A stretch of DNA of 64,000 bases from a virus (IMGVR_UViG_3300026549_000046:1-64000); one strand, 5' to 3'. Shown: positions 1-64,000, counted from the stretch's first letter. Notes: a model not told the origin generated them from the sequence alone. Numbers and translations: made by a program.

Positions 1-234
1 AGATACCTAAGTTGAAATTATCAGATAGTTATATTACAAATTGTATATGCAAAATTGATGAGCCACCGTAACAGGAGAAAGGTCAATTTCTAACTGATTA
101 CTTGCAAGAATTTCAATATGGTAAAGATGTATTCCAGACTACAACATACAAAGTTTGGCGGAAGTAAAAACAGACCTAGTATCCGAGAATAATAGGCCGT
201 TCTTTGTTTGGTTACAGTAATGTAAAGTAGTAAG
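1..234 (+). mobile_element. 3' part of a putative group I self-splicing intron inserted in a tRNA anticodon loop (5' part lies outside the window)
   Basis: S-element-like AAGATGTATTCC (124-135) followed by AGACTAC. ACTAC can pair with GTAGT (227-231, P9.0-like). The terminal G at 234 abuts a clean tRNA 3' half. Confidence 0.6.
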
Positions 235-271
235 AATCTGTAGGTTGTAGGTTCGAATCCTATCTGAGCCA
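235..271 (+). tRNA. tRNA 3' exon (positions 37-73); anticodon probably NNU, e.g. Met/Ile CAU
   Basis: AA TCTGT AGGTT GTAGG-TTCGAAT-CCTAT CTGAGCC A = positions 37-38, anticodon stem 3' strand, variable loop, T-arm, acceptor 3' strand and discriminator. No 5' half lies directly upstream. Confidence 0.75.
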
Positions 272-278
272 CTGTTTA

Positions 279-322
279 AATGGAAATTCAGTCTTTTTAG
301 ACTGGGTTTCCATTATTTTTTT
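279..322 (+). terminator. Intrinsic terminator
   Basis: Hairpin AATGGAAATTCAGTCT-TTTT-AGACTGGGTTTCCATT followed by a T tract, directly after the tRNA. Confidence 0.75.
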
Positions 323-405
323 AATAATTTTTGGAAGTGTATTGATACTATCTTATATATTAAAAATAAAAAACTAGAACAATTACAACAAGAATTTGAT
401 AAATT

Positions 406-816
406 ATGACAGAAGAAGAAAAATCTATACTATTCAAAGACCTTTGTGCAAGATTACCATATCATCCAATAGTATATATAGATGAAAATTTGCCACGTCT
501 TCGACTTGGTGTAGCAACAAGAGTTTGGGAATATGTTGCTATAGATAAACCATGTAAACCATATCTTCGTTCAATATCTTCAATGACTAAAAAAGAGGTT
601 GACGAGCTATTTCACATTCTTAAAATCAATGAAGAAAATCCTAAGGAATGGCTTAAGGTCAATGATATTGGTATAATTAGACTCTTTACTGAAGAGGGAA
701 AGGATTTTTATGAAATAGCAGAAGCTATTGATTATTTGAATTCCATACATATTGATTATCGTGGACTAATTGAGTTAGATCTTGCTATTGAAGCACCAAA
801 AGATATGTATAAATAA
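406..816 (+). CDS. Hypothetical phage protein, paralog family A
   Basis: KDLCARLPY...PYLRSISSMT...IDYRGLIELDLAIEAPKDMYK shared with 830 and 14142. Confidence 0.85.
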   Translation: MTEEEKSILFKDLCARLPYHPIVYIDENLPRLRLGVATRVWEYVAIDKPCKPYLRSISSMTKKEVDELFHILKINEENPKEWLKVNDIGIIRLFTEEGKDFYEIAEAIDYLNSIHIDYRGLIELDLAIEAPKDMYK

Positions 817-829
817 ATAAAATTAAGTT

Positions 830-1255
830 ATGGAACAAGAAGATAAAGAACTATTATTAAAAGATTTATGTGCAAGATTGCCTTATGGAGTTAAGATAGA
901 ATTGATGCCAATTATAAAAGGTAAATGTACGGTATTAACTCCAATACTATTACGGGATTATTTTATATCTGATGATGTTAACTATCTTCCGTATCTCCGT
1001 CCAATGTCAAGTATGACTGAGGAAGAGTGCGATAAAGTTGAAGAAATACTTGGCAATGATTGTATATTCGACTTTATGGGTAATGGTGATATTGTCTTAC
1101 ATAAAGGAAATTTCACTCAAAAAACACTATCTAAATTATATGATTTCTACAATTCCATACATGTAGATTATCATACTGATGACGAAGGTAGGACAATGAT
1201 TGAAAAAGGTCTTGCTATCGAAGTAACAGAAGACAATAACCCTTATAAAGAATGA
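830..1255 (+). CDS. Hypothetical phage protein, paralog family A
   Basis: KDLCARLPYG...PYLRPMSSMTEEE...IEKGLAIE. Confidence 0.85.
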   Translation: MEQEDKELLLKDLCARLPYGVKIELMPIIKGKCTVLTPILLRDYFISDDVNYLPYLRPMSSMTEEECDKVEEILGNDCIFDFMGNGDIVLHKGNFTQKTLSKLYDFYNSIHVDYHTDDEGRTMIEKGLAIEVTEDNNPYKE

Positions 1256-1620
1256 ATAAAATTTGCACCACAATAGAACAATCCAAAAAACTCTTAGAGT
1301 TGGAGATTGATATTAATACTGCGGATATATGGTGGAATTGTCGTGGAGCAATTTGTGCACCTTTAATGTATTGTGAATATCCAACATGCGAGAAAAGAAC
1401 AGAAAAGGATATTCCTGCTTGGAGTCTTACTGCATTACTTAAATATTTAAGTGAAATAAAATCTCAAGAATATACTCCAATTTTATTCCCAACTGAAGGT
1501 AAATGGATATTACAGTTTTTAGAATATGGACGTGGTAATGTATGGGAGGTATCTTGTGACAATCCTATCGATGCTTGTGTAAAGATGATATTAAAGTTAC
1601 ATAAATTTAATTTATTATGA
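1252..1620 (+). CDS. Hypothetical phage protein, paralog family B
   Basis: TTIEQSKKL...AD...PAWSLTALL...NPIDAC; ATGA overlap with the previous gene. Confidence 0.85.
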   Translation: MNKICTTIEQSKKLLELEIDINTADIWWNCRGAICAPLMYCEYPTCEKRTEKDIPAWSLTALLKYLSEIKSQEYTPILFPTEGKWILQFLEYGRGNVWEVSCDNPIDACVKMILKLHKFNLL

Positions 1621-1994
1621 AAAGTTTTACAACAGTAGAACAAAGCAAAATGTTGGCAAAGATACTGTCACTTGAAAGTGCTGATATGTTCTTGGCGATA
1701 AATGGAACTCTCCCTGTAATGTCTAAATATATTGATGATGGATTTGTTACGGCAGATAATACTGCTATTCCATGTTGGAGTCTTTCAGCATTGCTTAGTC
1801 TTATTCCACAAGAAATATTTGATGGTGAATATATTATCAATATTACAGAGGGATGTGATAATAAATGGATATTAACCTATGACCACCACGAGAATAGAAA
1901 TCACTCATATTATGGGCTTTCCACTGGTGCTGATAATCTTGTTGATGCTTGTACGGATATTATCATTAAACTTAAAGAAAGAAATATTATATGA
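1617..1994 (+). CDS. Hypothetical phage protein, paralog family B
   Basis: TTVEQSKML...ESADM...PCWSLSALL...LVDAC. Confidence 0.85.
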   Translation: MKSFTTVEQSKMLAKILSLESADMFLAINGTLPVMSKYIDDGFVTADNTAIPCWSLSALLSLIPQEIFDGEYIINITEGCDNKWILTYDHHENRNHSYYGLSTGADNLVDACTDIIIKLKERNII

Positions 1995-2386
1995 GAAGTT
2001 ATACAGACATAAAACAATCAAAAGCCCTTAGCGAGATACTACCGATTGAAAGTGCGGATATGCACTATAACAATGCATCTATTAAAGGAATAAATTATGC
2101 AGATGAATATAGAGCAGAACTTATGGATTACAATACCGCACAGAAAGTTTTGTCTAAGTATTTAATAAATCCGATGTTTGGAATCATCCCTTGTTGGTCG
2201 CTTGCAAGTTTGCTTAGTGTTTTACCTGATGGTACAGACATAGTGAAAGATAAGGCAGATACAGAAAATGAAAAATATATGTGCACTGTGGGGGTAAAAG
2301 ATGATATTATATCCACATTTGGTAAGAATCCTGTTGATGCTTGCTATGAAATGATATTAAAACTGAAAGAAAATAATTTATTATAA
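1991..2386 (+). CDS. Hypothetical phage protein, paralog family B
   Basis: TDIKQSKAL...ESADMHY...PCWSLASLL...NPVDACYEMILKL. Confidence 0.85.
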   Translation: MRSYTDIKQSKALSEILPIESADMHYNNASIKGINYADEYRAELMDYNTAQKVLSKYLINPMFGIIPCWSLASLLSVLPDGTDIVKDKADTENEKYMCTVGVKDDIISTFGKNPVDACYEMILKLKENNLL

Positions 2387-2388
2387 TA

Positions 2389-2667
2389 ATGGAAATTTCA
2401 TTTAGAAAATTAACTCAGCTCTTTCCTACAGATACAATGTGGGTTGATGGGTGTGCCGAGATTGTTGGCTATTCACCGAAAGAAAACCTTCATATTGTTA
2501 TTGATGATGGCAGTTGTGTATCAAATGATGGTGAATATTATGTCCATAAATATAAGCCATCTAATCCAGAAGAACATTTTATGAATTGGAATCGTGGAGA
2601 ATATCCTTTAAAATATATCGGAGAAAATAAAATATTTGAAGGATGGGTAGATTTTAATGATAAATAA
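2389..2667 (+). CDS. Hypothetical protein
   Basis: Tightly packed ORF within the operon. Confidence 0.75.
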   Translation: MEISFRKLTQLFPTDTMWVDGCAEIVGYSPKENLHIVIDDGSCVSNDGEYYVHKYKPSNPEEHFMNWNRGEYPLKYIGENKIFEGWVDFNDK

Positions 2668-2669
2668 CT

Positions 2670-3074
2670 ATGGCAATAATTAAAAGTTTTACCTCACTGG
2701 AACAGTCAAAAAAGTTGGCAGAAATACTGCCACTTGAAAGTGCGGATATGCACTATACAGGACATCAAAGTATAATCAATCCTAAAGAGTGGGAATATGA
2801 AGCTATGCCTAATATTAGGGGTAAGTATATTTCTTTTGATGATAAAAGAATATTCTACCCTTGTTGGAGTCTTGCAGCATTGCTTAATGTTATTCCTAAA
2901 CGTATTAAGGATTATAATGTTTTAAGGATTGACATTAGTGATAATGATTTTGCCGTTTGGTATGATGAGATAGGCTATGGCGTTAATAATGATTTACCAG
3001 ATATAACAAAGGAATCTGCTATTGATGCTTGCTACGAAATGATTATCAAACTTCATAAGCAGGAACTTTTATAA
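2670..3074 (+). CDS. Hypothetical phage protein, paralog family B
   Basis: TSLEQSKKL...ESADMHY...PCWSLAALL...IDACYEMIIKL. Confidence 0.85.
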   Translation: MAIIKSFTSLEQSKKLAEILPLESADMHYTGHQSIINPKEWEYEAMPNIRGKYISFDDKRIFYPCWSLAALLNVIPKRIKDYNVLRIDISDNDFAVWYDEIGYGVNNDLPDITKESAIDACYEMIIKLHKQELL

Positions 3075-3076
3075 TT

Positions 3077-3505
3077 ATGAAAATAAAAAAGAAAACATTT
3101 TCTACTGTATTGTATGACTTATATAGAGATGATTATCAATCACATATAGAAGTCGATAGGGAATATTGGTATTATTTTGCTAAAGGAAATGAAATTGCTG
3201 ATAAATATGGTAGTGGATTTTATAAAATAAAGATAACTTACATTCGTAGTGGTTGTTTATTTTATATATTCCCAGACCATAAAGATGTTGCAGAGCAATT
3301 TTGTCCAGTAAACTGTTTTATGGCATCACAGTTCGAATTTGCCGAAATAAACCCTATAGAAGATTTAAAGATAATGAATTCTATTAAAGATAATATTCTT
3401 TATAGATTTGATGATACAAGAACAATCGTAAAGAACTGGGATAATACTGAATATGCTGATGTAGACGAAAGAAAACTAGAGCTAGCAACACTTTTACAAT
3501 TATGA
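3077..3505 (+). CDS. Hypothetical protein
   Basis: Packed ORF, 142 aa. Confidence 0.75.
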   Translation: MKIKKKTFSTVLYDLYRDDYQSHIEVDREYWYYFAKGNEIADKYGSGFYKIKITYIRSGCLFYIFPDHKDVAEQFCPVNCFMASQFEFAEINPIEDLKIMNSIKDNILYRFDDTRTIVKNWDNTEYADVDERKLELATLLQL

Positions 3506-3531
3506 CATAAGAACAAAAAACTATTGTAATT

Positions 3532-3756
3532 ATGGGGAAATGTATATTTGAAAATGTCTGTGATAGAAGTTGGTGTAGATTATATTCCTTTGAATGTATT
3601 GATGGGCAAATTTATAAACCAAAAACAAATAATGAGCAATCTAAAACAAGATGCTTTCAATGTGACAAATGGGGATGTTCTCATAGAAATCTAAAAACTG
3701 ACGACTGTGACTTGGAAAAATATGAAACACATATAACTAGCAAAATTGAATATTAA
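3532..3756 (+). CDS. Small Cys-rich protein
   Basis: 74 aa with multiple Cys including CxxC. Confidence 0.65.
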   Translation: MGKCIFENVCDRSWCRLYSFECIDGQIYKPKTNNEQSKTRCFQCDKWGCSHRNLKTDDCDLEKYETHITSKIEY

Positions 3757-3758
3757 TT

Positions 3759-4625
3759 ATGAAAGAACTATCAATTGAACAAAAAGCTCAAAGATATGAT
3801 GAGGCTATTGACATAGCAAGAAAAATAAATAGTGGCGAAGGTGTTGCAGCTCCTTCAGGTTGGACTACTTGTGAAGTTATCTTTCCTGAACTCAAAGAGA
3901 ACGAGGATGAGAAAATAAGAAAAGCACTAATTAGAGCATTTAAGTCCTTGAATACTATTAAAGTTTGGAATGGCATTGAACGCACTGATATTCTTGCTTG
4001 GCTTGAAAAGCAAGGTGAGCAAAAGCCATTATTTAAGAAAGGTGATACAGTCTTTTGGGATGGTGAAGAATTTGATATACTTGATGTTACAAAAGATTCT
4101 TATGATGTTGGTGGATATATTATCCCTATATGTAGACAGAACGAGTTATTGTTAAAACAAAAGCCTGCTGATAAGGTGGAACCAAAGTTTAGAATTGGAG
4201 ATTTTGTTAAAAATACAAATTATCAGGGTGAACCTATTTATGAAATTGTATATATGGATAAAGAATGCTATATATGCGAGTATCGTGGTAAAGAAAATAT
4301 GGGTGATAAAACGGTAATGCACGTTGCATTTGATAATCCATATTTAAGACTTGTTGAGCAGAAACTTGCTTGGAGTGAAGAGGATGAAACAAGATTAACC
4401 AACATTATCATTATGCTTAAAGAAGGGGCAAGTCACCACTTTATAAAAGACGATATAACAAAAGCAGTTGACTGGCTAAAATCGCTCAGACCACAGAACA
4501 CTTGGAAGCCGAGTGATGAGCAGATTAAGGCATTACATGATTTAAATCTTACTGGAAATATATCTTATCCAAGACAAGGACAAGAACTTATTGATTTGTA
4601 TAACGAATTAAAGAAACTAAAATAA
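3759..4625 (+). CDS. Modular hypothetical protein, paralog family C
   Basis: AWLEKQGEQK linker shared with 14907; two SH3/KOW-like modules (FKKGDTV, FRIGDFV); WSEED/WKPSDEQ helical modules. Confidence 0.8.
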   Translation: MKELSIEQKAQRYDEAIDIARKINSGEGVAAPSGWTTCEVIFPELKENEDEKIRKALIRAFKSLNTIKVWNGIERTDILAWLEKQGEQKPLFKKGDTVFWDGEEFDILDVTKDSYDVGGYIIPICRQNELLLKQKPADKVEPKFRIGDFVKNTNYQGEPIYEIVYMDKECYICEYRGKENMGDKTVMHVAFDNPYLRLVEQKLAWSEEDETRLTNIIIMLKEGASHHFIKDDITKAVDWLKSLRPQNTWKPSDEQIKALHDLNLTGNISYPRQGQELIDLYNELKKLK

Positions 4626-5102
4626 TAAAGTTGTGACAACAGAAATAATGATAAAGCCATTTCCTTCCACAAGAAAAGATAAAGGATTTTATGCATATAT
4701 CCACTATGACAACTGGACTAAACAAGTCACTTGTGAAGGTAAGACAGAACAAGAAGCATATAATAAAGCAGTAAAATATTGTAATCAAAATAATATAAAA
4801 CTATGACAAAAAAAGAAAAACAAGAATTGAAAGCCAGTGATTATGCTATTAATCATTACGAGAGTGATAAGACATATACAAGTCTTGAAGTTCATAAAAT
4901 GCTATGCGATGCTTATATAGCTGGAAATAACGATTTGGAGAGATGACATTCACATTGCATATTTCTACAGATTCAAAGCGCAAGGACATCAAGGAAAGAT
5001 GCTGTGAAGTTCTTGCGGAGTTCCTAAAGAAAGAAGGTTATTTCTCTGTTGAGTTTTCCCCAAAAGAGATAGATATTGATAAATTAGGTAAAGCATAAAG
5101 TT

Positions 5103-5330
5103 ATGAAAGCAAACGAAGCACCAGAGAAATTATATTTATCTGATTTTACAGATACTACAGAATCAGTGTTTTATGTAAAACAAGACAATACAAAGAAAAC
5201 TGATATTGAGTACATCCGCAAGGATGCCTTTGTTGAGAAAGCTGAAGCATGGCCAATAAAAAATCAAAAAGGATTTATTTTAACTGATAAAGATATAACA
5301 GATTTTAAATACTTTATGAAAGGAAAGTAA
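5103..5330 (+). CDS. Hypothetical protein
   Basis: ORF with A-rich leader (APEKLYL...EYIRKDAFVEKA). Confidence 0.7.
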   Translation: MKANEAPEKLYLSDFTDTTESVFYVKQDNTKKTDIEYIRKDAFVEKAEAWPIKNQKGFILTDKDITDFKYFMKGK

Positions 5331-5474
5331 TTATATGGCAAAAAAAGGTAAACGTAAGTTTAAAAGGTGCTGCTATAACTGTAAATATAGGTGGGCTGAC
5401 TGTAAAGAAATATTTAAAGTAGGGGTTTGTGATAAGTTTAAATTTGATTCAATATGTAAATCAATGTAAAAAAT

Positions 5475-5945
5475 ATGACACAGTATATAGACAAGGCTGC
5501 TGTAATGGCGGAGATAGAGGCACGTTATAATGAATGCCTGAAACGGGCTAAAATAATTGATGCTGAATATTGGAATGGCAAGACTGATGCTTATCGTGAT
5601 ATGTTGGTTGTTCTCGACACCTTTGAAGTGAAAGAGGTGGACTTAGAAAAAGAAATAGAAGAGTATCTATCTATATATTGGCCAAATGAAAAAGAGTTGC
5701 ATCCGTTTTTAGGGCACATGGCTAAACAATTCTTTGAACTTGGACTATCTTATTCTGTTGATGAATCTATCGTCAGAAAAATAGTAGACTTATACTTTGA
5801 AGCAAGTAAACACTACGATGAAGTCATTAAACAAGAAAGATATAGAACTGGAGGCTCACAACTTGCTATTGACATTCTTGATGGTTCTAAGGATATGAAA
5901 GAACTATGTGTACAATATGTATTAAATAAAGTAACTAAACTTTAA
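5475..5945 (+). CDS. Hypothetical protein
   Basis: 156 aa ORF with A-rich leader. Confidence 0.75.
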   Translation: MTQYIDKAAVMAEIEARYNECLKRAKIIDAEYWNGKTDAYRDMLVVLDTFEVKEVDLEKEIEEYLSIYWPNEKELHPFLGHMAKQFFELGLSYSVDESIVRKIVDLYFEASKHYDEVIKQERYRTGGSQLAIDILDGSKDMKELCVQYVLNKVTKL

Positions 5946-6192
5946 CAATATGTTAATTATTAAAATTATAATAGGAGCATTAATATTATCTGGCATAGTT
6001 GGATTAATATTATTTATATATGAGATTATAACTGCTCCAACATATCCATCTAATTATGATTTATAAACGATATGAATATTGGTCTAAAGAAGGAAAAGTT
6101 TGGACAAATTGGTTTAATTGGAATTCTGATTTAAAACCAGAACTTCAAATGGATGATAAAAGAGTATTTTGTAAATTAAAAAACGAATATAA

Positions 6193-6429
6193 ATGAAAAT
6201 ATTTATACAAGTAATAGATACTAAAACAGCTATTTATCAAACTGGAATGATTGAGGAATCAGTACTTCCTGGTTTAGAAATAGAAAATGCTTTAAAACAT
6301 TTTGGAATTATTTATGGAGAAGTAACTTGGAATTATTGCTTTACTAATCGAGATGTTATTAACACTCCAAACTTTCTTATTGGATATATAGAAGGAACAA
6401 GTAAAATTATAAGTGTTGTATCAATATGA
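6193..6429 (+). CDS. Hypothetical protein
   Basis: ORF overlapping the next gene by ATGA. Confidence 0.65.
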   Translation: MKIFIQVIDTKTAIYQTGMIEESVLPGLEIENALKHFGIIYGEVTWNYCFTNRDVINTPNFLIGYIEGTSKIISVVSI

Positions 6430-6728
6430 GTAAAATAGTATTTATAAAAGAAAATTCTCCAGAAGTAAGGAAAAAACTCGAAGACTCTGGATATTCAGTT
6501 TGTATTTGTGCTTCGTTTGAAGATTCCATTTGGCTGAGTTATCATCCAGAGGGCGAGTTTCCTTTTGATATTCATGGGGAAGGATACTGTGATGATGAAG
6601 ATTTAGATAAAATCTATTCTCCATTAGAACGTATACAGAGGAATCTTTCAAAAGAAGGCCAATATAGCAATGAAAGGGAATTCTATAATATGGTTGAAGA
6701 ATTTTTAGAACACTATCCTCAACCATAG
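6426..6728 (+). CDS. Hypothetical protein (ends in TAG; a short extension to a TAA would follow if TAG is read as Gln)
   Basis: 100 aa ORF, coupled start. Confidence 0.7.
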   Translation: MSKIVFIKENSPEVRKKLEDSGYSVCICASFEDSIWLSYHPEGEFPFDIHGEGYCDDEDLDKIYSPLERIQRNLSKEGQYSNEREFYNMVEEFLEHYPQP

Positions 6729-6872
6729 GTTGTGTACGACCAACCTTCTAACATTAGTTAGTAAAACGATCGTTGATTGGGGCCAGCTCTTAACAAAATT
6801 GAGCGGAGAGTGCTGCCTTCTCTGGTACAAGGTAAGGGTATTAGAACTGGAGACAACCTCCAGTTTATTTTA
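6727..6872 (+). ncRNA. Putative structured RNA ending in a terminator-like hairpin
   Basis: GC-richer intergenic stretch with AGGTTG/CAACCT, TTCTAA/TTAGAA, GCTC/GAGC, GGAGAG/TTCTCT and AACTGGAG/CTCCAGTT plus T tract. Confidence 0.4.
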
Positions 6873-7136
6873 ACTTTAATGATATGAAATTAAGAATACT
6901 AAAAAAGAAAAATCCAGATAAATTACAAAGAATTTGGATTAAACATTTAAAAGAATGGATTAAGTTAAATACAGAATATAAATCCATAAAAAGACAATAT
7001 ATTCAATTTTGTAAAGAAAAATTATCTACATAAATATAATTATCGGATTAAAGAAAATTTTGAATTTTAACAAAATTTAAATAATATAATCTATTATAAT
7101 AGATAATTTTATTTTAACGTTAAAAATTTAAAATTT

Positions 7137-8096
7137 ATGAATGAATTAGTTTCAAAAAATCCTATTTAGAGATTTAAATAGGGTAAAAAGATTGTTAAAG
7201 CTCAATTTGGAAATATCATAAATCAAGCTTTAAATTATGATCTTAAACCAAAAGTAAAGTAGGCTGTACATTGGGCTATGGATAGTGGTTTTCCTGGTAG
7301 TGCTATTAGCACAGCTGCAGCAGCCTATTTTAGACCACAACGTAGAGCTTTTACGGCTAATGAAAATAGAAATTTAGCATTAAAAAAACTAAGAGATGCT
7401 GGACGTATAGACGAAAATAACAAGTGGATACAAACAAATCCAAAAGCCACAACAACAGTTACTTCTAGAACTTCAACTCCTAGAACTTCAAAGCCTTCTA
7501 CAGTTTCTAGAACTTCAAGACCCTCTGTAGCTCCAAATTATTATGCTACAAGAGAGTATGTGGGTAAAATTCCAGTATCTGGATTAAATTCTAGAGATGC
7601 TGTCTTAAAGCTTTAGAAAGAAATAGGAATGACAGGTAAAGATTTAGATGGAATTTGGGGAGATAAAACTTAGGCAGCTTATGACAAATATAAGAGAGAT
7701 TAGCTTTTTTCAGAAGCAAGTGCTATAAAAGCTTCTCCACTATCTTTAGTTGAAAATCATAATATTAATCCAAATGATTTTGTATCATCAATTGGAGGAA
7801 AACCAACTGTTGAATCTATTTCTACTCACCCTGTTGTTACTTAGTATGACCGTTCTGGAACTCGTGATTGGATTACAAATAGATTAGGACATAATCCTTA
7901 TGAATATACAGGTGCTCAAAGAAGAGCCTTACGTTATTGGTTAAATGGAGATAAAGACGGATAGAACTATGATAAAAATCTTCTTGGAGTCTTTGGTAAT
8001 TTAAGTTAGTATGCTAAACAAGGAGCCAAATTAGTTTCGAAAAATCCTGTTTAGAGGTTTAAAACTAAATAGAATGGACATCTAAATTTTAGGTAA
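7137..8096 (+). CDS. TAG-recoded (Gln) 319 aa protein with peptidoglycan-binding-like motif; probable late/virion-associated protein
   Basis: One frame from ATG 7137 to TAA 8094-8096 interrupted only by 11 TAG. VLKL*KEIG...DLDGIWGDKT*AAY matches the PG_binding_1 pattern. LVSKNP(I/V)*RFK occurs at both termini. Confidence 0.85.
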
Positions 8097-8196
8097 GAGG
8101 AACCACAGATATTCCAGAATATCTAAAATCTTTGAATACTGGATATAAAATGATTAAATGGAAATAATTTTTTTGAAATAATTTAAAAATCTCATT

Positions 8197-8577
8197 ATGG
8201 AACAAATGTTTAATATTCCAGCAATTAAGTATATATTAAGAAGTACTGGAGAAGAAGTAGAAGTTATTGATTTTGAAAATAAGGAAAGAGGAGACAGAAC
8301 TGAATTTGATTGGGTAAGTTATATTGACTCTAAAGGTAAAGAACATATTAAAGAAAAATTGAACATTCAATTTGATTTTAAACCTCAATCAACAGATATT
8401 TTTCAAAAAGTATTTAATGCTCCAGTATTTAAAGGTATGGCTACTGAAAGAAATCGAAGAATATTTGAGGTAGCTAAGGAACTTTATCTAAGTGGTGATA
8501 AATATAGTATAAATGAAGCTGTAGAAGTAGCTACTAATCTTGTTGATAAAGTTGGAATAGAATTTGAAGAAAAATAA
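8197..8577 (+). CDS. Hypothetical protein
   Basis: 126 aa ORF. Confidence 0.8.
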   Translation: MEQMFNIPAIKYILRSTGEEVEVIDFENKERGDRTEFDWVSYIDSKGKEHIKEKLNIQFDFKPQSTDIFQKVFNAPVFKGMATERNRRIFEVAKELYLSGDKYSINEAVEVATNLVDKVGIEFEEK

Positions 8578-8674
8578 TCCTTTTCGGGTAAGGTTAAGCA
8601 GAACCTGCGAGTTGAGATAAATAATCAATCAAAGTTTATTTCAGAAGCACCTATTGCTTTAGTATAGGTAAACC

Positions 8675-8812
8675 TTTATTAATATCGCTAGTCGTAAGAA
8701 CTCCTGTTAGTTTCCGCAGCCGAAGTTCTAAAACATATCTGGTAAAAAGACTTGTGTGGTACCTTGAGTATCTATGAGAAGAGAAACTGAAGCAAGTCAT
8801 ATTATTAATAAA
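8675..8812 (+). ncRNA. Putative structured RNA (two arms plus loop-loop pairing)
   Basis: Closing helix TTTATTAATA/TATTAATAAA; arms AGAACT/AGTTCT and GACTTG/CAAGTC; internal TAGTTTC (8708) pairs with GAAACTG (8783). Confidence 0.45.
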
Positions 8813-8849
8813 AATCTGCAAAGCTAGGTAGAGGAAGTCCTAGCAAATT

Positions 8850-8923
8850 GCTGGCGTAGCTTAAGGAGTAGAAGCACCATCCTTATAAGATGGAGATAGT
8901 TGGTGCAAGTCCAACGGCCAGTA
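8850..8923 (+). tRNA. tRNA-Ile(UAU)
   Basis: Cloverleaf; anticodon arm CCATC-CT TAT AA-GATGG; T-arm GTTGG-TGCAAGT-CCAAC; one G-G mismatch at acceptor pair 7. Confidence 0.85.
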
Positions 8924-8927
8924 CTAA

Positions 8928-9036
8928 AATAATCCTAAACACTTAGCAGCTGTGTAGAGAATACACTAGGAAGAGTGCTCAACTATGGCATCTATAGACC
9001 ATCAAACTGCTCGTGGGATATGTTGAGAGGATTATT
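8928..9036 (+). ncRNA. Putative structured RNA (two arms plus pseudoknot)
   Basis: AATAATCCT/AGGATTATT closing helix; CACT/AGTG, GTGTA/TACAC, CTCAAC/GTTGAG, ATGG/CCAT; AGCAG (8945) pairs with CTGCT (9007). Confidence 0.5.
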
Positions 9037-9041
9037 AAAAT

Positions 9042-9165
9042 AAGAATCAATGGCGAAAAGGGTAAAGCAGGAGGAAAAATCTGTAGAATATAACTTCTTA
9101 TTGGGTAGCTACTTTAAGATTATAAGTTATATTTGGTGTAGAGTTCGATTCTCTACTTGATTCTT
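9042..9165 (+). ncRNA. tRNA-like RNA with degenerate anticodon arm and very long extra arm
   Basis: AAGAATCAA/TTGATTCTT acceptor-like helix, TGGCGAAAAGGGTAAAGC D-arm-like, GTAGAG-TTCGATT-CTCTAC T-arm, internal AATATAACTT/AAGTTATATT helix. Confidence 0.65.
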
Positions 9166-9168
9166 TAA

Positions 9169-9241
9169 CTAGGTGTGGCGCAATAGGTAGCGCACGGCAT
9201 TTGGGATGCTGAGGTTGTCAGTTCAAGTCTGGTCACCTAGA
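9169..9241 (+). tRNA. tRNA-Pro(UGG)
   Basis: Cloverleaf; CGGCA-TT TGG GA-TGCTG; acceptor CTAGGTG/CACCTAG. Confidence 0.92.
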
Positions 9242-9279
9242 CTATTAGTAGATATTTTTTTTAACTTAATTAATTTAAA

Positions 9280-9870
9280 ATGAAGAAAGTTTTATTTTTA
9301 ATGTTGAGCCTTGTACTTTTCTGCTCATGCAACAGTTGTAAGAATGAAAAGAATGATAATGGAATTATTCCAGATTCTATGGTAGTAGAGAATATGATTT
9401 CTACAGATAAACAGGCAATGTACCTTATTAATAAAGACTATAGATGGTATGAGACTATGGTTCTTTTCAATAATTATTTGGATGAAGAAAATGATGGAAG
9501 TATTGCAGAAGTTGTAAATATTTTCCAAGCAATTAAAGATTATGACGGAAAAAGTTTTGATACTATGGTCTATAAGTTTCAACACTTTGCTAATGGAACT
9601 TGTGCAGTAGATTCTGTTGCAGGATTTTGGATTGAAGATTATCCTCTCGTAGACTCTGTAAAAATGATTCCATTTAAGCAAGCTTTTGAATTGACAAATC
9701 AAGTCAACCTTCCTAAACCTCATTCCCGTCATGCTTGTTTGAGAAATCCAATAGGCCCAAAGGAATGTAATCCACAATGGGTATTCGGTAATTTGGAATC
9801 TCAAATTTGGATTGATGCAGTAGATGGTACTGCTAAGAGTAGTAATCCTGCATTTCCTGAGAAAAAGTGA
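9280..9870 (+). CDS. Putative lipoprotein
   Basis: MKK plus hydrophobic stretch plus lipobox-like FCSC/NSC; C-terminal W.F...WIDAVDG resembles PepSY-like folds. Confidence 0.75.
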   Translation: MKKVLFLMLSLVLFCSCNSCKNEKNDNGIIPDSMVVENMISTDKQAMYLINKDYRWYETMVLFNNYLDEENDGSIAEVVNIFQAIKDYDGKSFDTMVYKFQHFANGTCAVDSVAGFWIEDYPLVDSVKMIPFKQAFELTNQVNLPKPHSRHACLRNPIGPKECNPQWVFGNLESQIWIDAVDGTAKSSNPAFPEKK

Positions 9871-9929
9871 TTTAAAATGCCTCTCGGCCTTGAATACATT
9901 GTTATTCATATCTGTTAAATTAAAGTTAT

Positions 9930-9953
9930 GGAGCTACGAGTTAGCTCCTTTTT
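9930..9953 (+). terminator. Intrinsic terminator
   Basis: GGAGCTA-CGAGT-TAGCTCC followed by TTTTT. Confidence 0.6.
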
Positions 9954-9955
9954 AT

Positions 9956-10028
9956 GCCTGTATAGCTCAATTGGTAGAGCAGCTGTATTGTAAACAGCAG
10001 GTTGTCGGATCATGCCCGGCTATAGGCT
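9956..10028 (+). tRNA. tRNA-Thr(UGU)
   Basis: Cloverleaf; GCTGT-AT TGT AA-ACAGC; acceptor GCCTGTA/TATAGGC. Confidence 0.88.
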
Positions 10029-10433
10029 CTAGCTTATATATAGTTGCAAATGTATATAAGACATAAGGCTAGATACTTTGTCTATCTAGGGGATAATGTA
10101 AATCCACAATCTTGTACGACAGGAGATTGTCCGTAGTTCAGTATTATCTTGTACATTTCGAGGAATTTACAAATACGAGCTGTCGTGTTACCGAAAAAGG
10201 GATTGTAGTAGGTATAAGACTAAAAATCAGAATCCCTGAACCCGTTAATATAAGTTCGAATCTTATAAGTACCGACCTTTAAGGTGCAGGAACTTTAAAA
10301 CAAGGCATTAACAGGTGACAGACCATTGGGTAATTCCATAGGAGTGCTGTTAATTTTAGTCTATCCGTACTAATCAGCCAGGAGAAAGATGGCAGATTAT
10401 AAGTTTTCTAGATTGTACGTAACAATCTAGTAT

Positions 10434-10515
10434 GGGTTCGTGACCGGAGATGGCATCGGGGAGCACTGTAAATGCTTTGCATCGCGCACGGGGAGTTCGA
10501 GTCTCTCAGGACCCA
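10434..10515 (+). tRNA. tRNA-Tyr(GUA)
   Basis: GAGCA-CT GTA AA-TGCTT, long variable arm, GGGAG-TTCGAGT-CTCTC. Confidence 0.9.
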
Positions 10516-10552
10516 CTATAGTAGATATTTCTTTTAACTAAAAAATGTAAAA

Positions 10553-11557
10553 ATGAAGAAAATTTGTTTAATGTTTACACTCTTAATGAGTGTAGTGATG
10601 ATTAATGCTCAAACAGCAATTCAAACAAGTAATGCTTTAGATAATATTTCTGTAGGTATTACTGGAGGAGTTTCTACTCCATTAGATTTTAATTCAATGT
10701 TTCCTTTGAATACCAATGTTGGATTAAAGATTCAAAAAGACTTTACTCCCGAATTTGGGCTTCAAGCTGAAGGAGTTGCATTTCTTAACAATAATCATTT
10801 TAATGATTTAAAAACTACAGTAAAGGCAACAAATGTAGGATTGAATGGTGTACTTAATCTTTCTAATATTTTTAGTGGATATAAAGGTTCTCCAAGAGTA
10901 TTTGAAATTAATACTGTAGCAGGATTAGGTTGGCTTTATAATTGGAATACTTCCATAAGTAATTTGTCTGCAAAAACTGGTTTAGATTTGGCATTTAATT
11001 TTGGAAAGGGACATTCTATTGTCATTACTCCAGCAGTTTACTGGAATCTAAACAAGCTTAGTGATATTACTTTTAATAAACACCATGCTCAATTAGCAGT
11101 AAATCTTTCCTATGTTTATCATTTTAAGACAAGTAATGGAACTCATTATTTTAAATTTTATGATATTGGTGCATTAAATGATGAAATTACTAGACTTAGA
11201 GCTGAAGTAGAAAATAAGCCTGAGAAAGTTGTAACTTATGTTGATAAGCCTGTAGAAGTTATTTCTAATATTCTCGTTAAAGATGAATATATTGTATTCT
11301 TCTCTCATGATAGTTATGTATTAGATGAATCCTCTAAAAGGTTATTAAACGAAATTCCAGAAGGAACTATTGTATCCATTATTGGATTAGCTAGTCCTGA
11401 AGGAACTCCAGAACATAATATTCAATTAAGCCAAAATAGAGCTGATGTTGTTAAACAATATCTTGAAAATAGAGGAGTAAATGTAGAAAGTGCCGAAGGA
11501 CTTGGTGTTCAAGGCCCAGCTACTAATAGAGTTGCCATTGTTAGAATTAAAAATTAA
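10553..11557 (+). CDS. OmpA-family outer membrane protein (Bacteroidota type)
   Basis: Signal peptide ending INA-Q, beta-barrel-like N-terminal part, C-terminal OmpA motif GLASPEG..HNIQLSQNRADVVKQYL...NRVA. Confidence 0.9.
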   Translation: MKKICLMFTLLMSVVMINAQTAIQTSNALDNISVGITGGVSTPLDFNSMFPLNTNVGLKIQKDFTPEFGLQAEGVAFLNNNHFNDLKTTVKATNVGLNGVLNLSNIFSGYKGSPRVFEINTVAGLGWLYNWNTSISNLSAKTGLDLAFNFGKGHSIVITPAVYWNLNKLSDITFNKHHAQLAVNLSYVYHFKTSNGTHYFKFYDIGALNDEITRLRAEVENKPEKVVTYVDKPVEVISNILVKDEYIVFFSHDSYVLDESSKRLLNEIPEGTIVSIIGLASPEGTPEHNIQLSQNRADVVKQYLENRGVNVESAEGLGVQGPATNRVAIVRIKN

Positions 11558-11590
11558 TAGGTTTAGCACTGCACCTTAAGCAGTGCATCT

Positions 11591-11678
11591 GGAAGATTGG
11601 CTGAGTGGTCTAAAGCAACGCACTGCTAACGCGTCAGTCGCCAAAAGCGGCTCGAAGGTCCGAATCCTTCATCTTCCA
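11591..11678 (+). tRNA. tRNA-Ser(GCU)
   Basis: ACGCA-CT GCT AA-CGCGT, long variable arm, acceptor GGAAGAT/ATCTTCC. Confidence 0.9.
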
Positions 11679-11954
11679 CAAACTGAAACTAAAAAATATT
11701 GTTACTACATACCTTAAATATTTATAATATACGATTTTGATTTATATCAAGTGTATAATCTTTGAATTTTAGTATTTAATGATATTCTTAATATAAGAAT
11801 TAGATAAATATATTATAAACTTTTAAAATTTGTAGTAAATTATGAAAAAGGTATTAAATTTATTTAAAAAATTGGGAAAAACTTACTTAGATAATTATAC
11901 TAAGGCATATGGTCCAATATTAGAAGCAGGTTGTAACCCATTTGTGTTTTAATT

Positions 11955-12374
11955 ATGAGAACAATTTTTTGTTTATTATTGTTTTGTGGATTTGTTTCTT
12001 CTAAGAACAATTCACAACACAATTTTTTAATTGAAGAAGTCAAAGAAGACTCCATTCCAGTGTTAAATTTTGATAATGTTAAAAATGAATTAATAAGAAG
12101 AAATATTCCATGTTGGGAGATTGTATTAGCTCAAAGTCAACATGAGTCTGGAAATTATACTTCCAGAATATGTAAAAAGAAGAATAATATATTCGGAATG
12201 AAAAGAAAAAATGGATATAAAAAATATTCTTCTTGGATAGAATGTATTGATGATTATGAACAAAGGTTTAGTAAACGCTATAAAGGAGGAGATTATTTCG
12301 AATTTCTAATAAAGGTTCATTATCATGAAGATCCTAATTATGAAATGTTAGTTAAAAAATTTATAAAGAAATGA
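11955..12374 (+). CDS. Glucosaminidase-family (GH73-like) peptidoglycan hydrolase with N-terminal signal
   Basis: IVLAQSQHESG, NNIFGMK, Y.SW.ECIDDY and YHEDPNY motifs. Confidence 0.8.
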   Translation: MRTIFCLLLFCGFVSSKNNSQHNFLIEEVKEDSIPVLNFDNVKNELIRRNIPCWEIVLAQSQHESGNYTSRICKKKNNIFGMKRKNGYKKYSSWIECIDDYEQRFSKRYKGGDYFEFLIKVHYHEDPNYEMLVKKFIKK

Positions 12375-12559
12375 CATTAGATTAGATAAAAGAAAAATGT
12401 TCTTAGGGAAAAGTTGGAATGATTCCTGGGTGGACTGGTTATATAAAATATGATTATTATAAAAAATAGATTTATTTTGTAAATGGTGATTATGTTATGA
12501 ATTAGTCCGAACTAGAACATAAAATCTCAAATAGAACTGATTTGTTGTATATAATATGA
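12371..12559 (+). CDS. TAG-recoded small protein (62 aa)
   Basis: MTLD*IKEKCS*GKVGMIPGWTGYIKYDYYKK*IYFVNGDYVMN*SELEHK...; 4 TAG; ATGA overlaps with both neighbours. Confidence 0.75.
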
Positions 12560-12720
12560 TTATATTGTTTATTATACTTCTAATATTAATGATTTTAGGG
12601 ATTATTTTTAGTCCTTATTTAGATTTTTTTAAAGATTATAGAGGAAAATATCATATAATCATATGGTATTTTTGGAAGGGAGAACGTAATTATATTAATT
12701 TATTGGGTAGTCAAGACTGA
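12556..12720 (+). CDS. Small membrane protein (54 aa)
   Basis: MIILFIILLILMILGIIFSPYLDFF...; one N-terminal hydrophobic helix; coupled start. Confidence 0.65.
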   Translation: MIILFIILLILMILGIIFSPYLDFFKDYRGKYHIIIWYFWKGERNYINLLGSQD

Positions 12721-12732
12721 CTACCTTTTTTT
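12706..12732 (+). terminator. Intrinsic terminator
   Basis: GGTAGTCA-AGAC-TGACTACC followed by T7. Confidence 0.8.
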
Positions 12733-13224
12733 ATGCCTATGTATATAAAAAAAGATTGGATTTATTTAGACTGGGGAAGGTATCTTTATATAGATATTAG
12801 TAATCCGAAAAAGACAATGAACAAACTTAAAGGAATATTTAAACCTTTAAAACGTTATTTTAGATTTGAACAAGGGTTGTATGCACCTTATCCAATATTA
12901 TGGGTTTCTAAACCTCATTTTATTCAAATAGTACTTCACGATGTAGGCTGGAAAGATAAATATGATACTCCAAGATTTGAGTACTCTCCATATATATGGA
13001 TTCATATCTATAAATGGAATTGGGTATGGTATTGGAGTTTGCCTTTACATCAAGTTAATAAAGACGATGAATATTGGGAGCAGGCTCTTTGGTATTTATA
13101 TTATACTAATACTATTAGTCAAGGATTAATTGATAAATCAGATATACAAAAAGCTAAAGAGAGTTGGCCTTGGCAGGATACAAAAGGAAACAGTACTTGG
13201 ACAGATGAATTTTTAGTAAAATGA
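12733..13224 (+). CDS. Trp/Tyr-rich hypothetical protein
   Basis: 163 aa ORF (WKDKYDTPRFEYSP); start uncertain. Confidence 0.75.
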   Translation: MPMYIKKDWIYLDWGRYLYIDISNPKKTMNKLKGIFKPLKRYFRFEQGLYAPYPILWVSKPHFIQIVLHDVGWKDKYDTPRFEYSPYIWIHIYKWNWVWYWSLPLHQVNKDDEYWEQALWYLYYTNTISQGLIDKSDIQKAKESWPWQDTKGNSTWTDEFLVK

Positions 13225-13415
13225 ATGAAGAGTATATTGATTATATAACAAGCCATTTTACTGATGATTTTTATGGTAGAATAGTAATAAAGAAAAAACC
13301 AAATCTGTAGAATGTATATTTGATTCGGATTTTGATGATTTTGTAAAAACTCATGATTGTATTGCTTGGGCAACTTTAAAAGCTATTTTAGGAAAAAAGT
13401 TTAAAATGGTAGAAT

Positions 13416-13868
13416 ATGACTAATTACCAGATATTTGTAGACGGTTCCTGTAGAGGAAATAAAAATGGAGGAATTGGAATAGTATGGATAAAGAATGGAG
13501 AAAAAGTATATGAGTATTCTAAAGGATTTAAAGATGTAACTAATAATCGTATGGAACTATTAGCAATAGGATATGCTTTATTATCCATTAAGAAACCTAT
13601 AGATTCTTTAGAAATAGTATCCGATTCTGAGTATGCTTTAGGATGTATATTTAATGAAAAATGGAATCCTAAAAAGAACGTAGAATTAATTGCAAGAATT
13701 AAAAAACAATTAATTAAAACTCAATCTCTTGTTAAAGAACCTATCAAGTATCGTCATGTTTATGGACATCAAAAAGAAGGAGGTTCTGACATGGTTTGGA
13801 ATAATAAAGCAGATTCTCTTGCTCAATTTGCTTCCCAAAATATTTTTAATTTGACGAATCAAATATAA
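13416..13868 (+). CDS. rnhA: Ribonuclease HI
   Basis: FVDGSC, TNNRMELLA, SDSEY, HVYGH, N..ADSLA. Confidence 0.95.
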   Translation: MTNYQIFVDGSCRGNKNGGIGIVWIKNGEKVYEYSKGFKDVTNNRMELLAIGYALLSIKKPIDSLEIVSDSEYALGCIFNEKWNPKKNVELIARIKKQLIKTQSLVKEPIKYRHVYGHQKEGGSDMVWNNKADSLAQFASQNIFNLTNQI

Positions 13869-14141
13869 TATTATAATTATTTGTAAGAGTATGATGTATA
13901 TGTGGTTTATTACAACAGTCTTAGAACTTGTTGCTTTCGTAATTTTCTTAGTAAAGTGGTATCAACTTAGGTAATAGTAGGATTATGACACAAAAAGAAA
14001 AAGATTATCTATATTGGCGATGCAAGATAAATTGGCACAATAAATACCATTGTTATATTGATGAATGGATTGATAATGTTTTGCCTCATCAATTAAAATA
14101 TTTTAAAAAGGAAATGGAAAATTTAATAAAACTAGGTAGTT

Positions 14142-14606
14142 ATGACACAAGAAGAAAAAGAATTATTGTTGAGAGACCTCAGCGCAAGATTGCCATATGG
14201 GGTAGAGGTAGACTATAAAGAGTATACGTATGATATACGTCATTGGAAGATAGATTCCTTACACAGCCCAGCATATAGCGAAAGTGGTATTCTAATAAAT
14301 ACAGACTATGAGGGTTGGATTAACTTTACAGAATATGAAGGATGTGGTATGTCAACTGGTTCAAGACCATTACATATTGAAAAAAACCTTCCTTTTCTCC
14401 GTCCGATGTCTTCAATGACTGAGGAAGAGAGAAACGAGTATCTGAGCATTAAGATGCAAGAGACGGAAAGAGTTGCCCTTGCAGAAGTGTATCGCCCAGA
14501 AGCCATTTCTGAAATAATGGATTGGCTCAACAAGCATCATTTTGACTATCGTGGGTTGATTGAGAAGGGTTTAGCGTTAGAAGCACCCAAAGGAATGTAT
14601 AAATAA
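14142..14606 (+). CDS. Hypothetical phage protein, paralog family A
   Basis: RDLSARLPYG...PFLRPMSSMTEEE...FDYRGLIEKGLALEAPKGMYK. Confidence 0.85.
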   Translation: MTQEEKELLLRDLSARLPYGVEVDYKEYTYDIRHWKIDSLHSPAYSESGILINTDYEGWINFTEYEGCGMSTGSRPLHIEKNLPFLRPMSSMTEEERNEYLSIKMQETERVALAEVYRPEAISEIMDWLNKHHFDYRGLIEKGLALEAPKGMYK

Positions 14607-14906
14607 CAATATTATGGCAGCAATTTGTGTTACAATGTTTATATGTTCAGTGATAATTGGTGCGTTTATTATAGTAGCAGCAAACAGCATTAAAGGAAAA
14701 TAAATAGCGTATGGTATCAAATCTATTTGGACTAATACTTATAGTTGTTGTAGGTGTCTATGACTTCGTAAATGAATTGAGAAAATATGAAATTAAACGA
14801 AGTTGAGATATGAGTTTATTTGTTCAATTTTTATTAGGGTATTTGTTCACGTTCCTTATTGGCTACAAATTAGGTCAACACAATAAAGTAAAAGGAGGAT
14901 TGAAAT

Positions 14907-15293
14907 ATGAAACAAGAAGAAAAATTTAAAGATGACGTGAGGACAAAGAATGAAATTATTGCTTTTGTAGAGCAAAGTATTCATCGAGGAGGTGGAACAC
15001 CTATACCACAAGAACAAGAAAATAAATGGATTGCTTGGCTTGAAAAACAAGGTGAGCAAATTTTTGCTAATTCTGCAAAAACTTGCAAGGACGAGCAAAA
15101 GCCCCATTGGAATATCGGTGATACACTTGCCTATTATGGTTTCTACTCAGATAGAGAAGGTGAGTGTGTGTTAGGTAAAGTTACTAATGTCGAGTTTGAC
15201 GAAGAGCAATGTGACTGGTTCTATACTTTTGAAGACGGAAGCGTCTATGATGAACAATCACTGTTAGAAGACCAAACTTATAAAAAGAACTGA
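14907..15293 (+). CDS. Hypothetical protein, paralog family C
   Basis: IAWLEKQGEQ linker followed by a WNIGDT module. Confidence 0.8.
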   Translation: MKQEEKFKDDVRTKNEIIAFVEQSIHRGGGTPIPQEQENKWIAWLEKQGEQIFANSAKTCKDEQKPHWNIGDTLAYYGFYSDREGECVLGKVTNVEFDEEQCDWFYTFEDGSVYDEQSLLEDQTYKKN

Positions 15294-15294
15294 T

Positions 15295-15489
15295 ATGGAT
15301 AAGTTACAGAAAGTAAAAGCCAAACTCGAAGAAATGAAGGCTAAGTATGTTCTTGAACACGACGAAGAAGAGTACCCATTACACTCTAATGGTTATGGCA
15401 TGTGGTGGAGTGGTTTCTTTAGTTGTTTGAAAGAGATTACATCAATTACCGATTCTGTAGAAAAAGAACACGCAATCAAGGAGAGTTGA
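15295..15489 (+). CDS. Hypothetical protein
   Basis: Packed ORF. Confidence 0.65.
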   Translation: MDKLQKVKAKLEEMKAKYVLEHDEEEYPLHSNGYGMWWSGFFSCLKEITSITDSVEKEHAIKES

Positions 15490-15829
15490 TATGAATACGA
15501 TTACACTTATACTGATAGCAATTGGGTTAATTATAGTTGTATCAGTAGCAGGATATTTGTGCTATGTAGGCTTTAATATACTGAAAGGTATTAGAGAAAT
15601 CTTGAATGTAGATAAAGTAAAGGAGGATTGAGATATGTGGTGGTTTAGTTTTATCGGTGGAGGTATTTGTCTTCTTGCTGCATTGAATATGTGTATATTG
15701 GTAAATAAAAGTAATAAACAATATTGAAATATGGATATTATTATAGGAATAGTTTTAGCATTATTTGGGTTGTGGTTTTTATACCGTGCAATATCATATA
15801 TTGCATCCTTTCTGAGACGAGATTGAGAT

Positions 15830-16090
15830 ATGATAACAGGATATTATATGACTAAAGAGTTTGTTCAGAGCAATATGTCTAATCTACTTGAGGACATTAG
15901 ACGTAACTGTATCAGCATCAACCTTGGTGTTGTTGATACAATGTGGGTATGTGACGTAATGAATAATGAGAAGATGGGCAGTCTAATTTCATTTGCATAT
16001 GAAAGCCCACAGTGTGATACACCTGTTGATGCACTGTATGATGCATATACTTGGTTAATCAAAAATGGCAAGATTGAACTTGATGCATAA
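15830..16090 (+). CDS. Hypothetical protein, possibly a distant family B member
   Basis: CDTPVDALYDAYTWL resembles CDNPIDAC..MILKL. Confidence 0.7.
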   Translation: MITGYYMTKEFVQSNMSNLLEDIRRNCISINLGVVDTMWVCDVMNNEKMGSLISFAYESPQCDTPVDALYDAYTWLIKNGKIELDA

Positions 16091-16258
16091 CAAAATTGAG
16101 ATATGAGTAACATTATTATTTTGACAGATAAAGAGTTAGAAGACCTTTATGACAAAGTTCCGAAGGAGTGTAAAGCGTATCACAAGATACTATTGGAATA
16201 TAAAAGGCTGAAGCATATTCCAATTAATCAAGGTGTTAATTTATAATAATAAGCAATT

Positions 16259-16537
16259 ATGGAAGAAAGAACTTGTTATAGTGTACCAAATCCGTATTTC
16301 CTTAGTGACAGGTTTGTATATGCTTATCATAAAGAACTTGGTACTGTATATATAAAACTTAATAGTTCTAAAGAAATAGAGGAAATTGGAGTTAATATAG
16401 TAAAACGTATGCACAATACACCACTTGACAAAATCAAAGAGTTGCGTGGATGTCGTGAAGCAAACGAAATAGAACAAACCCTTATTGAGCATATTGGTGA
16501 AGAATATTGGTATCGTATTTATAAAAACAGTAAATAA
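16259..16537 (+). CDS. Hypothetical protein
   Basis: ORF track; A-rich leader. Confidence 0.7.
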   Translation: MEERTCYSVPNPYFLSDRFVYAYHKELGTVYIKLNSSKEIEEIGVNIVKRMHNTPLDKIKELRGCREANEIEQTLIEHIGEEYWYRIYKNSK

Positions 16538-16546
16538 GATTGAGAT

Positions 16547-16882
16547 ATGAGTAAAAGAAGCGAAGAAGCAGCATTAAAATCCTACCCTAAAAAAAGAGAA
16601 GGAGATAGTAGAGGGTCTTATGATTCAAGCTCACTTACTAGGACAATATATAAACAAGGTTATGAGCAAGCAGAAAAAGATTTGCTGGACAAGTTAGAAG
16701 AAATTCAAGCTGAGTACAAAGGCAAATCACACGATGCTGAGTCTGAAAAAAACTACATCTATGTATTCGGACTATGCGATGCAACAGCACGTATAATCAA
16801 GTTTCTCAAGAATGATGAAGAGCAAACAGAATGGGATGGTACTGAAATAGCACCTCCAATAGATAGCGATGTGTGTGGTTAA
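16547..16882 (+). CDS. Hypothetical protein
   Basis: Starts at the repeat motif; YKQGYEQAEKDL. Confidence 0.75.
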   Translation: MSKRSEEAALKSYPKKREGDSRGSYDSSSLTRTIYKQGYEQAEKDLLDKLEEIQAEYKGKSHDAESEKNYIYVFGLCDATARIIKFLKNDEEQTEWDGTEIAPPIDSDVCG

Positions 16883-17121
16883 TTATAAACTTAAATGTGA
16901 TGGTAATTTTGATTCAATTTGTGATATACGGACTGATTGTATTAATCGTTATCATCGGAAGTATTTGGTGTTATATCCAAGAGAAAAAGGACTTTAACGA
17001 TGGTGTATGCCCTCGATGTGGAAAGTCTTTAGTACACTTTGATGATGATTCTCAAGGTGGTCAAGGATGGTGCTGTTATGATTGTAAATATTTTGTATGG
17101 ATAAGTTGGTTTAAAAAATAA
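16873..17121 (+). CDS. Membrane-anchored Zn-ribbon protein
   Basis: N-terminal hydrophobic helix, then FNDGVCPRCG...DSQGG.G..C..C; start uncertain. Confidence 0.7.
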   Translation: MWLIINLNVMVILIQFVIYGLIVLIVIIGSIWCYIQEKKDFNDGVCPRCGKSLVHFDDDSQGGQGWCCYDCKYFVWISWFKK

Positions 17122-17305
17122 TGAATATGGAAACAATGAAATTTTTAGGTAGACTGCTAAAGGCAGTTGATAAATCCACACAGGAACACAAGAATGCCCA
17201 GACCTAATCAGAGTATCTTTATGCTCAAGGAAAGATGGATGCATTTAAGCAGTGTGTTGAATGGATTGAGGAATTATCATAAGAGAAATAATGAATAAAT
17301 AAGGT

Positions 17306-17635
17306 ATGAACATCACGAAAGAAACGACAGATTGGGATATAGTTTATCATTACAAAAATGATTGCTGTAGGTTTGCTCTATATGCCTATAATGATGATAA
17401 GAATACTATGTATCTATCAAACGTAAAGGTAGAGCAATCAGCAAGAGGTCGTGGACTTGGTAACAAAATACTTGAACTCGCTGATAAAGAAGCTAAGAAG
17501 TACAATTATACTGTAATCTGTCTGAAGGTGCTAAAATCATCCTGGGTACACGATTGGTATGCTAATCACGGATATAGTGATTTCTGTTACGATGACGAAG
17601 ATGCTGATTACGTATGGATGAAACATACTTTATAA
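17306..17635 (+). CDS. GNAT-family acetyltransferase
   Basis: YLSNVKVEQSARGRGLGNKIL acetyl-CoA motif and WYANHGY. Confidence 0.9.
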   Translation: MNITKETTDWDIVYHYKNDCCRFALYAYNDDKNTMYLSNVKVEQSARGRGLGNKILELADKEAKKYNYTVICLKVLKSSWVHDWYANHGYSDFCYDDEDADYVWMKHTL

Positions 17636-18314
17636 CGAATAAACAAGATTGAGATATGATACAAGACACTTTGAAAACAGAAATTAAAAATGACATCAAG
17701 AATACGCTTTCTAAGTACGGATTGATGCGTGGCGATAAGTATGCAGCAGAGATATTGCAAGAACTTGCTACAGAATTCTCAAAGAATATTATTGTTAGTT
17801 CATTATATCCACCTTATTAATATTTGCTACTATGACAAGAGAAGAATTATTAGAACTGATACAGAACGATGAAGAAATTCAACGTGCTATTAAGGACGCA
17901 GTAGACAGTGAGAACTACCGTGCTGATGCAAGAGAAGCAGCAGCGTGGGTATAATAAAACAAGATTAAGATATGAAGTTAAATAAATCAAAAAAGGAAGG
18001 ACAAAAGTTCATATCGTATGTTAAGATGGGTAGTTTCGTTACAGGCATTTATAGGTCTGTTAAAACAGTGTCACATTCTCCAGAATCTTATTTAGTTAGA
18101 CCAATTGAAATATGAAGAAATTATGATTAAAATATACACTTATGAAGAACTGAAAGCAATGGGAGTTAAACCTATTATACAGATGTCTCCGTCAATTAGC
18201 GGAGTAAAAAGATGTAATTCTATCTTGCTTTCAAATAATAATTTCTCATCTGAGATTAAAACATATAATGGTTATAATATAGAAACTTGCAGCAAATGAA
18301 AGTAGTATGATATT

Positions 18315-18545
18315 ATGAAACAACAATTAAATCCAATTAAAGATAATCGTATAGTAAGTTCTAAAACATTTGCTATTCGATTTAAGAATTTTATTGAAGA
18401 TGTTCAAGTACATGATGCTTGTTCTGAAGAAGAAAAAGAATATCTTTTAGATGTAGCAAATCAATTATTGAAGTATCAAATTCAAACAGCAACTGATGAA
18501 TCTGAAATTGATTATTTAAAAAGACTTAATTTATGGCAGCAATAG
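18315..18545 (+). CDS. Hypothetical protein
   Basis: 76 aa ORF ending in TAG, overlapping the next start. Confidence 0.65.
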   Translation: MKQQLNPIKDNRIVSSKTFAIRFKNFIEDVQVHDACSEEEKEYLLDVANQLLKYQIQTATDESEIDYLKRLNLWQQ

Positions 18546-19303
18546 ATAAAATCTATGTAAATACTTGGGAAGAGTATATACGGTTTAAAGAATGGTGTGA
18601 ACAACAACCTGCTCTCTTAGATAAGTATGGTAAATCTGTAAAAATATCAGAATATCTAATAACTGGATGGGATAAAGAGAATTGGGAGTGTCATCCAATA
18701 TTCAATGCTCCGTATTATGTGGATGCTTATGTAATTCGTAATTGTCCATTTGATTTTATTCAAAAAGAATTAATGGTTAATTATGGACACTGGAGTCAAG
18801 AACGTATTAAATCTTATTATGAAGATGTAAAAAATTGGAATAGTGAAGAAGAATGTCCTTATTGGGCAAAACTAGAAGATTTCATTACTCTTGAAGATGG
18901 TACAATGACTATTAAAGGTCTAGAAGAGTCTGATTATTCCAAAATTAAAAGAGGATATTTATATAGTTCTCCTTTAACAGATTGTCGTTATACTGTAGGA
19001 AAGCATTTTAAATGTACTAAACATCCTTCTCATATGTATAATACTCCTTATGGCTGTAAAAGTTGGTTTATCGATATTATTGTTCCAGATAAATTACCTT
19101 ATATGTGGTATCATAGGGAATATAATTCGTGGGATTTTGGTGATGAATTTGTCTATAGTGACTGGCATTCAAGTACAGCTCAATGTAAAACTATAAAAGC
19201 TTTAAAAAGACTTATGATTAAGTGGAAATTACCTATTGGAACAATAGTAAGAGCCACTGGAAGATATATTAACGATAATTATGAATTTATTATTAAAAAA
19301 TGA
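18533..19303 (+). CDS. Hypothetical protein
   Basis: 256 aa ORF. Confidence 0.85.
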   Translation: MAAIDKIYVNTWEEYIRFKEWCEQQPALLDKYGKSVKISEYLITGWDKENWECHPIFNAPYYVDAYVIRNCPFDFIQKELMVNYGHWSQERIKSYYEDVKNWNSEEECPYWAKLEDFITLEDGTMTIKGLEESDYSKIKRGYLYSSPLTDCRYTVGKHFKCTKHPSHMYNTPYGCKSWFIDIIVPDKLPYMWYHREYNSWDFGDEFVYSDWHSSTAQCKTIKALKRLMIKWKLPIGTIVRATGRYINDNYEFIIKK

Positions 19304-19457
19304 TTACTGGAAATGAACTTTTGAAAGATTTACAGGCTTTAAAAAAGAAAGCTGAATTTGTAGAAATTACTTATCCAGGAAATGAAATTTGGCCTGAGGT
19401 AAATTCTAAATTAAAAGAAGTCCTACAACTCATTAAATCCGATAAAAGAATATATCA

Positions 19458-19748
19458 ATGGTAAATAAAAGTTCTTGTATTGAAGTATTTAATGCTATGA
19501 TTAGAGGTACTCCTATTTCTTTTCAAGAAAAATTGCTTCCGATGGTTTCTGAATATTTAACAGAAATTAAATATGAAAAATTAGATAAAATAATAAATTT
19601 AATAGTACAGAATCCATCACTTGTGGAAAAATTTATTCCAGAAATGGAAGAATACTATTGTAAAAAATACAATATATTTAGGTTACAAGTTAAACCTAAT
19701 TTAAACAATATTAATTTTAATTTTAAAACAATTTTGTATTATGAATGA
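19458..19748 (+). CDS. Hypothetical protein
   Basis: Packed ORF. Confidence 0.7.
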   Translation: MVNKSSCIEVFNAMIRGTPISFQEKLLPMVSEYLTEIKYEKLDKIINLIVQNPSLVEKFIPEMEEYYCKKYNIFRLQVKPNLNNINFNFKTILYYE

Positions 19749-20196
19749 GGTAAGATTGCCAATTAAGACAACTAGAGAAGGTGATAAAATCACCAAAGAA
19801 TGTGTAGAAGATGTATATAAGATGCTTAATAGAATTATTGAGCCTATGGATAAGGCTTATAATAATTCTGTAGATATTATTGACTCAGTTCATAAAACTG
19901 TTGATGATTATGAAGGAGAACTTATTGTAGGAACAGGTGTTTCTCAGCCATGTATGAATGATAAGTTTGATGAAGAGGTGGGCAATAATATTGCTTTTAT
20001 GAAAGCTAAATTAAATGCTAATATTAAGAAGCATAATATTTTAGTTAGAATCTGGAATGAGTTTGATTATCTCATGATGTCTTTGGATAAAGATCTTTAT
20101 AAGATTGATAATATGATTAAATCAGATTTATCTGGAATAAGGAAATATAATAAGGAATACCTTAATAATATTGAAAATAAACTAGGTATAGAATGA
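19741..20196 (+). CDS. Hypothetical phage protein
   Basis: GTGVSQPCMNDKFDEEVGNNIA motif typical of small phage proteins. Confidence 0.8.
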   Translation: MNEVRLPIKTTREGDKITKECVEDVYKMLNRIIEPMDKAYNNSVDIIDSVHKTVDDYEGELIVGTGVSQPCMNDKFDEEVGNNIAFMKAKLNANIKKHNILVRIWNEFDYLMMSLDKDLYKIDNMIKSDLSGIRKYNKEYLNNIENKLGIE

Positions 20197-20302
20197 AGTA
20201 TAAAGCAAGACTAAAAAGATTGGAGGCGAGAATTCGTTTTTATGAGAGCCTTCCTAAATCTATTCAAGGAGCCTATACGAAGCCTGGAAGTAAGAATAAG
20301 TA

Positions 20303-20719
20303 ATGAATAGAAATAGATTATTTACTAATCTAAACAAATTATGTTTAGAATTAGATAATAGATATAATATAAATTGTGGAGGATGTTGTTATGTTGCAGC
20401 TTGTATTGCAGAGCAACTAGAGTTATATAATATTTCATTTAAAATAATTCATTATGATATATATCATTGTCATTATGCTATTAAAGTTTCCGATAGGTAT
20501 ATAAATAGAGATTACCATACTAAAAAAGAAATTTATGAAATATTAGACTGGAATTCTAATAAACTTTTTGAACGCTATTACAATGAAAGTTGGAACTTTT
20601 GCTATAAAACTAAACATAATAATGTTGTTCGCAATGAAATACAAAAGTTATTTTTAAATGAAAATCGTAGAACCAGACTTCATAATGGAACCGTCGTGTC
20701 CAGGAAGTCAAAAATATGA
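20303..20719 (+). CDS. Hypothetical protein
   Basis: INCGGCCYVA...H.A motif. Confidence 0.75.
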   Translation: MNRNRLFTNLNKLCLELDNRYNINCGGCCYVAACIAEQLELYNISFKIIHYDIYHCHYAIKVSDRYINRDYHTKKEIYEILDWNSNKLFERYYNESWNFCYKTKHNNVVRNEIQKLFLNENRRTRLHNGTVVSRKSKI

Positions 20720-20966
20720 CCTCACTTTTATGAAAAGAGTTAAAAAAAGAGATACGGGTAAGTTTGAAGTAGAACCTGGGCCTCCCCTATATGGGTTAAC
20801 TCTTTCTCATTGTTTAAATAAAATAATTCATCATAGGACTGCTAAAAAATTTGCTGATGAAAATGTTACTCTAAAAGAGTTCTTAAAAGAACTTCAAAAA
20901 AACTATGAAGAAATTGTAAAACTTTGTAGAGAAACACTTCCCGAAAAATTTGATACTGGAGAATGA
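20658..20966 (+). CDS. Hypothetical protein
   Basis: Packed ORF. Confidence 0.75.
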   Translation: MKIVEPDFIMEPSCPGSQKYDLTFMKRVKKRDTGKFEVEPGPPLYGLTLSHCLNKIIHHRTAKKFADENVTLKEFLKELQKNYEEIVKLCRETLPEKFDTGE

Positions 20967-21277
20967 AAAATTATATATGGATAATAATTGTATTTGTTAT
21001 ATTTATAGTATTTTATATAACTATAGCAGATTTTAGTCCGAAAGATGATGTTTTATTAAATAAAATAACTGAGCTAGAATTAAAAATAGATTCTTTAAAA
21101 AGTCAAAAAGATAGCATTAGGATTTCTATAGATTCTACTCATGTTAAAATTATAACAAATGAAAAACATTATAAGGAAATTGTCAATAGTGTTTTGTCTA
21201 AACCTGATTCCGTTGTGGATTTATGGTCAAAACAGTATATCGACGAATATAGAAAAAGACTCGTTAACGGACAGTAA
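20963..21277 (+). CDS. Membrane-anchored coiled-coil protein (spanin-like candidate)
   Basis: N-terminal TM helix plus coiled coil; overlaps the next gene by about 120 nt. Confidence 0.6.
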   Translation: MKNYIWIIIVFVIFIVFYITIADFSPKDDVLLNKITELELKIDSLKSQKDSIRISIDSTHVKIITNEKHYKEIVNSVLSKPDSVVDLWSKQYIDEYRKRLVNGQ

Positions 21278-21539
21278 AATAACTGCTTTAATATTTGCAG
21301 AACATCAGAAACTATCTGTAGAAAATTCTTTATTAAAAGAAGAAATAGCATCATTAAATGAATTAAATACTTTATTTGAAAAGTCTGATTCGATTCAAAA
21401 CGTAGAATTAAAGATTTATAAAGAAAAAGTTAATTCTGATGCTAAAAAAATTGAAAAATTAAAATCCTCTCAAAAGAAGACTATATTTGCTTCTTCTGTA
21501 GGAGGTATTATTTTATTTATTATAGGTTTAATTTTATGA
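21159..21539 (+). CDS. Coiled-coil protein with signal-like N-terminus and C-terminal TM helix (spanin-like partner candidate)
   Basis: Hydrophobic N-terminal stretch, heptad-rich middle, C-terminal VGGIILFIIGLIL. Confidence 0.6.
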   Translation: MKNIIRKLSIVFCLNLIPLWIYGQNSISTNIEKDSLTDSKITALIFAEHQKLSVENSLLKEEIASLNELNTLFEKSDSIQNVELKIYKEKVNSDAKKIEKLKSSQKKTIFASSVGGIILFIIGLIL

Positions 21540-21838
21540 TACAATATAATATTTATTACGGAACAATTGGAAAGACTCTTGGTGAGAAATATCGTTTTAC
21601 AAAAGGTTTTAAAAATGAACAAGAAGCCATTAGAGTAGCTAAAAATGCAGCTACTTCTTTTTATTACAAAAACGAAGGAAAGTTTGGATTACCTTCTTTT
21701 ATTGATATTAATAAAGAGTTTGAATATACAGGAATTCCTATTGAAAAATTATATGAAGAACATATAGAAGATATGATGAGGTGGCATATAATTCCCACTG
21801 ATTTAGACACAATTCCAAGTAAAAAACTTAAATATTGA
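21536..21838 (+). CDS. Hypothetical protein
   Basis: Coupled ORF. Confidence 0.75.
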   Translation: MIQYNIYYGTIGKTLGEKYRFTKGFKNEQEAIRVAKNAATSFYYKNEGKFGLPSFIDINKEFEYTGIPIEKLYEEHIEDMMRWHIIPTDLDTIPSKKLKY

Positions 21839-22152
21839 ATACTTATGTTGTAAAATGTAAGCTTATTGCTTCTGAGTGTGATATTTTAGATTATCATAAC
21901 TTAGTGTTCAAAATATTAGAGAGTAACTGTCCATTTGGACATTCGTATGCATTAATAACAGTATTTCCAAATTGGGGAGCTAGAGTACCTGAAATAGGTG
22001 AAATTGGATATTTAATGTATGACGAGGTTATGGCTGGAGATACTTATTATAATAGAAATACAGATTCTATTATGAAATATAACTTTAGTAATTTTATATT
22101 TAAAAAATTTATTAAAGAAGCAGATAATTCTAAAAAAGATATTATAATATGA
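21835..22152 (+). CDS. Hypothetical protein
   Basis: TTG start overlapping the upstream TGA. Confidence 0.7.
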   Translation: MNTYVVKCKLIASECDILDYHNLVFKILESNCPFGHSYALITVFPNWGARVPEIGEIGYLMYDEVMAGDTYYNRNTDSIMKYNFSNFIFKKFIKEADNSKKDIII

Positions 22153-22162
22153 AAAAGATTTT

Positions 22163-23035
22163 ATGAATAATAATAATGTATTAGAAGCTGCTTATAAAAA
22201 AGCCTTAGAAAATAAGAAAAATGATTTTTCTTCTTTTGTTTGGAAGGGAGAAAAAAAGAAAGAAGGAGATAGATATGTTCAAGAAAATGAAAAAATTGTA
22301 GATATGTCTCCAGAAAGACTAAAGGCTTGTTATAATCATTGTAATAAGATGCTTTATAATGAAGATCCAAAACATTTAGGAAGATATAATGTTTTAGAAG
22401 AAGTAAATGAACAATCAAATAAATGTAATGTAGAACTTCTTTTAAGGTACTATGAAAATAGTTATATGCACAATGAAAACAGAGCAGATATTAAAAGAAG
22501 AAACCTTTGGATTAGTTTAAGACAACTTATGGCTAATAATCCAGAAGTAACTGATTGGTCTAAAGTGTCTATTACTCAAATTAGTACAGACCTTCCCTCC
22601 GAATTTAAAGATGTTAATATTGCAGATGTAATGGATGGATGTATCGATTATCTAGGAATTCTGGATAAAAAACATCTTACAATGACTTTCATTACAAAAA
22701 TGGGGTTATGGTTTACTAAATCTGAAGAAAATGAACTTAAGGGAACTTCTAATGCTGAAAGATTGAAAATAGCGAAAGAGAGACTTCATTTGCCCGAAAA
22801 ATTAAATTTAAGACTAAGTGAAAAGGGTCTTTCTTATCACGAAATGAGGGCTATTTTAGTTCTTCCTAAAAAGCAAAAATATTCAGATATGACTACTGAA
22901 CAATTAATTACTCTTAGAAATAAGGTATTACTCAGGTTTCAGAAAGAGGTTGATGGTCATATATTTTCTTGGAATAAACTTAAAAAGCAAATAGAACTAG
23001 TAGCTAAAAGTAAGAATATTAATTTAAATGGTTAA
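22163..23035 (+). CDS. Hypothetical protein upstream of the helicase
   Basis: 290 aa ORF. Confidence 0.85.
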   Translation: MNNNNVLEAAYKKALENKKNDFSSFVWKGEKKKEGDRYVQENEKIVDMSPERLKACYNHCNKMLYNEDPKHLGRYNVLEEVNEQSNKCNVELLLRYYENSYMHNENRADIKRRNLWISLRQLMANNPEVTDWSKVSITQISTDLPSEFKDVNIADVMDGCIDYLGILDKKHLTMTFITKMGLWFTKSEENELKGTSNAERLKIAKERLHLPEKLNLRLSEKGLSYHEMRAILVLPKKQKYSDMTTEQLITLRNKVLLRFQKEVDGHIFSWNKLKKQIELVAKSKNINLNG

Positions 23036-23040
23036 TAAAT

Positions 23041-24309
23041 ATGACTAGAACGGAACGACAACAAGAAGCTGTTAGAAAGTGGATTAAGAATAAAGGTAAA
23101 GGCAGTTGGGAGTTTCCCACTGCCTTTGGTTAACTAGGAAAAACATATACAGCAATAACAGCTATTAAAGCTGTCCGTAAAAAATATCCAAATTTAAGAG
23201 TTCTTGTTGTTGTTCCAACTATTACTCTTAAAGATCAATGGTATGAAGAATTAAATAAAAATGGATTATATTTCAATATAGAAGTACAGGTTATAAATAC
23301 TATAATCAAACATGAATGGACGTGTGATATGCTTGTTATTGACGAAATTCACTCTGCAGCAGCTGATACTCTAAAAGAAACCTTTAACTGTGTAAAATAC
23401 AAACTTATTTTAGGTCTTACTGCAACTTTTGAAAGATTGGATGGAAAACATATATTACTTGAAAAATATGCTCCAATTATAGATAAAGTATCTACTATAG
23501 AAGCTATTGCTAATGAATGGGTTTCTGAATTTAAAGAATATCAAGTTCTTATAGAAGTCGATGATATTGAAGAGTATAAATCGTTGCAAAAAGAATGGCT
23601 ACAACATTTTGAATTTTTCCAATTTTCGTTTGACACTGCTATGAAGATGTGTGGACCTGAAGGATGGAAAGCTAAATTAAAATATCGTGATGAACTTTAT
23701 AAAGGAAATGATGAATCAAAAAAGAAAAAAATTCTTCAAGATATAAATTACCATTCTGCTGGATTTATGAGAACTATGACTAAACGCAAAGCATTCATTA
23801 ATAATCATCCAAAGAAAATTGAAATTGCTAAAAAAATAATGGAAGCACGTTCTAATTCTAAAATTATAACATTTAGTAATAATGTTAAAATGGCAGAAGC
23901 ACTAGAGAATGGAGAATACGTCTATACTGGAAAAACTAGTAAAAAAAGAGCTTCAGATATGATTGAAAAATACCTTTCTGGACAAATAAAGCATCTTCAT
24001 TCGTGTAAGCGACTTATTGAAGGGTTTAATGATCCAAATACAAGTGTTGCAATAATACTTGGAATGGATAGTAGTGAAAGACGTGCTACTCAGACTCGTG
24101 GAAGAGTAATCCGTAAAACTTCTACTAATAAACAAGCTGAAATATTTAATATTGTAATAAGGTTTAGTCAAGAAGAGAAGTGGTACAAAGACTCTCATAA
24201 AAATAGCAATTATATTACCATTGATGAACAAGGATTAGAACAAGTATTAAGAGGAGAAACTCCTACTCCTTATAAACAAAAATTAGGAGAAATCATGTTT
24301 AGATTCTAA
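23041..24309 (+). CDS. SF2 (DEAH/ResIII-like) helicase; Walker A interrupted by an in-frame TAA within a 9-nt insert
   Basis: MTRTERQQEA...FPTAFG*LGKTYTA...VLVVVPT...LVIDEIH...GLTAT...QTRGRVIR, all in one frame. The only internal stop is TAA 23131-23133. The ORF track start at 23329 misses motifs Q, I and Ia. Confidence 0.85.
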
Positions 24310-24533
24310 CTATGATTATAGAAAGACAATTAGAGTTTTTAATACTTAAAAATATTTTAGAAGATTATGATAAAGGTTTAATTGATAGAAAAAGTTTAGA
24401 TAAAAATTATGATACTTCTAAAATGGAATATAGATATATAGAACTTGAAAGAGAGTTTTTAAATGATTATGCATTGAATAAAACAGAGAAATCTGATTAA
24501 CCCTTTAGCAGCTTAAATTTATAATTTAATGCT

Positions 24534-25124
24534 GTGCTTACATTAGAAAATGAATTATGTTTATTAGAAAAATATAAATTAACACCAACAGAGTTATTTA
24601 CAATAAGAGTAATTCTGTTAGCTAAAGAAGATGGAGAATACGAATGGTTGCAAAGATTCGCACAAATAGTAAAATTAAGAGAAATTTTAGAAAATCTTCA
24701 AGAGAAAGGAATAATCTTGAAGAGTTGGAAACTCCCGAAAGAAGGGAGTCAGTTGATAGTTGAGGACATACCATTTAATCAGAATTTTCAGAAACAGTAT
24801 TTTAGAGCTTCCTTTGAGATGGGAGAAGAACTGTTTAAAACATACCCTCAAAGTACCATAGTAAACGGTTCTTTGTATAATTTAAAGAGAGTATCAAAGC
24901 ATTTCGATAGTTTAGAACAGGCTTTCTTAAAATATTCTAAATACATAAAAAATAATCCAGAAACTCATCAACATATTATGGAACTTATTAAATGGGGAAT
25001 CGATAATGGATATAATTTCTCTACATTAGATTCTTTTATTATAGATAATAGTTGGTTAGCTATTGAAGCTATGAAAGAAGGAAATGGTATTAATGTTAAT
25101 ACTGAAGCAATTAAAATGATATGA
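24534..25124 (+). CDS. Putative replication initiator / helicase-loader-like protein
   Basis: wHTH-like N-terminus (ILENLQEKGII); position just before DnaB. Function is inferred. Confidence 0.55.
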   Translation: MLTLENELCLLEKYKLTPTELFTIRVILLAKEDGEYEWLQRFAQIVKLREILENLQEKGIILKSWKLPKEGSQLIVEDIPFNQNFQKQYFRASFEMGEELFKTYPQSTIVNGSLYNLKRVSKHFDSLEQAFLKYSKYIKNNPETHQHIMELIKWGIDNGYNFSTLDSFIIDNSWLAIEAMKEGNGINVNTEAIKMI

Positions 25125-25263
25125 AAAAATATTTAGTAAGATTTACCACTAAGGGTGGGGATTATGATAAAGAATGGTGTTATGCTAATTCTGAAGAAGA
25201 AGCTGCTGAAATAATCCTAGATGAACATTGGGATATTGAAAGCATCGATATGGTAAATGAATT

Positions 25264-26373
25264 ATGACAATAACTGAATCTCTCTTTAAAGAAATTGATT
25301 TAGGTAGAGAAGGTCGATTACAAGGATATTCTATGGGATTACCTAAAACTGAATCTATAATGGATGGGGTAACTCGTAGAACTATGACTGTCTTGGCTAG
25401 TGGTACTGGACAAGGTAAGAGTTCATTTATTTTGTACTCTTATGTTTATCGCCCTCTTATGGAACACTTAGATGATGATAATTTTTATGTATCATATTTT
25501 TCTTTAGAGATGCCGGCTACTGTAGTATTTGGAAAATTACTTTCTACTTATATATTTGAAAAATATCATAAAAGACTTTCTATAACTGAAATTCTTTCTA
25601 GAAAGAAGGGATATATTCTTAATGATGAAAATTATGAATTAGTTAAAGATTGTACTGACTGGTTAAATAAAATAGAAAGTAAAATTCATGTTTATGATAA
25701 ATCTTTAAATGCCGATAAACTTTATGCTATTTTAATGCAGAAATTAGAGCAATTCGGAGAATTTGAAGAGACTGAAAATCGTAAAATATATAAACCAAAA
25801 AATCCAGATTTACTCTATGAAGTAGTAATAGACCATGTTGGTCTTTTAAGACCTTCTAATGGTCGTAATAAAAAAGGAGAAATAGATACAACTGTTTCAT
25901 ATTTAGTTACACTCAGAAATATGTGTAATATATCTCCAACTTTAATTCAGCAAATTAATAGAGAGCAAAGTAATATTGAAAGATTTAAAGCTGGAAGAAC
26001 TGGAATTCAACTTTCTGATTTAAAAGAAACTGGAGATACTACTGATGCTGCAGAAGTTGTTATAGCTTTGTATGGCCCAAATAGAGATAAGCTTAATACT
26101 TATAGAGGGTATGATGTTAAAAAATTAGGAGACCATATAAGAATAATTCAGATACTTAAAACAAGATTTGGTAGTGCTGATATTGAAATAGCTGTAAACT
26201 ATCATGGGGATATAAATGAGTGGAAAGAACTACCATTGCCTAATGATATTTATGATTATGATAAATATGTAACACCTGACTATATATTAGAAAAGGAAGA
26301 TGAAGAAAAACACGAAGTAGATAATTGTGAAGATTCAAAAGAATCTAAAAATACTTTTAAATTAATTATTTAA
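25264..26373 (+). CDS. dnaB: DnaB-like replicative helicase
   Basis: SGTGQGKS, YFSLEM, VIDHVGLL, QQINRE, DLKETG, KTRFG. Confidence 0.92.
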   Translation: MTITESLFKEIDLGREGRLQGYSMGLPKTESIMDGVTRRTMTVLASGTGQGKSSFILYSYVYRPLMEHLDDDNFYVSYFSLEMPATVVFGKLLSTYIFEKYHKRLSITEILSRKKGYILNDENYELVKDCTDWLNKIESKIHVYDKSLNADKLYAILMQKLEQFGEFEETENRKIYKPKNPDLLYEVVIDHVGLLRPSNGRNKKGEIDTTVSYLVTLRNMCNISPTLIQQINREQSNIERFKAGRTGIQLSDLKETGDTTDAAEVVIALYGPNRDKLNTYRGYDVKKLGDHIRIIQILKTRFGSADIEIAVNYHGDINEWKELPLPNDIYDYDKYVTPDYILEKEDEEKHEVDNCEDSKESKNTFKLII

Positions 26374-27071
26374 TGTCTAACATCATAGGATTGGTAGGAC
26401 TTTCAAATAGTGGAAAGAGTACTTCTTTGAAGTATCTTAATCCAGAAGAAACTTTTATTATTAGTTGTACTAATAAACAGCTTCAAATTCCAGGATTTAG
26501 AAAGAAATATCCAAAAATTTCTGTAGATAATGGAAAATTGTATGGTAATTGGCTTGTGAGTAATAATTATGAACAAATTACTAAGATTATGAAAGTTGTT
26601 TCTAAGACTAGGCCAGAAATAAAAGTGATTTGTTTGGATGATTGTAATTATTTACTTAGTAACGAGACTTTTCAAAATGCTTTAGTAAAAGGTTATGAAA
26701 AGTTTAGTGTTATGAGTAAAAATTATTATGATTTGATTCAAACTTGTCAAGATCTTAGAGACGATTTAACAGTAGTATTCATTTCACATATAGAAAACTT
26801 TGGTACTGATATTGATCCCGAGTATCGTATGTGGACTACTGGCAAAATGTTAACTAATCAAATAAATCTTGATGGACTTTTCTCTTATATTATATATGCA
26901 GAACGTTATATAGATGATAATGGAGATGAAGTTAAATATAGGTTTAAAACACGTACTGATGGAAATGATACTTGTCGTTCTGTAGCGGGTTGTTTTGAGG
27001 ATAAATATATTGAGCCAAATATGAAATTGGTAATAGATACTATTAATGAATTTGAAAATGGAGAAGAATAA
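26373..27071 (+). CDS. AAA-domain ATPase (AAA_24/Sak4-like)
   Basis: GLSNSGKST, ICLDD, FISH, TTGKML. Confidence 0.85.
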   Translation: MSNIIGLVGLSNSGKSTSLKYLNPEETFIISCTNKQLQIPGFRKKYPKISVDNGKLYGNWLVSNNYEQITKIMKVVSKTRPEIKVICLDDCNYLLSNETFQNALVKGYEKFSVMSKNYYDLIQTCQDLRDDLTVVFISHIENFGTDIDPEYRMWTTGKMLTNQINLDGLFSYIIYAERYIDDNGDEVKYRFKTRTDGNDTCRSVAGCFEDKYIEPNMKLVIDTINEFENGEE

Positions 27072-27628
27072 TGTTAGAAATTCAATCATCTAAAATTGTT
27101 TTAACTCTTGTCGATACTGAAACAGGAGAGTTATTTACAAAGGAAGCAACCTTTGGAGATTTTAAAGAAGTAACTAAGAAAGCTACTACAACTCGTTCAA
27201 AGAAACCAAAGGATGACGATCCTATTGCCAAAATTACTCTTCTTGAAGGTAAATGGCAAATGAATCATGCTTGTGTAGAACTTACAGGTTTTGAGCCAGA
27301 ACAAAAGTTAGAAATTAAGTTTGAAAAACAAGGTAGAAAAGTAACTCCCGTTTTGTGTGAAGACGAGAAAAGTGGAAATAGGCTTACAAAGACATATACA
27401 GTAAGTTGTAGAGGTTCTAAACATGACAATCTTGCAGAATACGGAGATACGTTTGAAATAATTCCTTATGAGAATAAAGAAGGATATTTCAAGCTTAAAG
27501 GTAATGCTCCTGAGAAAGAAAGTGATTTAATAGAAGTTCCAGAAGAAATAACTGATCCAGATGAAGATGATTTGGATATGGATTCTTCTGATGAGGGAAC
27601 AGAAATAGATTTTGATTTAGACCTCTAA
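27071..27628 (+). CDS. Hypothetical protein with acidic C-terminal tail
   Basis: 185 aa; D/E-rich tail ending DFDLDL. Confidence 0.8.
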   Translation: MLEIQSSKIVLTLVDTETGELFTKEATFGDFKEVTKKATTTRSKKPKDDDPIAKITLLEGKWQMNHACVELTGFEPEQKLEIKFEKQGRKVTPVLCEDEKSGNRLTKTYTVSCRGSKHDNLAEYGDTFEIIPYENKEGYFKLKGNAPEKESDLIEVPEEITDPDEDDLDMDSSDEGTEIDFDLDL

Positions 27629-27718
27629 ACATATGTACTTATATTAGATAATTAGCATAATAGTAGATAGTTCAATAGTATTATACTATTTTAAAACATA
27701 TTAATGTGTTAATGTATT

Positions 27719-28414
27719 ATGAATTTTAATTTTAATTCTTTAGAGAATACCTCGTTTACTTCTACTGCTGGTCAGTATCTTCGTCCTTATGATATTTATA
27801 AAGTAAATCTTACTAAAATTGAAAAAACAGAGCTTAAAGGTTCTAAGGATCCAAATGTTACATATCCTATTGTAGCACTTGAATTTACAGGTTGTGGTGA
27901 TAATAAAGGAGTGTTCACTACTAATTTATTTATTCCTACATCCGACCAAGATATGGAACGTCCTACATTTAAGAATAAGGAGGGACATGAGTATCAAAGA
28001 CCTTCTCATTTTGAGAATTTTCAATTTACTTTAATGCAGATTGTTCATGCACTTAATCCAGCTGGAGAAGAGAAGATTAAAGCTAATGCTTCTAAGATTA
28101 AGAGTATTGACCAATTTATTGATTTGATTATTAAGGCACTTGTAGGTAAAGAAAAAGTAGAAACAGAACTTAAACTTGTAGGTCGTAATAACAATGGAAC
28201 AGTATATGCTGCACTTCCTGCTGCTTGTGGTCTTAATAAATCTGGAGAAGTATTTCCAGTAAATTTTATTGGAGATAATCTATTCTTTACTAATTATGAA
28301 CTTACTCAACAGAAGAATTATCAAAATGCTAAACCTACAAATATGAGTACTGTTGATAATAATCCAGATGAAAATAGTGGAGAAGACTTGAATTTAGATG
28401 ATATAGAACTTTAA
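27719..28414 (+). CDS. Putative single-stranded DNA-binding protein
   Basis: OB-fold-like N-terminus, acidic tail (EDLNLDDIEL), located between the ATPase and the primase. Confidence 0.65.
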   Translation: MNFNFNSLENTSFTSTAGQYLRPYDIYKVNLTKIEKTELKGSKDPNVTYPIVALEFTGCGDNKGVFTTNLFIPTSDQDMERPTFKNKEGHEYQRPSHFENFQFTLMQIVHALNPAGEEKIKANASKIKSIDQFIDLIIKALVGKEKVETELKLVGRNNNGTVYAALPAACGLNKSGEVFPVNFIGDNLFFTNYELTQQKNYQNAKPTNMSTVDNNPDENSGEDLNLDDIEL

Positions 28415-28433
28415 TAAATAAATATAGACTCTT

Positions 28434-29435
28434 ATGGAATTTATATCGTTACAACCAAAAATTACTAAAGACTTTATACTTTCCAAAGTGAATCAAGAGT
28501 CTATAATGCAATACTATACAAACAATGACGTGAATAGTAAAAAACTATACACGTCATGTTTGCGCAATGACCACAAAGTAACTGTAGGCTATTACAAATC
28601 CAAATCTGGAATACTTTATATGCATGATTTTGCAACTAATGAACATATTGATTGTTGGAATCTTGTAATGAGACTTTATAATTGTAATTTTTATGAAGCT
28701 TTAAAAATAATAGCACAAGATTTTGATTTAATTAGTTCTAATGTTGTAAAAACTCAGGCTCCAAAGATTATAGAACCTTTAAAAGAAACTGAATCAGCTA
28801 ATATACAAGTTCAAATAAAAGATTTTACTAATAAGGAGTTAGAATGGTGGAAACAATTTGGGATTGACAAAAAACTTTTAAAGAAATATCATGTATTTTC
28901 TCTACAACATGTGTTTTTAAATGGGGAATTAAAGTTTACTTCTTCTGAACAGTGTCCGATTTATGGATATTATTTTGGTAAAGATAAGAATGGAAATGAT
29001 AAATTTAAAATATATTTTCCGTTTAGAAAAGATTATAGATTTATAGGAAATCTTACTCAAAAAATATTACAAGGATATAAACAATTAAGGGATTCTTCTG
29101 ATTTACTTATTATAAATAAAAGTATGAAAGATACTATGGCATGCCGTGTTTTAGGATATGATTCAGTAAGTCCTAACAGCGAAACTACTTTTCCTAATGA
29201 TAAACAAATAGAAGAGTTTAAAAAAAGATTTAAACATATTCTTATAGTGTTTGATAATGATAAGCCTGGTCTTCATAATCTTTGGTTAGTCAAAAAGAAA
29301 TATCCAGAATTAAACTATTTTTGGATTCCTAAATCTTTAGGAGCAAAAGACCTTACTGATTTAATTAAACTAAAAGGGTTGGAAGAAGTTAAAAAATTAG
29401 TAAATCAATTTATGTCTGATTATAAATTTAAATAA
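28434..29435 (+). CDS. dnaG: DNA primase (DnaG/Toprim)
   Basis: Degenerate Zn-binding N-terminus (SCLRND...HDFA), KSMKD, VFDNDKPG, AKDLTD. Confidence 0.88.
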   Translation: MEFISLQPKITKDFILSKVNQESIMQYYTNNDVNSKKLYTSCLRNDHKVTVGYYKSKSGILYMHDFATNEHIDCWNLVMRLYNCNFYEALKIIAQDFDLISSNVVKTQAPKIIEPLKETESANIQVQIKDFTNKELEWWKQFGIDKKLLKKYHVFSLQHVFLNGELKFTSSEQCPIYGYYFGKDKNGNDKFKIYFPFRKDYRFIGNLTQKILQGYKQLRDSSDLLIINKSMKDTMACRVLGYDSVSPNSETTFPNDKQIEEFKKRFKHILIVFDNDKPGLHNLWLVKKKYPELNYFWIPKSLGAKDLTDLIKLKGLEEVKKLVNQFMSDYKFK

Positions 29436-29561
29436 ATTATGGGATATTTAAACTGTGAAGATCCTTTTAAAGAATCTGCTGCAATTAGTAGAAAAATAGA
29501 AAATAAATTAAGTTGGTTTAGATTGGCTGATAAGTTGTTTAATAGTTTAAATTTGTAAATT

Positions 29562-29792
29562 ATGAAAATTAGTAAATTTATTGAAGAATTAAATTCTATA
29601 AAAGAGAAAGAAGGTGATATAGAAGTTCTTGAAAAATTTCAGGAAAAAGGAGAATATAGTTGGATTTATACAGAACCTTTTCTTAACATTAGAGATTTTT
29701 CTACAGATTGTTATTTTAAAACATTATCTATAGAAGAGAGGAAACAATATTTTGAAGATAAGAAATATGTTGAACGGTTTATAGAATTATAA
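29562..29792 (+). CDS. Hypothetical protein
   Basis: MKISKFIEEL...EGDIEV. Confidence 0.7.
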   Translation: MKISKFIEELNSIKEKEGDIEVLEKFQEKGEYSWIYTEPFLNIRDFSTDCYFKTLSIEERKQYFEDKKYVERFIEL

Positions 29793-29793
29793 A

Positions 29794-30000
29794 ATGAAAG
29801 TTTATATAGCTAAAGATTGGACAGGTTCTCATGTATTTGCAGAACCTCCAGTACTTATGAAATGTGGAGGTATGCCAGATATATGGTCTGGTCATAAACT
29901 TCCATTTAATATTGAAGGTTCTTTTGTGGAAGATGAAATTCCAAGAGGACAATATTTAGAAAGAAATATTTGGTGGTCAATAATTAATGTAATTAAATAA
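29794..30000 (+). CDS. Hypothetical protein
   Basis: Packed ORF. Confidence 0.7.
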   Translation: MKVYIAKDWTGSHVFAEPPVLMKCGGMPDIWSGHKLPFNIEGSFVEDEIPRGQYLERNIWWSIINVIK

Positions 30001-30002
30001 TT

Positions 30003-30557
30003 ATGAAGTAGAAAAAAGAATTAAATACAGCAATTAAAGTAACGTATAAAAATGGACAATCCTGTATTTATGAAAGTATTGAACAGGGTTCGGAACTTAC
30101 AGGATTATCCATTCAAACATTAAAAGTTAGAGCAAATAAGAATAGTATTCCTAAAGATGGAATACAAGTTGAATGGATTGATCCACATACTAAGAAATCC
30201 TATCAGGCTAAACGTTCGAAGAAAAAGGGTAGTCAATTTGAACTTGATGTGATACATAAGCTTAATGAAATAGGCTATAACACAGTTAGTTCAAGGTCAA
30301 ATAGTAAAAATTTGGATAATATGAAGATAGATGTTGATGATTTAGAGGGAAATTTACCTTGTTATCTTCAAATGAAAGCAACACAATCTACTCCTTCATA
30401 TTTTAAAATAGCAGAAGAATGCCCTTTAAAAGATAAGCCTTTTGTAGTTTGTTGGAAAAAACAAGATAAAGACGGAGGACAATCTCCAGGTACAGTTTTT
30501 ATTGCTCCAATTGAGATGTTATATGATTATTTAAGTTTAAAATTAAAAAATGCTTAA
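30003..30557 (+). CDS. Holliday junction resolvase-like PD-(D/E)XK nuclease with N-terminal NUMOD1-like HTH; TAG at codon 3
   Basis: ATG AAG TAG AAA... stays open for 184 codons. SKKKGSQFELDV...KIDV...YLQMK. The ORF track start at 30249 cuts off the KG..FE motif. Confidence 0.8.
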
Positions 30558-30783
30558 TAAATATATTTATGCTGAGGCTACTCAAGATTATTGGCCTCAA
30601 ATTAAAACATTCTCTGCAAAATCTTATAATGATTGTGTAGAAAAGTTGATAATGCAATATGGTAATGAACTAGAAGATGATAAAATTCTTGACACTATTG
30701 AAGATTGGGAACAGTTAAGAGAATATCTTAATGAAAACTATACAATTGCATTATCAGATTTAGAAATTTATGAAGAAATATGA
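30550..30783 (+). CDS. Hypothetical protein
   Basis: Packed ORF. Confidence 0.7.
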   Translation: MLNKYIYAEATQDYWPQIKTFSAKSYNDCVEKLIMQYGNELEDDKILDTIEDWEQLREYLNENYTIALSDLEIYEEI

Positions 30784-31319
30784 TAAATAAACGACTTAGA
30801 TGCGGATTTGATCTAGATGATACTATATTTGGATTTTCACAAGGGTATTTAAAAAGGTTTAAAAGATGGCCTAAATATGACTGGGCTATTACAAGAAATG
30901 TAACCCATATTCTTATTAATGAAAGAGATTTTTGGATAAATCTTCCAGTAATAAGAAGGCCTGATTTTGAACCCACACTCTATTGTAGTTCAAGGGTAAA
31001 TAAAAAATGTTGGTCAAAGAGAGCTATAGAAATTAATAATCTACCTAATAGTCCTCTTTATCAAGTACCTGGATATAATATTCCTAAGGCTAAATACATT
31101 AAAGGAAGAGTAGATGTATTTATAGAAGACAGTCCTCACCAGTGGAAAGCCCTTAATAATGCTGGAATTCCCTGTTTATTGATAGACAGTCTAAATAATA
31201 AAGAATATGGCCCAATACTAAAGATATATTCTTTAGATTATGACGAGATAGAAAATGCCTATTATCTTGGAGTTGAAACAGGCATATTTAATGAATTTAA
31301 TAAATATTTTAAATTATGA
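30780..31319 (+). CDS. HAD-family 5'(3')-nucleotidase-like protein
   Basis: FDLDDT motif I and VFIEDSP motif IV. Confidence 0.85.
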   Translation: MINKRLRCGFDLDDTIFGFSQGYLKRFKRWPKYDWAITRNVTHILINERDFWINLPVIRRPDFEPTLYCSSRVNKKCWSKRAIEINNLPNSPLYQVPGYNIPKAKYIKGRVDVFIEDSPHQWKALNNAGIPCLLIDSLNNKEYGPILKIYSLDYDEIENAYYLGVETGIFNEFNKYFKL

Positions 31320-31404
31320 CAGTTAGTGGATTTTGGGGATTCGCTACAGTAACAGTTATTGTAGTAGGATTCGTATATTATACTTATATGAAATATAAGA
31401 AATA

Positions 31405-32433
31405 ATGGAATTGGATAATAACTTAATTAAACAAATTAAGATAACTCCTTTACTAGATACTCTTAAATTAGAGGATATTGATGATGACACATATTTTAAA
31501 CAATATTCTAAAGAGTACATAAGTAATTCTCGTTTAGGAGTTCTTAAAAAGGATGGAGTAAAAGCTTTCTTTGAAGGAATTCCACAAGTTTATAATCCGA
31601 GTTTTGAAACTGGAAGTCTTATTCATCAGCAAGTATTACAGCCTGAATCCTTTGAAGTAATAGAAGGAGTATTTAAACCTACTGCAAAAGCAGGTTTAAT
31701 GGCTGATGCACTTTATAAAACTGATGGAACTATTCCAACTGATGATGAAATTAAAAGTATGTCTTATAAAATTGGATATTATAAAGACAAACTTACTTCT
31801 AATAGACTTAAAGAATTTAGAGAAAAAGCAGAACCTTATTGGAGAGATAGATTTTTATATGAGACAAATAATCCTTTTAAAGAGGGGGATAAAAAACGTA
31901 TTTATACTGATGAAAGGAATTTTAATTTATTAACAAGTTGTTTAAAAACATTAAATGAAAATTCAGATATTCAGAGATTACTTCATCCTATGGGTATTGT
32001 GGATGCTCCAATTATGGGGAACGAGAAAACTATTCTGTTGGATATTCAGATGGAAGTTCCTGGAATAGAACCTAGGGTTTATAAATTAAAAGCTAAACTT
32101 GATAATTTTAGTATAGATACTGAAGAAAATATTATAACTGTTAATGATTTAAAGACTACTAGCAGGCCTGCTGTACAATTTGATCCTACATTCTTTAGTT
32201 ATCAACGCGAAATAGCGTTCTATAGCTATCTTCTTAAACAGGTAACGAAGAAATACTATAATATAGACAAACCTACTATTAAAGGCAATTTCTTAGTTGT
32301 ATCTACAGTTCCAGATTATAATACATTGGTATATCCAATGACTTCTAAATTATTTAAGTCTGGGATTATGGAGGCACAGTATCTTCTTCGATGCATAGCA
32401 TACTTTAATCAAGTTAAGGGGTATGAATTTTAA
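31405..32433 (+). CDS. PD-(D/E)XK exonuclease (RecE/ExoVIII-like)
   Basis: ISNSRL, GSLIHQQVL, KAKLD, NDLKTT, YQREIAFY. Confidence 0.85.
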   Translation: MELDNNLIKQIKITPLLDTLKLEDIDDDTYFKQYSKEYISNSRLGVLKKDGVKAFFEGIPQVYNPSFETGSLIHQQVLQPESFEVIEGVFKPTAKAGLMADALYKTDGTIPTDDEIKSMSYKIGYYKDKLTSNRLKEFREKAEPYWRDRFLYETNNPFKEGDKKRIYTDERNFNLLTSCLKTLNENSDIQRLLHPMGIVDAPIMGNEKTILLDIQMEVPGIEPRVYKLKAKLDNFSIDTEENIITVNDLKTTSRPAVQFDPTFFSYQREIAFYSYLLKQVTKKYYNIDKPTIKGNFLVVSTVPDYNTLVYPMTSKLFKSGIMEAQYLLRCIAYFNQVKGYEF

Positions 32434-32773
32434 TGAACTAAGAAACTTTTATTTTGAACATTATAGTTTAGGATATTTAAATCTTCCAGAGTCTAATGGA
32501 CATTCTCCATTTGAAAGGAAATTAATTCTTATTAGCCTTATTTGCTATATATATGATAAAAATAAGGCTAAAAATCCAGATTTAACTTATTATTCTTTAA
32601 TATATAAATTAAGTAAAAATTTAGGATTGCCAGAAAACTTTTTAAAGGGATTGGCTATAGTTTGTGAAGATTTTGCATATGGATGTAAAAATTCTTTTCC
32701 GACTTTCGGATTAGAAGGTAAAAAAATTATAGAAGAAGTAATTTCTATACTTAAAACTTATGTTCCATTCTGA
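32423..32773 (+). CDS. Hypothetical protein
   Basis: Coupled ORF. Confidence 0.75.
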   Translation: MNFNELRNFYFEHYSLGYLNLPESNGHSPFERKLILISLICYIYDKNKAKNPDLTYYSLIYKLSKNLGLPENFLKGLAIVCEDFAYGCKNSFPTFGLEGKKIIEEVISILKTYVPF

Positions 32774-32880
32774 TTTTGGTTTAAAATTAATATTAATTTT
32801 GAATTAAAAATAAAAATAATTTTTATTTTGAATATATTAAAATAATTTATAATTTAATTTAAAATTAAAAAAATAAAACT

Positions 32881-33792
32881 ATGGAAGAAATATGGAAACC
32901 AATTGAGGGATTTGATAATTATGAAGTTTCAAATTTAGGGAACGTAAAAAATATTAAAAAAGATAAAGAATTAAAGAAATAGTTAAATAAATATTATAGT
33001 GTAGGACTTTATGATAATAATGGAAAATGTCATAAAAAATTAGTACATAGATTAGTAGCATAGGCATTTATTCCAAATCCGAATAATCTATCAATAGTAA
33101 ATCATAAGGATGAAAATAAATTAAATAATAGAGTAGATAATTTAGAATGGACTACATTAGAAGAAAATATTTTATATAGTGTAAAATCTCATCCGAATGA
33201 CATTAGGTATAAAGGAGCTAGTAAAAAAATAATACAATATGATTTAAAAGGAGAATATATTAAAATATGGGATTCAATAATAGAAGCTGCTAAATATTAT
33301 AAACTTGCTGTTACTAGTATATCATATTGTTTAAATGGGAGATGTAAAAATTCTGGAGGATTCCAATGGAAGTTTTATTCGGAAAATTTTCCATTAAATA
33401 TAGAATCTTGTGAAAACAATTGTCATAGAAAAGTTAAAATAATACAATATGATTTAGAAGGAAACTATATTAAAACATGGAATTCTATTAAAGAAATAAA
33501 AAATATATTAGGAATTAAGACTCCTTACAGGATATCTGAATGTTGTAAAGGATTATTAGATAACTATAACGGATATATTTGGAAATATTATTCTGACAAT
33601 TTCTTAAAAAAAATCGAAGTAAAAAAATTAAGAATTTTACAGTATGATTTAAATGGAAATTTATTAAATATTTATGAAGATATACCAAAAGCTTTAACTT
33701 CAGTTAAAGGAGTATCAGAAAAAATGATTATAGATTGTTGTAATGGATTGAGAAAAAAAGCCTATGGATATATATGGAAAAAAGAAATATAA
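32881..33792 (+). CDS. Free-standing HNH homing endonuclease (NUMOD4-HNH plus 3 NUMOD1-type repeats), TAG-recoded; absent from ORF track
   Basis: EIWKPIEGFDNYEVSNLGNVK, VHRLVA*AFIPNP...VNHKDENKLNNRVDNLEW, three QYDL.G repeats; TAG at 32980 and 33061, TAA at 33790. Confidence 0.92.
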
Positions 33793-33959
33793 TATTTTTT
33801 TAACATTTTTTAATGTTTATATATTTTGAGGTTTTACTCTAAATAATATATTTAAATTACTTTCCTAATTGAGGAAAGAGATTCATAAAATTTAAGTAGA
33901 TAATTTTTTATGTGGAGAATAATTCTCCAATGAATAATGATAAAAAATCATAAAATTTT

Positions 33960-34499
33960 ATGGAAACTAATGTAATTTTTTCAAAGTTTGAAACAATTGG
34001 TACAACCAAAGATGAAGCAATTCGTAACGCAGCTCCCCTTAACCTTCGTGTAGACGCTACCCAAGCTTATAAGAAGTGGGCTAAGGAAAATGTGACTAAT
34101 GAAGATAATGTTAAAGAATGGATGAAGGACTATTTGAAGAAGAAGAAGTTTACAATGCCTAATGATGGTGCTTATATTGTTCTTCAAAGTGCTGTAACTG
34201 ATACTCGTGAGCGTCCTTATAAGGTAACAAAGCCTGAATATAAAACCAGAACTCATAGTCCTGAAAGATTCTATATTCTTCGTGATGCTACTGGACATGA
34301 AGTTGGTAGAGAAAAGACTTCTAAGGCTGCTGAACAAGCCGCTAAGGATTTTGTAATAGACTATAAGGAAGACATTACTATTAATGTTGAATGGGATTCT
34401 AAGGAGAAGAACTCTTTGTATGCTACAGTTAAGTATACTCCTTCTAAGGGAACTCAGAAAGCAAAATTGCTCGTTTTTGGATATAAATCTATCGATTAA
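33960..34499 (+). CDS. Hypothetical protein in its own transcription unit
   Basis: 179 aa; AT-rich promoter-like leader and strong terminator. Confidence 0.85.
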   Translation: METNVIFSKFETIGTTKDEAIRNAAPLNLRVDATQAYKKWAKENVTNEDNVKEWMKDYLKKKKFTMPNDGAYIVLQSAVTDTRERPYKVTKPEYKTRTHSPERFYILRDATGHEVGREKTSKAAEQAAKDFVIDYKEDITINVEWDSKEKNSLYATVKYTPSKGTQKAKLLVFGYKSID

Positions 34500-34524
34500 T
34501 TCAGATACTGAAAAAATCTCTATA

Positions 34525-34558
34525 AGCTGACTAGAATACTCTAGTCAGCTATTTTTTT
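34525..34558 (+). terminator. Intrinsic terminator
   Basis: AGCTGACTAG-AATACT-CTAGTCAGCT followed by ATTTTTTT. Confidence 0.85.
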
Positions 34559-34586
34559 ATTTACCACCTTTGTAAAACATTGAAAA

Positions 34587-36113
34587 ATGAATAAAATAAG
34601 TGAAAAGAAAATACATGAAATTATTGAAGACTTGAGAAAGTATAAATCATTAAATAATAAGAAGCATAAAGCACAATATTATTATCAAGCTAGACAAAAT
34701 ATTATAGATTCTGACCATCCTATCGAATTAATTAAAGAATTTTTGGATGAATATTCTAAATGTAAAAAGAATGTTACAACAAAAGAATCCATAGAAACTG
34801 ATGATAGAGCTGTTACTGATGTAGAGAGGGATGAAGAAGGAAGAATTCAATTTTATACTTTTGAAATATTTAGAAAAGATAAAAATCCAATTGTTGGAAA
34901 GTTTTCTAGAGAAGAAATGAATCTAGTGTATAGATTATATTCATATTACGGAGATTCATTAACACAACGTGTTATTTCTAGAAACTTTCCTGAATATTCT
35001 TTAATAGATTTTAAAAGAATTTTGAGATGTTTCCAAATAACAAAGAGTTCAGCTCCTTTTGCTCCCCATATGTTTGAGGAATTAAGCGAAGAAGAGTTAA
35101 GAAGTATTCAATTACGTGAAAAAGAGAATAGTTTTCTTAGAAAAGCCGAATCTGATATAATTAAAAACAATGAAAAGCTTTTAAAACAATATGCTAATGA
35201 AAATATTGAATTAAAAAGAAAATTAGAATCATTAGAATCATTTAAAATTATTTTGGATGACTCCATAAAAAGTATAAATTTAAATTATACTAAAAATAAA
35301 TCAAATTCGGATATAAACTTATATATATCAGATATACACTTAGGAGCCACAGTAACTACTGGATCTTTATATAAAGAAAATGAAAATTATGGCTTTGATG
35401 AAGCTAAAAGAAGATTAGAGTGTATATTATACAAAATTAAAGAAATTGGGTCTTATAATTGTATTAATTTAGTATTAATGGGAGACAACATTGATTGTTG
35501 TGGATTTGTTGGAAAAACATCAAGATTAGACCATACTATGCCAGAAAATATGGATGCTAGAGAACAAGCAAATAAATATATTAATTTAATGCTTTGGTTT
35601 ATAGAGTCCATAGTTAATACAAAAGAATTCTATTCTAAAATTAATGTATATTCTGTTCCTTGTGGAAATCACGGAGGAAACTTTGAATATGTATGTAATA
35701 AAGCTTTATTATCAACAATTAATGTTAAGTTTCCAGAAATAGAAACTACTTTATGGGAAGAATTTTATGGTAGTTTTGAATTAAATAATCATACCTTTAT
35801 TTGCCTTCATGGAAAAGAAGATCAATACATGAAAAAAGGATTCCCATTAAACTTAAATGATTCTACTAAAGTATTATTGTATGAGTGGATTACAGAAAAT
35901 AATATAAAATCTAAAAACCCTATACATTTTATTAAAGGAGATTTGCACTCTGATGCTTTAAATTCTTGTAAATTAATTGATTATAGAAATGTTTTAAGTT
36001 TATTTGGAGCTTCTGATTATTCTAATTATAATTTTAGTAGAAATTCATATGGAATGTCTTATGATTTATTTTTAGGAGATAATTTAATTAGAGGTACATT
36101 TAATAATATTTAA
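34587..36113 (+). CDS. Calcineurin-like metallophosphoesterase with N-terminal extension
   Basis: SDIHLG, MGDNID, GNHG, LHG, GDLH. Confidence 0.85.
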   Translation: MNKISEKKIHEIIEDLRKYKSLNNKKHKAQYYYQARQNIIDSDHPIELIKEFLDEYSKCKKNVTTKESIETDDRAVTDVERDEEGRIQFYTFEIFRKDKNPIVGKFSREEMNLVYRLYSYYGDSLTQRVISRNFPEYSLIDFKRILRCFQITKSSAPFAPHMFEELSEEELRSIQLREKENSFLRKAESDIIKNNEKLLKQYANENIELKRKLESLESFKIILDDSIKSINLNYTKNKSNSDINLYISDIHLGATVTTGSLYKENENYGFDEAKRRLECILYKIKEIGSYNCINLVLMGDNIDCCGFVGKTSRLDHTMPENMDAREQANKYINLMLWFIESIVNTKEFYSKINVYSVPCGNHGGNFEYVCNKALLSTINVKFPEIETTLWEEFYGSFELNNHTFICLHGKEDQYMKKGFPLNLNDSTKVLLYEWITENNIKSKNPIHFIKGDLHSDALNSCKLIDYRNVLSLFGASDYSNYNFSRNSYGMSYDLFLGDNLIRGTFNNI

Positions 36114-36115
36114 AT

Positions 36116-37225
36116 ATGATTAAAAATAAATTAACTAATGAAGAATTTATAGAAATTTGTAAATAGAAACACAATAATAAATATGATTATAGTAAGACAA
36201 ATTATATAAATTCCTAGACAAAAATAACCATAACTTGTCCTATTCACGGAGATTTTGAACAAAAGGCTTATGTACATAAACGCGGACAAGGATGTCCAAA
36301 ATGTGCAAAATCAGTTAAAATAACTACAGAATAGTGGATAGAAAAAGCTAAAAAAATTCACGGAAATAAATATGATTATTCTAAGTCTAAATATACTGGA
36401 GCACATAATAATATTATTATAATATGTCCTGAACATGGTGAATTTCAACAAAAAGCTTATTCTCATTTGAATGGGTAGGGATGCCCTAAATGTGCAAATA
36501 AAGTAAAAAGTAATGATGACTTTATAGAAAAAGCTAAAAAAGTGCACGGAGATAAATATGATTATTCTTTAGTAAATTATAAAGGGGCTTTTAATCCTAT
36601 AAGAATTATTTGTCCCATACATGGAGAATTCAAACAAAAACCAAGAGATCACGTTTAGGGGTGTGGTTGTCCAAAATGTGCTAGAAATATTAAATTAACA
36701 ACTGAAACATTTATTGAAAAAGCTAGAAAAATTCATGGAGATAAATATGATTATAGTAAAGTTAATTATATAAATAATCATACTAAAGTGTGTATTATAT
36801 GCCCTGAACACGGAGAGTTTTGGATGAAACCTAATAATCATATAAATGGACAAGAACAAGGTTGTCCCAAATGTTCCGAATCTCATGGAGAAAAGTTTAT
36901 AAGAACTTATTTTGTAAATAATAATATAGAATTTGAAAGAAATTATATTATAGATATAGATAAATCCATTAATAAATCTGGAACTGCTAAAATAGATTTC
37001 TATGTTCCAAAATATAATTTAGCTATTGAATATAATGGATAGCAACATTATATTCCTATGGGATTTAGTGGAGGATAGATAGCTTTTGAACATTAGTAGA
37101 AAAGAGATTAGTATATAAGAGACTACTGTAATAATAATAAAATTAAATTGTTAGAAATATCTTATGAATATAATACTCAAGAAAAAATTAATAATATATT
37201 AAATAATTTTTTTAAAAACTTATAA
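36116..37225 (+). CDS. Putative homing endonuclease: 4 Zn-binding CPxHG...GCPKC repeats plus PD-(D/E)XK (Vsr/DUF559-like) domain, TAG-recoded
   Basis: 369 codons interrupted only by 10 TAG; IDFYVPKYNLAIEYNG*QHY; paralog of 44719. Confidence 0.9.
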
Positions 37226-37352
37226 TGGATAAGACAGAAGAATTATTAGAAAGATGTTTTAAATGCAAAAGTTATCAAGAAGATGATTGTGGAATCTATT
37301 TTATGATGGCTTTATGGCAAAAAGAATGTCCATTTTTAAAAAATTAAATACT

Positions 37353-38039
37353 ATGATTACAAGAGATAGTATTCTTTCTAAAGCAATAGAAGAATGTATG
37401 AAGGAATTATATTCTTTAGCCCTTCCTTCTATTTCTTGGGAAGATTTTATAGAGGAAAATAGAATATATAGAGAAAGAGAAAAAAAGTGGGTAAATCTTC
37501 CCAAAGAAAATAAAATTTCTCATATAGAATATTGTGGTCCAAAGCCATTTGAATTTTACTATATTCCAAAAGAAATAATGAAGGATATAGTAGACTCCTA
37601 CATTTATTCATATAAATTAGATCAAAAACAAGAATTGCTTGATACTATAGAAATTCTTAAAAATTACTGTAAAGATCCTGTAGTTGATAAATATATTGAA
37701 GAAGAAAATGGAAGTTCTAGATATAAAGAGTACGAACATTGTGATAATTTAGAAACAGAGTTAAATCAATTATTTAAAGAATATTTTGGAGATTCAGAAA
37801 CCGATTCTCATTATGTTGGCAAAGAAGTTCAAAACAAATTCTTTGAATTTCTTGATATGGCAGGAAAATTTTTTAACTGGAATAGTGAATTAAATTATTT
37901 TAGTACATCTATATATTTAGGAGCAAGTCCTAATTCTAATAAAGAAGCAGTTATAGAAAATTGGAAGAAATATAGAAATCAAGATATTGAAATTAATGAA
38001 GAACAAATTAAAAAAGAGTATTATGGTGACAATGAATGA
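37353..38039 (+). CDS. Hypothetical protein
   Basis: Likely ATG at 37353 within track ORF 37287. Confidence 0.8.
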   Translation: MITRDSILSKAIEECMKELYSLALPSISWEDFIEENRIYREREKKWVNLPKENKISHIEYCGPKPFEFYYIPKEIMKDIVDSYIYSYKLDQKQELLDTIEILKNYCKDPVVDKYIEEENGSSRYKEYEHCDNLETELNQLFKEYFGDSETDSHYVGKEVQNKFFEFLDMAGKFFNWNSELNYFSTSIYLGASPNSNKEAVIENWKKYRNQDIEINEEQIKKEYYGDNE

Positions 38040-38394
38040 TGTTATAGCTTTTATTGAAAAGGCTATGAAAGAAAATTTAGATATAGAAACTCGTATTAGA
38101 GAGCCTAAAGAATATAATCAGTATCTAATTTATATTGGTTTTAATAAAGAAAAGTGTGTTACAATTGAAGTATTTTCTGATAAATATAATAGAAGATATA
38201 TTGAATTAAGAAAAACAGCATTAGATCCTCTAACTATAGAAATATCTGAAATGGATGTAGCTTTATTTAAAGTAGAATTTCTCAAAATTCAGGAATATTC
38301 TAAAAATAAAGTGATAGAATATTTTAATAATTTCTTTGACACAGATGAAGCTAAACCAACTACAATTAATGATTTAGATAACGAAGATGATTGA
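38032..38394 (+). CDS. Hypothetical protein
   Basis: Likely ATG at 38032 within track ORF 37987. Confidence 0.7.
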   Translation: MNDVIAFIEKAMKENLDIETRIREPKEYNQYLIYIGFNKEKCVTIEVFSDKYNRRYIELRKTALDPLTIEISEMDVALFKVEFLKIQEYSKNKVIEYFNNFFDTDEAKPTTINDLDNEDD

Positions 38395-38506
38395 AGATAT
38401 ATTAGAAGGAGCCGAACAAGCTTTAGTTAATTTAGAAGGAATAGCAAGTCAAGAAGATATTAATGCTATTCAAAGATTAATTAATTTTGTACAGGAGGAA
38501 TATTAA

Positions 38507-39292
38507 ATGGAACTACAATTATCAGAATTGCTCGCAGGCCGCGCTACGAGAATAAAAAATAAAGAATATTACCCCACTAGTGCGTATGTTGAGCCTTTTC
38601 TTGAAAGAGTTAATAAATTAACCAATAATATAAGAATTAATGCAGTTACTCCGTCCCAAATAACATATACAGGAGATGGAAATCTTAGCACAGAAGATAT
38701 TACATATAATAGAGTAACTATTGAAGCTATTCTACCAGATACTATGAAGATAAATAATGATGAACATAAGGAGGTTATTGGAATGGTATATGGACTAGAT
38801 GTAAGAAAACCTGTAGTTAAGTTTTTTCATGCACGAGAAAGATGTGTTTGTACTAATATGTGTGTCTTTTCACCGTCTTTGTTGGCGTGTCAAGATTTAG
38901 AACCAGAGACTGCTATAGATTTTAGACCTCTTGATAGAATAATTGAACAAACTGATGATACTGTTGCACAACTAAAGAAACTTCTTGAAATGGAGTTCAA
39001 ATGTGATGAATATAATATTAACGAATCTTTGGGCAAGTGGATTAGAAATTGTATTAATTATTCTTATGATAATCATTATGGTAAGGTAAAGATTGCTTGT
39101 TCTACTCCAATTGATGCTTATAAGGCTTTATTTGAAAAAGAAGATTCTGATTATTTCTTTGATAATGAACCAGTAATTTCTATGTATAATATTTATAATG
39201 CCTTTACTCAAATAATTACCGACTCTAGAAAAAAGGACTCTTTTAATGTGTTTGAAAAAACTTTATTAATTAGTGATATACTTGGAGTATGA
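38507..39292 (+). CDS. DUF932-like protein
   Basis: R.VCTN motif (RCVCTNM) and SMYNIYNAFTQ. Confidence 0.65.
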   Translation: MELQLSELLAGRATRIKNKEYYPTSAYVEPFLERVNKLTNNIRINAVTPSQITYTGDGNLSTEDITYNRVTIEAILPDTMKINNDEHKEVIGMVYGLDVRKPVVKFFHARERCVCTNMCVFSPSLLACQDLEPETAIDFRPLDRIIEQTDDTVAQLKKLLEMEFKCDEYNINESLGKWIRNCINYSYDNHYGKVKIACSTPIDAYKALFEKEDSDYFFDNEPVISMYNIYNAFTQIITDSRKKDSFNVFEKTLLISDILGV

Positions 39293-39507
39293 GTAGACAG
39301 GAGTATAATAGAAAAATTCTTACTAAGTTATGTGAATTGGTAGAAAAACATCCAGATTTAAGATTTGGACAACTTCTTGTTGATTGTGATATTATACGTC
39401 AAGAACCAAGAGCAGATGATATATTAACAATTGATCCATTCAACGAAGAATCAGAAATCACTTGGGAAAGAATGAAAAATAATAAATTAGTAACATGGCA
39501 AAATTAA
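39289..39507 (+). CDS. Hypothetical phage protein
   Basis: HPDLRFGQLL...DPFNEE motif. Confidence 0.75.
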   Translation: MSRQEYNRKILTKLCELVEKHPDLRFGQLLVDCDIIRQEPRADDILTIDPFNEESEITWERMKNNKLVTWQN

Positions 39508-40325
39508 TAAAAAATCCAGTTTTAGGAGCTATCTGTGGAGATATGATAGGAGTTCCTTATGAATTTAGAAGAAATAAAGCAGAAAGAGATTTTCCTCTCT
39601 GGACTAATTATTCTAAATTTTCCGATGATACTGTAATGACTATTGCTGTAGCCGAATGGCTATTAACTCCTCCATATAGTACTGATGCTCTTGTTAAAAT
39701 TATGCAAAAATGGGGACGTAAATATCGTAATGCTGGATATGGTCATTTATTTGGAAAATGGATTGATTCAGATAATCCTCAACCATATAATAGTTTTGGT
39801 AATGGTTCAGCTATGAGAGTATCTCCAGTTGGATGTGCTTTTAAAACTGAAGAGACTACTTTAATTATGGCAGAACAATCTGCTTCTGTAAGTCACAATC
39901 ACCCAGAAGGAATTAAGGGAGCAAAAACTGTTGCATGGTTAATTCATGATATTAAAACTAGAGGTCCTGTTGATAAAGAATTTATATCTCAAGATTTTAA
40001 GAAAAAATTCTGTCACTTTGATTATAATATTAACAGAACTCCAGAAGAAATTATAAAATCAGGATATAAATTTGATTCAACTTGTCAAGGAAGTATTCCA
40101 GAAGCAATTTGCTGTTTCTTAAATAGTAATTCATATGAAGAAACTGTTAGAAATGCAATTTATATAAATGGAGACTGTGATACTCAAGCAGCGATAGCAG
40201 GTTCTATTGCAGCAGCTTATTGGGGAATTCCCAAAGATATTGCTAATGAAGGATTAGACAGACTTCCAGATGATATATATGATATTTTAGAGAAATTCTC
40301 TGAAAAATATAATTTGGACTTATAA
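39495..40325 (+). CDS. ADP-ribosylglycohydrolase (DraG/ARH family)
   Basis: GAICGDMIGVPYE, FSDDT, SFGNGSAMRVSP, SHNHPEG, GDCDT.AAIAG. Confidence 0.93.
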   Translation: MAKLIKNPVLGAICGDMIGVPYEFRRNKAERDFPLWTNYSKFSDDTVMTIAVAEWLLTPPYSTDALVKIMQKWGRKYRNAGYGHLFGKWIDSDNPQPYNSFGNGSAMRVSPVGCAFKTEETTLIMAEQSASVSHNHPEGIKGAKTVAWLIHDIKTRGPVDKEFISQDFKKKFCHFDYNINRTPEEIIKSGYKFDSTCQGSIPEAICCFLNSNSYEETVRNAIYINGDCDTQAAIAGSIAAAYWGIPKDIANEGLDRLPDDIYDILEKFSEKYNLDL

Positions 40326-40425
40326 TTAATATTTTGACATAAAAGGTTTAATAAATATATTTAATATTCATGGCTATTAAAATAGTTAGATATTTAAATT
40401 ATTTATTAAACTTTTATTATTTTTT

Positions 40426-42564
40426 ATGAAAATTGTAAAAAGAAACGGACTAAAAGAAGAATACGATGCTAGAAAAATTATAAATGCTGTACAAAAAGCA
40501 TTTATATCATGTCAAGAGCATATAGATAATGAAGATTTACTAGAAATTATTAATTCGATTTCTATTTGGGAAAATATTAAATGTGAAGATATTGAAGACC
40601 AAGTAGAAGAACTTTTAATGTCTCAAGGATTTTACGATGTAGCTAAAGCGTATATCTTATATAGAGAACAACATAAAAATGCAAGATATATTCAAGACAG
40701 AATAGATTATATGAGTAAATATATCAATTCTTCTGATAATGCTGCTTCTTCATCTGAAACGGATGATAATGCTAATGTTTCCGTCAAAAACGTAGCTAAT
40801 TTAGAAGGTGAAGTTTATAAAACAACTAACCGCATTATACAAAGAAGAAGAATGAGAAAAAAATTGTCTGAAATCTTTCCAGAAGTTTCTAGCCAATATG
40901 AAAAGGATTTAAATCATCATATAATTTATACACATGACGAAGCTTCTACTCCAGTTTTAAAAGATTACTGTATGGCAGTTAGTTTGTATCCATTAATTAC
41001 TGAAGGGGTTGGCAATTTAGACGGAACAACTCCTAGTGCCCCTAACAATTTAAATTCTTTTTGTGGACAAATAGTCAATGCGGCATTTCTTTTAGCTGCT
41101 CAATGTAAAGGGGCAGTAGCTTTTGGTGGACTGTTTATTGCTTTTAATTATTATTGCATTAAAGAGTGGGGGAAGGATTATTATAAACACGATAACGATT
41201 TAATAACAACTAGTGTTTGTAATAAACAAAGAACTATTTCTGGAGCTATAGAACAAGCTTTTCAAGAAATTGTTTATGGATGGAATCAGCCTGCTGGAAA
41301 TCGAAGTTATCAGAGTCCTTTTACAAATATATCTTACTATGATTCCAATTATTTTAGAGCCATATTTGAAGATTTTATGTACCCAGATTTTACAAAACCA
41401 GAATGGGAAGCAATTGATTATCTTCAGAAAAAATTTATGAAATGGTTTAATAACGAAAGAACTAAAACAGTACTTACCTTTCCTGTAGAAACAATGGCTC
41501 TATTATCAGATGGAAATGATATTATAGATAAAGATTATAAAAACTTTACAGCAGAAATGTATGCTGAAGGACATTCTTTTTTTACTTATATATCTGATAA
41601 TGCTGATTCATTAAGCTCATGCTGTAGACTTAGAAATGAAATAGTGTCTAATGAATTTAGTTTTACTAATGGGCTTACTGGATTAAAAACAGGATCTTGC
41701 AATGTTATTACTTTAAATCTCAATAGAATTGTTCAAGATTGGGTAAAGTCAATTGGGGGAAAAATTCCGACAGTTGGAAATCAATATGATAGCTTAAAAT
41801 TTTATCTTATAAATATTCTAGAAAGAGTATATAAGTATCATATTGCTTATAAAACAATGCTTTATGAAGTAGAAAAGAAAGGAATGTTTACTTATAGTAA
41901 TGCTAATTATATTTCTATTAAAGATTTATTTAGTACAATAGGACTGAACGGAATTAATGAAGCAGCAATGTTCTTAGGAATAGATATTTCTTATAATGAA
42001 GAGTACAAAGATTTTTGTAATTTAATTACGGGAACAATTAGTGAACAAAATAAGCTTCATAGTACAAAAGAATTTCGTTTTAATAGTGAGTTTGTACCTG
42101 CAGAAAGTTTGGGAGCTAAGAATTTTAATTGGGATAAAGAAGATGGTTATATAGTTCCTAATGATGGAAGAGTTTTATATAATTCTTATTTCTATGATGC
42201 CCATGACGATACTTCAGTACTTGATAAATTTAGATTACATGGACGAGAATTTACTTCATTACTTGATGGTGGTGTAGGATTACATTGTAATTTAAATGAA
42301 CACCTTTCTAAAGAACAATATCTTAAACTTATAGATTTTGCTATAGAAGAAGGTACCTCTTATTTTACCTTTAATGTTCCTAATACTGAATGTAATGATT
42401 GTAAATTTATTACTAAAAAATATACTCATACTTGTCCTAAGTGTGGTAGTAGTAATCTTACTTATTGGACCAGAATAATAGGATATTTAAGACCTACTAA
42501 GAATTTTAGTAATGCAAGACAAATAGAAGAAAAACAAAGAACTTATAGTAAGGAGGTTGAGTAA
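40426..42564 (+). CDS. nrdD: Anaerobic (class III) ribonucleotide reductase with ATP cone
   Basis: KIVKRNG ATP cone, SSCCRL, VPAESL, CNDC...CPKCG, TRIIGYL glycyl-radical loop. Confidence 0.96.
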   Translation: MKIVKRNGLKEEYDARKIINAVQKAFISCQEHIDNEDLLEIINSISIWENIKCEDIEDQVEELLMSQGFYDVAKAYILYREQHKNARYIQDRIDYMSKYINSSDNAASSSETDDNANVSVKNVANLEGEVYKTTNRIIQRRRMRKKLSEIFPEVSSQYEKDLNHHIIYTHDEASTPVLKDYCMAVSLYPLITEGVGNLDGTTPSAPNNLNSFCGQIVNAAFLLAAQCKGAVAFGGLFIAFNYYCIKEWGKDYYKHDNDLITTSVCNKQRTISGAIEQAFQEIVYGWNQPAGNRSYQSPFTNISYYDSNYFRAIFEDFMYPDFTKPEWEAIDYLQKKFMKWFNNERTKTVLTFPVETMALLSDGNDIIDKDYKNFTAEMYAEGHSFFTYISDNADSLSSCCRLRNEIVSNEFSFTNGLTGLKTGSCNVITLNLNRIVQDWVKSIGGKIPTVGNQYDSLKFYLINILERVYKYHIAYKTMLYEVEKKGMFTYSNANYISIKDLFSTIGLNGINEAAMFLGIDISYNEEYKDFCNLITGTISEQNKLHSTKEFRFNSEFVPAESLGAKNFNWDKEDGYIVPNDGRVLYNSYFYDAHDDTSVLDKFRLHGREFTSLLDGGVGLHCNLNEHLSKEQYLKLIDFAIEEGTSYFTFNVPNTECNDCKFITKKYTHTCPKCGSSNLTYWTRIIGYLRPTKNFSNARQIEEKQRTYSKEVE

Positions 42565-42761
42565 TGGAATATTTTATTAAAGAAGGTTGGTAGTTAAATC
42601 CAAATGAAAAAATAGTAAAAGGAATTACTAAACTATTAGAAAGAAATGAAGGAATTTGCCCTTGTATTCATGAAGAAAATTGTGGAGACTTGCATTGCCC
42701 TTGTGAAGACTATAGATTACGAGATAAATGCTGTTGCCAATTATATATTAGAAAAGTATGA
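42564..42761 (+). CDS. Ferredoxin-thioredoxin reductase catalytic-subunit-like protein; TAG at codon 10; absent from ORF track
   Basis: MEYFIKEGW*LNPNEKIVKGI...GICPC...HCPC...CCCQLY; overlaps nrdD stop (TAATG) and nrdG start (ATGA). Confidence 0.8.
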
Positions 42762-43222
42762 AATATCTTAATACTGCAATTACTTTTAGAGAATTTCCAG
42801 ATGAAATTTCTTTATGTATAAATATAACTAATTGCTCTTTCCACTGCTCGGGATGTCATAGTCCAGAACTTTGGGAAGATATTGGTACTGAATTAACTTT
42901 TAAAGAATTACATAAACTTATATATTCTAATAAAGGAATTACTTTAGTTGGGTTTATGGGAGGATTACCTAAGAAAATTAATGAATTAGCTGAATATGTT
43001 AAAAATATAGATCCTCCTTTAAAAGTTGGTTGGTATTATGGCGGAACTGATATTCCATCTGAAATTAATTTAGAAAATTTTGATTATATTAAAATAGGTC
43101 CTTATATAAAAGAACTAGGAGGACTAGATAAGCCTACTACTAATCAAAGAATGTATCAAATTTCTAAAATGGAAACTGGAGAATTTACTATAGAAAATAT
43201 AACATTTAAATTTTGGAAATAA
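42758..43222 (+). CDS. nrdG: Anaerobic RNR activase (radical SAM)
   Basis: CSFHCSGCHS, FMGG, KIGPY...TTNQR. Confidence 0.93.
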   Translation: MKYLNTAITFREFPDEISLCINITNCSFHCSGCHSPELWEDIGTELTFKELHKLIYSNKGITLVGFMGGLPKKINELAEYVKNIDPPLKVGWYYGGTDIPSEINLENFDYIKIGPYIKELGGLDKPTTNQRMYQISKMETGEFTIENITFKFWK

Positions 43223-43223
43223 T

Positions 43224-43496
43224 ATGAAAATTGTAACAGATTCTACTAAATATGATTGGAATGGAGAGGATATATTTTTAGACGAAGTTTCTATGAAATA
43301 TATTCAAGCTCCAGATTGTACTGAAAATAAAGATAATGATGACCAGGAATTGATTATTACAACTCGTGATGGTGGAGGAGGCAAATTCTTAAATCTAAAA
43401 ACTAATAATTGGAGTATTTCTGGATTGGAAGACTTAAAATTAGTTATTGAGGATTTTAATAAAAGAATAGAAAATGAAAGTACTGATAATACCTGA
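43224..43496 (+). CDS. Hypothetical protein
   Basis: Packed ORF. Confidence 0.7.
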   Translation: MKIVTDSTKYDWNGEDIFLDEVSMKYIQAPDCTENKDNDDQELIITTRDGGGGKFLNLKTNNWSISGLEDLKLVIEDFNKRIENESTDNT

Positions 43497-44277
43497 TATA
43501 CATTGCCGTAAATTTTGGAGGAAAGCCTTATCTGATAATACAGATAAGGTTGATAAGGTAATCTTTTTAGGAGATTACATTGATCCCTATCCAGATGAAA
43601 TAGAAGAAAATCCAGAATTAATGGAATGTGACAATTTCTATGATTCAGAAAATCTCCTTATAATGCTTAATGATATTGTTTCATTAAAAAAGATTAATCC
43701 AAATAAATATATTCTTCTTTGCGGAAATCATACATGTAGCTATATATGGAGTAATTTTTCCGCTGCAACAAGAACTGACCATAAAAATTGGAAAAATTAT
43801 CATAACTTCTTTTTAGAAAATTTAGAATATTTTAACTCAGTTTGGATTGAAGACAATTGTATATTTAGTCATGCAGGCATTTCAAAAGGTTGGGCAAATG
43901 AATTTTTGTATCATTATATGAAATATGATGAAGGAGCCGAACTTGAAAAAAATTCTTTAGTATTTGAAACTGCAAGAGTTTTAAAAGATACTCAATTAAA
44001 AGATTTTAATCAATATTATATTAGTGCTATAAGATGTATTTCTTCATATAGATGGGGAGGTGCTCCATACGGTTCTTGTGAATGGGCTGATATAAGAGAA
44101 CATATTGATTTAAAATCTAGTAATACTGAAATAACACCTAAAGGAGAAGATGGAATATATCAAATATTCGGACATACTCAGTTAAAACAACCTCTTATTA
44201 CTGACAAATGGGCTTGTTTAGATTGTAGAAAAGCTTTTATTATAGACACTAATACATATGAAATTACAGACTGTTAA
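43474..44277 (+). CDS. Calcineurin-like metallophosphoesterase
   Basis: PDIH, GDYID, GNH, SHAG, FGHT. Confidence 0.9.
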   Translation: MKVLIIPDIHCRKFWRKALSDNTDKVDKVIFLGDYIDPYPDEIEENPELMECDNFYDSENLLIMLNDIVSLKKINPNKYILLCGNHTCSYIWSNFSAATRTDHKNWKNYHNFFLENLEYFNSVWIEDNCIFSHAGISKGWANEFLYHYMKYDEGAELEKNSLVFETARVLKDTQLKDFNQYYISAIRCISSYRWGGAPYGSCEWADIREHIDLKSSNTEITPKGEDGIYQIFGHTQLKQPLITDKWACLDCRKAFIIDTNTYEITDC

Positions 44278-44476
44278 ATATGAATTATGCGATAGTTGGT
44301 TTGGATCTGAATACGTACCAGATAATCCTAGAAGTGTAATAATTTATACTTTAGAGGGCAGAGAAGCAGAAGGTAAATATGAAAACGGTAAATGGTTTCA
44401 ATATAGATGGAACTGCGAAGTTCATCCAAAATGCTGGAGAGAAATGCCTAGATATGAAAGTAACTGTAATTTATAA
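44258..44476 (+). CDS. Small DUF551-like protein
   Basis: C-terminal WREMP motif. Confidence 0.6.
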   Translation: MKLQTVKYELCDSWFGSEYVPDNPRSVIIYTLEGREAEGKYENGKWFQYRWNCEVHPKCWREMPRYESNCNL

Positions 44477-44738
44477 TAATATAAAAGATAAGGAATTTCT
44501 AGATAAAATTAATCTAGAGATTCCTTTTTTTGTGGAATACATAGATGTCAATACGGTAAGAGGAAAAAAAGAAGGTTGGAAAGTAATGAATTATTATGGT
44601 ACAAATAAATTTCCTTTTGTAGAATTAGAATTAGATAGAGTAGAAAATAAATATAAACCGTTTTACAGTGAAAATGGTAATGCTGTAGGACAACTTATTA
44701 ATTATTTAAAGTGTTTAAATGAAAAAGAAAACAACTGA
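44454..44738 (+). CDS. Glutaredoxin-fold-like protein lacking CxxC
   Basis: EYIDV...YGTNKFPFV; likely ATG at 44454. Confidence 0.5.
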   Translation: MKVTVIYNNIKDKEFLDKINLEIPFFVEYIDVNTVRGKKEGWKVMNYYGTNKFPFVELELDRVENKYKPFYSENGNAVGQLINYLKCLNEKENN

Positions 44739-45645
44739 ATAGTTTATAAAAGAAGCTCAGAATATTCATAATAATAAGTATAGTTATGAAAAAACTGTAT
44801 ATACAGGAGTATTTAATAAAGTAATTATTACTTGTCCTAAACACGGAGATTTCTTACAAACTCCTCACGATCATTTATAGGGCAAAGGTTGTAAAGGTTG
44901 TATGTGTGATAAAGCAAGATTAAGAAATCTTTCTAATACGTAGGAATTTATTGAAAAAGCACATAAAATTCATGACGGTAAATACGATTATAGTAAAGTA
45001 GATTATAAAAATGCAAAAACTAAAATATGTATTATTTGTCCTAAACATGGTGAATTTTATTAGACTCCAGATCATCATTTGCAAGGACAAGGATGTCCGA
45101 AATGTTCTGGAAAGAATAAAACTACAGAAGAATGGATAGAACAAGCAAAACATATTCATAAAAATAGATATGACTATTCTAATAGTATCTATATAAATAG
45201 TAGTACTCCAATAAAAATTATTTGTCCTATACATGGAGAATTTCAATAGTTGCCGGTAAATCATCTTAGTGGACATGGATGTTATAAATGTTCTAGATCT
45301 CATGGAGAAATAAAAATAGAAAACTATTTAAATAATTTAAATATAGAATATAAAAGTTTCTATAGAATTTGTATAGACAGAAATATAAATCCAAAGGGTT
45401 ATGCAGAGATAGATTTTTATATTCCGTCTATGAATTTATTTATAGAATATAATGGAAGACAACATTATATACCTATAGAACATTTTGGTGGAAGATTAGA
45501 ATTAGAACACCAACAAAAACGAGACGAATTTGTTAGAGAATATTGTAAAAGAAACAATATTAGATTGTTAGAAATTCCTTATACAGATGAAAATAATATT
45601 GATAATATATTAAACGATTTGTTTTATGAAAGAAATAAAATTTAA
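44719..45645 (+). CDS. Putative homing endonuclease: 3 CPxHG Zn repeats plus PD-(D/E)XK domain, TAG-recoded
   Basis: 308 codons with 5 TAG; IDFYIPSMNLFIEYNGRQHY; the ORF track shows only the last 131 aa. Confidence 0.9.
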
Positions 45646-46135
45646 AAAATTATGTGATAAAGCAATTATTCCAGACTTTAAACATATAGGAGATGCTGGA
45701 AAAGATTTATTTGCTGTAGGAGTTAAATATAATTCTAAATATGACAGATTAGAATATAATTTAGGATTTGCAACAGAAATACCGGAAGGGTATCAAATAT
45801 CTATTAGACCTAGAAGTACTAATACTAAAAAAGATTGGTATATTCCTAATACACCAGGAACTATAGATTCAAATTATAGGGGAGAATGGTTTGTGATGTT
45901 TAAATATCGTATACCATTTGAACAGATGTTTCCAGAAGGAGACAAACAATTAAATGTATTAGAGTTTGAAAATGAAATTCTTCCAAAAATTCTTCCATAT
46001 TCTTTAGAAGAAGCAATTGCTCAATGTTTTCTTGAAAAGGTAGAAGATTGGAAATTTGTAGAAGTGGATGAACTTTCAGATTCTAACAGAGGTGCAGATG
46101 GTGGACTTGTTCGCGATGATAAAAACTTTAAATGA
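45626..46135 (+). CDS. dut: dUTPase (trimeric type)
   Basis: DAGKDL, RPRST, PGTIDSNYRGE, AIAQ, RGADGG. Confidence 0.92.
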   Translation: MKEIKFKKLCDKAIIPDFKHIGDAGKDLFAVGVKYNSKYDRLEYNLGFATEIPEGYQISIRPRSTNTKKDWYIPNTPGTIDSNYRGEWFVMFKYRIPFEQMFPEGDKQLNVLEFENEILPKILPYSLEEAIAQCFLEKVEDWKFVEVDELSDSNRGADGGLVRDDKNFK

Positions 46136-46494
46136 TGATTACTAAAGAAGAATTTACAAAATTTATAGAATCTTATCAAGAATTTCAAAATGAAATTGAC
46201 AATCTTGATATGGCTTTAACTGGAAGAAATTATCCAAGTATTCTTTTTGAATGTGGTTGGTATGATGCTGTAGGTAAAATGTTAGATGTATTTTTAGATA
46301 CAAATTTCATGGATCACGGAATAGATTGGATTACTTATTTTTTATGGGAAGATACTGATGATAAAGCAGCATACGTGAAACAAGATAAAGATATGTTTAA
46401 TGAAGAAAAGGAAATTCGTTATCCATTAACTACAATAGATGAATTATGGGATTTCCTTTTAACCGATAAAAATCTTTATTTTAAAAATGTCTGA
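46132..46494 (+). CDS. Hypothetical protein
   Basis: Coupled ORF. Confidence 0.75.
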   Translation: MMITKEEFTKFIESYQEFQNEIDNLDMALTGRNYPSILFECGWYDAVGKMLDVFLDTNFMDHGIDWITYFLWEDTDDKAAYVKQDKDMFNEEKEIRYPLTTIDELWDFLLTDKNLYFKNV

Positions 46495-47746
46495 TTTATT
46501 TTCTTCTCAAATTCCTGACGAAAGAACTAGTTATTTAATTAGTCGAGATACTAAAGGAAAAATTCGTATTGCTATTATAAGTTATGAATTAATTAAAGAA
46601 GAAAATAATAGATATTTTATAATACATAGGGTATCTGGACAGTTAGGAGGTAAAAGAACTAAACAACCAGATATTATAGTTGATAGAGGAAAAGCAACTC
46701 GTAATCTTTTGGAACAAGTAGATTTGCAATTTAATCATTTAGTTAAAGAAAAGAAGGATAAGGGTTATAGAGAAGTTACTAAAGATCCAGAAGAATATAT
46801 GATTTCTGAATTAGAAGGAATTCTCGGATATATAGTTACTAATCAAGATAATGTTCCAAAACCAATGCTTGCTAAACAAGTAGATAAAGTAACTAATATG
46901 AAAATATTTGACAAAGAGTGGTATGCTTCAAGAAAAATCGATGGGTTGCGTTGCTTAATTTATATGGGAGATGATGGAAATCTTCATACTGCTTCTAGAG
47001 GAGCCATGAATTATGATGCTGCAATGTCCGACATTCTTGAACATCCTGATTTGATTCAACTCTTTAAAGAAAATCCAGGACTTATTATGGATGGAGAATG
47101 TTATCATCATGGATATAGTCTTCAACAGCTTAATAGTATTGCTCGTACACAAAAAACTGCTGTTGATTATGAAGTTCTCCAATTCTATTGGTATGATATT
47201 GTGGATACTAATTCTATATTTGAAGAAAGATGGACATATATGCAAGACTTAGTAGACGCATTAAATAAAACATCTCAATTTATCTCGTTTGACCCAGAAA
47301 GAGAATTTAAGGATGGAGAACTAAGGATTCAATTTGTACCTCAAATATTAGTATCTGGGTATGATAACATGATTAAACTACATAATGATTATGTAGAAGA
47401 CGGTTGGGAAGGTTTAGTTATTCGTGATCCCGATAAAGTTTATCGTCCTAATGGAAGAACGAATGATATGATTAAAATAAAAGTTTATCGTGATGACCTC
47501 TTTAAAGTGGTTGGTTATGAATTAGGTCTTCGGGGAAGTGAAGATATGGTATTTATTTGTCAGACTGAAGGTGGTAAAGAATTTAAAGCTAAACCTTTAG
47601 GAGATAGAGCCCAGAAAGAAGAATATATAAACAACTTTGACTCTTTATATAAGAACCATATTGGAGAATGTAAATTCTTCTATTATTCTGATGAAGGAAC
47701 TCCTCTTCAGCCTGCTTTTAAAGCTTTTAGGGAGGATATAGAATGA
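46487..47746 (+). CDS. ATP-dependent DNA ligase
   Basis: PMLAK, RKIDGLR, DGECY, WEGLVIR, MIKIK. Confidence 0.93.
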   Translation: MSDLFSSQIPDERTSYLISRDTKGKIRIAIISYELIKEENNRYFIIHRVSGQLGGKRTKQPDIIVDRGKATRNLLEQVDLQFNHLVKEKKDKGYREVTKDPEEYMISELEGILGYIVTNQDNVPKPMLAKQVDKVTNMKIFDKEWYASRKIDGLRCLIYMGDDGNLHTASRGAMNYDAAMSDILEHPDLIQLFKENPGLIMDGECYHHGYSLQQLNSIARTQKTAVDYEVLQFYWYDIVDTNSIFEERWTYMQDLVDALNKTSQFISFDPEREFKDGELRIQFVPQILVSGYDNMIKLHNDYVEDGWEGLVIRDPDKVYRPNGRTNDMIKIKVYRDDLFKVVGYELGLRGSEDMVFICQTEGGKEFKAKPLGDRAQKEEYINNFDSLYKNHIGECKFFYYSDEGTPLQPAFKAFREDIE

Positions 47747-48321
47747 TATATATGTTAAAATCTGGAGAGTATATAAAGATAGGATATACTCAATCTTTAA
47801 AAACTTTTCCAAAAAGAATGGAAAGTTATTTTACTCACAATCCAGATGTTGAATTTATTGGATATAAAGAAGGAGATAAACAATTAGAGAAAAAATTTCA
47901 TGATAATTTATTTAAATATAAAATTGATTCTGCTTTAGAATGGTTTAAAGTTCCTGATGATATTTTTACAAAATTATTAAGTATATTTAATCCTGAAGGA
48001 AAAACTTATATAATAATAGGCTTTAGAAAAAATGATAGTATAGAAGAAAAAAACTTATCTGATTGTTTTGAAGAAGTTCATAAATACACTTTAGAATATT
48101 TTATTAATAATGTTAAAGATTTTTATTCTTCAGAAGAATTAAAAAAATTAATAATAGATATTAATTCAAAATTTAATATTAGATTAAATATAAGACCTGC
48201 TTCAGTTGGATTAATTGTAAGTATTAAAAAGACTACTATGAGAATTCCAATTACAAAAGGTGGTGGAACAAAAACAATGTATAAGTATTGTGGAAAAGAT
48301 CCTAATTACCACTATACTTAA
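47743..48321 (+). CDS. GIY-YIG (T5orf172/MUG113-like) endonuclease-domain protein
   Basis: MIYML...YIKIGYT...R...LEKKFH...EWF. Confidence 0.75.
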   Translation: MIYMLKSGEYIKIGYTQSLKTFPKRMESYFTHNPDVEFIGYKEGDKQLEKKFHDNLFKYKIDSALEWFKVPDDIFTKLLSIFNPEGKTYIIIGFRKNDSIEEKNLSDCFEEVHKYTLEYFINNVKDFYSSEELKKLIIDINSKFNIRLNIRPASVGLIVSIKKTTMRIPITKGGGTKTMYKYCGKDPNYHYT

Positions 48322-48341
48322 TATTAATTATTATTATAATT

Positions 48342-48701
48342 ATGATTAAATCTTGGTTGATTACAACAATGGCTCCTTTTTATGGAACTGAACAATACTA
48401 TACAGCTTTTTCTTCAGAAGATCCCTTAAAAATAAAAGAAGTTCAAGACTGGTTTTGGGATGAAGAAACTGAAAATTTATGGGACATGTATTCATTTTAT
48501 TGTGATGATGAATTTAGTGAAGAACTAGAAAATTGGGAAGGTGATGAAGATGAATTTTGGCAACAAAAACATCAGGACTGGAAAGAAGATTGTAGTATTA
48601 ATTCAGAAGAAATGCCTTTAGAAGATCTTCAAGATTATATTTCAGGAGGTCCTAAATCAGAAAATGATTTGCCAGAAATTATTTATGATGAAAGAAAATG
48701 A
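48342..48701 (+). CDS. Highly acidic hypothetical protein
   Basis: D/E/W-rich 119 aa. Confidence 0.75.
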   Translation: MIKSWLITTMAPFYGTEQYYTAFSSEDPLKIKEVQDWFWDEETENLWDMYSFYCDDEFSEELENWEGDEDEFWQQKHQDWKEDCSINSEEMPLEDLQDYISGGPKSENDLPEIIYDERK

Positions 48702-49216
48702 TTCAATTAGTAGTTAATGTTAATCTTCTTAGAGAAATAGATGAGCGTAAGTTAATTAATGCTTACGCTCGTTTTATGTATAATGATGAAAAGGATGTTG
48801 ATGACGATGTCCAAATAAAAGAAAATCTTATACAGCTTCTTGATTGGGATAAAAATGGGGATAATGGATTAGCCTTTTATTGTAGTAAATTTGAGAAACT
48901 AAAAAAGAAAGATTGGGAATTTCTTATTAAGTTTATTAAAGAAAACAGAGAAGAAATTAAAACAATTTCTTATTATCCAGCAAAAAATAGAAAATTAGAA
49001 TCGATAAAAGTTATTAATAATGCTGTAGAAGCTAAGAAGAAACATAAAATAGAAAGATTTACTGATCCTCAATATAAAGTTAGTGGTAGGGGTAAAAAGG
49101 CCAAACCTTGTGTATATGAAGGAAGACATTATATATCTCAACAGGAATGTATGTACAAAGAAGGATTAACTAAATATCATTTATGGAAATATTTAAAAGA
49201 AACTGGACAAACATGA
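48698..49216 (+). CDS. Hypothetical protein with NUMOD1-like C-terminus
   Basis: KKAKPCVYEGRHYISQQEC. Confidence 0.7.
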   Translation: MIQLVVNVNLLREIDERKLINAYARFMYNDEKDVDDDVQIKENLIQLLDWDKNGDNGLAFYCSKFEKLKKKDWEFLIKFIKENREEIKTISYYPAKNRKLESIKVINNAVEAKKKHKIERFTDPQYKVSGRGKKAKPCVYEGRHYISQQECMYKEGLTKYHLWKYLKETGQT

Positions 49217-49494
49217 AAGAAATAAATCTTTATAATCGTGACAGAGCTAATTTACGGTTAATAAAATCTGATAAGCAAATAGATAAAAATATTTGGGTAT
49301 GGTATTTAGACGTTGACAAAGAACACAAATATGTACTTGATTTTTGTAGATATATTGGAGATAACTTTTTAGAACCAGAAGCTATTGATCCATCGGGGGG
49401 TCCTATGATTAATTTAGGGGATGAATTTGAAGGAAAATATAAGATAGTTAAAATTAATTCTGTTAATAATATTTGGATAAGTGAACTTCAATGA
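49213..49494 (+). CDS. Hypothetical protein
   Basis: IDPSGGPMI motif; likely ATG at 49213. Confidence 0.7.
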   Translation: MKEINLYNRDRANLRLIKSDKQIDKNIWVWYLDVDKEHKYVLDFCRYIGDNFLEPEAIDPSGGPMINLGDEFEGKYKIVKINSVNNIWISELQ

Positions 49495-50299
49495 AGACAA
49501 AGAACTCTTAAAAGACTATTTTAAGGATATATCAAAATATCCAGTTCTTTCTAGTGAAGAGCAAATTGAATTAGCTAGGAAAGTAAAGAATGGGGATAAT
49601 AAAGCTAAAGATAAATTAATAACTTCAAATCTTAGATTTGTTATTACTTGTGCTAGACAATATTCTGGACAAGGAGTTCCTTTAATAGATCTTATAAATG
49701 CAGGAAACTATGGACTACTTTTAAGTTGTGCTAATTTTGATCCAGAAAGAGGCTATAAGTTTTTAAGTTTTGCAGTTTGGTATATTAGAAGAGAGATAAT
49801 TAAAGAAATTTATAATAACGGAAGAACAATAAGATATCCTATTACATATATAAGTAAAATAACGAAAGTAAAAAAAGCTTATGATGAATATGTTTTAAAA
49901 TATCAAAAAGAACCCTCTGACGAGGAGTTAATTAAATTAACTAATTTAACTGAAAAACAGTATAATTCTGTTATAACAAACAAATCTTATTGTCAATCCA
50001 TAGATACACCAATTTCAAAGAATGAAAAAACTACTATAGAAGATATATTAGAAGATAATAGTAATTCTAGTATTGATTCTTTTGGTGTTGAAGCTATTGA
50101 AAATTCCTTAAAGATTCTCAATCCTAAAGAATATTTAGTTATAACTAAATTTTATGGTCTATGTGGAAATCAAGAAAGTGCCATAAAAGATATTGCTAAA
50201 GAATTAGGACTAGGAGATGAAAGAATTAGACAAATTAGAAAATCTGCAATAAAAAAATTAAAAAGTAGGTGCGGAAAAACTTTAAAAACATTATTATGA
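49481..50299 (+). CDS. Sigma-70 family RNA polymerase sigma factor
   Basis: LITSNLRFVIT.ARQY...DLINAGNYGL...FDPERGYKFLSFAVWYIR; region 4 IAKELGL..ERIRQI. Confidence 0.93.
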   Translation: MNFNEDKELLKDYFKDISKYPVLSSEEQIELARKVKNGDNKAKDKLITSNLRFVITCARQYSGQGVPLIDLINAGNYGLLLSCANFDPERGYKFLSFAVWYIRREIIKEIYNNGRTIRYPITYISKITKVKKAYDEYVLKYQKEPSDEELIKLTNLTEKQYNSVITNKSYCQSIDTPISKNEKTTIEDILEDNSNSSIDSFGVEAIENSLKILNPKEYLVITKFYGLCGNQESAIKDIAKELGLGDERIRQIRKSAIKKLKSRCGKTLKTLL

Positions 50300-50595
50300 T
50301 ACCAAAGGAATTTACAATTAATAACACTACATATAAAGTTTCTTTATTAGAATCCTCCGAAAAGGATTTGAACTATAATTTAGGAGATTATTGTGGAATA
50401 TTACATGAGATTAGAGTGGCTAAAAATGTCAGAGTAGATGAAACAGATATTAAACTATCTGATGATGATATATTATTAACTTATCTTCATGAATTAGGAC
50501 ACTGTTTTGGAGATTATTATAAAGATGATCATAGTGAAGAATTTGCTTGCGCTTTTAGTCACTTTATGTTTGATTATATAAAAAGTAAGAAATGA
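50296..50595 (+). CDS. Zincin-like HExxH protein
   Basis: TYLHELGH...SEEFA. Confidence 0.7.
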   Translation: MIPKEFTINNTTYKVSLLESSEKDLNYNLGDYCGILHEIRVAKNVRVDETDIKLSDDDILLTYLHELGHCFGDYYKDDHSEEFACAFSHFMFDYIKSKK

Positions 50596-50745
50596 TATAT
50601 TTTACTATTGCTAAAAATGAATGTGGATATTTAATTGATAGTATTTCTGAAGATTTAGAAGCACTTAAAAGAAAATTTCCAGATGAAAAAATATATAAAT
50701 CAGATGAGCCTATAGTAAGTATTTATGTAATTAAAGATCAATTAA

Positions 50746-51003
50746 ATGAAATTTATAGTTGAAAGAAATTTTTTGGTTAAGACTGAAGAAGTTTTAGATT
50801 TAAATCCAAAAGATTTTCTTCATTGTGCTAATATAATGGAGCTTAACGATGAAATAAACGACTATATTTCGAATAAATGTGAGCATCCAACACATCCTGG
50901 ATTTCAAGATTCAGAAGAAATAGGTTGTAGATATTTCGAACAATGGCCTTTTTCATTTTATTTAGAATGGCAAAAACTAAAGGGACTTCCAGAGGAGCTG
51001 TAA
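50746..51003 (+). CDS. Hypothetical protein
   Basis: ORF track. Confidence 0.65.
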   Translation: MKFIVERNFLVKTEEVLDLNPKDFLHCANIMELNDEINDYISNKCEHPTHPGFQDSEEIGCRYFEQWPFSFYLEWQKLKGLPEEL

Positions 51004-51361
51004 TTCCAGTTAAAACCCAACCAATTTGGCAAATAGGAATGTTATTTCCAGATGGAAGAAAAATAAGTAAACCTAAATGTACTTTAAATGAAATATTTAA
51101 TACTTACTTTATAGGATTAGATAAATATTTAGATAAAGGACTTTCTTCGGAAGAACTTTTAAATAAATATAAAGAATCTTTTATTAGTAAGGGAATTAAA
51201 GTACAAATTAATTATATAGATTCTTACGGACACTTATGGAAAGGAAAAGTTGCTTGGCCTAGAGAATCCAAGTTTATAGAATATTTAAATAATAGATTAA
51301 ATGAAAAATGAAAAATATTATCTTTTTTTAACTTTTAAACTTAAAGAAGAAATAGAAAAAA

Positions 51362-51748
51362 ATGACTGAAAAAGAATTTTTAGAAAAGAGAATTCCTATA
51401 TGGCTTGAAGGAGAGGATTTACATGTATCTACTCCTTCTAATATGGATAAGAATAATATTCATGCAATGCTTACAAAAAAGTACGGATATAATTTTATGT
51501 TTTGTATTAGGGGATATTATTGGCCAGGTTCTCATGTTCAATTATATATTGGACAATATGAATGTCCTAACTGTACTTTATTAGTAACATCATATTTATT
51601 TCAATATTTTCCAGATATTAAATATATTGGATTTGGCTGTTATGAAGGAAACCCCGGGGAAATATGGCCGGCCAAGATAGTTGTAGCTAGAAATATGGAG
51701 TGTTTGAAGGATGATATACTTAATAAGCAAACAGAAGCAGCTGTTTAA
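51362..51748 (+). CDS. Hypothetical protein
   Basis: ORF overlapping the polA start. Confidence 0.7.
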   Translation: MTEKEFLEKRIPIWLEGEDLHVSTPSNMDKNNIHAMLTKKYGYNFMFCIRGYYWPGSHVQLYIGQYECPNCTLLVTSYLFQYFPDIKYIGFGCYEGNPGEIWPAKIVVARNMECLKDDILNKQTEAAV

Positions 51749-54023
51749 AACTGATTTATATTTTGAAATATCTTTTGAAGAGGCTAGAAATGCTATTTGT
51801 AAACTTAGTGTAATTCAATTTGATACTGAAACTTCTGGATTAGATCCATATACTAAAGAATTACTTTGTTATCAATTGGGTAATAAAGAAAATCAGTATG
51901 TATTTGATCAATTCTCCTATCCTATAACTTTATTTAAAGAATTATTTGAATCAGAAAAACTTTTTATTGGACATAATATAGGATTTGATTTAAAGTGGTG
52001 TTATAAATATAATATATGGCCAAAACATGTTTATGATACTATGTTAGTTGAACAATTAATATGGTTAGGATATAGTCATAGAGCTATTTCTCCAGAAGAG
52101 TATCATGAAGAAAACTATAATTTTCCGTATCTTGAAAAAGAAAATAAGCAAACACATGAATCTTATTATGAATTTAGTTGTTCACTAAAAGCTGTTGGTC
52201 AAAATAGATTAAATATAGAATTAGACAAAACAGTTAGAGGAAAAATTGTTAAGGTAGGTCTTACTCCAGAAGTTATTAATTATGCTGCTACAGATGTAAT
52301 GCATCTTGAAGACATTAAGGAGTCTCAACAAAATGATATTGATAGAGAAAATCTTCAAAAAGCAGTAGATTTGGAAAATGAATTTGTTAAAGTATTAGCT
52401 TATATAGAATTTTGTGGAGTAAAACTTGATGTTGATAAATGGAAAGCTAAAATGGCTAAAGACCAAGAGAAGCTAGACATTGCTTCTAAAAAACTTAATG
52501 ATTTTATTATTAAGTATTTTAATGAACATCAAGGAAATATCCGATTAAAAACTATAGTTACAGAGCATGTGATTGATGCACAATGGATACATGATGAAGA
52601 GGAATTAAAAAAATATAATATTAAACTTTATCAACCCTCTGAAAAAGTTAAAAGATATTATACTAGAAAATCTGGTATTGATAAAGTAGGAACACTTTAT
52701 TGTGAAGAAGTAGAAATACCTTTCCCTTATGTAGAACAAAATTTACAGATGGATTTATTTCAAGAATTCGACCCAACTCCATTCTGTAATATTAATTGGA
52801 AGAGTCCTAAACAAACAATTCCAATATTTGAACTATTAGGATTTAAACTTGATACTTTCGATAAGAAAACTAAACAAAAAAAGAAATCCACTGATTCTGA
52901 TACTATTAAATCTCAAAGAGAAGTGTGCCCAGAAATAGCTGATGCTTATATAGAATTTAAAGAAGCTGCCAAAGTTTGTGATGCTTTTGGAGAAAACTGG
53001 TTAAAAGCAGTTAACCCAGTAACAGGTAGAATTCATGCAGATTTTCATCAATTAGGTGGAGATACTGCTAGATTAAGTTGTGGAGGGGGTGAGGCTTCAG
53101 TAAATGTTCAGCAATTACCGAGAGATGCTGAAACTAGAGCATGTTTTGTTTCAGAGCCTGGAAATTTATTTATTTCAGAAGACTACTCAGCACAGGAATC
53201 GAGGCTCTTAGCATCAGTAACAAATGATCCTGCTTTAATAGAACTTTATACAACTGGTTGCGGGGATTTACATTCTCTAACTGCATATATGTCTTTTCCT
53301 AATAGAATTCCTAGAGATACTAGAATTGAAGATATTAAACATCTTTTTCCTCAAGAACGTCAAGAAGCTAAATCTATTGAATTCTGTATTGGCTACGGAG
53401 GAACAGATGCTACTATGGTTCAAAATAATGGTTTAGAACCAACAGAAGCTAAAAAAATTTATAATGATTATATGAAAGGCTTTCCTGGAGTTAAGAAATA
53501 TCAAGATTATTGTCGTAAAGAAGTAGTTAGAAGAGGATATATCTTAATGAATCCAGTAACTGGACATAGAGCACATATTGAAGATTGGGATAATCGTTGG
53601 AGAAAAATACGTGATTTTGTAAACCAACCTGGATTTTATGAAGAATTCAATAGAATGAAAAAATATGATCCATACAGTAAAGAAGTTTATTGGATTAGGC
53701 AATGGTTTAAAAAGAAATCAGATATAGAAAAACAGTCTATTAATTACAGGATACAAAATAGAGGTGCCTGTTGTTTTAAACTTTCTGCTATATTGCTCTT
53801 CAAATGGATTATAAAGAATAATTATCAAAACATAGTTAAAATATGTGTTCCAGCACATGATGAATTTGATTGTGAATGTCCTGCAAGTATGGCTGAAGAA
53901 TTTGCTTTAGTATTACAAAAATGTATGGAAAATGGGGCTAAACCATTTTGTACCAGATTACCTTTAAGTTCTGATTTATCAAGACTTAAGGATGGAAGCA
54001 TTCCTAATTATTGGATACATTAA
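51711..54023 (+). CDS. polA: DNA polymerase family A with 3'-5' exonuclease
   Basis: FDTETSGL, GHNIGFD, YAATDV, TARLS, DYSAQESR, RQEAKSIEFCIGYG, NYRIQ, AHDE. Confidence 0.95.
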   Translation: MIYLISKQKQLFKTDLYFEISFEEARNAICKLSVIQFDTETSGLDPYTKELLCYQLGNKENQYVFDQFSYPITLFKELFESEKLFIGHNIGFDLKWCYKYNIWPKHVYDTMLVEQLIWLGYSHRAISPEEYHEENYNFPYLEKENKQTHESYYEFSCSLKAVGQNRLNIELDKTVRGKIVKVGLTPEVINYAATDVMHLEDIKESQQNDIDRENLQKAVDLENEFVKVLAYIEFCGVKLDVDKWKAKMAKDQEKLDIASKKLNDFIIKYFNEHQGNIRLKTIVTEHVIDAQWIHDEEELKKYNIKLYQPSEKVKRYYTRKSGIDKVGTLYCEEVEIPFPYVEQNLQMDLFQEFDPTPFCNINWKSPKQTIPIFELLGFKLDTFDKKTKQKKKSTDSDTIKSQREVCPEIADAYIEFKEAAKVCDAFGENWLKAVNPVTGRIHADFHQLGGDTARLSCGGGEASVNVQQLPRDAETRACFVSEPGNLFISEDYSAQESRLLASVTNDPALIELYTTGCGDLHSLTAYMSFPNRIPRDTRIEDIKHLFPQERQEAKSIEFCIGYGGTDATMVQNNGLEPTEAKKIYNDYMKGFPGVKKYQDYCRKEVVRRGYILMNPVTGHRAHIEDWDNRWRKIRDFVNQPGFYEEFNRMKKYDPYSKEVYWIRQWFKKKSDIEKQSINYRIQNRGACCFKLSAILLFKWIIKNNYQNIVKICVPAHDEFDCECPASMAEEFALVLQKCMENGAKPFCTRLPLSSDLSRLKDGSIPNYWIH

Positions 54024-54208
54024 TATGGACTTTGAATATATAGTATTAAGTCCAAAAGAAGTACAAAATCTTTTGGATTATATTGAGATAACTCCATCTA
54101 ATCACTGTATATGTATTTCTAAAAATATTGATAATAATAGAATATATGTAGAAGATTTTGGAAAAGATAGAAGAGAAGAAGGAAATGAATTAGAGATTAC
54201 TGAAAATT

Positions 54209-54580
54209 ATGAAGAAATTTAATGTGATTGTTTATAATATAAACAGTAAAGAATTTGAATCTTATAATATAATTCCATATTTAATTTCTTGTTATGATAA
54301 AAAAGAAAATAAACCAAAAACATTTGAAGAATTTAAAGAATTTGTAAAGAATGAATCAATGTATCAATGGTGGTCAAGATGTGAGTATGAAATTATATTA
54401 AGTCCCTGGCCTTATATAACTTCTCCTAGTGAACGCTATAATAAGAAAGGAGAAGATGATGTAGAAGCCTGGAAAGAACACTGGAAAAAACATTTAAAAG
54501 AATGTGAAAAGATTGATGTTCATTATCAAGTAATGATGAATCTTGATGTGATAACTGATCTAGTAATGGAGAGTATATGA
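54209..54580 (+). CDS. Hypothetical phage protein
   Basis: YQWWSRCEYEII...KIDVHYQ motif. Confidence 0.75.
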   Translation: MKKFNVIVYNINSKEFESYNIIPYLISCYDKKENKPKTFEEFKEFVKNESMYQWWSRCEYEIILSPWPYITSPSERYNKKGEDDVEAWKEHWKKHLKECEKIDVHYQVMMNLDVITDLVMESI

Positions 54581-54906
54581 AACTAACTAAAAAAGAAATT
54601 GACGTTATTGTAGATGACGCGTCTCAAGGTATCTACGACGACGTATGGGCTGAACTTAATATTGAATTTGTAGAAGAGTATATATTGGATAATACTGCAA
54701 ATGAATATGATAATGAAGATTTGAATGAAATCCTCAAAAGGCTTCAAGATATTCAAAAAGAAATACAAGAAGAATATATTTCAGAGGAAGAAGAAAGTTT
54801 GTATCAAGAAATTGATGAATTTATACATGATACTGATATACATTTAAGTCATACAAATATTGGTAAAGTTTTAACAAAATTAGCTAACTACTATTTACAT
54901 GGATAA
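54577..54906 (+). CDS. Acidic hypothetical protein
   Basis: Coupled ORF. Confidence 0.7.
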   Translation: MKLTKKEIDVIVDDASQGIYDDVWAELNIEFVEEYILDNTANEYDNEDLNEILKRLQDIQKEIQEEYISEEEESLYQEIDEFIHDTDIHLSHTNIGKVLTKLANYYLHG

Positions 54907-55201
54907 TTCAATTTATATAGGTAATGGTATTTTAGAACAGATAAAAAGCTTTGGTTATAGTTATCCAAATACCGTAACTAAAGAATCTGTAATATTAAAT
55001 AATAAAAATGAGTATTTAGAATATACTCCCATACAATCATTAAATGGATTTAATATTGGAGATATTATTATTTCTAAAGGTAAGAAATATAAAATTATAA
55101 ATATTGTAAAAGATGCTGATAAGCCTTTTGTATGTAAAAAGATTAAAGGAATATCAATAGATCATAAATATTTTGATGTTGCGGAAATACAAAAATGCTA
55201 A
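54899..55201 (+). CDS. Hypothetical protein
   Basis: Coupled ORF. Confidence 0.7.
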   Translation: MDNSIYIGNGILEQIKSFGYSYPNTVTKESVILNNKNEYLEYTPIQSLNGFNIGDIIISKGKKYKIINIVKDADKPFVCKKIKGISIDHKYFDVAEIQKC

Positions 55202-55313
55202 TAGAGGTAAGAAGAATTGAAAAATATCCAGAACTATTCCCCGATTTATATGATGATTTATATAAAGCATTAAATGAAGTAGAAGGTAATTGTATTATAA
55301 GAATATGTAAATT

Positions 55314-55640
55314 ATGAATAAATATAACGTAGTAATGATAGAAGGCAAACAATGTATTCCATTTTTAAATCTTACTGAACAAGCATTTTATGATAAACTT
55401 TGGGAATGGACTTATGAGGATGATTTATGGGATTATTTAGAAGAAGTTAATCCTACTAAAGAAGAGCTTGAAAATGTCTTAGATCAATTTATAAGAGAAA
55501 GTATGTTTCATGAATATGAGGATGATGATGTAGATTGTTTTGCTTTTGTAAATACTGACGAAGGAATTGTAGAATATCAAATAAGTGAAAGATTAATTGA
55601 ATTTGTACATGCTAAAATAGAAGAACATAATGAAAGATGA
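55314..55640 (+). CDS. Acidic hypothetical protein
   Basis: Packed ORF. Confidence 0.7.
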   Translation: MNKYNVVMIEGKQCIPFLNLTEQAFYDKLWEWTYEDDLWDYLEEVNPTKEELENVLDQFIRESMFHEYEDDDVDCFAFVNTDEGIVEYQISERLIEFVHAKIEEHNER

Positions 55641-55835
55641 TAATATTTATCTTCAATATTTAAGAGAATTAATGATTAACTGGAGATGTATTCAAAAGAA
55701 ACCTATAGGTGGATGTCTTATGTTAATTAAAAATGATCTTGAAGAAGATTTTATTGAAATGTTAGAAAGTCATTTACATGATTTTAAAGTTAATGAAGAT
55801 GAGTTTCACTGGAACGGAACAACTATTAAATTAGT

Positions 55836-56423
55836 ATGATTGATAATTTTAAATTAATAAACTCCCTTCTTAAATTTCCTAATGACGATACTTATTACCA
55901 TTTACAAATTATAAGAAGAGGTAAAGACCATCCAGAACTTTCTGCTGCAAATAGATTAATTAAATCTTATTTTATTACTGATATTAATGATTTAGATTTT
56001 TATGAACAAGAAATAAAAGACTTATGTAAACTCTTTGGAGCAAGAGCATATATTAATCTTGCTCCTAAATCTATTAAGAAAACTACAATGCTTCAATTAA
56101 AGTATCTTGCTCAACGTGCTTATGAAGGAGATTTTAAGAAAATTTGGAAATCTTGGAATACTTGTGCTGGAGAAATAAAAGGAGAAGAACCTAGATGGAT
56201 TGTTGATAATGATAATCCCTTAGAAAAAATGATTTATTGGTGGGATGTTAGAGAGTATATTAATGAAAAATGTGAGCCTGTAGGAAATAAAATTATAAAT
56301 ATTATTCCAACTAAAAATGGCAATCATTTAATTACAACTCCCTTTAATCTTCAACAATTTAAAGAGAAATATCCAGATATAGATGTTCATAAAAATAATC
56401 CAACTTTATTATATTGCTTATGA
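55836..56423 (+). CDS. Hypothetical phage protein (possible primase-polymerase-like fold)
   Basis: WIVDND and PTKNGNHLIT resemble AEP motifs I/II; weak. Confidence 0.6.
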   Translation: MIDNFKLINSLLKFPNDDTYYHLQIIRRGKDHPELSAANRLIKSYFITDINDLDFYEQEIKDLCKLFGARAYINLAPKSIKKTTMLQLKYLAQRAYEGDFKKIWKSWNTCAGEIKGEEPRWIVDNDNPLEKMIYWWDVREYINEKCEPVGNKIINIIPTKNGNHLITTPFNLQQFKEKYPDIDVHKNNPTLLYCL

Positions 56424-56552
56424 TAACAGTTATTAAACAATCTAGGGAAGAACTATATGATATGTATATGAGGTGTTCTAAAGAAGAACTAGCTTCTATG
56501 TTAGCTGAGAGAGATTATATTGGATTAGAATTTAATAAAATAATAAATCATA

Positions 56553-56822
56553 ATGAAAATTAAAGAATTATTATATAATACACCAGAAATGACTGAAGAA
56601 AAGCTTTTAGAAATTATAAATAAAAATCTTCCTATGATGCGTTCGTCTGCTAAAAATAGAATTAGAGAACTTCATAAAGGAGAGAATAATTTAGCTAAAG
56701 CTTTTCTAGATGAATACGATTTAATTCAAGATAAGAAATCATATCTTACAAAAGGACAGCGAGATCAAATTGTTGGATTTGTAGGATTGTGTATGATTCA
56801 AATGACTAAGGGAAGTGAGTGA
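56553..56822 (+). CDS. Hypothetical protein
   Basis: Packed ORF. Confidence 0.7.
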   Translation: MKIKELLYNTPEMTEEKLLEIINKNLPMMRSSAKNRIRELHKGENNLAKAFLDEYDLIQDKKSYLTKGQRDQIVGFVGLCMIQMTKGSE

Positions 56823-57150
56823 AGAATTAAACAATGAACCAGTAACTAATCCTCAAGTAAAAATAGATTGGGATTTATACAAAACATTAAAATATTTAGG
56901 GATTATTAGAGACCATATAGAAGAAGACATACGTTCTTTTAATATTGGAAAAAGTAATTATTCTAAACATTTAATTCAACCCTGGACTATTTGGTTAGAT
57001 TATCCAGAATTAACTAGTTGGGATCATGATATTATTAAAAGAGTCCTTAGAACTAAAGAAGGAGAACCTAGGGAAGTTGATTATGAGAAAATAATTCATA
57101 ACTGTCAAGAACGTTTAAGGCAAATAAAAGAACAAAGAAATGAAAATTGA
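56815..57150 (+). CDS. DUF3310-like protein
   Basis: GKSNYSKHLIQPW...IIKRVLR.K...DYEKIIH. Confidence 0.65.
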   Translation: MSEELNNEPVTNPQVKIDWDLYKTLKYLGIIRDHIEEDIRSFNIGKSNYSKHLIQPWTIWLDYPELTSWDHDIIKRVLRTKEGEPREVDYEKIIHNCQERLRQIKEQRNEN

Positions 57151-57694
57151 AATTAGAAGAATAACTAATTGGTCGATGGCATTAAGTTCGGCACGATTTA
57201 CCCAAAGAAAGGAGCCTATTAGTGGAGAACCCTCAATTAAATGGAAGAAAAAACTTATTAAAGCTGAACATTCTCCATTAAGGTGTGTATTATTTAACAT
57301 TGATATGTATGATATTCCATATAGAACTTCAGTACATTTTGTAAGGCATGTACATGCACAACCATTTGGCAGTACAAGTCGTCCAGATATTGATGGAAAA
57401 ATGCCTCCTCGTTCAGAACAAAAGAAAGATGATCCAGTTAATCTAAGATTATTTCTTAACGCTGAAGAAATAATTAATATTAGTAGAAAAAGACTTTGCA
57501 ATAAAGCAGAAAAAGAAACAAGAAAAATTTGGAGACAAGTAATAGAAGAACTTAGAAAAACTGAACCAGAACTTGCTAATGCTTGTGTTCCTAATTGTTT
57601 ATATAGGGGATTCTGTCCTGAATTCAAGTCTTGCGGGTTTGCAGATTCTGAATTATTTGTATTGAAATTACATGATTATTTCAATAGCCTATGA
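57140..57694 (+). CDS. thyX: FAD-dependent thymidylate synthase-like protein
   Basis: AEHSPLR, VHFVRH, SRPD, NAEEIINISRKRLC..A..ETR, C.YRGFCPE. Confidence 0.75.
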   Translation: MKIEIRRITNWSMALSSARFTQRKEPISGEPSIKWKKKLIKAEHSPLRCVLFNIDMYDIPYRTSVHFVRHVHAQPFGSTSRPDIDGKMPPRSEQKKDDPVNLRLFLNAEEIINISRKRLCNKAEKETRKIWRQVIEELRKTEPELANACVPNCLYRGFCPEFKSCGFADSELFVLKLHDYFNSL

Positions 57695-58098
57695 TAGAAA
57701 ATAAAAGAATAGGAGATTTAGAATTTAGACCTTCTTCATATTTACTTCCAAAGGATAGATGGCCTAAAAATCCTTCTTATGATATAGCTTTATGGTATCC
57801 TAATAATTATTATGGAAGAGATAATGAATTTCCAGAAGATCCATTAGATAATTCTTTTAGAACAGACCCTAAATATTCCAATTATAGAATTCATAAATCA
57901 TGTTTTAAACATCCAGAAACATGTTTTACTATAGCTAGTTTTGATTATGACGAACATGAAGGATTTTATGAATTACATTTTTGCCTTGATAGGCCTATTG
58001 AATATTTAAATACTGTAGAAAAAAGAGACGCCTTTTGGGAATTATTATACTATGGTAATGAACAATTAAATAATAGTAAAGATGAAGAAGAGTCATAA
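57691..58098 (+). CDS. Hypothetical protein
   Basis: Coupled ORF. Confidence 0.75.
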   Translation: MIENKRIGDLEFRPSSYLLPKDRWPKNPSYDIALWYPNNYYGRDNEFPEDPLDNSFRTDPKYSNYRIHKSCFKHPETCFTIASFDYDEHEGFYELHFCLDRPIEYLNTVEKRDAFWELLYYGNEQLNNSKDEEES

Positions 58099-58823
58099 TT
58101 GTTATCATTGTGGTTATTATAAAAATGGATATTGCAATGACTTAGATAAAAGAGTAGGTCCAGATGATCCTGTATGTTCAGAAGAATATTATAATTCATG
58201 AATAAATTTATAGAATATGATATTCATAATGGAATTACCCAAATATGGTGTGCTGTTATGAATATTCTTGACGCTTTGGATAAAATGGAAATTGATTCCT
58301 ATAACTTTGGTCCTTATATATCTTCTACGCTAATAGAAGAATGTATGGGACAGTCGGGGTGGGAAATAGATGGAGATATATTTTATTCTCCTTCTAGAAG
58401 AGATTTTGTATTTAGTAATGATTCAATATTAGAGTTACGAACATGAAAAAAATTGAAGTGAATATTTCTCAATGTTTAAGTTCTACCGAAGTAATAGAAG
58501 TTCCAGAAGATTTTGAAGATTATGATAATACTGGAGCTTTATGTGATTTTGTTAGAGAACAAATAATATTACCATCAGATTGTTTAGAACATGAAGGTTA
58601 TTGGTGGAATGTTGATGAATTTTGGGTAGGAGTATGATTGAATTTAAATTAAATAAAAAGGAAACAGAGCTTGCTGAAAAATTTATGCAAGAACATAGAC
58701 ATCCTGAAGTTTACAAAGGCACTATAGGAGGACATTTAAATTATATATTCACCCCTACTTCTATTGGAGATGCATGTAGTATTAAATGTAATATATGTAA
58801 TACAGAAGAAAATATAACAGATT

Positions 58824-59405
58824 ATGATAGTTGGTAGTCACAACAGTTGGAGTTATCTCCCATCTAAGAAATGGTGGATGACTCCATTTAAGTTTATGGC
58901 TAAATGCCAAGATTTAAATATTATTGAACAATATGAAATCGGAGTACGATGTTTTGATTTAAGAGTTAGATTTAATAAAAAAGGAGCGTTTGTATTAGGT
59001 CATGGTTTTATGCAATATGATATATCCCTAGATGAATTATTAGAAGATCTTAAATGGCTTAATTCAAAAGAAGATACGGTGTATATAAGGATATTGCATG
59101 AAGTTAGAAATAAACATCAATATACTACATCTTCTATTGCGAAATTCAAGTATTTATGTACTGGATTAGTAACAGCTTATCCTAATCTTATATTTTGGTG
59201 TGGTCGAAATCTTTATAATTGGGAAATAGATTATTCCTTTTCTTGTAATCCATCATGTGAAGAAAAATATTCATCAGTATGTTCTCCAAAACTAATTGAT
59301 GATTGGTATCCAAGATGGTTTGCTAAGAAAAATAATATAGATATATTGTATAAAGGTACAGATAAAGATATACTTTTAATTGATTTTGTAAACTATGGAT
59401 ATTGA
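58824..59405 (+). CDS. PI-PLC X-domain phosphodiesterase
   Basis: GSHNS, CQDLNIIEQYEIGVRCFDLRV, GHG. Confidence 0.85.
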   Translation: MIVGSHNSWSYLPSKKWWMTPFKFMAKCQDLNIIEQYEIGVRCFDLRVRFNKKGAFVLGHGFMQYDISLDELLEDLKWLNSKEDTVYIRILHEVRNKHQYTTSSIAKFKYLCTGLVTAYPNLIFWCGRNLYNWEIDYSFSCNPSCEEKYSSVCSPKLIDDWYPRWFAKKNNIDILYKGTDKDILLIDFVNYGY

Positions 59406-59853
59406 TAAATTAATTAAAATGGCAACTCTAGATAAGAATGGAGCTGCTAAGGAAGCTTATAGGGCTATTAAGGCTGAATTACTTTTAAATAATTCAGCTA
59501 AAAAACCTAGAGAATTTGGAAAAGATATACAACTTCCAAATGGAGAATTTATAAATGAACTTCAAATTTCTATTATTAGAAAGTTAATTAAGGAAAGAGA
59601 AGAGCAAGTTTCCATGTATGAAGCTAATAGTCGTAAAGATTTAGCTGATATGTACAGAGAACAAATAAAATATTTAGAACAATTACTTCCTCCAGAAATT
59701 TCTAAAGAGCAAATCCAAGAAGCTGTAGTAACTGCTTTTCCGAAAGGTTATCCTAAGAAGGAAATGGGGTTTGTGATTAAACAAATTAAGGATATTTATC
59801 CAACTGCTGATGGAAAATTAATTTCTGAAATAGTTAAAAAGCATATTGTATGA
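59395..59853 (+). CDS. GatB/YqeY domain protein
   Basis: RAIKAE...KLIKEREE...Y....RKDLA...EQ...LEQLLP...KEMG...ADGKLISEIVK. Confidence 0.85.
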   Translation: MDIDKLIKMATLDKNGAAKEAYRAIKAELLLNNSAKKPREFGKDIQLPNGEFINELQISIIRKLIKEREEQVSMYEANSRKDLADMYREQIKYLEQLLPPEISKEQIQEAVVTAFPKGYPKKEMGFVIKQIKDIYPTADGKLISEIVKKHIV

Positions 59854-60043
59854 AAATATTTTTAAATTATATTGTAATTCCTATTATAGTAGCAGTGGAA
59901 GTAGTAGGAGTTTCAAAATTATATCCGCTTTGTGAAGATTCTATTTGGAAATTAATTCTTCTTTATTTCGGAGTATATATTACATATGAAATATACAGAG
60001 GCATAAAAAACAACTATTATTCTAATTTTTAAAAATTTAACAA

Positions 60044-60622
60044 ATGATTACATTAATTATTGTAGACTGTCAAAATGATTTTATTACTGGAACAATGTCA
60101 GTAAAAGGTGCTAAAAATGCTGTAGAAGAAATTAAAAAATTTATTAAAAATCACCGTAAAGAAATCGAAAAAATTATATTTACTGTAGATTGGCACCCGT
60201 TTAATCATATGTCTTTTAAGAAAAATGGAGGACAGTGGCCTTCCCATTGTGTACAATACACTCCAGGAGCTTGTATTGAACCAAAACTTTTAAAGTTCGT
60301 ATGTAATACTGGTATTGATTATGAAGTTAGTCAAAAAGGTAATATTGAAGAAGTAGAACAATATGGAGCCTTTGAAGATATCGAATTTGTAACAGACGAA
60401 CTAGGGAAACATTATTACTTTGATTCTATAGTTACTGCTAATGCAGATACTGATTTTGTTGTATGTGGAATTGCTGGAGACTTTTGTGTAAAAGCTACTA
60501 TTGAAAATCTTCTTAAAGAAGATATATGTCCTAAAGTATTTTGTCCTGGAATAGTATCTATTGATGGAGGTAAAATATTTAGTGAATTTATTAAAGAAAA
60601 TAAATTAGAGAAAATTGTATGA
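60044..60622 (+). CDS. pncA: Nicotinamidase (isochorismatase family)
   Basis: IVDCQNDF, DWHP.NH.SF, WPSHCVQ.TPGA, GIAGDFCVKAT. Confidence 0.92.
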   Translation: MITLIIVDCQNDFITGTMSVKGAKNAVEEIKKFIKNHRKEIEKIIFTVDWHPFNHMSFKKNGGQWPSHCVQYTPGACIEPKLLKFVCNTGIDYEVSQKGNIEEVEQYGAFEDIEFVTDELGKHYYFDSIVTANADTDFVVCGIAGDFCVKATIENLLKEDICPKVFCPGIVSIDGGKIFSEFIKENKLEKIV

Positions 60623-60779
60623 AATATTCAGAATTAATTAGAGAATTAGAGTGTTGGAAAAGTATTTCTGAAGAAGAAGATCCAGAAGTTGTAGTTGCAG
60701 ATTCTCATGTAAGCTATGAATTTCCCATTAAAAAGATAGAACCTTTTTATGATAATATTGGTATAATTATAAATGCACA

Positions 60780-61292
60780 ATGAAAAATTTTCCAATTATT
60801 GATAAAGAAACAGGACGGGAATATTGGATTTCCCGTTCTGTATGTGTTTTAACAATAGTTAAAGCATTTAATAGATATGGAGAAGAATGTATTTTAGCAG
60901 TTCAAAGAGGAAAGGGAACTCCCGACCCAGAATATATTGGAAGTTATTGCTTACCTTGTGGGTATGTAGATTTTGATGAAACTATCAAACAAGCAGCTGC
61001 TAGAGAATTAAAAGAAGAAACTGGATTAACTTTTCCTATATCTAATTTTAATTTAATATATATAAATGATTCTCCAGAATCAGATAAAAGACAAAATATT
61101 ACTTTTAGATATTTAGTAAAAACAGATATGCTAGTAGAGGATTTAGAGTTAATGTTTACTACTAAAAATTCTGAAGAGAATGAAGTTAGCTCAATTAGAT
61201 TTATTAGAACAAAAGATGTTGATTTATATGATTGGGCATTTAACCACGAAGAATTAATAAAAACTTATGATAAATTCACAAGAACTAATTAA
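60780..61292 (+). CDS. Nudix hydrolase (ADP-ribose pyrophosphatase-like)
   Basis: Nudix box GYVDFDETIKQAAARELKEETG; C-terminal AFNH. Confidence 0.9.
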   Translation: MKNFPIIDKETGREYWISRSVCVLTIVKAFNRYGEECILAVQRGKGTPDPEYIGSYCLPCGYVDFDETIKQAAARELKEETGLTFPISNFNLIYINDSPESDKRQNITFRYLVKTDMLVEDLELMFTTKNSEENEVSSIRFIRTKDVDLYDWAFNHEELIKTYDKFTRTN

Positions 61293-61641
61293 AATTTCAA
61301 TTGAAAATTCGTCTGATAAAATTGAAAAATGTATAAATGAAATTCAAGAAAGATTAACCACTGCTGCTAAAAAAGGAGAATTTAGTTATAATTATAATGG
61401 AAGTAAGTATTTTCCAGGACTTCTTCATTATGTAGCTAAGATTCTTTTTGCAGAAGGGTATAAAGTAGAATATAAAAATTCAATGTTAGAAATTTCTTGG
61501 TATGATACAGAAATTAAGCAAACAAAGTATTCTGAAGAAAAGAAAACAGAAAATTATAAACAGAATAAACCAGTGCAAAAATCTGAAGGAACTAAAACAA
61601 CTGGAAAAAACACTACAGTATCACCCAATTCTGAAGGATGA
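61267..61641 (+). CDS. Hypothetical protein
   Basis: Packed ORF overlapping the next. Confidence 0.6.
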   Translation: MINSQELIKISIENSSDKIEKCINEIQERLTTAAKKGEFSYNYNGSKYFPGLLHYVAKILFAEGYKVEYKNSMLEISWYDTEIKQTKYSEEKKTENYKQNKPVQKSEGTKTTGKNTTVSPNSEG

Positions 61642-62005
61642 TGAAAACTGGGATTATGATTTTCTTTTAGATTTAATTGAATTTAAATTAAAGAGAATGT
61701 CTCAATATTTTCATACACATAGAATCGTTGAAAATGAAGATTGGTATGGAACTCTTTGTGATAGAGCTATAGCTATTTTACATGCTGGGTATAAAACTGA
61801 TATAATATTATCTAGTGAAATTAAATTTGAAGGAATTTATGTTAATATTAGAAATAAAAATAGATTTACTCCAGCTTATATGAAAAGAATAATTCATGAC
61901 AAAGAATATCTTGATAAATATGAATTGGCTACTATAAGAGAAGAAAAAGCTAAAGCTTTATTTTGGAAATTTTTACATCATTATATAGAGTTACTTTGGG
62001 ATTAA
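61502..62005 (+). CDS. Hypothetical protein
   Basis: D.NWDYDFLLDLIEFKL.RM...LWD phage motif. Confidence 0.75.
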   Translation: MIQKLSKQSILKKRKQKIINRINQCKNLKELKQLEKTLQYHPILKDDENWDYDFLLDLIEFKLKRMSQYFHTHRIVENEDWYGTLCDRAIAILHAGYKTDIILSSEIKFEGIYVNIRNKNRFTPAYMKRIIHDKEYLDKYELATIREEKAKALFWKFLHHYIELLWD

Positions 62006-62016
62006 ATAATAAAATT

Positions 62017-63207
62017 ATGACAATATTAAGTATATTAGACCAAGATTTATATAAATTTAGTACAAGTTATGCGTATATGAAACTTTATCCAGAAGCTGAA
62101 GGTACTTTTAGTTTTTGCGATAGAAATAATACAGTGTTTGAGGAAATAAAAAGTCCTATTGTAGGAGTCAATTCAATAATAGACACACTAAAAATGGAAT
62201 TTGTTAAACTTTCAAATTTATCATTAACTTTAGCTGAAAAGAATTGGTGTGTAAAACATATTCCATATATTCCAGAAGTATATTGGGAATGGTTAAGAGG
62301 ATTTAATTTTGATTTTGATAAAATAGTTTGTTGGTTAGATGAAGAAAAGCATCTTCATATAGAAGTTACTGATTATCTTTATAAAGTAACTTTATACGAA
62401 GTTCCTATTCTTGCTATTGTTTCGGAATTGTATTCTAGAAGTCAAGGAGCAGTTAATATTTCCAAGGCAATTGATAAATTAGATAAAAAGATTAATATTG
62501 CTAATGAATATGGATTAAAATTTTCTGAATTTGGAACTCGTAGGAGATATTCATCAACTTTACATGATTTAATTGTACAAAGACTTAAGGAAAAATGTCC
62601 AATTAACTGTGTAGGAACATCTAATATCTATTTTGCTATGAAATATGATATGATTCCAATGGGTACTTTTCCACATGAATGGATTATGTTTCATGGAGCT
62701 GTTTGGGGATATCAAGAAGCTAATTACCTTGGAATGAGAGATTGGGTTCGTACCTATGATGGTAATCTTGGAATATTTTTAATGGATACTTATACTTCTA
62801 GAATAGGACTTAAAAATATGTCCTTAAAATTTGCTAAATTATTTGACGGAGTTAGACAAGACTCTGGAGATGAATATAAGATAGGAAATGAAGTTATTGA
62901 ACGTTATAAAGAATTAGGTATTGACCCAACTACAAAGACTATTGTATTTAGTAATGCTCTTGATTTTAATAAGTATCGTGATATTTTTACTTATTTTAAA
63001 GGTAGAATACATGTTTCTGCTGGCATTGGGACTAACCTAACTAATGATACGGGATTTAAACCCGCTAATATAGTTATGAAATTATCTAAATGTAGAATTA
63101 ATAAAAATCAGGAATGGAAGAAATGTATTAAAATTTCTGACGATTTAGGAAAACATTTAGGAGATGATAAAGAATTTGAAATTGCAAAATATCAATTAGG
63201 AATATGA
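62017..63207 (+). CDS. pncB: Nicotinate phosphoribosyltransferase
   Basis: SILDQDLYKF, LYEVPILA, SEFGTRRR, GTSN, GTFPHEW, DTY, GVRQDSGD, GIGT.LTND, KISDD.GK; likely ATG at 62017. Confidence 0.95.
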   Translation: MTILSILDQDLYKFSTSYAYMKLYPEAEGTFSFCDRNNTVFEEIKSPIVGVNSIIDTLKMEFVKLSNLSLTLAEKNWCVKHIPYIPEVYWEWLRGFNFDFDKIVCWLDEEKHLHIEVTDYLYKVTLYEVPILAIVSELYSRSQGAVNISKAIDKLDKKINIANEYGLKFSEFGTRRRYSSTLHDLIVQRLKEKCPINCVGTSNIYFAMKYDMIPMGTFPHEWIMFHGAVWGYQEANYLGMRDWVRTYDGNLGIFLMDTYTSRIGLKNMSLKFAKLFDGVRQDSGDEYKIGNEVIERYKELGIDPTTKTIVFSNALDFNKYRDIFTYFKGRIHVSAGIGTNLTNDTGFKPANIVMKLSKCRINKNQEWKKCIKISDDLGKHLGDDKEFEIAKYQLGI

Positions 63208-63335
63208 GTATAATTAGATGTCCAAAATGTAGTTCAGCAGTTCCAATTAATATTGTGAACGCTAAAGATGAACATGGAGAAGTTTTTGAATGTCCTTATT
63301 GTAAATTCTTATTTAGGTATGCTCCCAACGGATAA
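63204..63335 (+). CDS. Small Zn-ribbon protein (43 aa)
   Basis: RCPKC...ECPYC; ATGA overlap with pncB. Confidence 0.6.
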   Translation: MSIIRCPKCSSAVPINIVNAKDEHGEVFECPYCKFLFRYAPNG

Positions 63336-63436
63336 AGAAATAGAGAAAGTCTTAAAACTTTCAAAAGCATACACTCGATTAGGAGTGTATGCTCAACAAA
63401 GAATTAATATGTTTGATTTTATAAAACAAAATTGGA

Positions 63437-63691
63437 ATGGATAAAACAGTAATTAAATTAGTAACGGATTATATCTTAGCGCATCTCGATAAATCAGATG
63501 AAACCCCTCAGTTTGAAGTATTTACTGTTTGGAAATGTAAAATTCTTCAAAATTGGAAATATTTAGTTTCCACTACATTGCCAGACGGAATGTATTATGA
63601 ACTTACATTTGATGGAGATAAAAATAGATGGTATCTTGATGCCTATAAAAAGTTTGATAATCAGTGTTTAACTGTGGGCAAATTATTATGA
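63437..63691 (+). CDS. DUF6275-like protein
   Basis: VWKCKILQNWK.LVST...GMYYELTFDGDK...YLDAYKK. Confidence 0.75.
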   Translation: MDKTVIKLVTDYILAHLDKSDETPQFEVFTVWKCKILQNWKYLVSTTLPDGMYYELTFDGDKNRWYLDAYKKFDNQCLTVGKLL

Positions 63692-64000
63692 TTGATTATA
63701 GTAAATTTATAGAAAACTCTCATAAATGGTTATCTCAATATATAAGAGATAATCATTTACAGTCAATTTGCATTGGCATTTCTGGAGGACTAGATTCCTG
63801 TATTTCAGCTTGTATTGCTTCTCCAGTATGTGAAGAACTTGGGATTCCTTTAATTGGAAGAAGTTTACCTACTGGAACTAACAAACAATGTGAATGTGAT
63901 GTTGCAGATTTAGTTGGAAAAACTTTTTGTACTGATTATAAGAAAATTCCTATTAATTGTGATGATATTATTTATGAATTTGAATTATGTGAGGGCAAAA
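63688..64000 (+). CDS. nadE: NAD+ synthetase (NH3-dependent), truncated by window end
   Basis: MIDYSKFIE...WLSQYI....LQSICIGISGGLDSCISA...LIGRSLP. Confidence 0.85.
   Translation, partial: MIDYSKFIENSHKWLSQYIRDNHLQSICIGISGGLDSCISACIASPVCEELGIPLIGRSLPTGTNKQCECDVADLVGKTFCTDYKKIPINCDDIIYEFELCEGK

Follow-up and report, generated by a model that had tools for sequence, protein, structure and literature searches.

How a phage obtains an intact helicase from a gene whose frame is closed by a stop codon inside a catalytic motif is the question raised by this locus, which lies in a 64,000-nucleotide stretch of DNA (the window) from the genome record of a rumen phage (132,047 bp, 28.5% G+C, ~73% complete).

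A helicase frame broken within its phosphate-binding loop

The gene starts at an ATG at position 23041, and its first 30 codons (23041..23130, + strand) encode the Q-motif region and the first half of the Walker A motif (PTAFG), ending in GGT for Gly30 (23128..23130, +), the proposed take-off codon. This codon is followed directly by an in-frame TAA (23131..23133, +), then by CTA (23134-23136) and by GGA (23137..23139, +), the proposed landing codon, after which decoding would restart at AAA (Lys31) in AAA ACA (23140-23145). Read as PTAFG-TAA-CTA-GGA-AAA-ACA, the gene is broken inside the P-loop, between its G and its K. Downstream of the TAA the same frame (CTA GGA AAA ACA) is unbroken to the stop codon at 24307-24309, and codons 31 to 419 plus that stop (23140..24309, +) supply the GKT of Walker A, DEIH, TAT, motif VI, and the Helicase_C region. 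An earlier note on this DNA had read the site as PTAFG-stop-L-GKT with 9 nt in excess and the rest of the gene intact; both statements agree with the coordinates, with a frame that is open from 23134 to the final stop, and with uninterrupted homologues, which read PTAFGKT.

Pfam searches with the read-through product matched ResIII (58.4 bits, 1.1e-15; cut-off, 22.5), Helicase_C (38.2 bits, 1.9e-9; cut-off, 23.5), and DEAD (33.3 bits, 4.9e-8; cut-off, 26). The SF2 motifs DEIH, LTATF, and QTRGRVIR lie in one chain, in which motif I is continuous only when the 9 nt are skipped. By these motifs and domain matches, the gene product is an SF2 helicase of the ResIII/DExH type. It is encoded once in the 132-kb record, within a replication module that includes DnaB-like and AAA_24 genes.

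Among 5.8 billion proteins searched, 2114 homologues were found. Those that are full-length and uninterrupted are 418 to 420 aa long, and all carry exactly PT[AG]xGKT; an uninterrupted homologue matched the PHROG DNA helicase family (8.5e-43). Since these proteins read FPTAF-GKT, the window gene contains exactly 9 extra nucleotides, namely, the putatively untranslated gap TAA CTA GGA (23131..23139, +), which is missing from uninterrupted homologues. Many close homologues are annotated as fragments of 312 to 394 aa, the lengths to which gene callers cut insert-bearing helicases, so that essential genes are misannotated as truncated.

The genetic code of this phage does not account for the stop. 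When TAG was read through, open reading frame coverage rose from 55% to 89% and the longest frame grew from 771 to 2886 aa, showing clearly that this phage uses TAG as a sense codon. Because the recoded codon is TAG and the stop here is TAA, amber recoding leaves the in-frame stop unexplained, as the earlier note had argued. Treating TAA as sense raised coverage of the genome record only trivially and did not lengthen real genes. Three tRNA genes (Pro, Thr, and Ser) were found in the 132-kb record, and no suppressor tRNA was found there.

We also looked for a second hop site in the 132-kb genome by scanning for long open stretches without an early ATG, which gave a noisy list and no clear case. 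The best candidate, a 272-codon frame without an ATG at 49481-50299 (+), was rejected because it is a sigma-factor gene that merely does not begin with ATG; it encodes a sigma-70-like factor with helix-turn-helix region 4 at its C terminus, and its start is probably a non-ATG codon near 49481.

Mini-inserts and a 5' hairpin in related phages

The DNA of relatives was retrieved for homologues that had been called as fragments, from JGI, ENA, NCBI, and Logan assemblies of many rumen samples. Most of the relatives fetched carry either a mini-insert or an intron at the same site; L177 instead has an in-frame TAG in its helicase (L177:620-700), which aligns with the conserved Gln of EVQVINT and fits TAG being read as Gln. 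Counting that of the window, 14 distinct mini-inserts of 5, 6, 8, 9, or 10 nt were found in these related rumen phages, all of them between the Gly of PT[AG]FG and the Lys. Since the contigs come from independent assemblies of many rumen samples, the insert is not an assembly artifact. Among 164 loci with a complete C-terminal match, some of which are one contig present in two collections, 135 are uninterrupted, 17 carry a mini-insert, 9 carry a large insert (285 to 1187 nt), and 3 could not be scored.

Written as take-off codon/gap/next codon, the window has GGT/TAACTAGGA/AAA (9 nt). The 10-nt gaps are GGC/TAACTAAGGA/AAA (L001-4, L010, L011, and L090), GGC/TAAGTAAGGA/AAA (L171), GGC/TGAGTAAGGA/AAA (L092), GGC/TAACTGAGGA/AAA (L176), GGC/TGACTAAGGT/AAA (L097), and GGT/TAACTAAGGT/AAA (L179). 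The remaining variants are GGT/TAACAAAGA/AAG (L094; 9 nt), GGC/TAAATGGA/AAA (L174; 8 nt), GGC/TAAGGT/AAA (L089; 6 nt), GGA/TAAGGT/AAA (L175; 6 nt), GGC/TAAGGC/AAA (L180; 6 nt), GGC/TGAGT/AAA (L095; 5 nt), and GGT/TGAGC/AAA (L173; 5 nt). The exact 9-nt version of the window occurs in this record only and differs from the common 10-nt form by the lack of one A.

The interior of the insert varies, and its two ends are far more constant. A stop codon stands directly 3' of the Gly codon in 14/14 variants, as TAA or TGA and never as TAG, and the base that follows this stop is never T in the 14 variants. The take-off codon reads GGY in 13 variants, the exception being a GGA. A second Gly codon directly precedes the Lys codon in 11 variants, and the landing position is AGN in the other three (L094, L095, and L173, with AGA, AGT, and AGC), where 1 or 2 of 3 base pairs could form. 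The alignment of orthologs thus bears out a Gly-stop-(N)n-Gly insert conserved at one site. The caveat in the earlier note that GGT and GGA differ at the wobble base is a real one, given that no more than two variants have the same codon at take-off and landing (GGT...GGT in L179 and GGC TAA GGC in L180); it is the glycine identity of the landing codon that is largely kept.

The 10-nt gaps have a further regularity. Every one of them (L001:2801-2812 and others) has the form stop-N-stop-GGW, with one stop in the upstream frame after the take-off codon and the other in the downstream frame before the landing codon, and both remain TAA or TGA although the sequence varies.

Immediately upstream of the take-off codon lies a hairpin (23098..23127, +) of 9+4 bp with a one-base bulge and a 3-nt loop, the 3' arm of which ends at the base before that codon. 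The 13-bp structure that the earlier note had described at these positions is therefore present, and its predicted stability of -18.1 kcal/mol was reached in 0/1000 synonymous-codon shuffles (mean, -7.1; standard deviation, 2.8); within a 91-nt context, its z-score is -2.6. Each of the 18 insert alleles examined has such a hairpin, with a stability of -15.8 to -21.9 kcal/mol and a 3' arm that ends at position -1 (P = 0.000 to 0.024 against 1000 synonymous-codon shuffles), whereas intron-bearing and distant uninterrupted alleles were no outliers among their shuffles (P = 0.08 to 0.66).

Four sequence versions of the hairpin occur among the insert alleles, with outer stems AAAGGCAGT / ACTGCCTTT (the window's type), GAAGGCAG / CTGCCTTC (L174), GAACGCGG / CCGCGTTC (L173), and GAAC-CCGGTA / TACCGG-GTTC (the L089 group). 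The covariation check that the earlier note had proposed could be made between L173 and L174, which share a register and differ by two compensatory double changes; strict column-wise covariation over all hairpins is inapplicable, since the four versions lie in different registers and only these two share one. Several versions contain G-U pairs, an indication that the folded molecule is RNA and not DNA. Hairpins also occur outside the insert alleles, but in plain and intron alleles they are weaker or missing: within the clade, three uninterrupted alleles retain one (L009, -16.3; L169, -14.8; L062, -14.1), and other such alleles (-10.7 and -6.5) and an intron allele (-7.5) have still less stable structures. 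A role as a transcription terminator was discarded, as no terminator-like site was found.

With the insert removed, every complete allele has a clean frame of 418 to 419 codons, such that the insert is the sole defect. Between insert-bearing alleles, which differ by dS values of 0.2 to 1.0, Nei-Gojobori estimates of dN/dS are 0.02 to 0.3 over codons 1 to 30, 0.06 to 0.4 over codons 31 to 96 (after the stop and before any in-frame ATG), and ~0.1 beyond codon 96. The window allele and its closest relative, the uninterrupted L169, give a dN/dS of 0.04 at a dS of 0.75. Both sides of the insert are therefore under purifying selection (dN/dS of ~0.02 to 0.4), another check that the earlier note had named. 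Given the low dN/dS at these dS values, the intact frames, and the single gene copy, a full-length protein that spans the gap appears to have been selected for a long time.

A quick maximum-likelihood tree unites all mini-insert alleles in a single clade (SH-aLRT, 98), among whose members three uninterrupted alleles and the intron alleles are nested. This topology fits one old gain of the insert followed by losses or by replacement through recombination; since the gene is visibly mosaic, we place little weight on the order of these events. Recombination has made mosaics of the helicase alleles: over codons 91 to 120, the window is 84 to 88% identical to L169, L171, and L097 and 61 to 72% identical to most other close alleles, and its first 90 nt are nearest to insert alleles (96% to L011) and not to L169 (87%), the nearest allele overall. 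A comparison that sought a cassette-like jump in identity around the insert was uninformative, the gene being mosaic throughout.

A candidate stop-hop and the competing explanations

Gap lengths of 5, 6, 8, 9, and 10 nt need frame shifts of +2, 0, +2, 0, and +1, respectively, and therefore only a mechanism that is independent of frame fits all variants. A programmed +1 or -1 frameshift was rejected on this ground, as no single fixed shift provides 0, +1, and +2. These comparisons strongly suggest that the insert is skipped in some way during expression, whatever its frame. As to how, we favor, at a probability of roughly 0.62, the reading that the ribosome crosses the gap, with the 9 nt at 23131-23139 serving as a short element for programmed translational bypass (a stop-hop). 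The earlier note had arrived at bypassing from the window itself, and the family of inserts, the kept hairpin, and the two-sided selection lend this reading support from comparison.

In the proposed sequence of events, the ribosome would translate 30 codons and stall with GGT in the P site, paired to peptidyl-tRNA-Gly, and with TAA occupying the A site. Termination would be slow, and by this time the 5' arm and loop of the hairpin would already be outside the ribosome, with the 3' arm directly behind the P site. Refolding of the hairpin would then pull the mRNA forward, the tRNA would release its codon, the mRNA would slide by 9 nt, and the tRNA would re-pair on GGA. Lys-tRNA would next decode AAA, yielding a normal 419-aa helicase with PTAFGKT. 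The pull exerted by refolding could extend up to about the length of the arm, which roughly agrees with gaps of ≤10 nt. A role for refolding in pulling the mRNA forward has been proposed for the 5' stem-loop of T4 gene 60 (10.1101/2024.12.09.627546; 10.1101/2022.08.31.505936).

Two features of this proposal deserve comment. The GG...GG flanks could be a 2-nt repair duplication left by the insertion event and not a selected landing codon. Folding revealed no gene 60-like take-off stem-loop, the only strong helix being wholly 5' of the take-off codon, and when the variants were compared, the take-off codon had no consistent pairing. Candidates for a shared take-off stem-loop or a downstream barrier hairpin, namely, CCTT/AAGG in the 10-nt class and ACAGCT/AGCTGT ~20 nt downstream, were set aside because, by eye, they are not kept across variants. 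Unassisted short hops are inefficient in E. coli.

Among the competing explanations, the one that survives best is the removal of the mini-insert from the mRNA, by an unknown form of micro-splicing or by cutting and ligation, with translation of the resulting continuous message. Like bypassing, such removal would be independent of frame and would fit the selection data; relatives have introns at this very site, and the hairpin could mark a site of processing. However, no bacterial or phage system that excises 5 to 10 nt is known, and a ribozyme would need far more sequence than these inserts offer. Removal from the RNA also gives no reason for the stop after the Gly codon in 14/14 variants or for the terminal Gly codon in 11/14. 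Excision of the bases from the RNA would leave a kept stop and a kept Gly codon without a function; they read instead as the signals of gene 60, in which the Gly take-off codon has a stop beside it and landing is on another Gly codon. We therefore regard removal from the mRNA as improbable.

Somewhat less probable still is that the gene is expressed as two polypeptides, a 30-aa peptide and a separately started 389-aa protein, which then assemble. Purifying selection on both parts would be expected of such an arrangement, and split genes do exist beside homing elements in phages, as with T4 genes 39 and 60. Nevertheless, no variant has an in-frame ATG, GTG, or TTG at or just past the insert, the first in-frame ATG being codon 97, and the break between G and K means that two chains would have to rebuild a single phosphate-binding loop.

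For the window alone, readthrough of the TAA could be envisaged, given that its 9-nt insert is in frame, that three extra residues (G-X-L-GKT) would still fit the loose Walker A pattern A-x4-GKT, and that the phage already recodes TAG; in a record that is ~73% complete, a suppressor tRNA could also be missed. We consider this explanation doubtful in the extreme, since the 132 kb contain no suppressor tRNA, TAA taken as sense lengthens no real genes, and all uninterrupted homologues have exactly PT[AG]xGKT. As a mechanism common to the family, TAA reassignment was rejected, for the additional reason that 9 of the 14 variants (5, 8, or 10 nt) are out of frame.

Hardly any weight is left for an inactive gene (a recent lesion, a pseudogene, or an assembly error) or one that functions only in rare DNA revertants, for although the stop codon sits in a catalytic motif and the exact 9-nt version occurs in one record, the recent inactivating insertion that the earlier note had offered as an alternative is contradicted by the insert family in many independent assemblies, by the single copy in the record, and by an insert that is the sole defect in 418 to 419 codons with a dN/dS of ~0.1 at dS values of up to 1.

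Homing introns at the same site and relation to known bypass systems

The Gly-Lys junction at which the mini-inserts lie is also an intron site. In relatives whose exon 1 ends in GGT and whose exon 2 starts with AAR, this junction holds inserts of 1156 to 1187 nt with an endonuclease gene, which is of the LAGLIDADG type in L005 (1.2e-6) and of the GIY-YIG type in L031 (1.3e-11). Members of this family include L005:1836-3015, L031:1314-2500, and L132:830-2000, as well as inserts in L059, L085, and L135; L006:2731-3015 is a 285-nt derivative without an open reading frame. Exon 1 always ends in U and the large insert always in G, as in group I introns, and the 3' 230 nt of the large inserts share a common fold in which 24 of 47 predicted pairs have compensatory changes. 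Rfam searches of the large inserts gave no match at gathering scores and only chance-level matches at E values of up to 5, with no group I match among them, and the assignment as introns therefore rests on the end bases, the endonuclease genes, and the covariation. The insert of the window cannot itself be a group I intron, as it is 9 nt long and a ribozyme core needs ~200 nt or more.

The conserved intron end is GATAACAAAACTG; the gap of L094 starts with TAACAAA, and those of the 9- to 10-nt class start with TAAC. On the strength of these 4 to 7 shared bases, the mini-insert may be the leftover of the 3' end of a deleted intron. The earlier note had offered an intron scar as an alternative to bypassing, and it was probably right about origin, given the endonuclease-bearing introns at the same site; a scar leaves the expression of the gene unexplained.

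An insert of 5 to 10 bp would split the target of the endonuclease, as the gene 60 insert does for MobA, and may protect the phage from cleavage and invasion. Self-immunity of the kind seen with T4 MobA was rejected for this phage, because the genes neighboring the helicase contain no endonuclease domain and the record contains no homologue of the LAGLIDADG or GIY-YIG proteins of the introns. More broadly, short hairpin-driven stop-hops might be a general means by which phages tolerate tiny inserts that destroy homing-endonuclease targets in the DNA of the helicase P-loop, with the slide set mainly by hairpin refolding and with 1 or 2 landing pairs being enough. We offer this generalization tentatively, as a possibility with somewhat more against it than for it. 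A slide driven by refolding, with 1 or 2 anticodon pairs, would explain both the AGN landing codons and the upper limit of ~10 nt.

To our knowledge, the natural cases of programmed bypassing are essentially limited to T4 gene 60, with its homologues, and a single group of yeast mitochondria. In gene 60, bypassing is signaled by a stop that follows the Gly take-off codon, by a second Gly codon for landing, and by a 5' stem-loop that folds as it leaves the ribosome (bioRxiv 10.1101/2022.08.31.505936; 10.1101/2024.12.09.627546), and its insert protects against the MobA endonuclease (bioRxiv 10.1101/2022.08.31.505936). The helicase locus resembles the gene 60/MobA cassette in having the stop directly 3' of the Gly take-off codon (14/14 variants) and a 5' hairpin (18/18 alleles), in the position of the insert at a homing target in an essential gene of DNA metabolism, and in its independence of frame. 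It differs in gap size (50 nt in gene 60 and 5 to 10 nt here), has no sequence homology to gene 60, and lacks a stem-loop that holds the take-off codon. Whereas gene 60 is a topoisomerase gene beside mobA and has matched codons, here the gene encodes an SF2 helicase with no adjoining endonuclease gene, the take-off and landing codons are mostly nonidentical, and bypassing is proposed from sequence. The gene 60 homologues found by Manning and Atkins were confined to topoisomerase genes of myoviruses, with similar bypassing unreported in other phages (bioRxiv 10.1101/2022.08.31.505936).

Shorter counterparts of gene 60 have long been expected, and as of 2016 no natural in-frame stop hops were known (Atkins et al. 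2016; PMC5009743). The synthetic stop-hops described in E. coli, which are inefficient and use 9 nt for one amino acid (PMC5009743), have their exact form, GGC TAA GGC, in L180; L089 and L175 have Gly-TAA-Gly with a wobble difference, and the window has one extra codon. In contrast to those constructs, the present elements are natural, are accompanied by a hairpin under selection, and are conserved within a phage clade. Landing with minimal pairing has been reported, as has pairing at two of three positions in yeast mitochondria (PMC5009743). The byp elements of Magnusiomyces capitatus mitochondria (81 inserts of 27 to 55 nt) are likewise disruptive inserts in essential genes that translation renders harmless, but they are mitochondrial, longer, GC-cluster-like, and spread over many genes, with an unused sense codon in the A site, whereas the inserts described here occupy one site in one gene and have a true stop in the A site. 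The terminase genes of Streptomyces phage Hau3 and prophage StrepC.1 (PMC5009743, PMC10732093) offer another candidate short gap with a slow A-site codon and support from sequence only; they differ in the use of a rare UUA codon, the proposed regulatory role, and the gene concerned, and no family of 5' hairpins has been described for them.

We found no description of this helicase case, and no report of a natural short stop-hop, in the literature searched. If the stop-hop reading is true, the helicase gap would be a short natural counterpart of the gene 60 bypass and would once more tie bypassing to the conflict between phages and homing endonucleases. The helicase family forms a natural series of 14 gap variants, 4 hairpin versions, and uninterrupted and intron alleles of the same gene, and as such is a ready-made mutational set for the minimal needs of bypassing with respect to the stop codon, the 5' hairpin, and landing pairing.

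A second insertion site was observed in the same helicase gene, in motif VI after QRRG (L032:3557-4903; also L144 and L082), and in L126 an insertion lies near residue 379. The motif VI insert is ~1.35 kb long and carries a 335-aa GIY-YIG-like open reading frame that contains 4 in-frame TAG codons.
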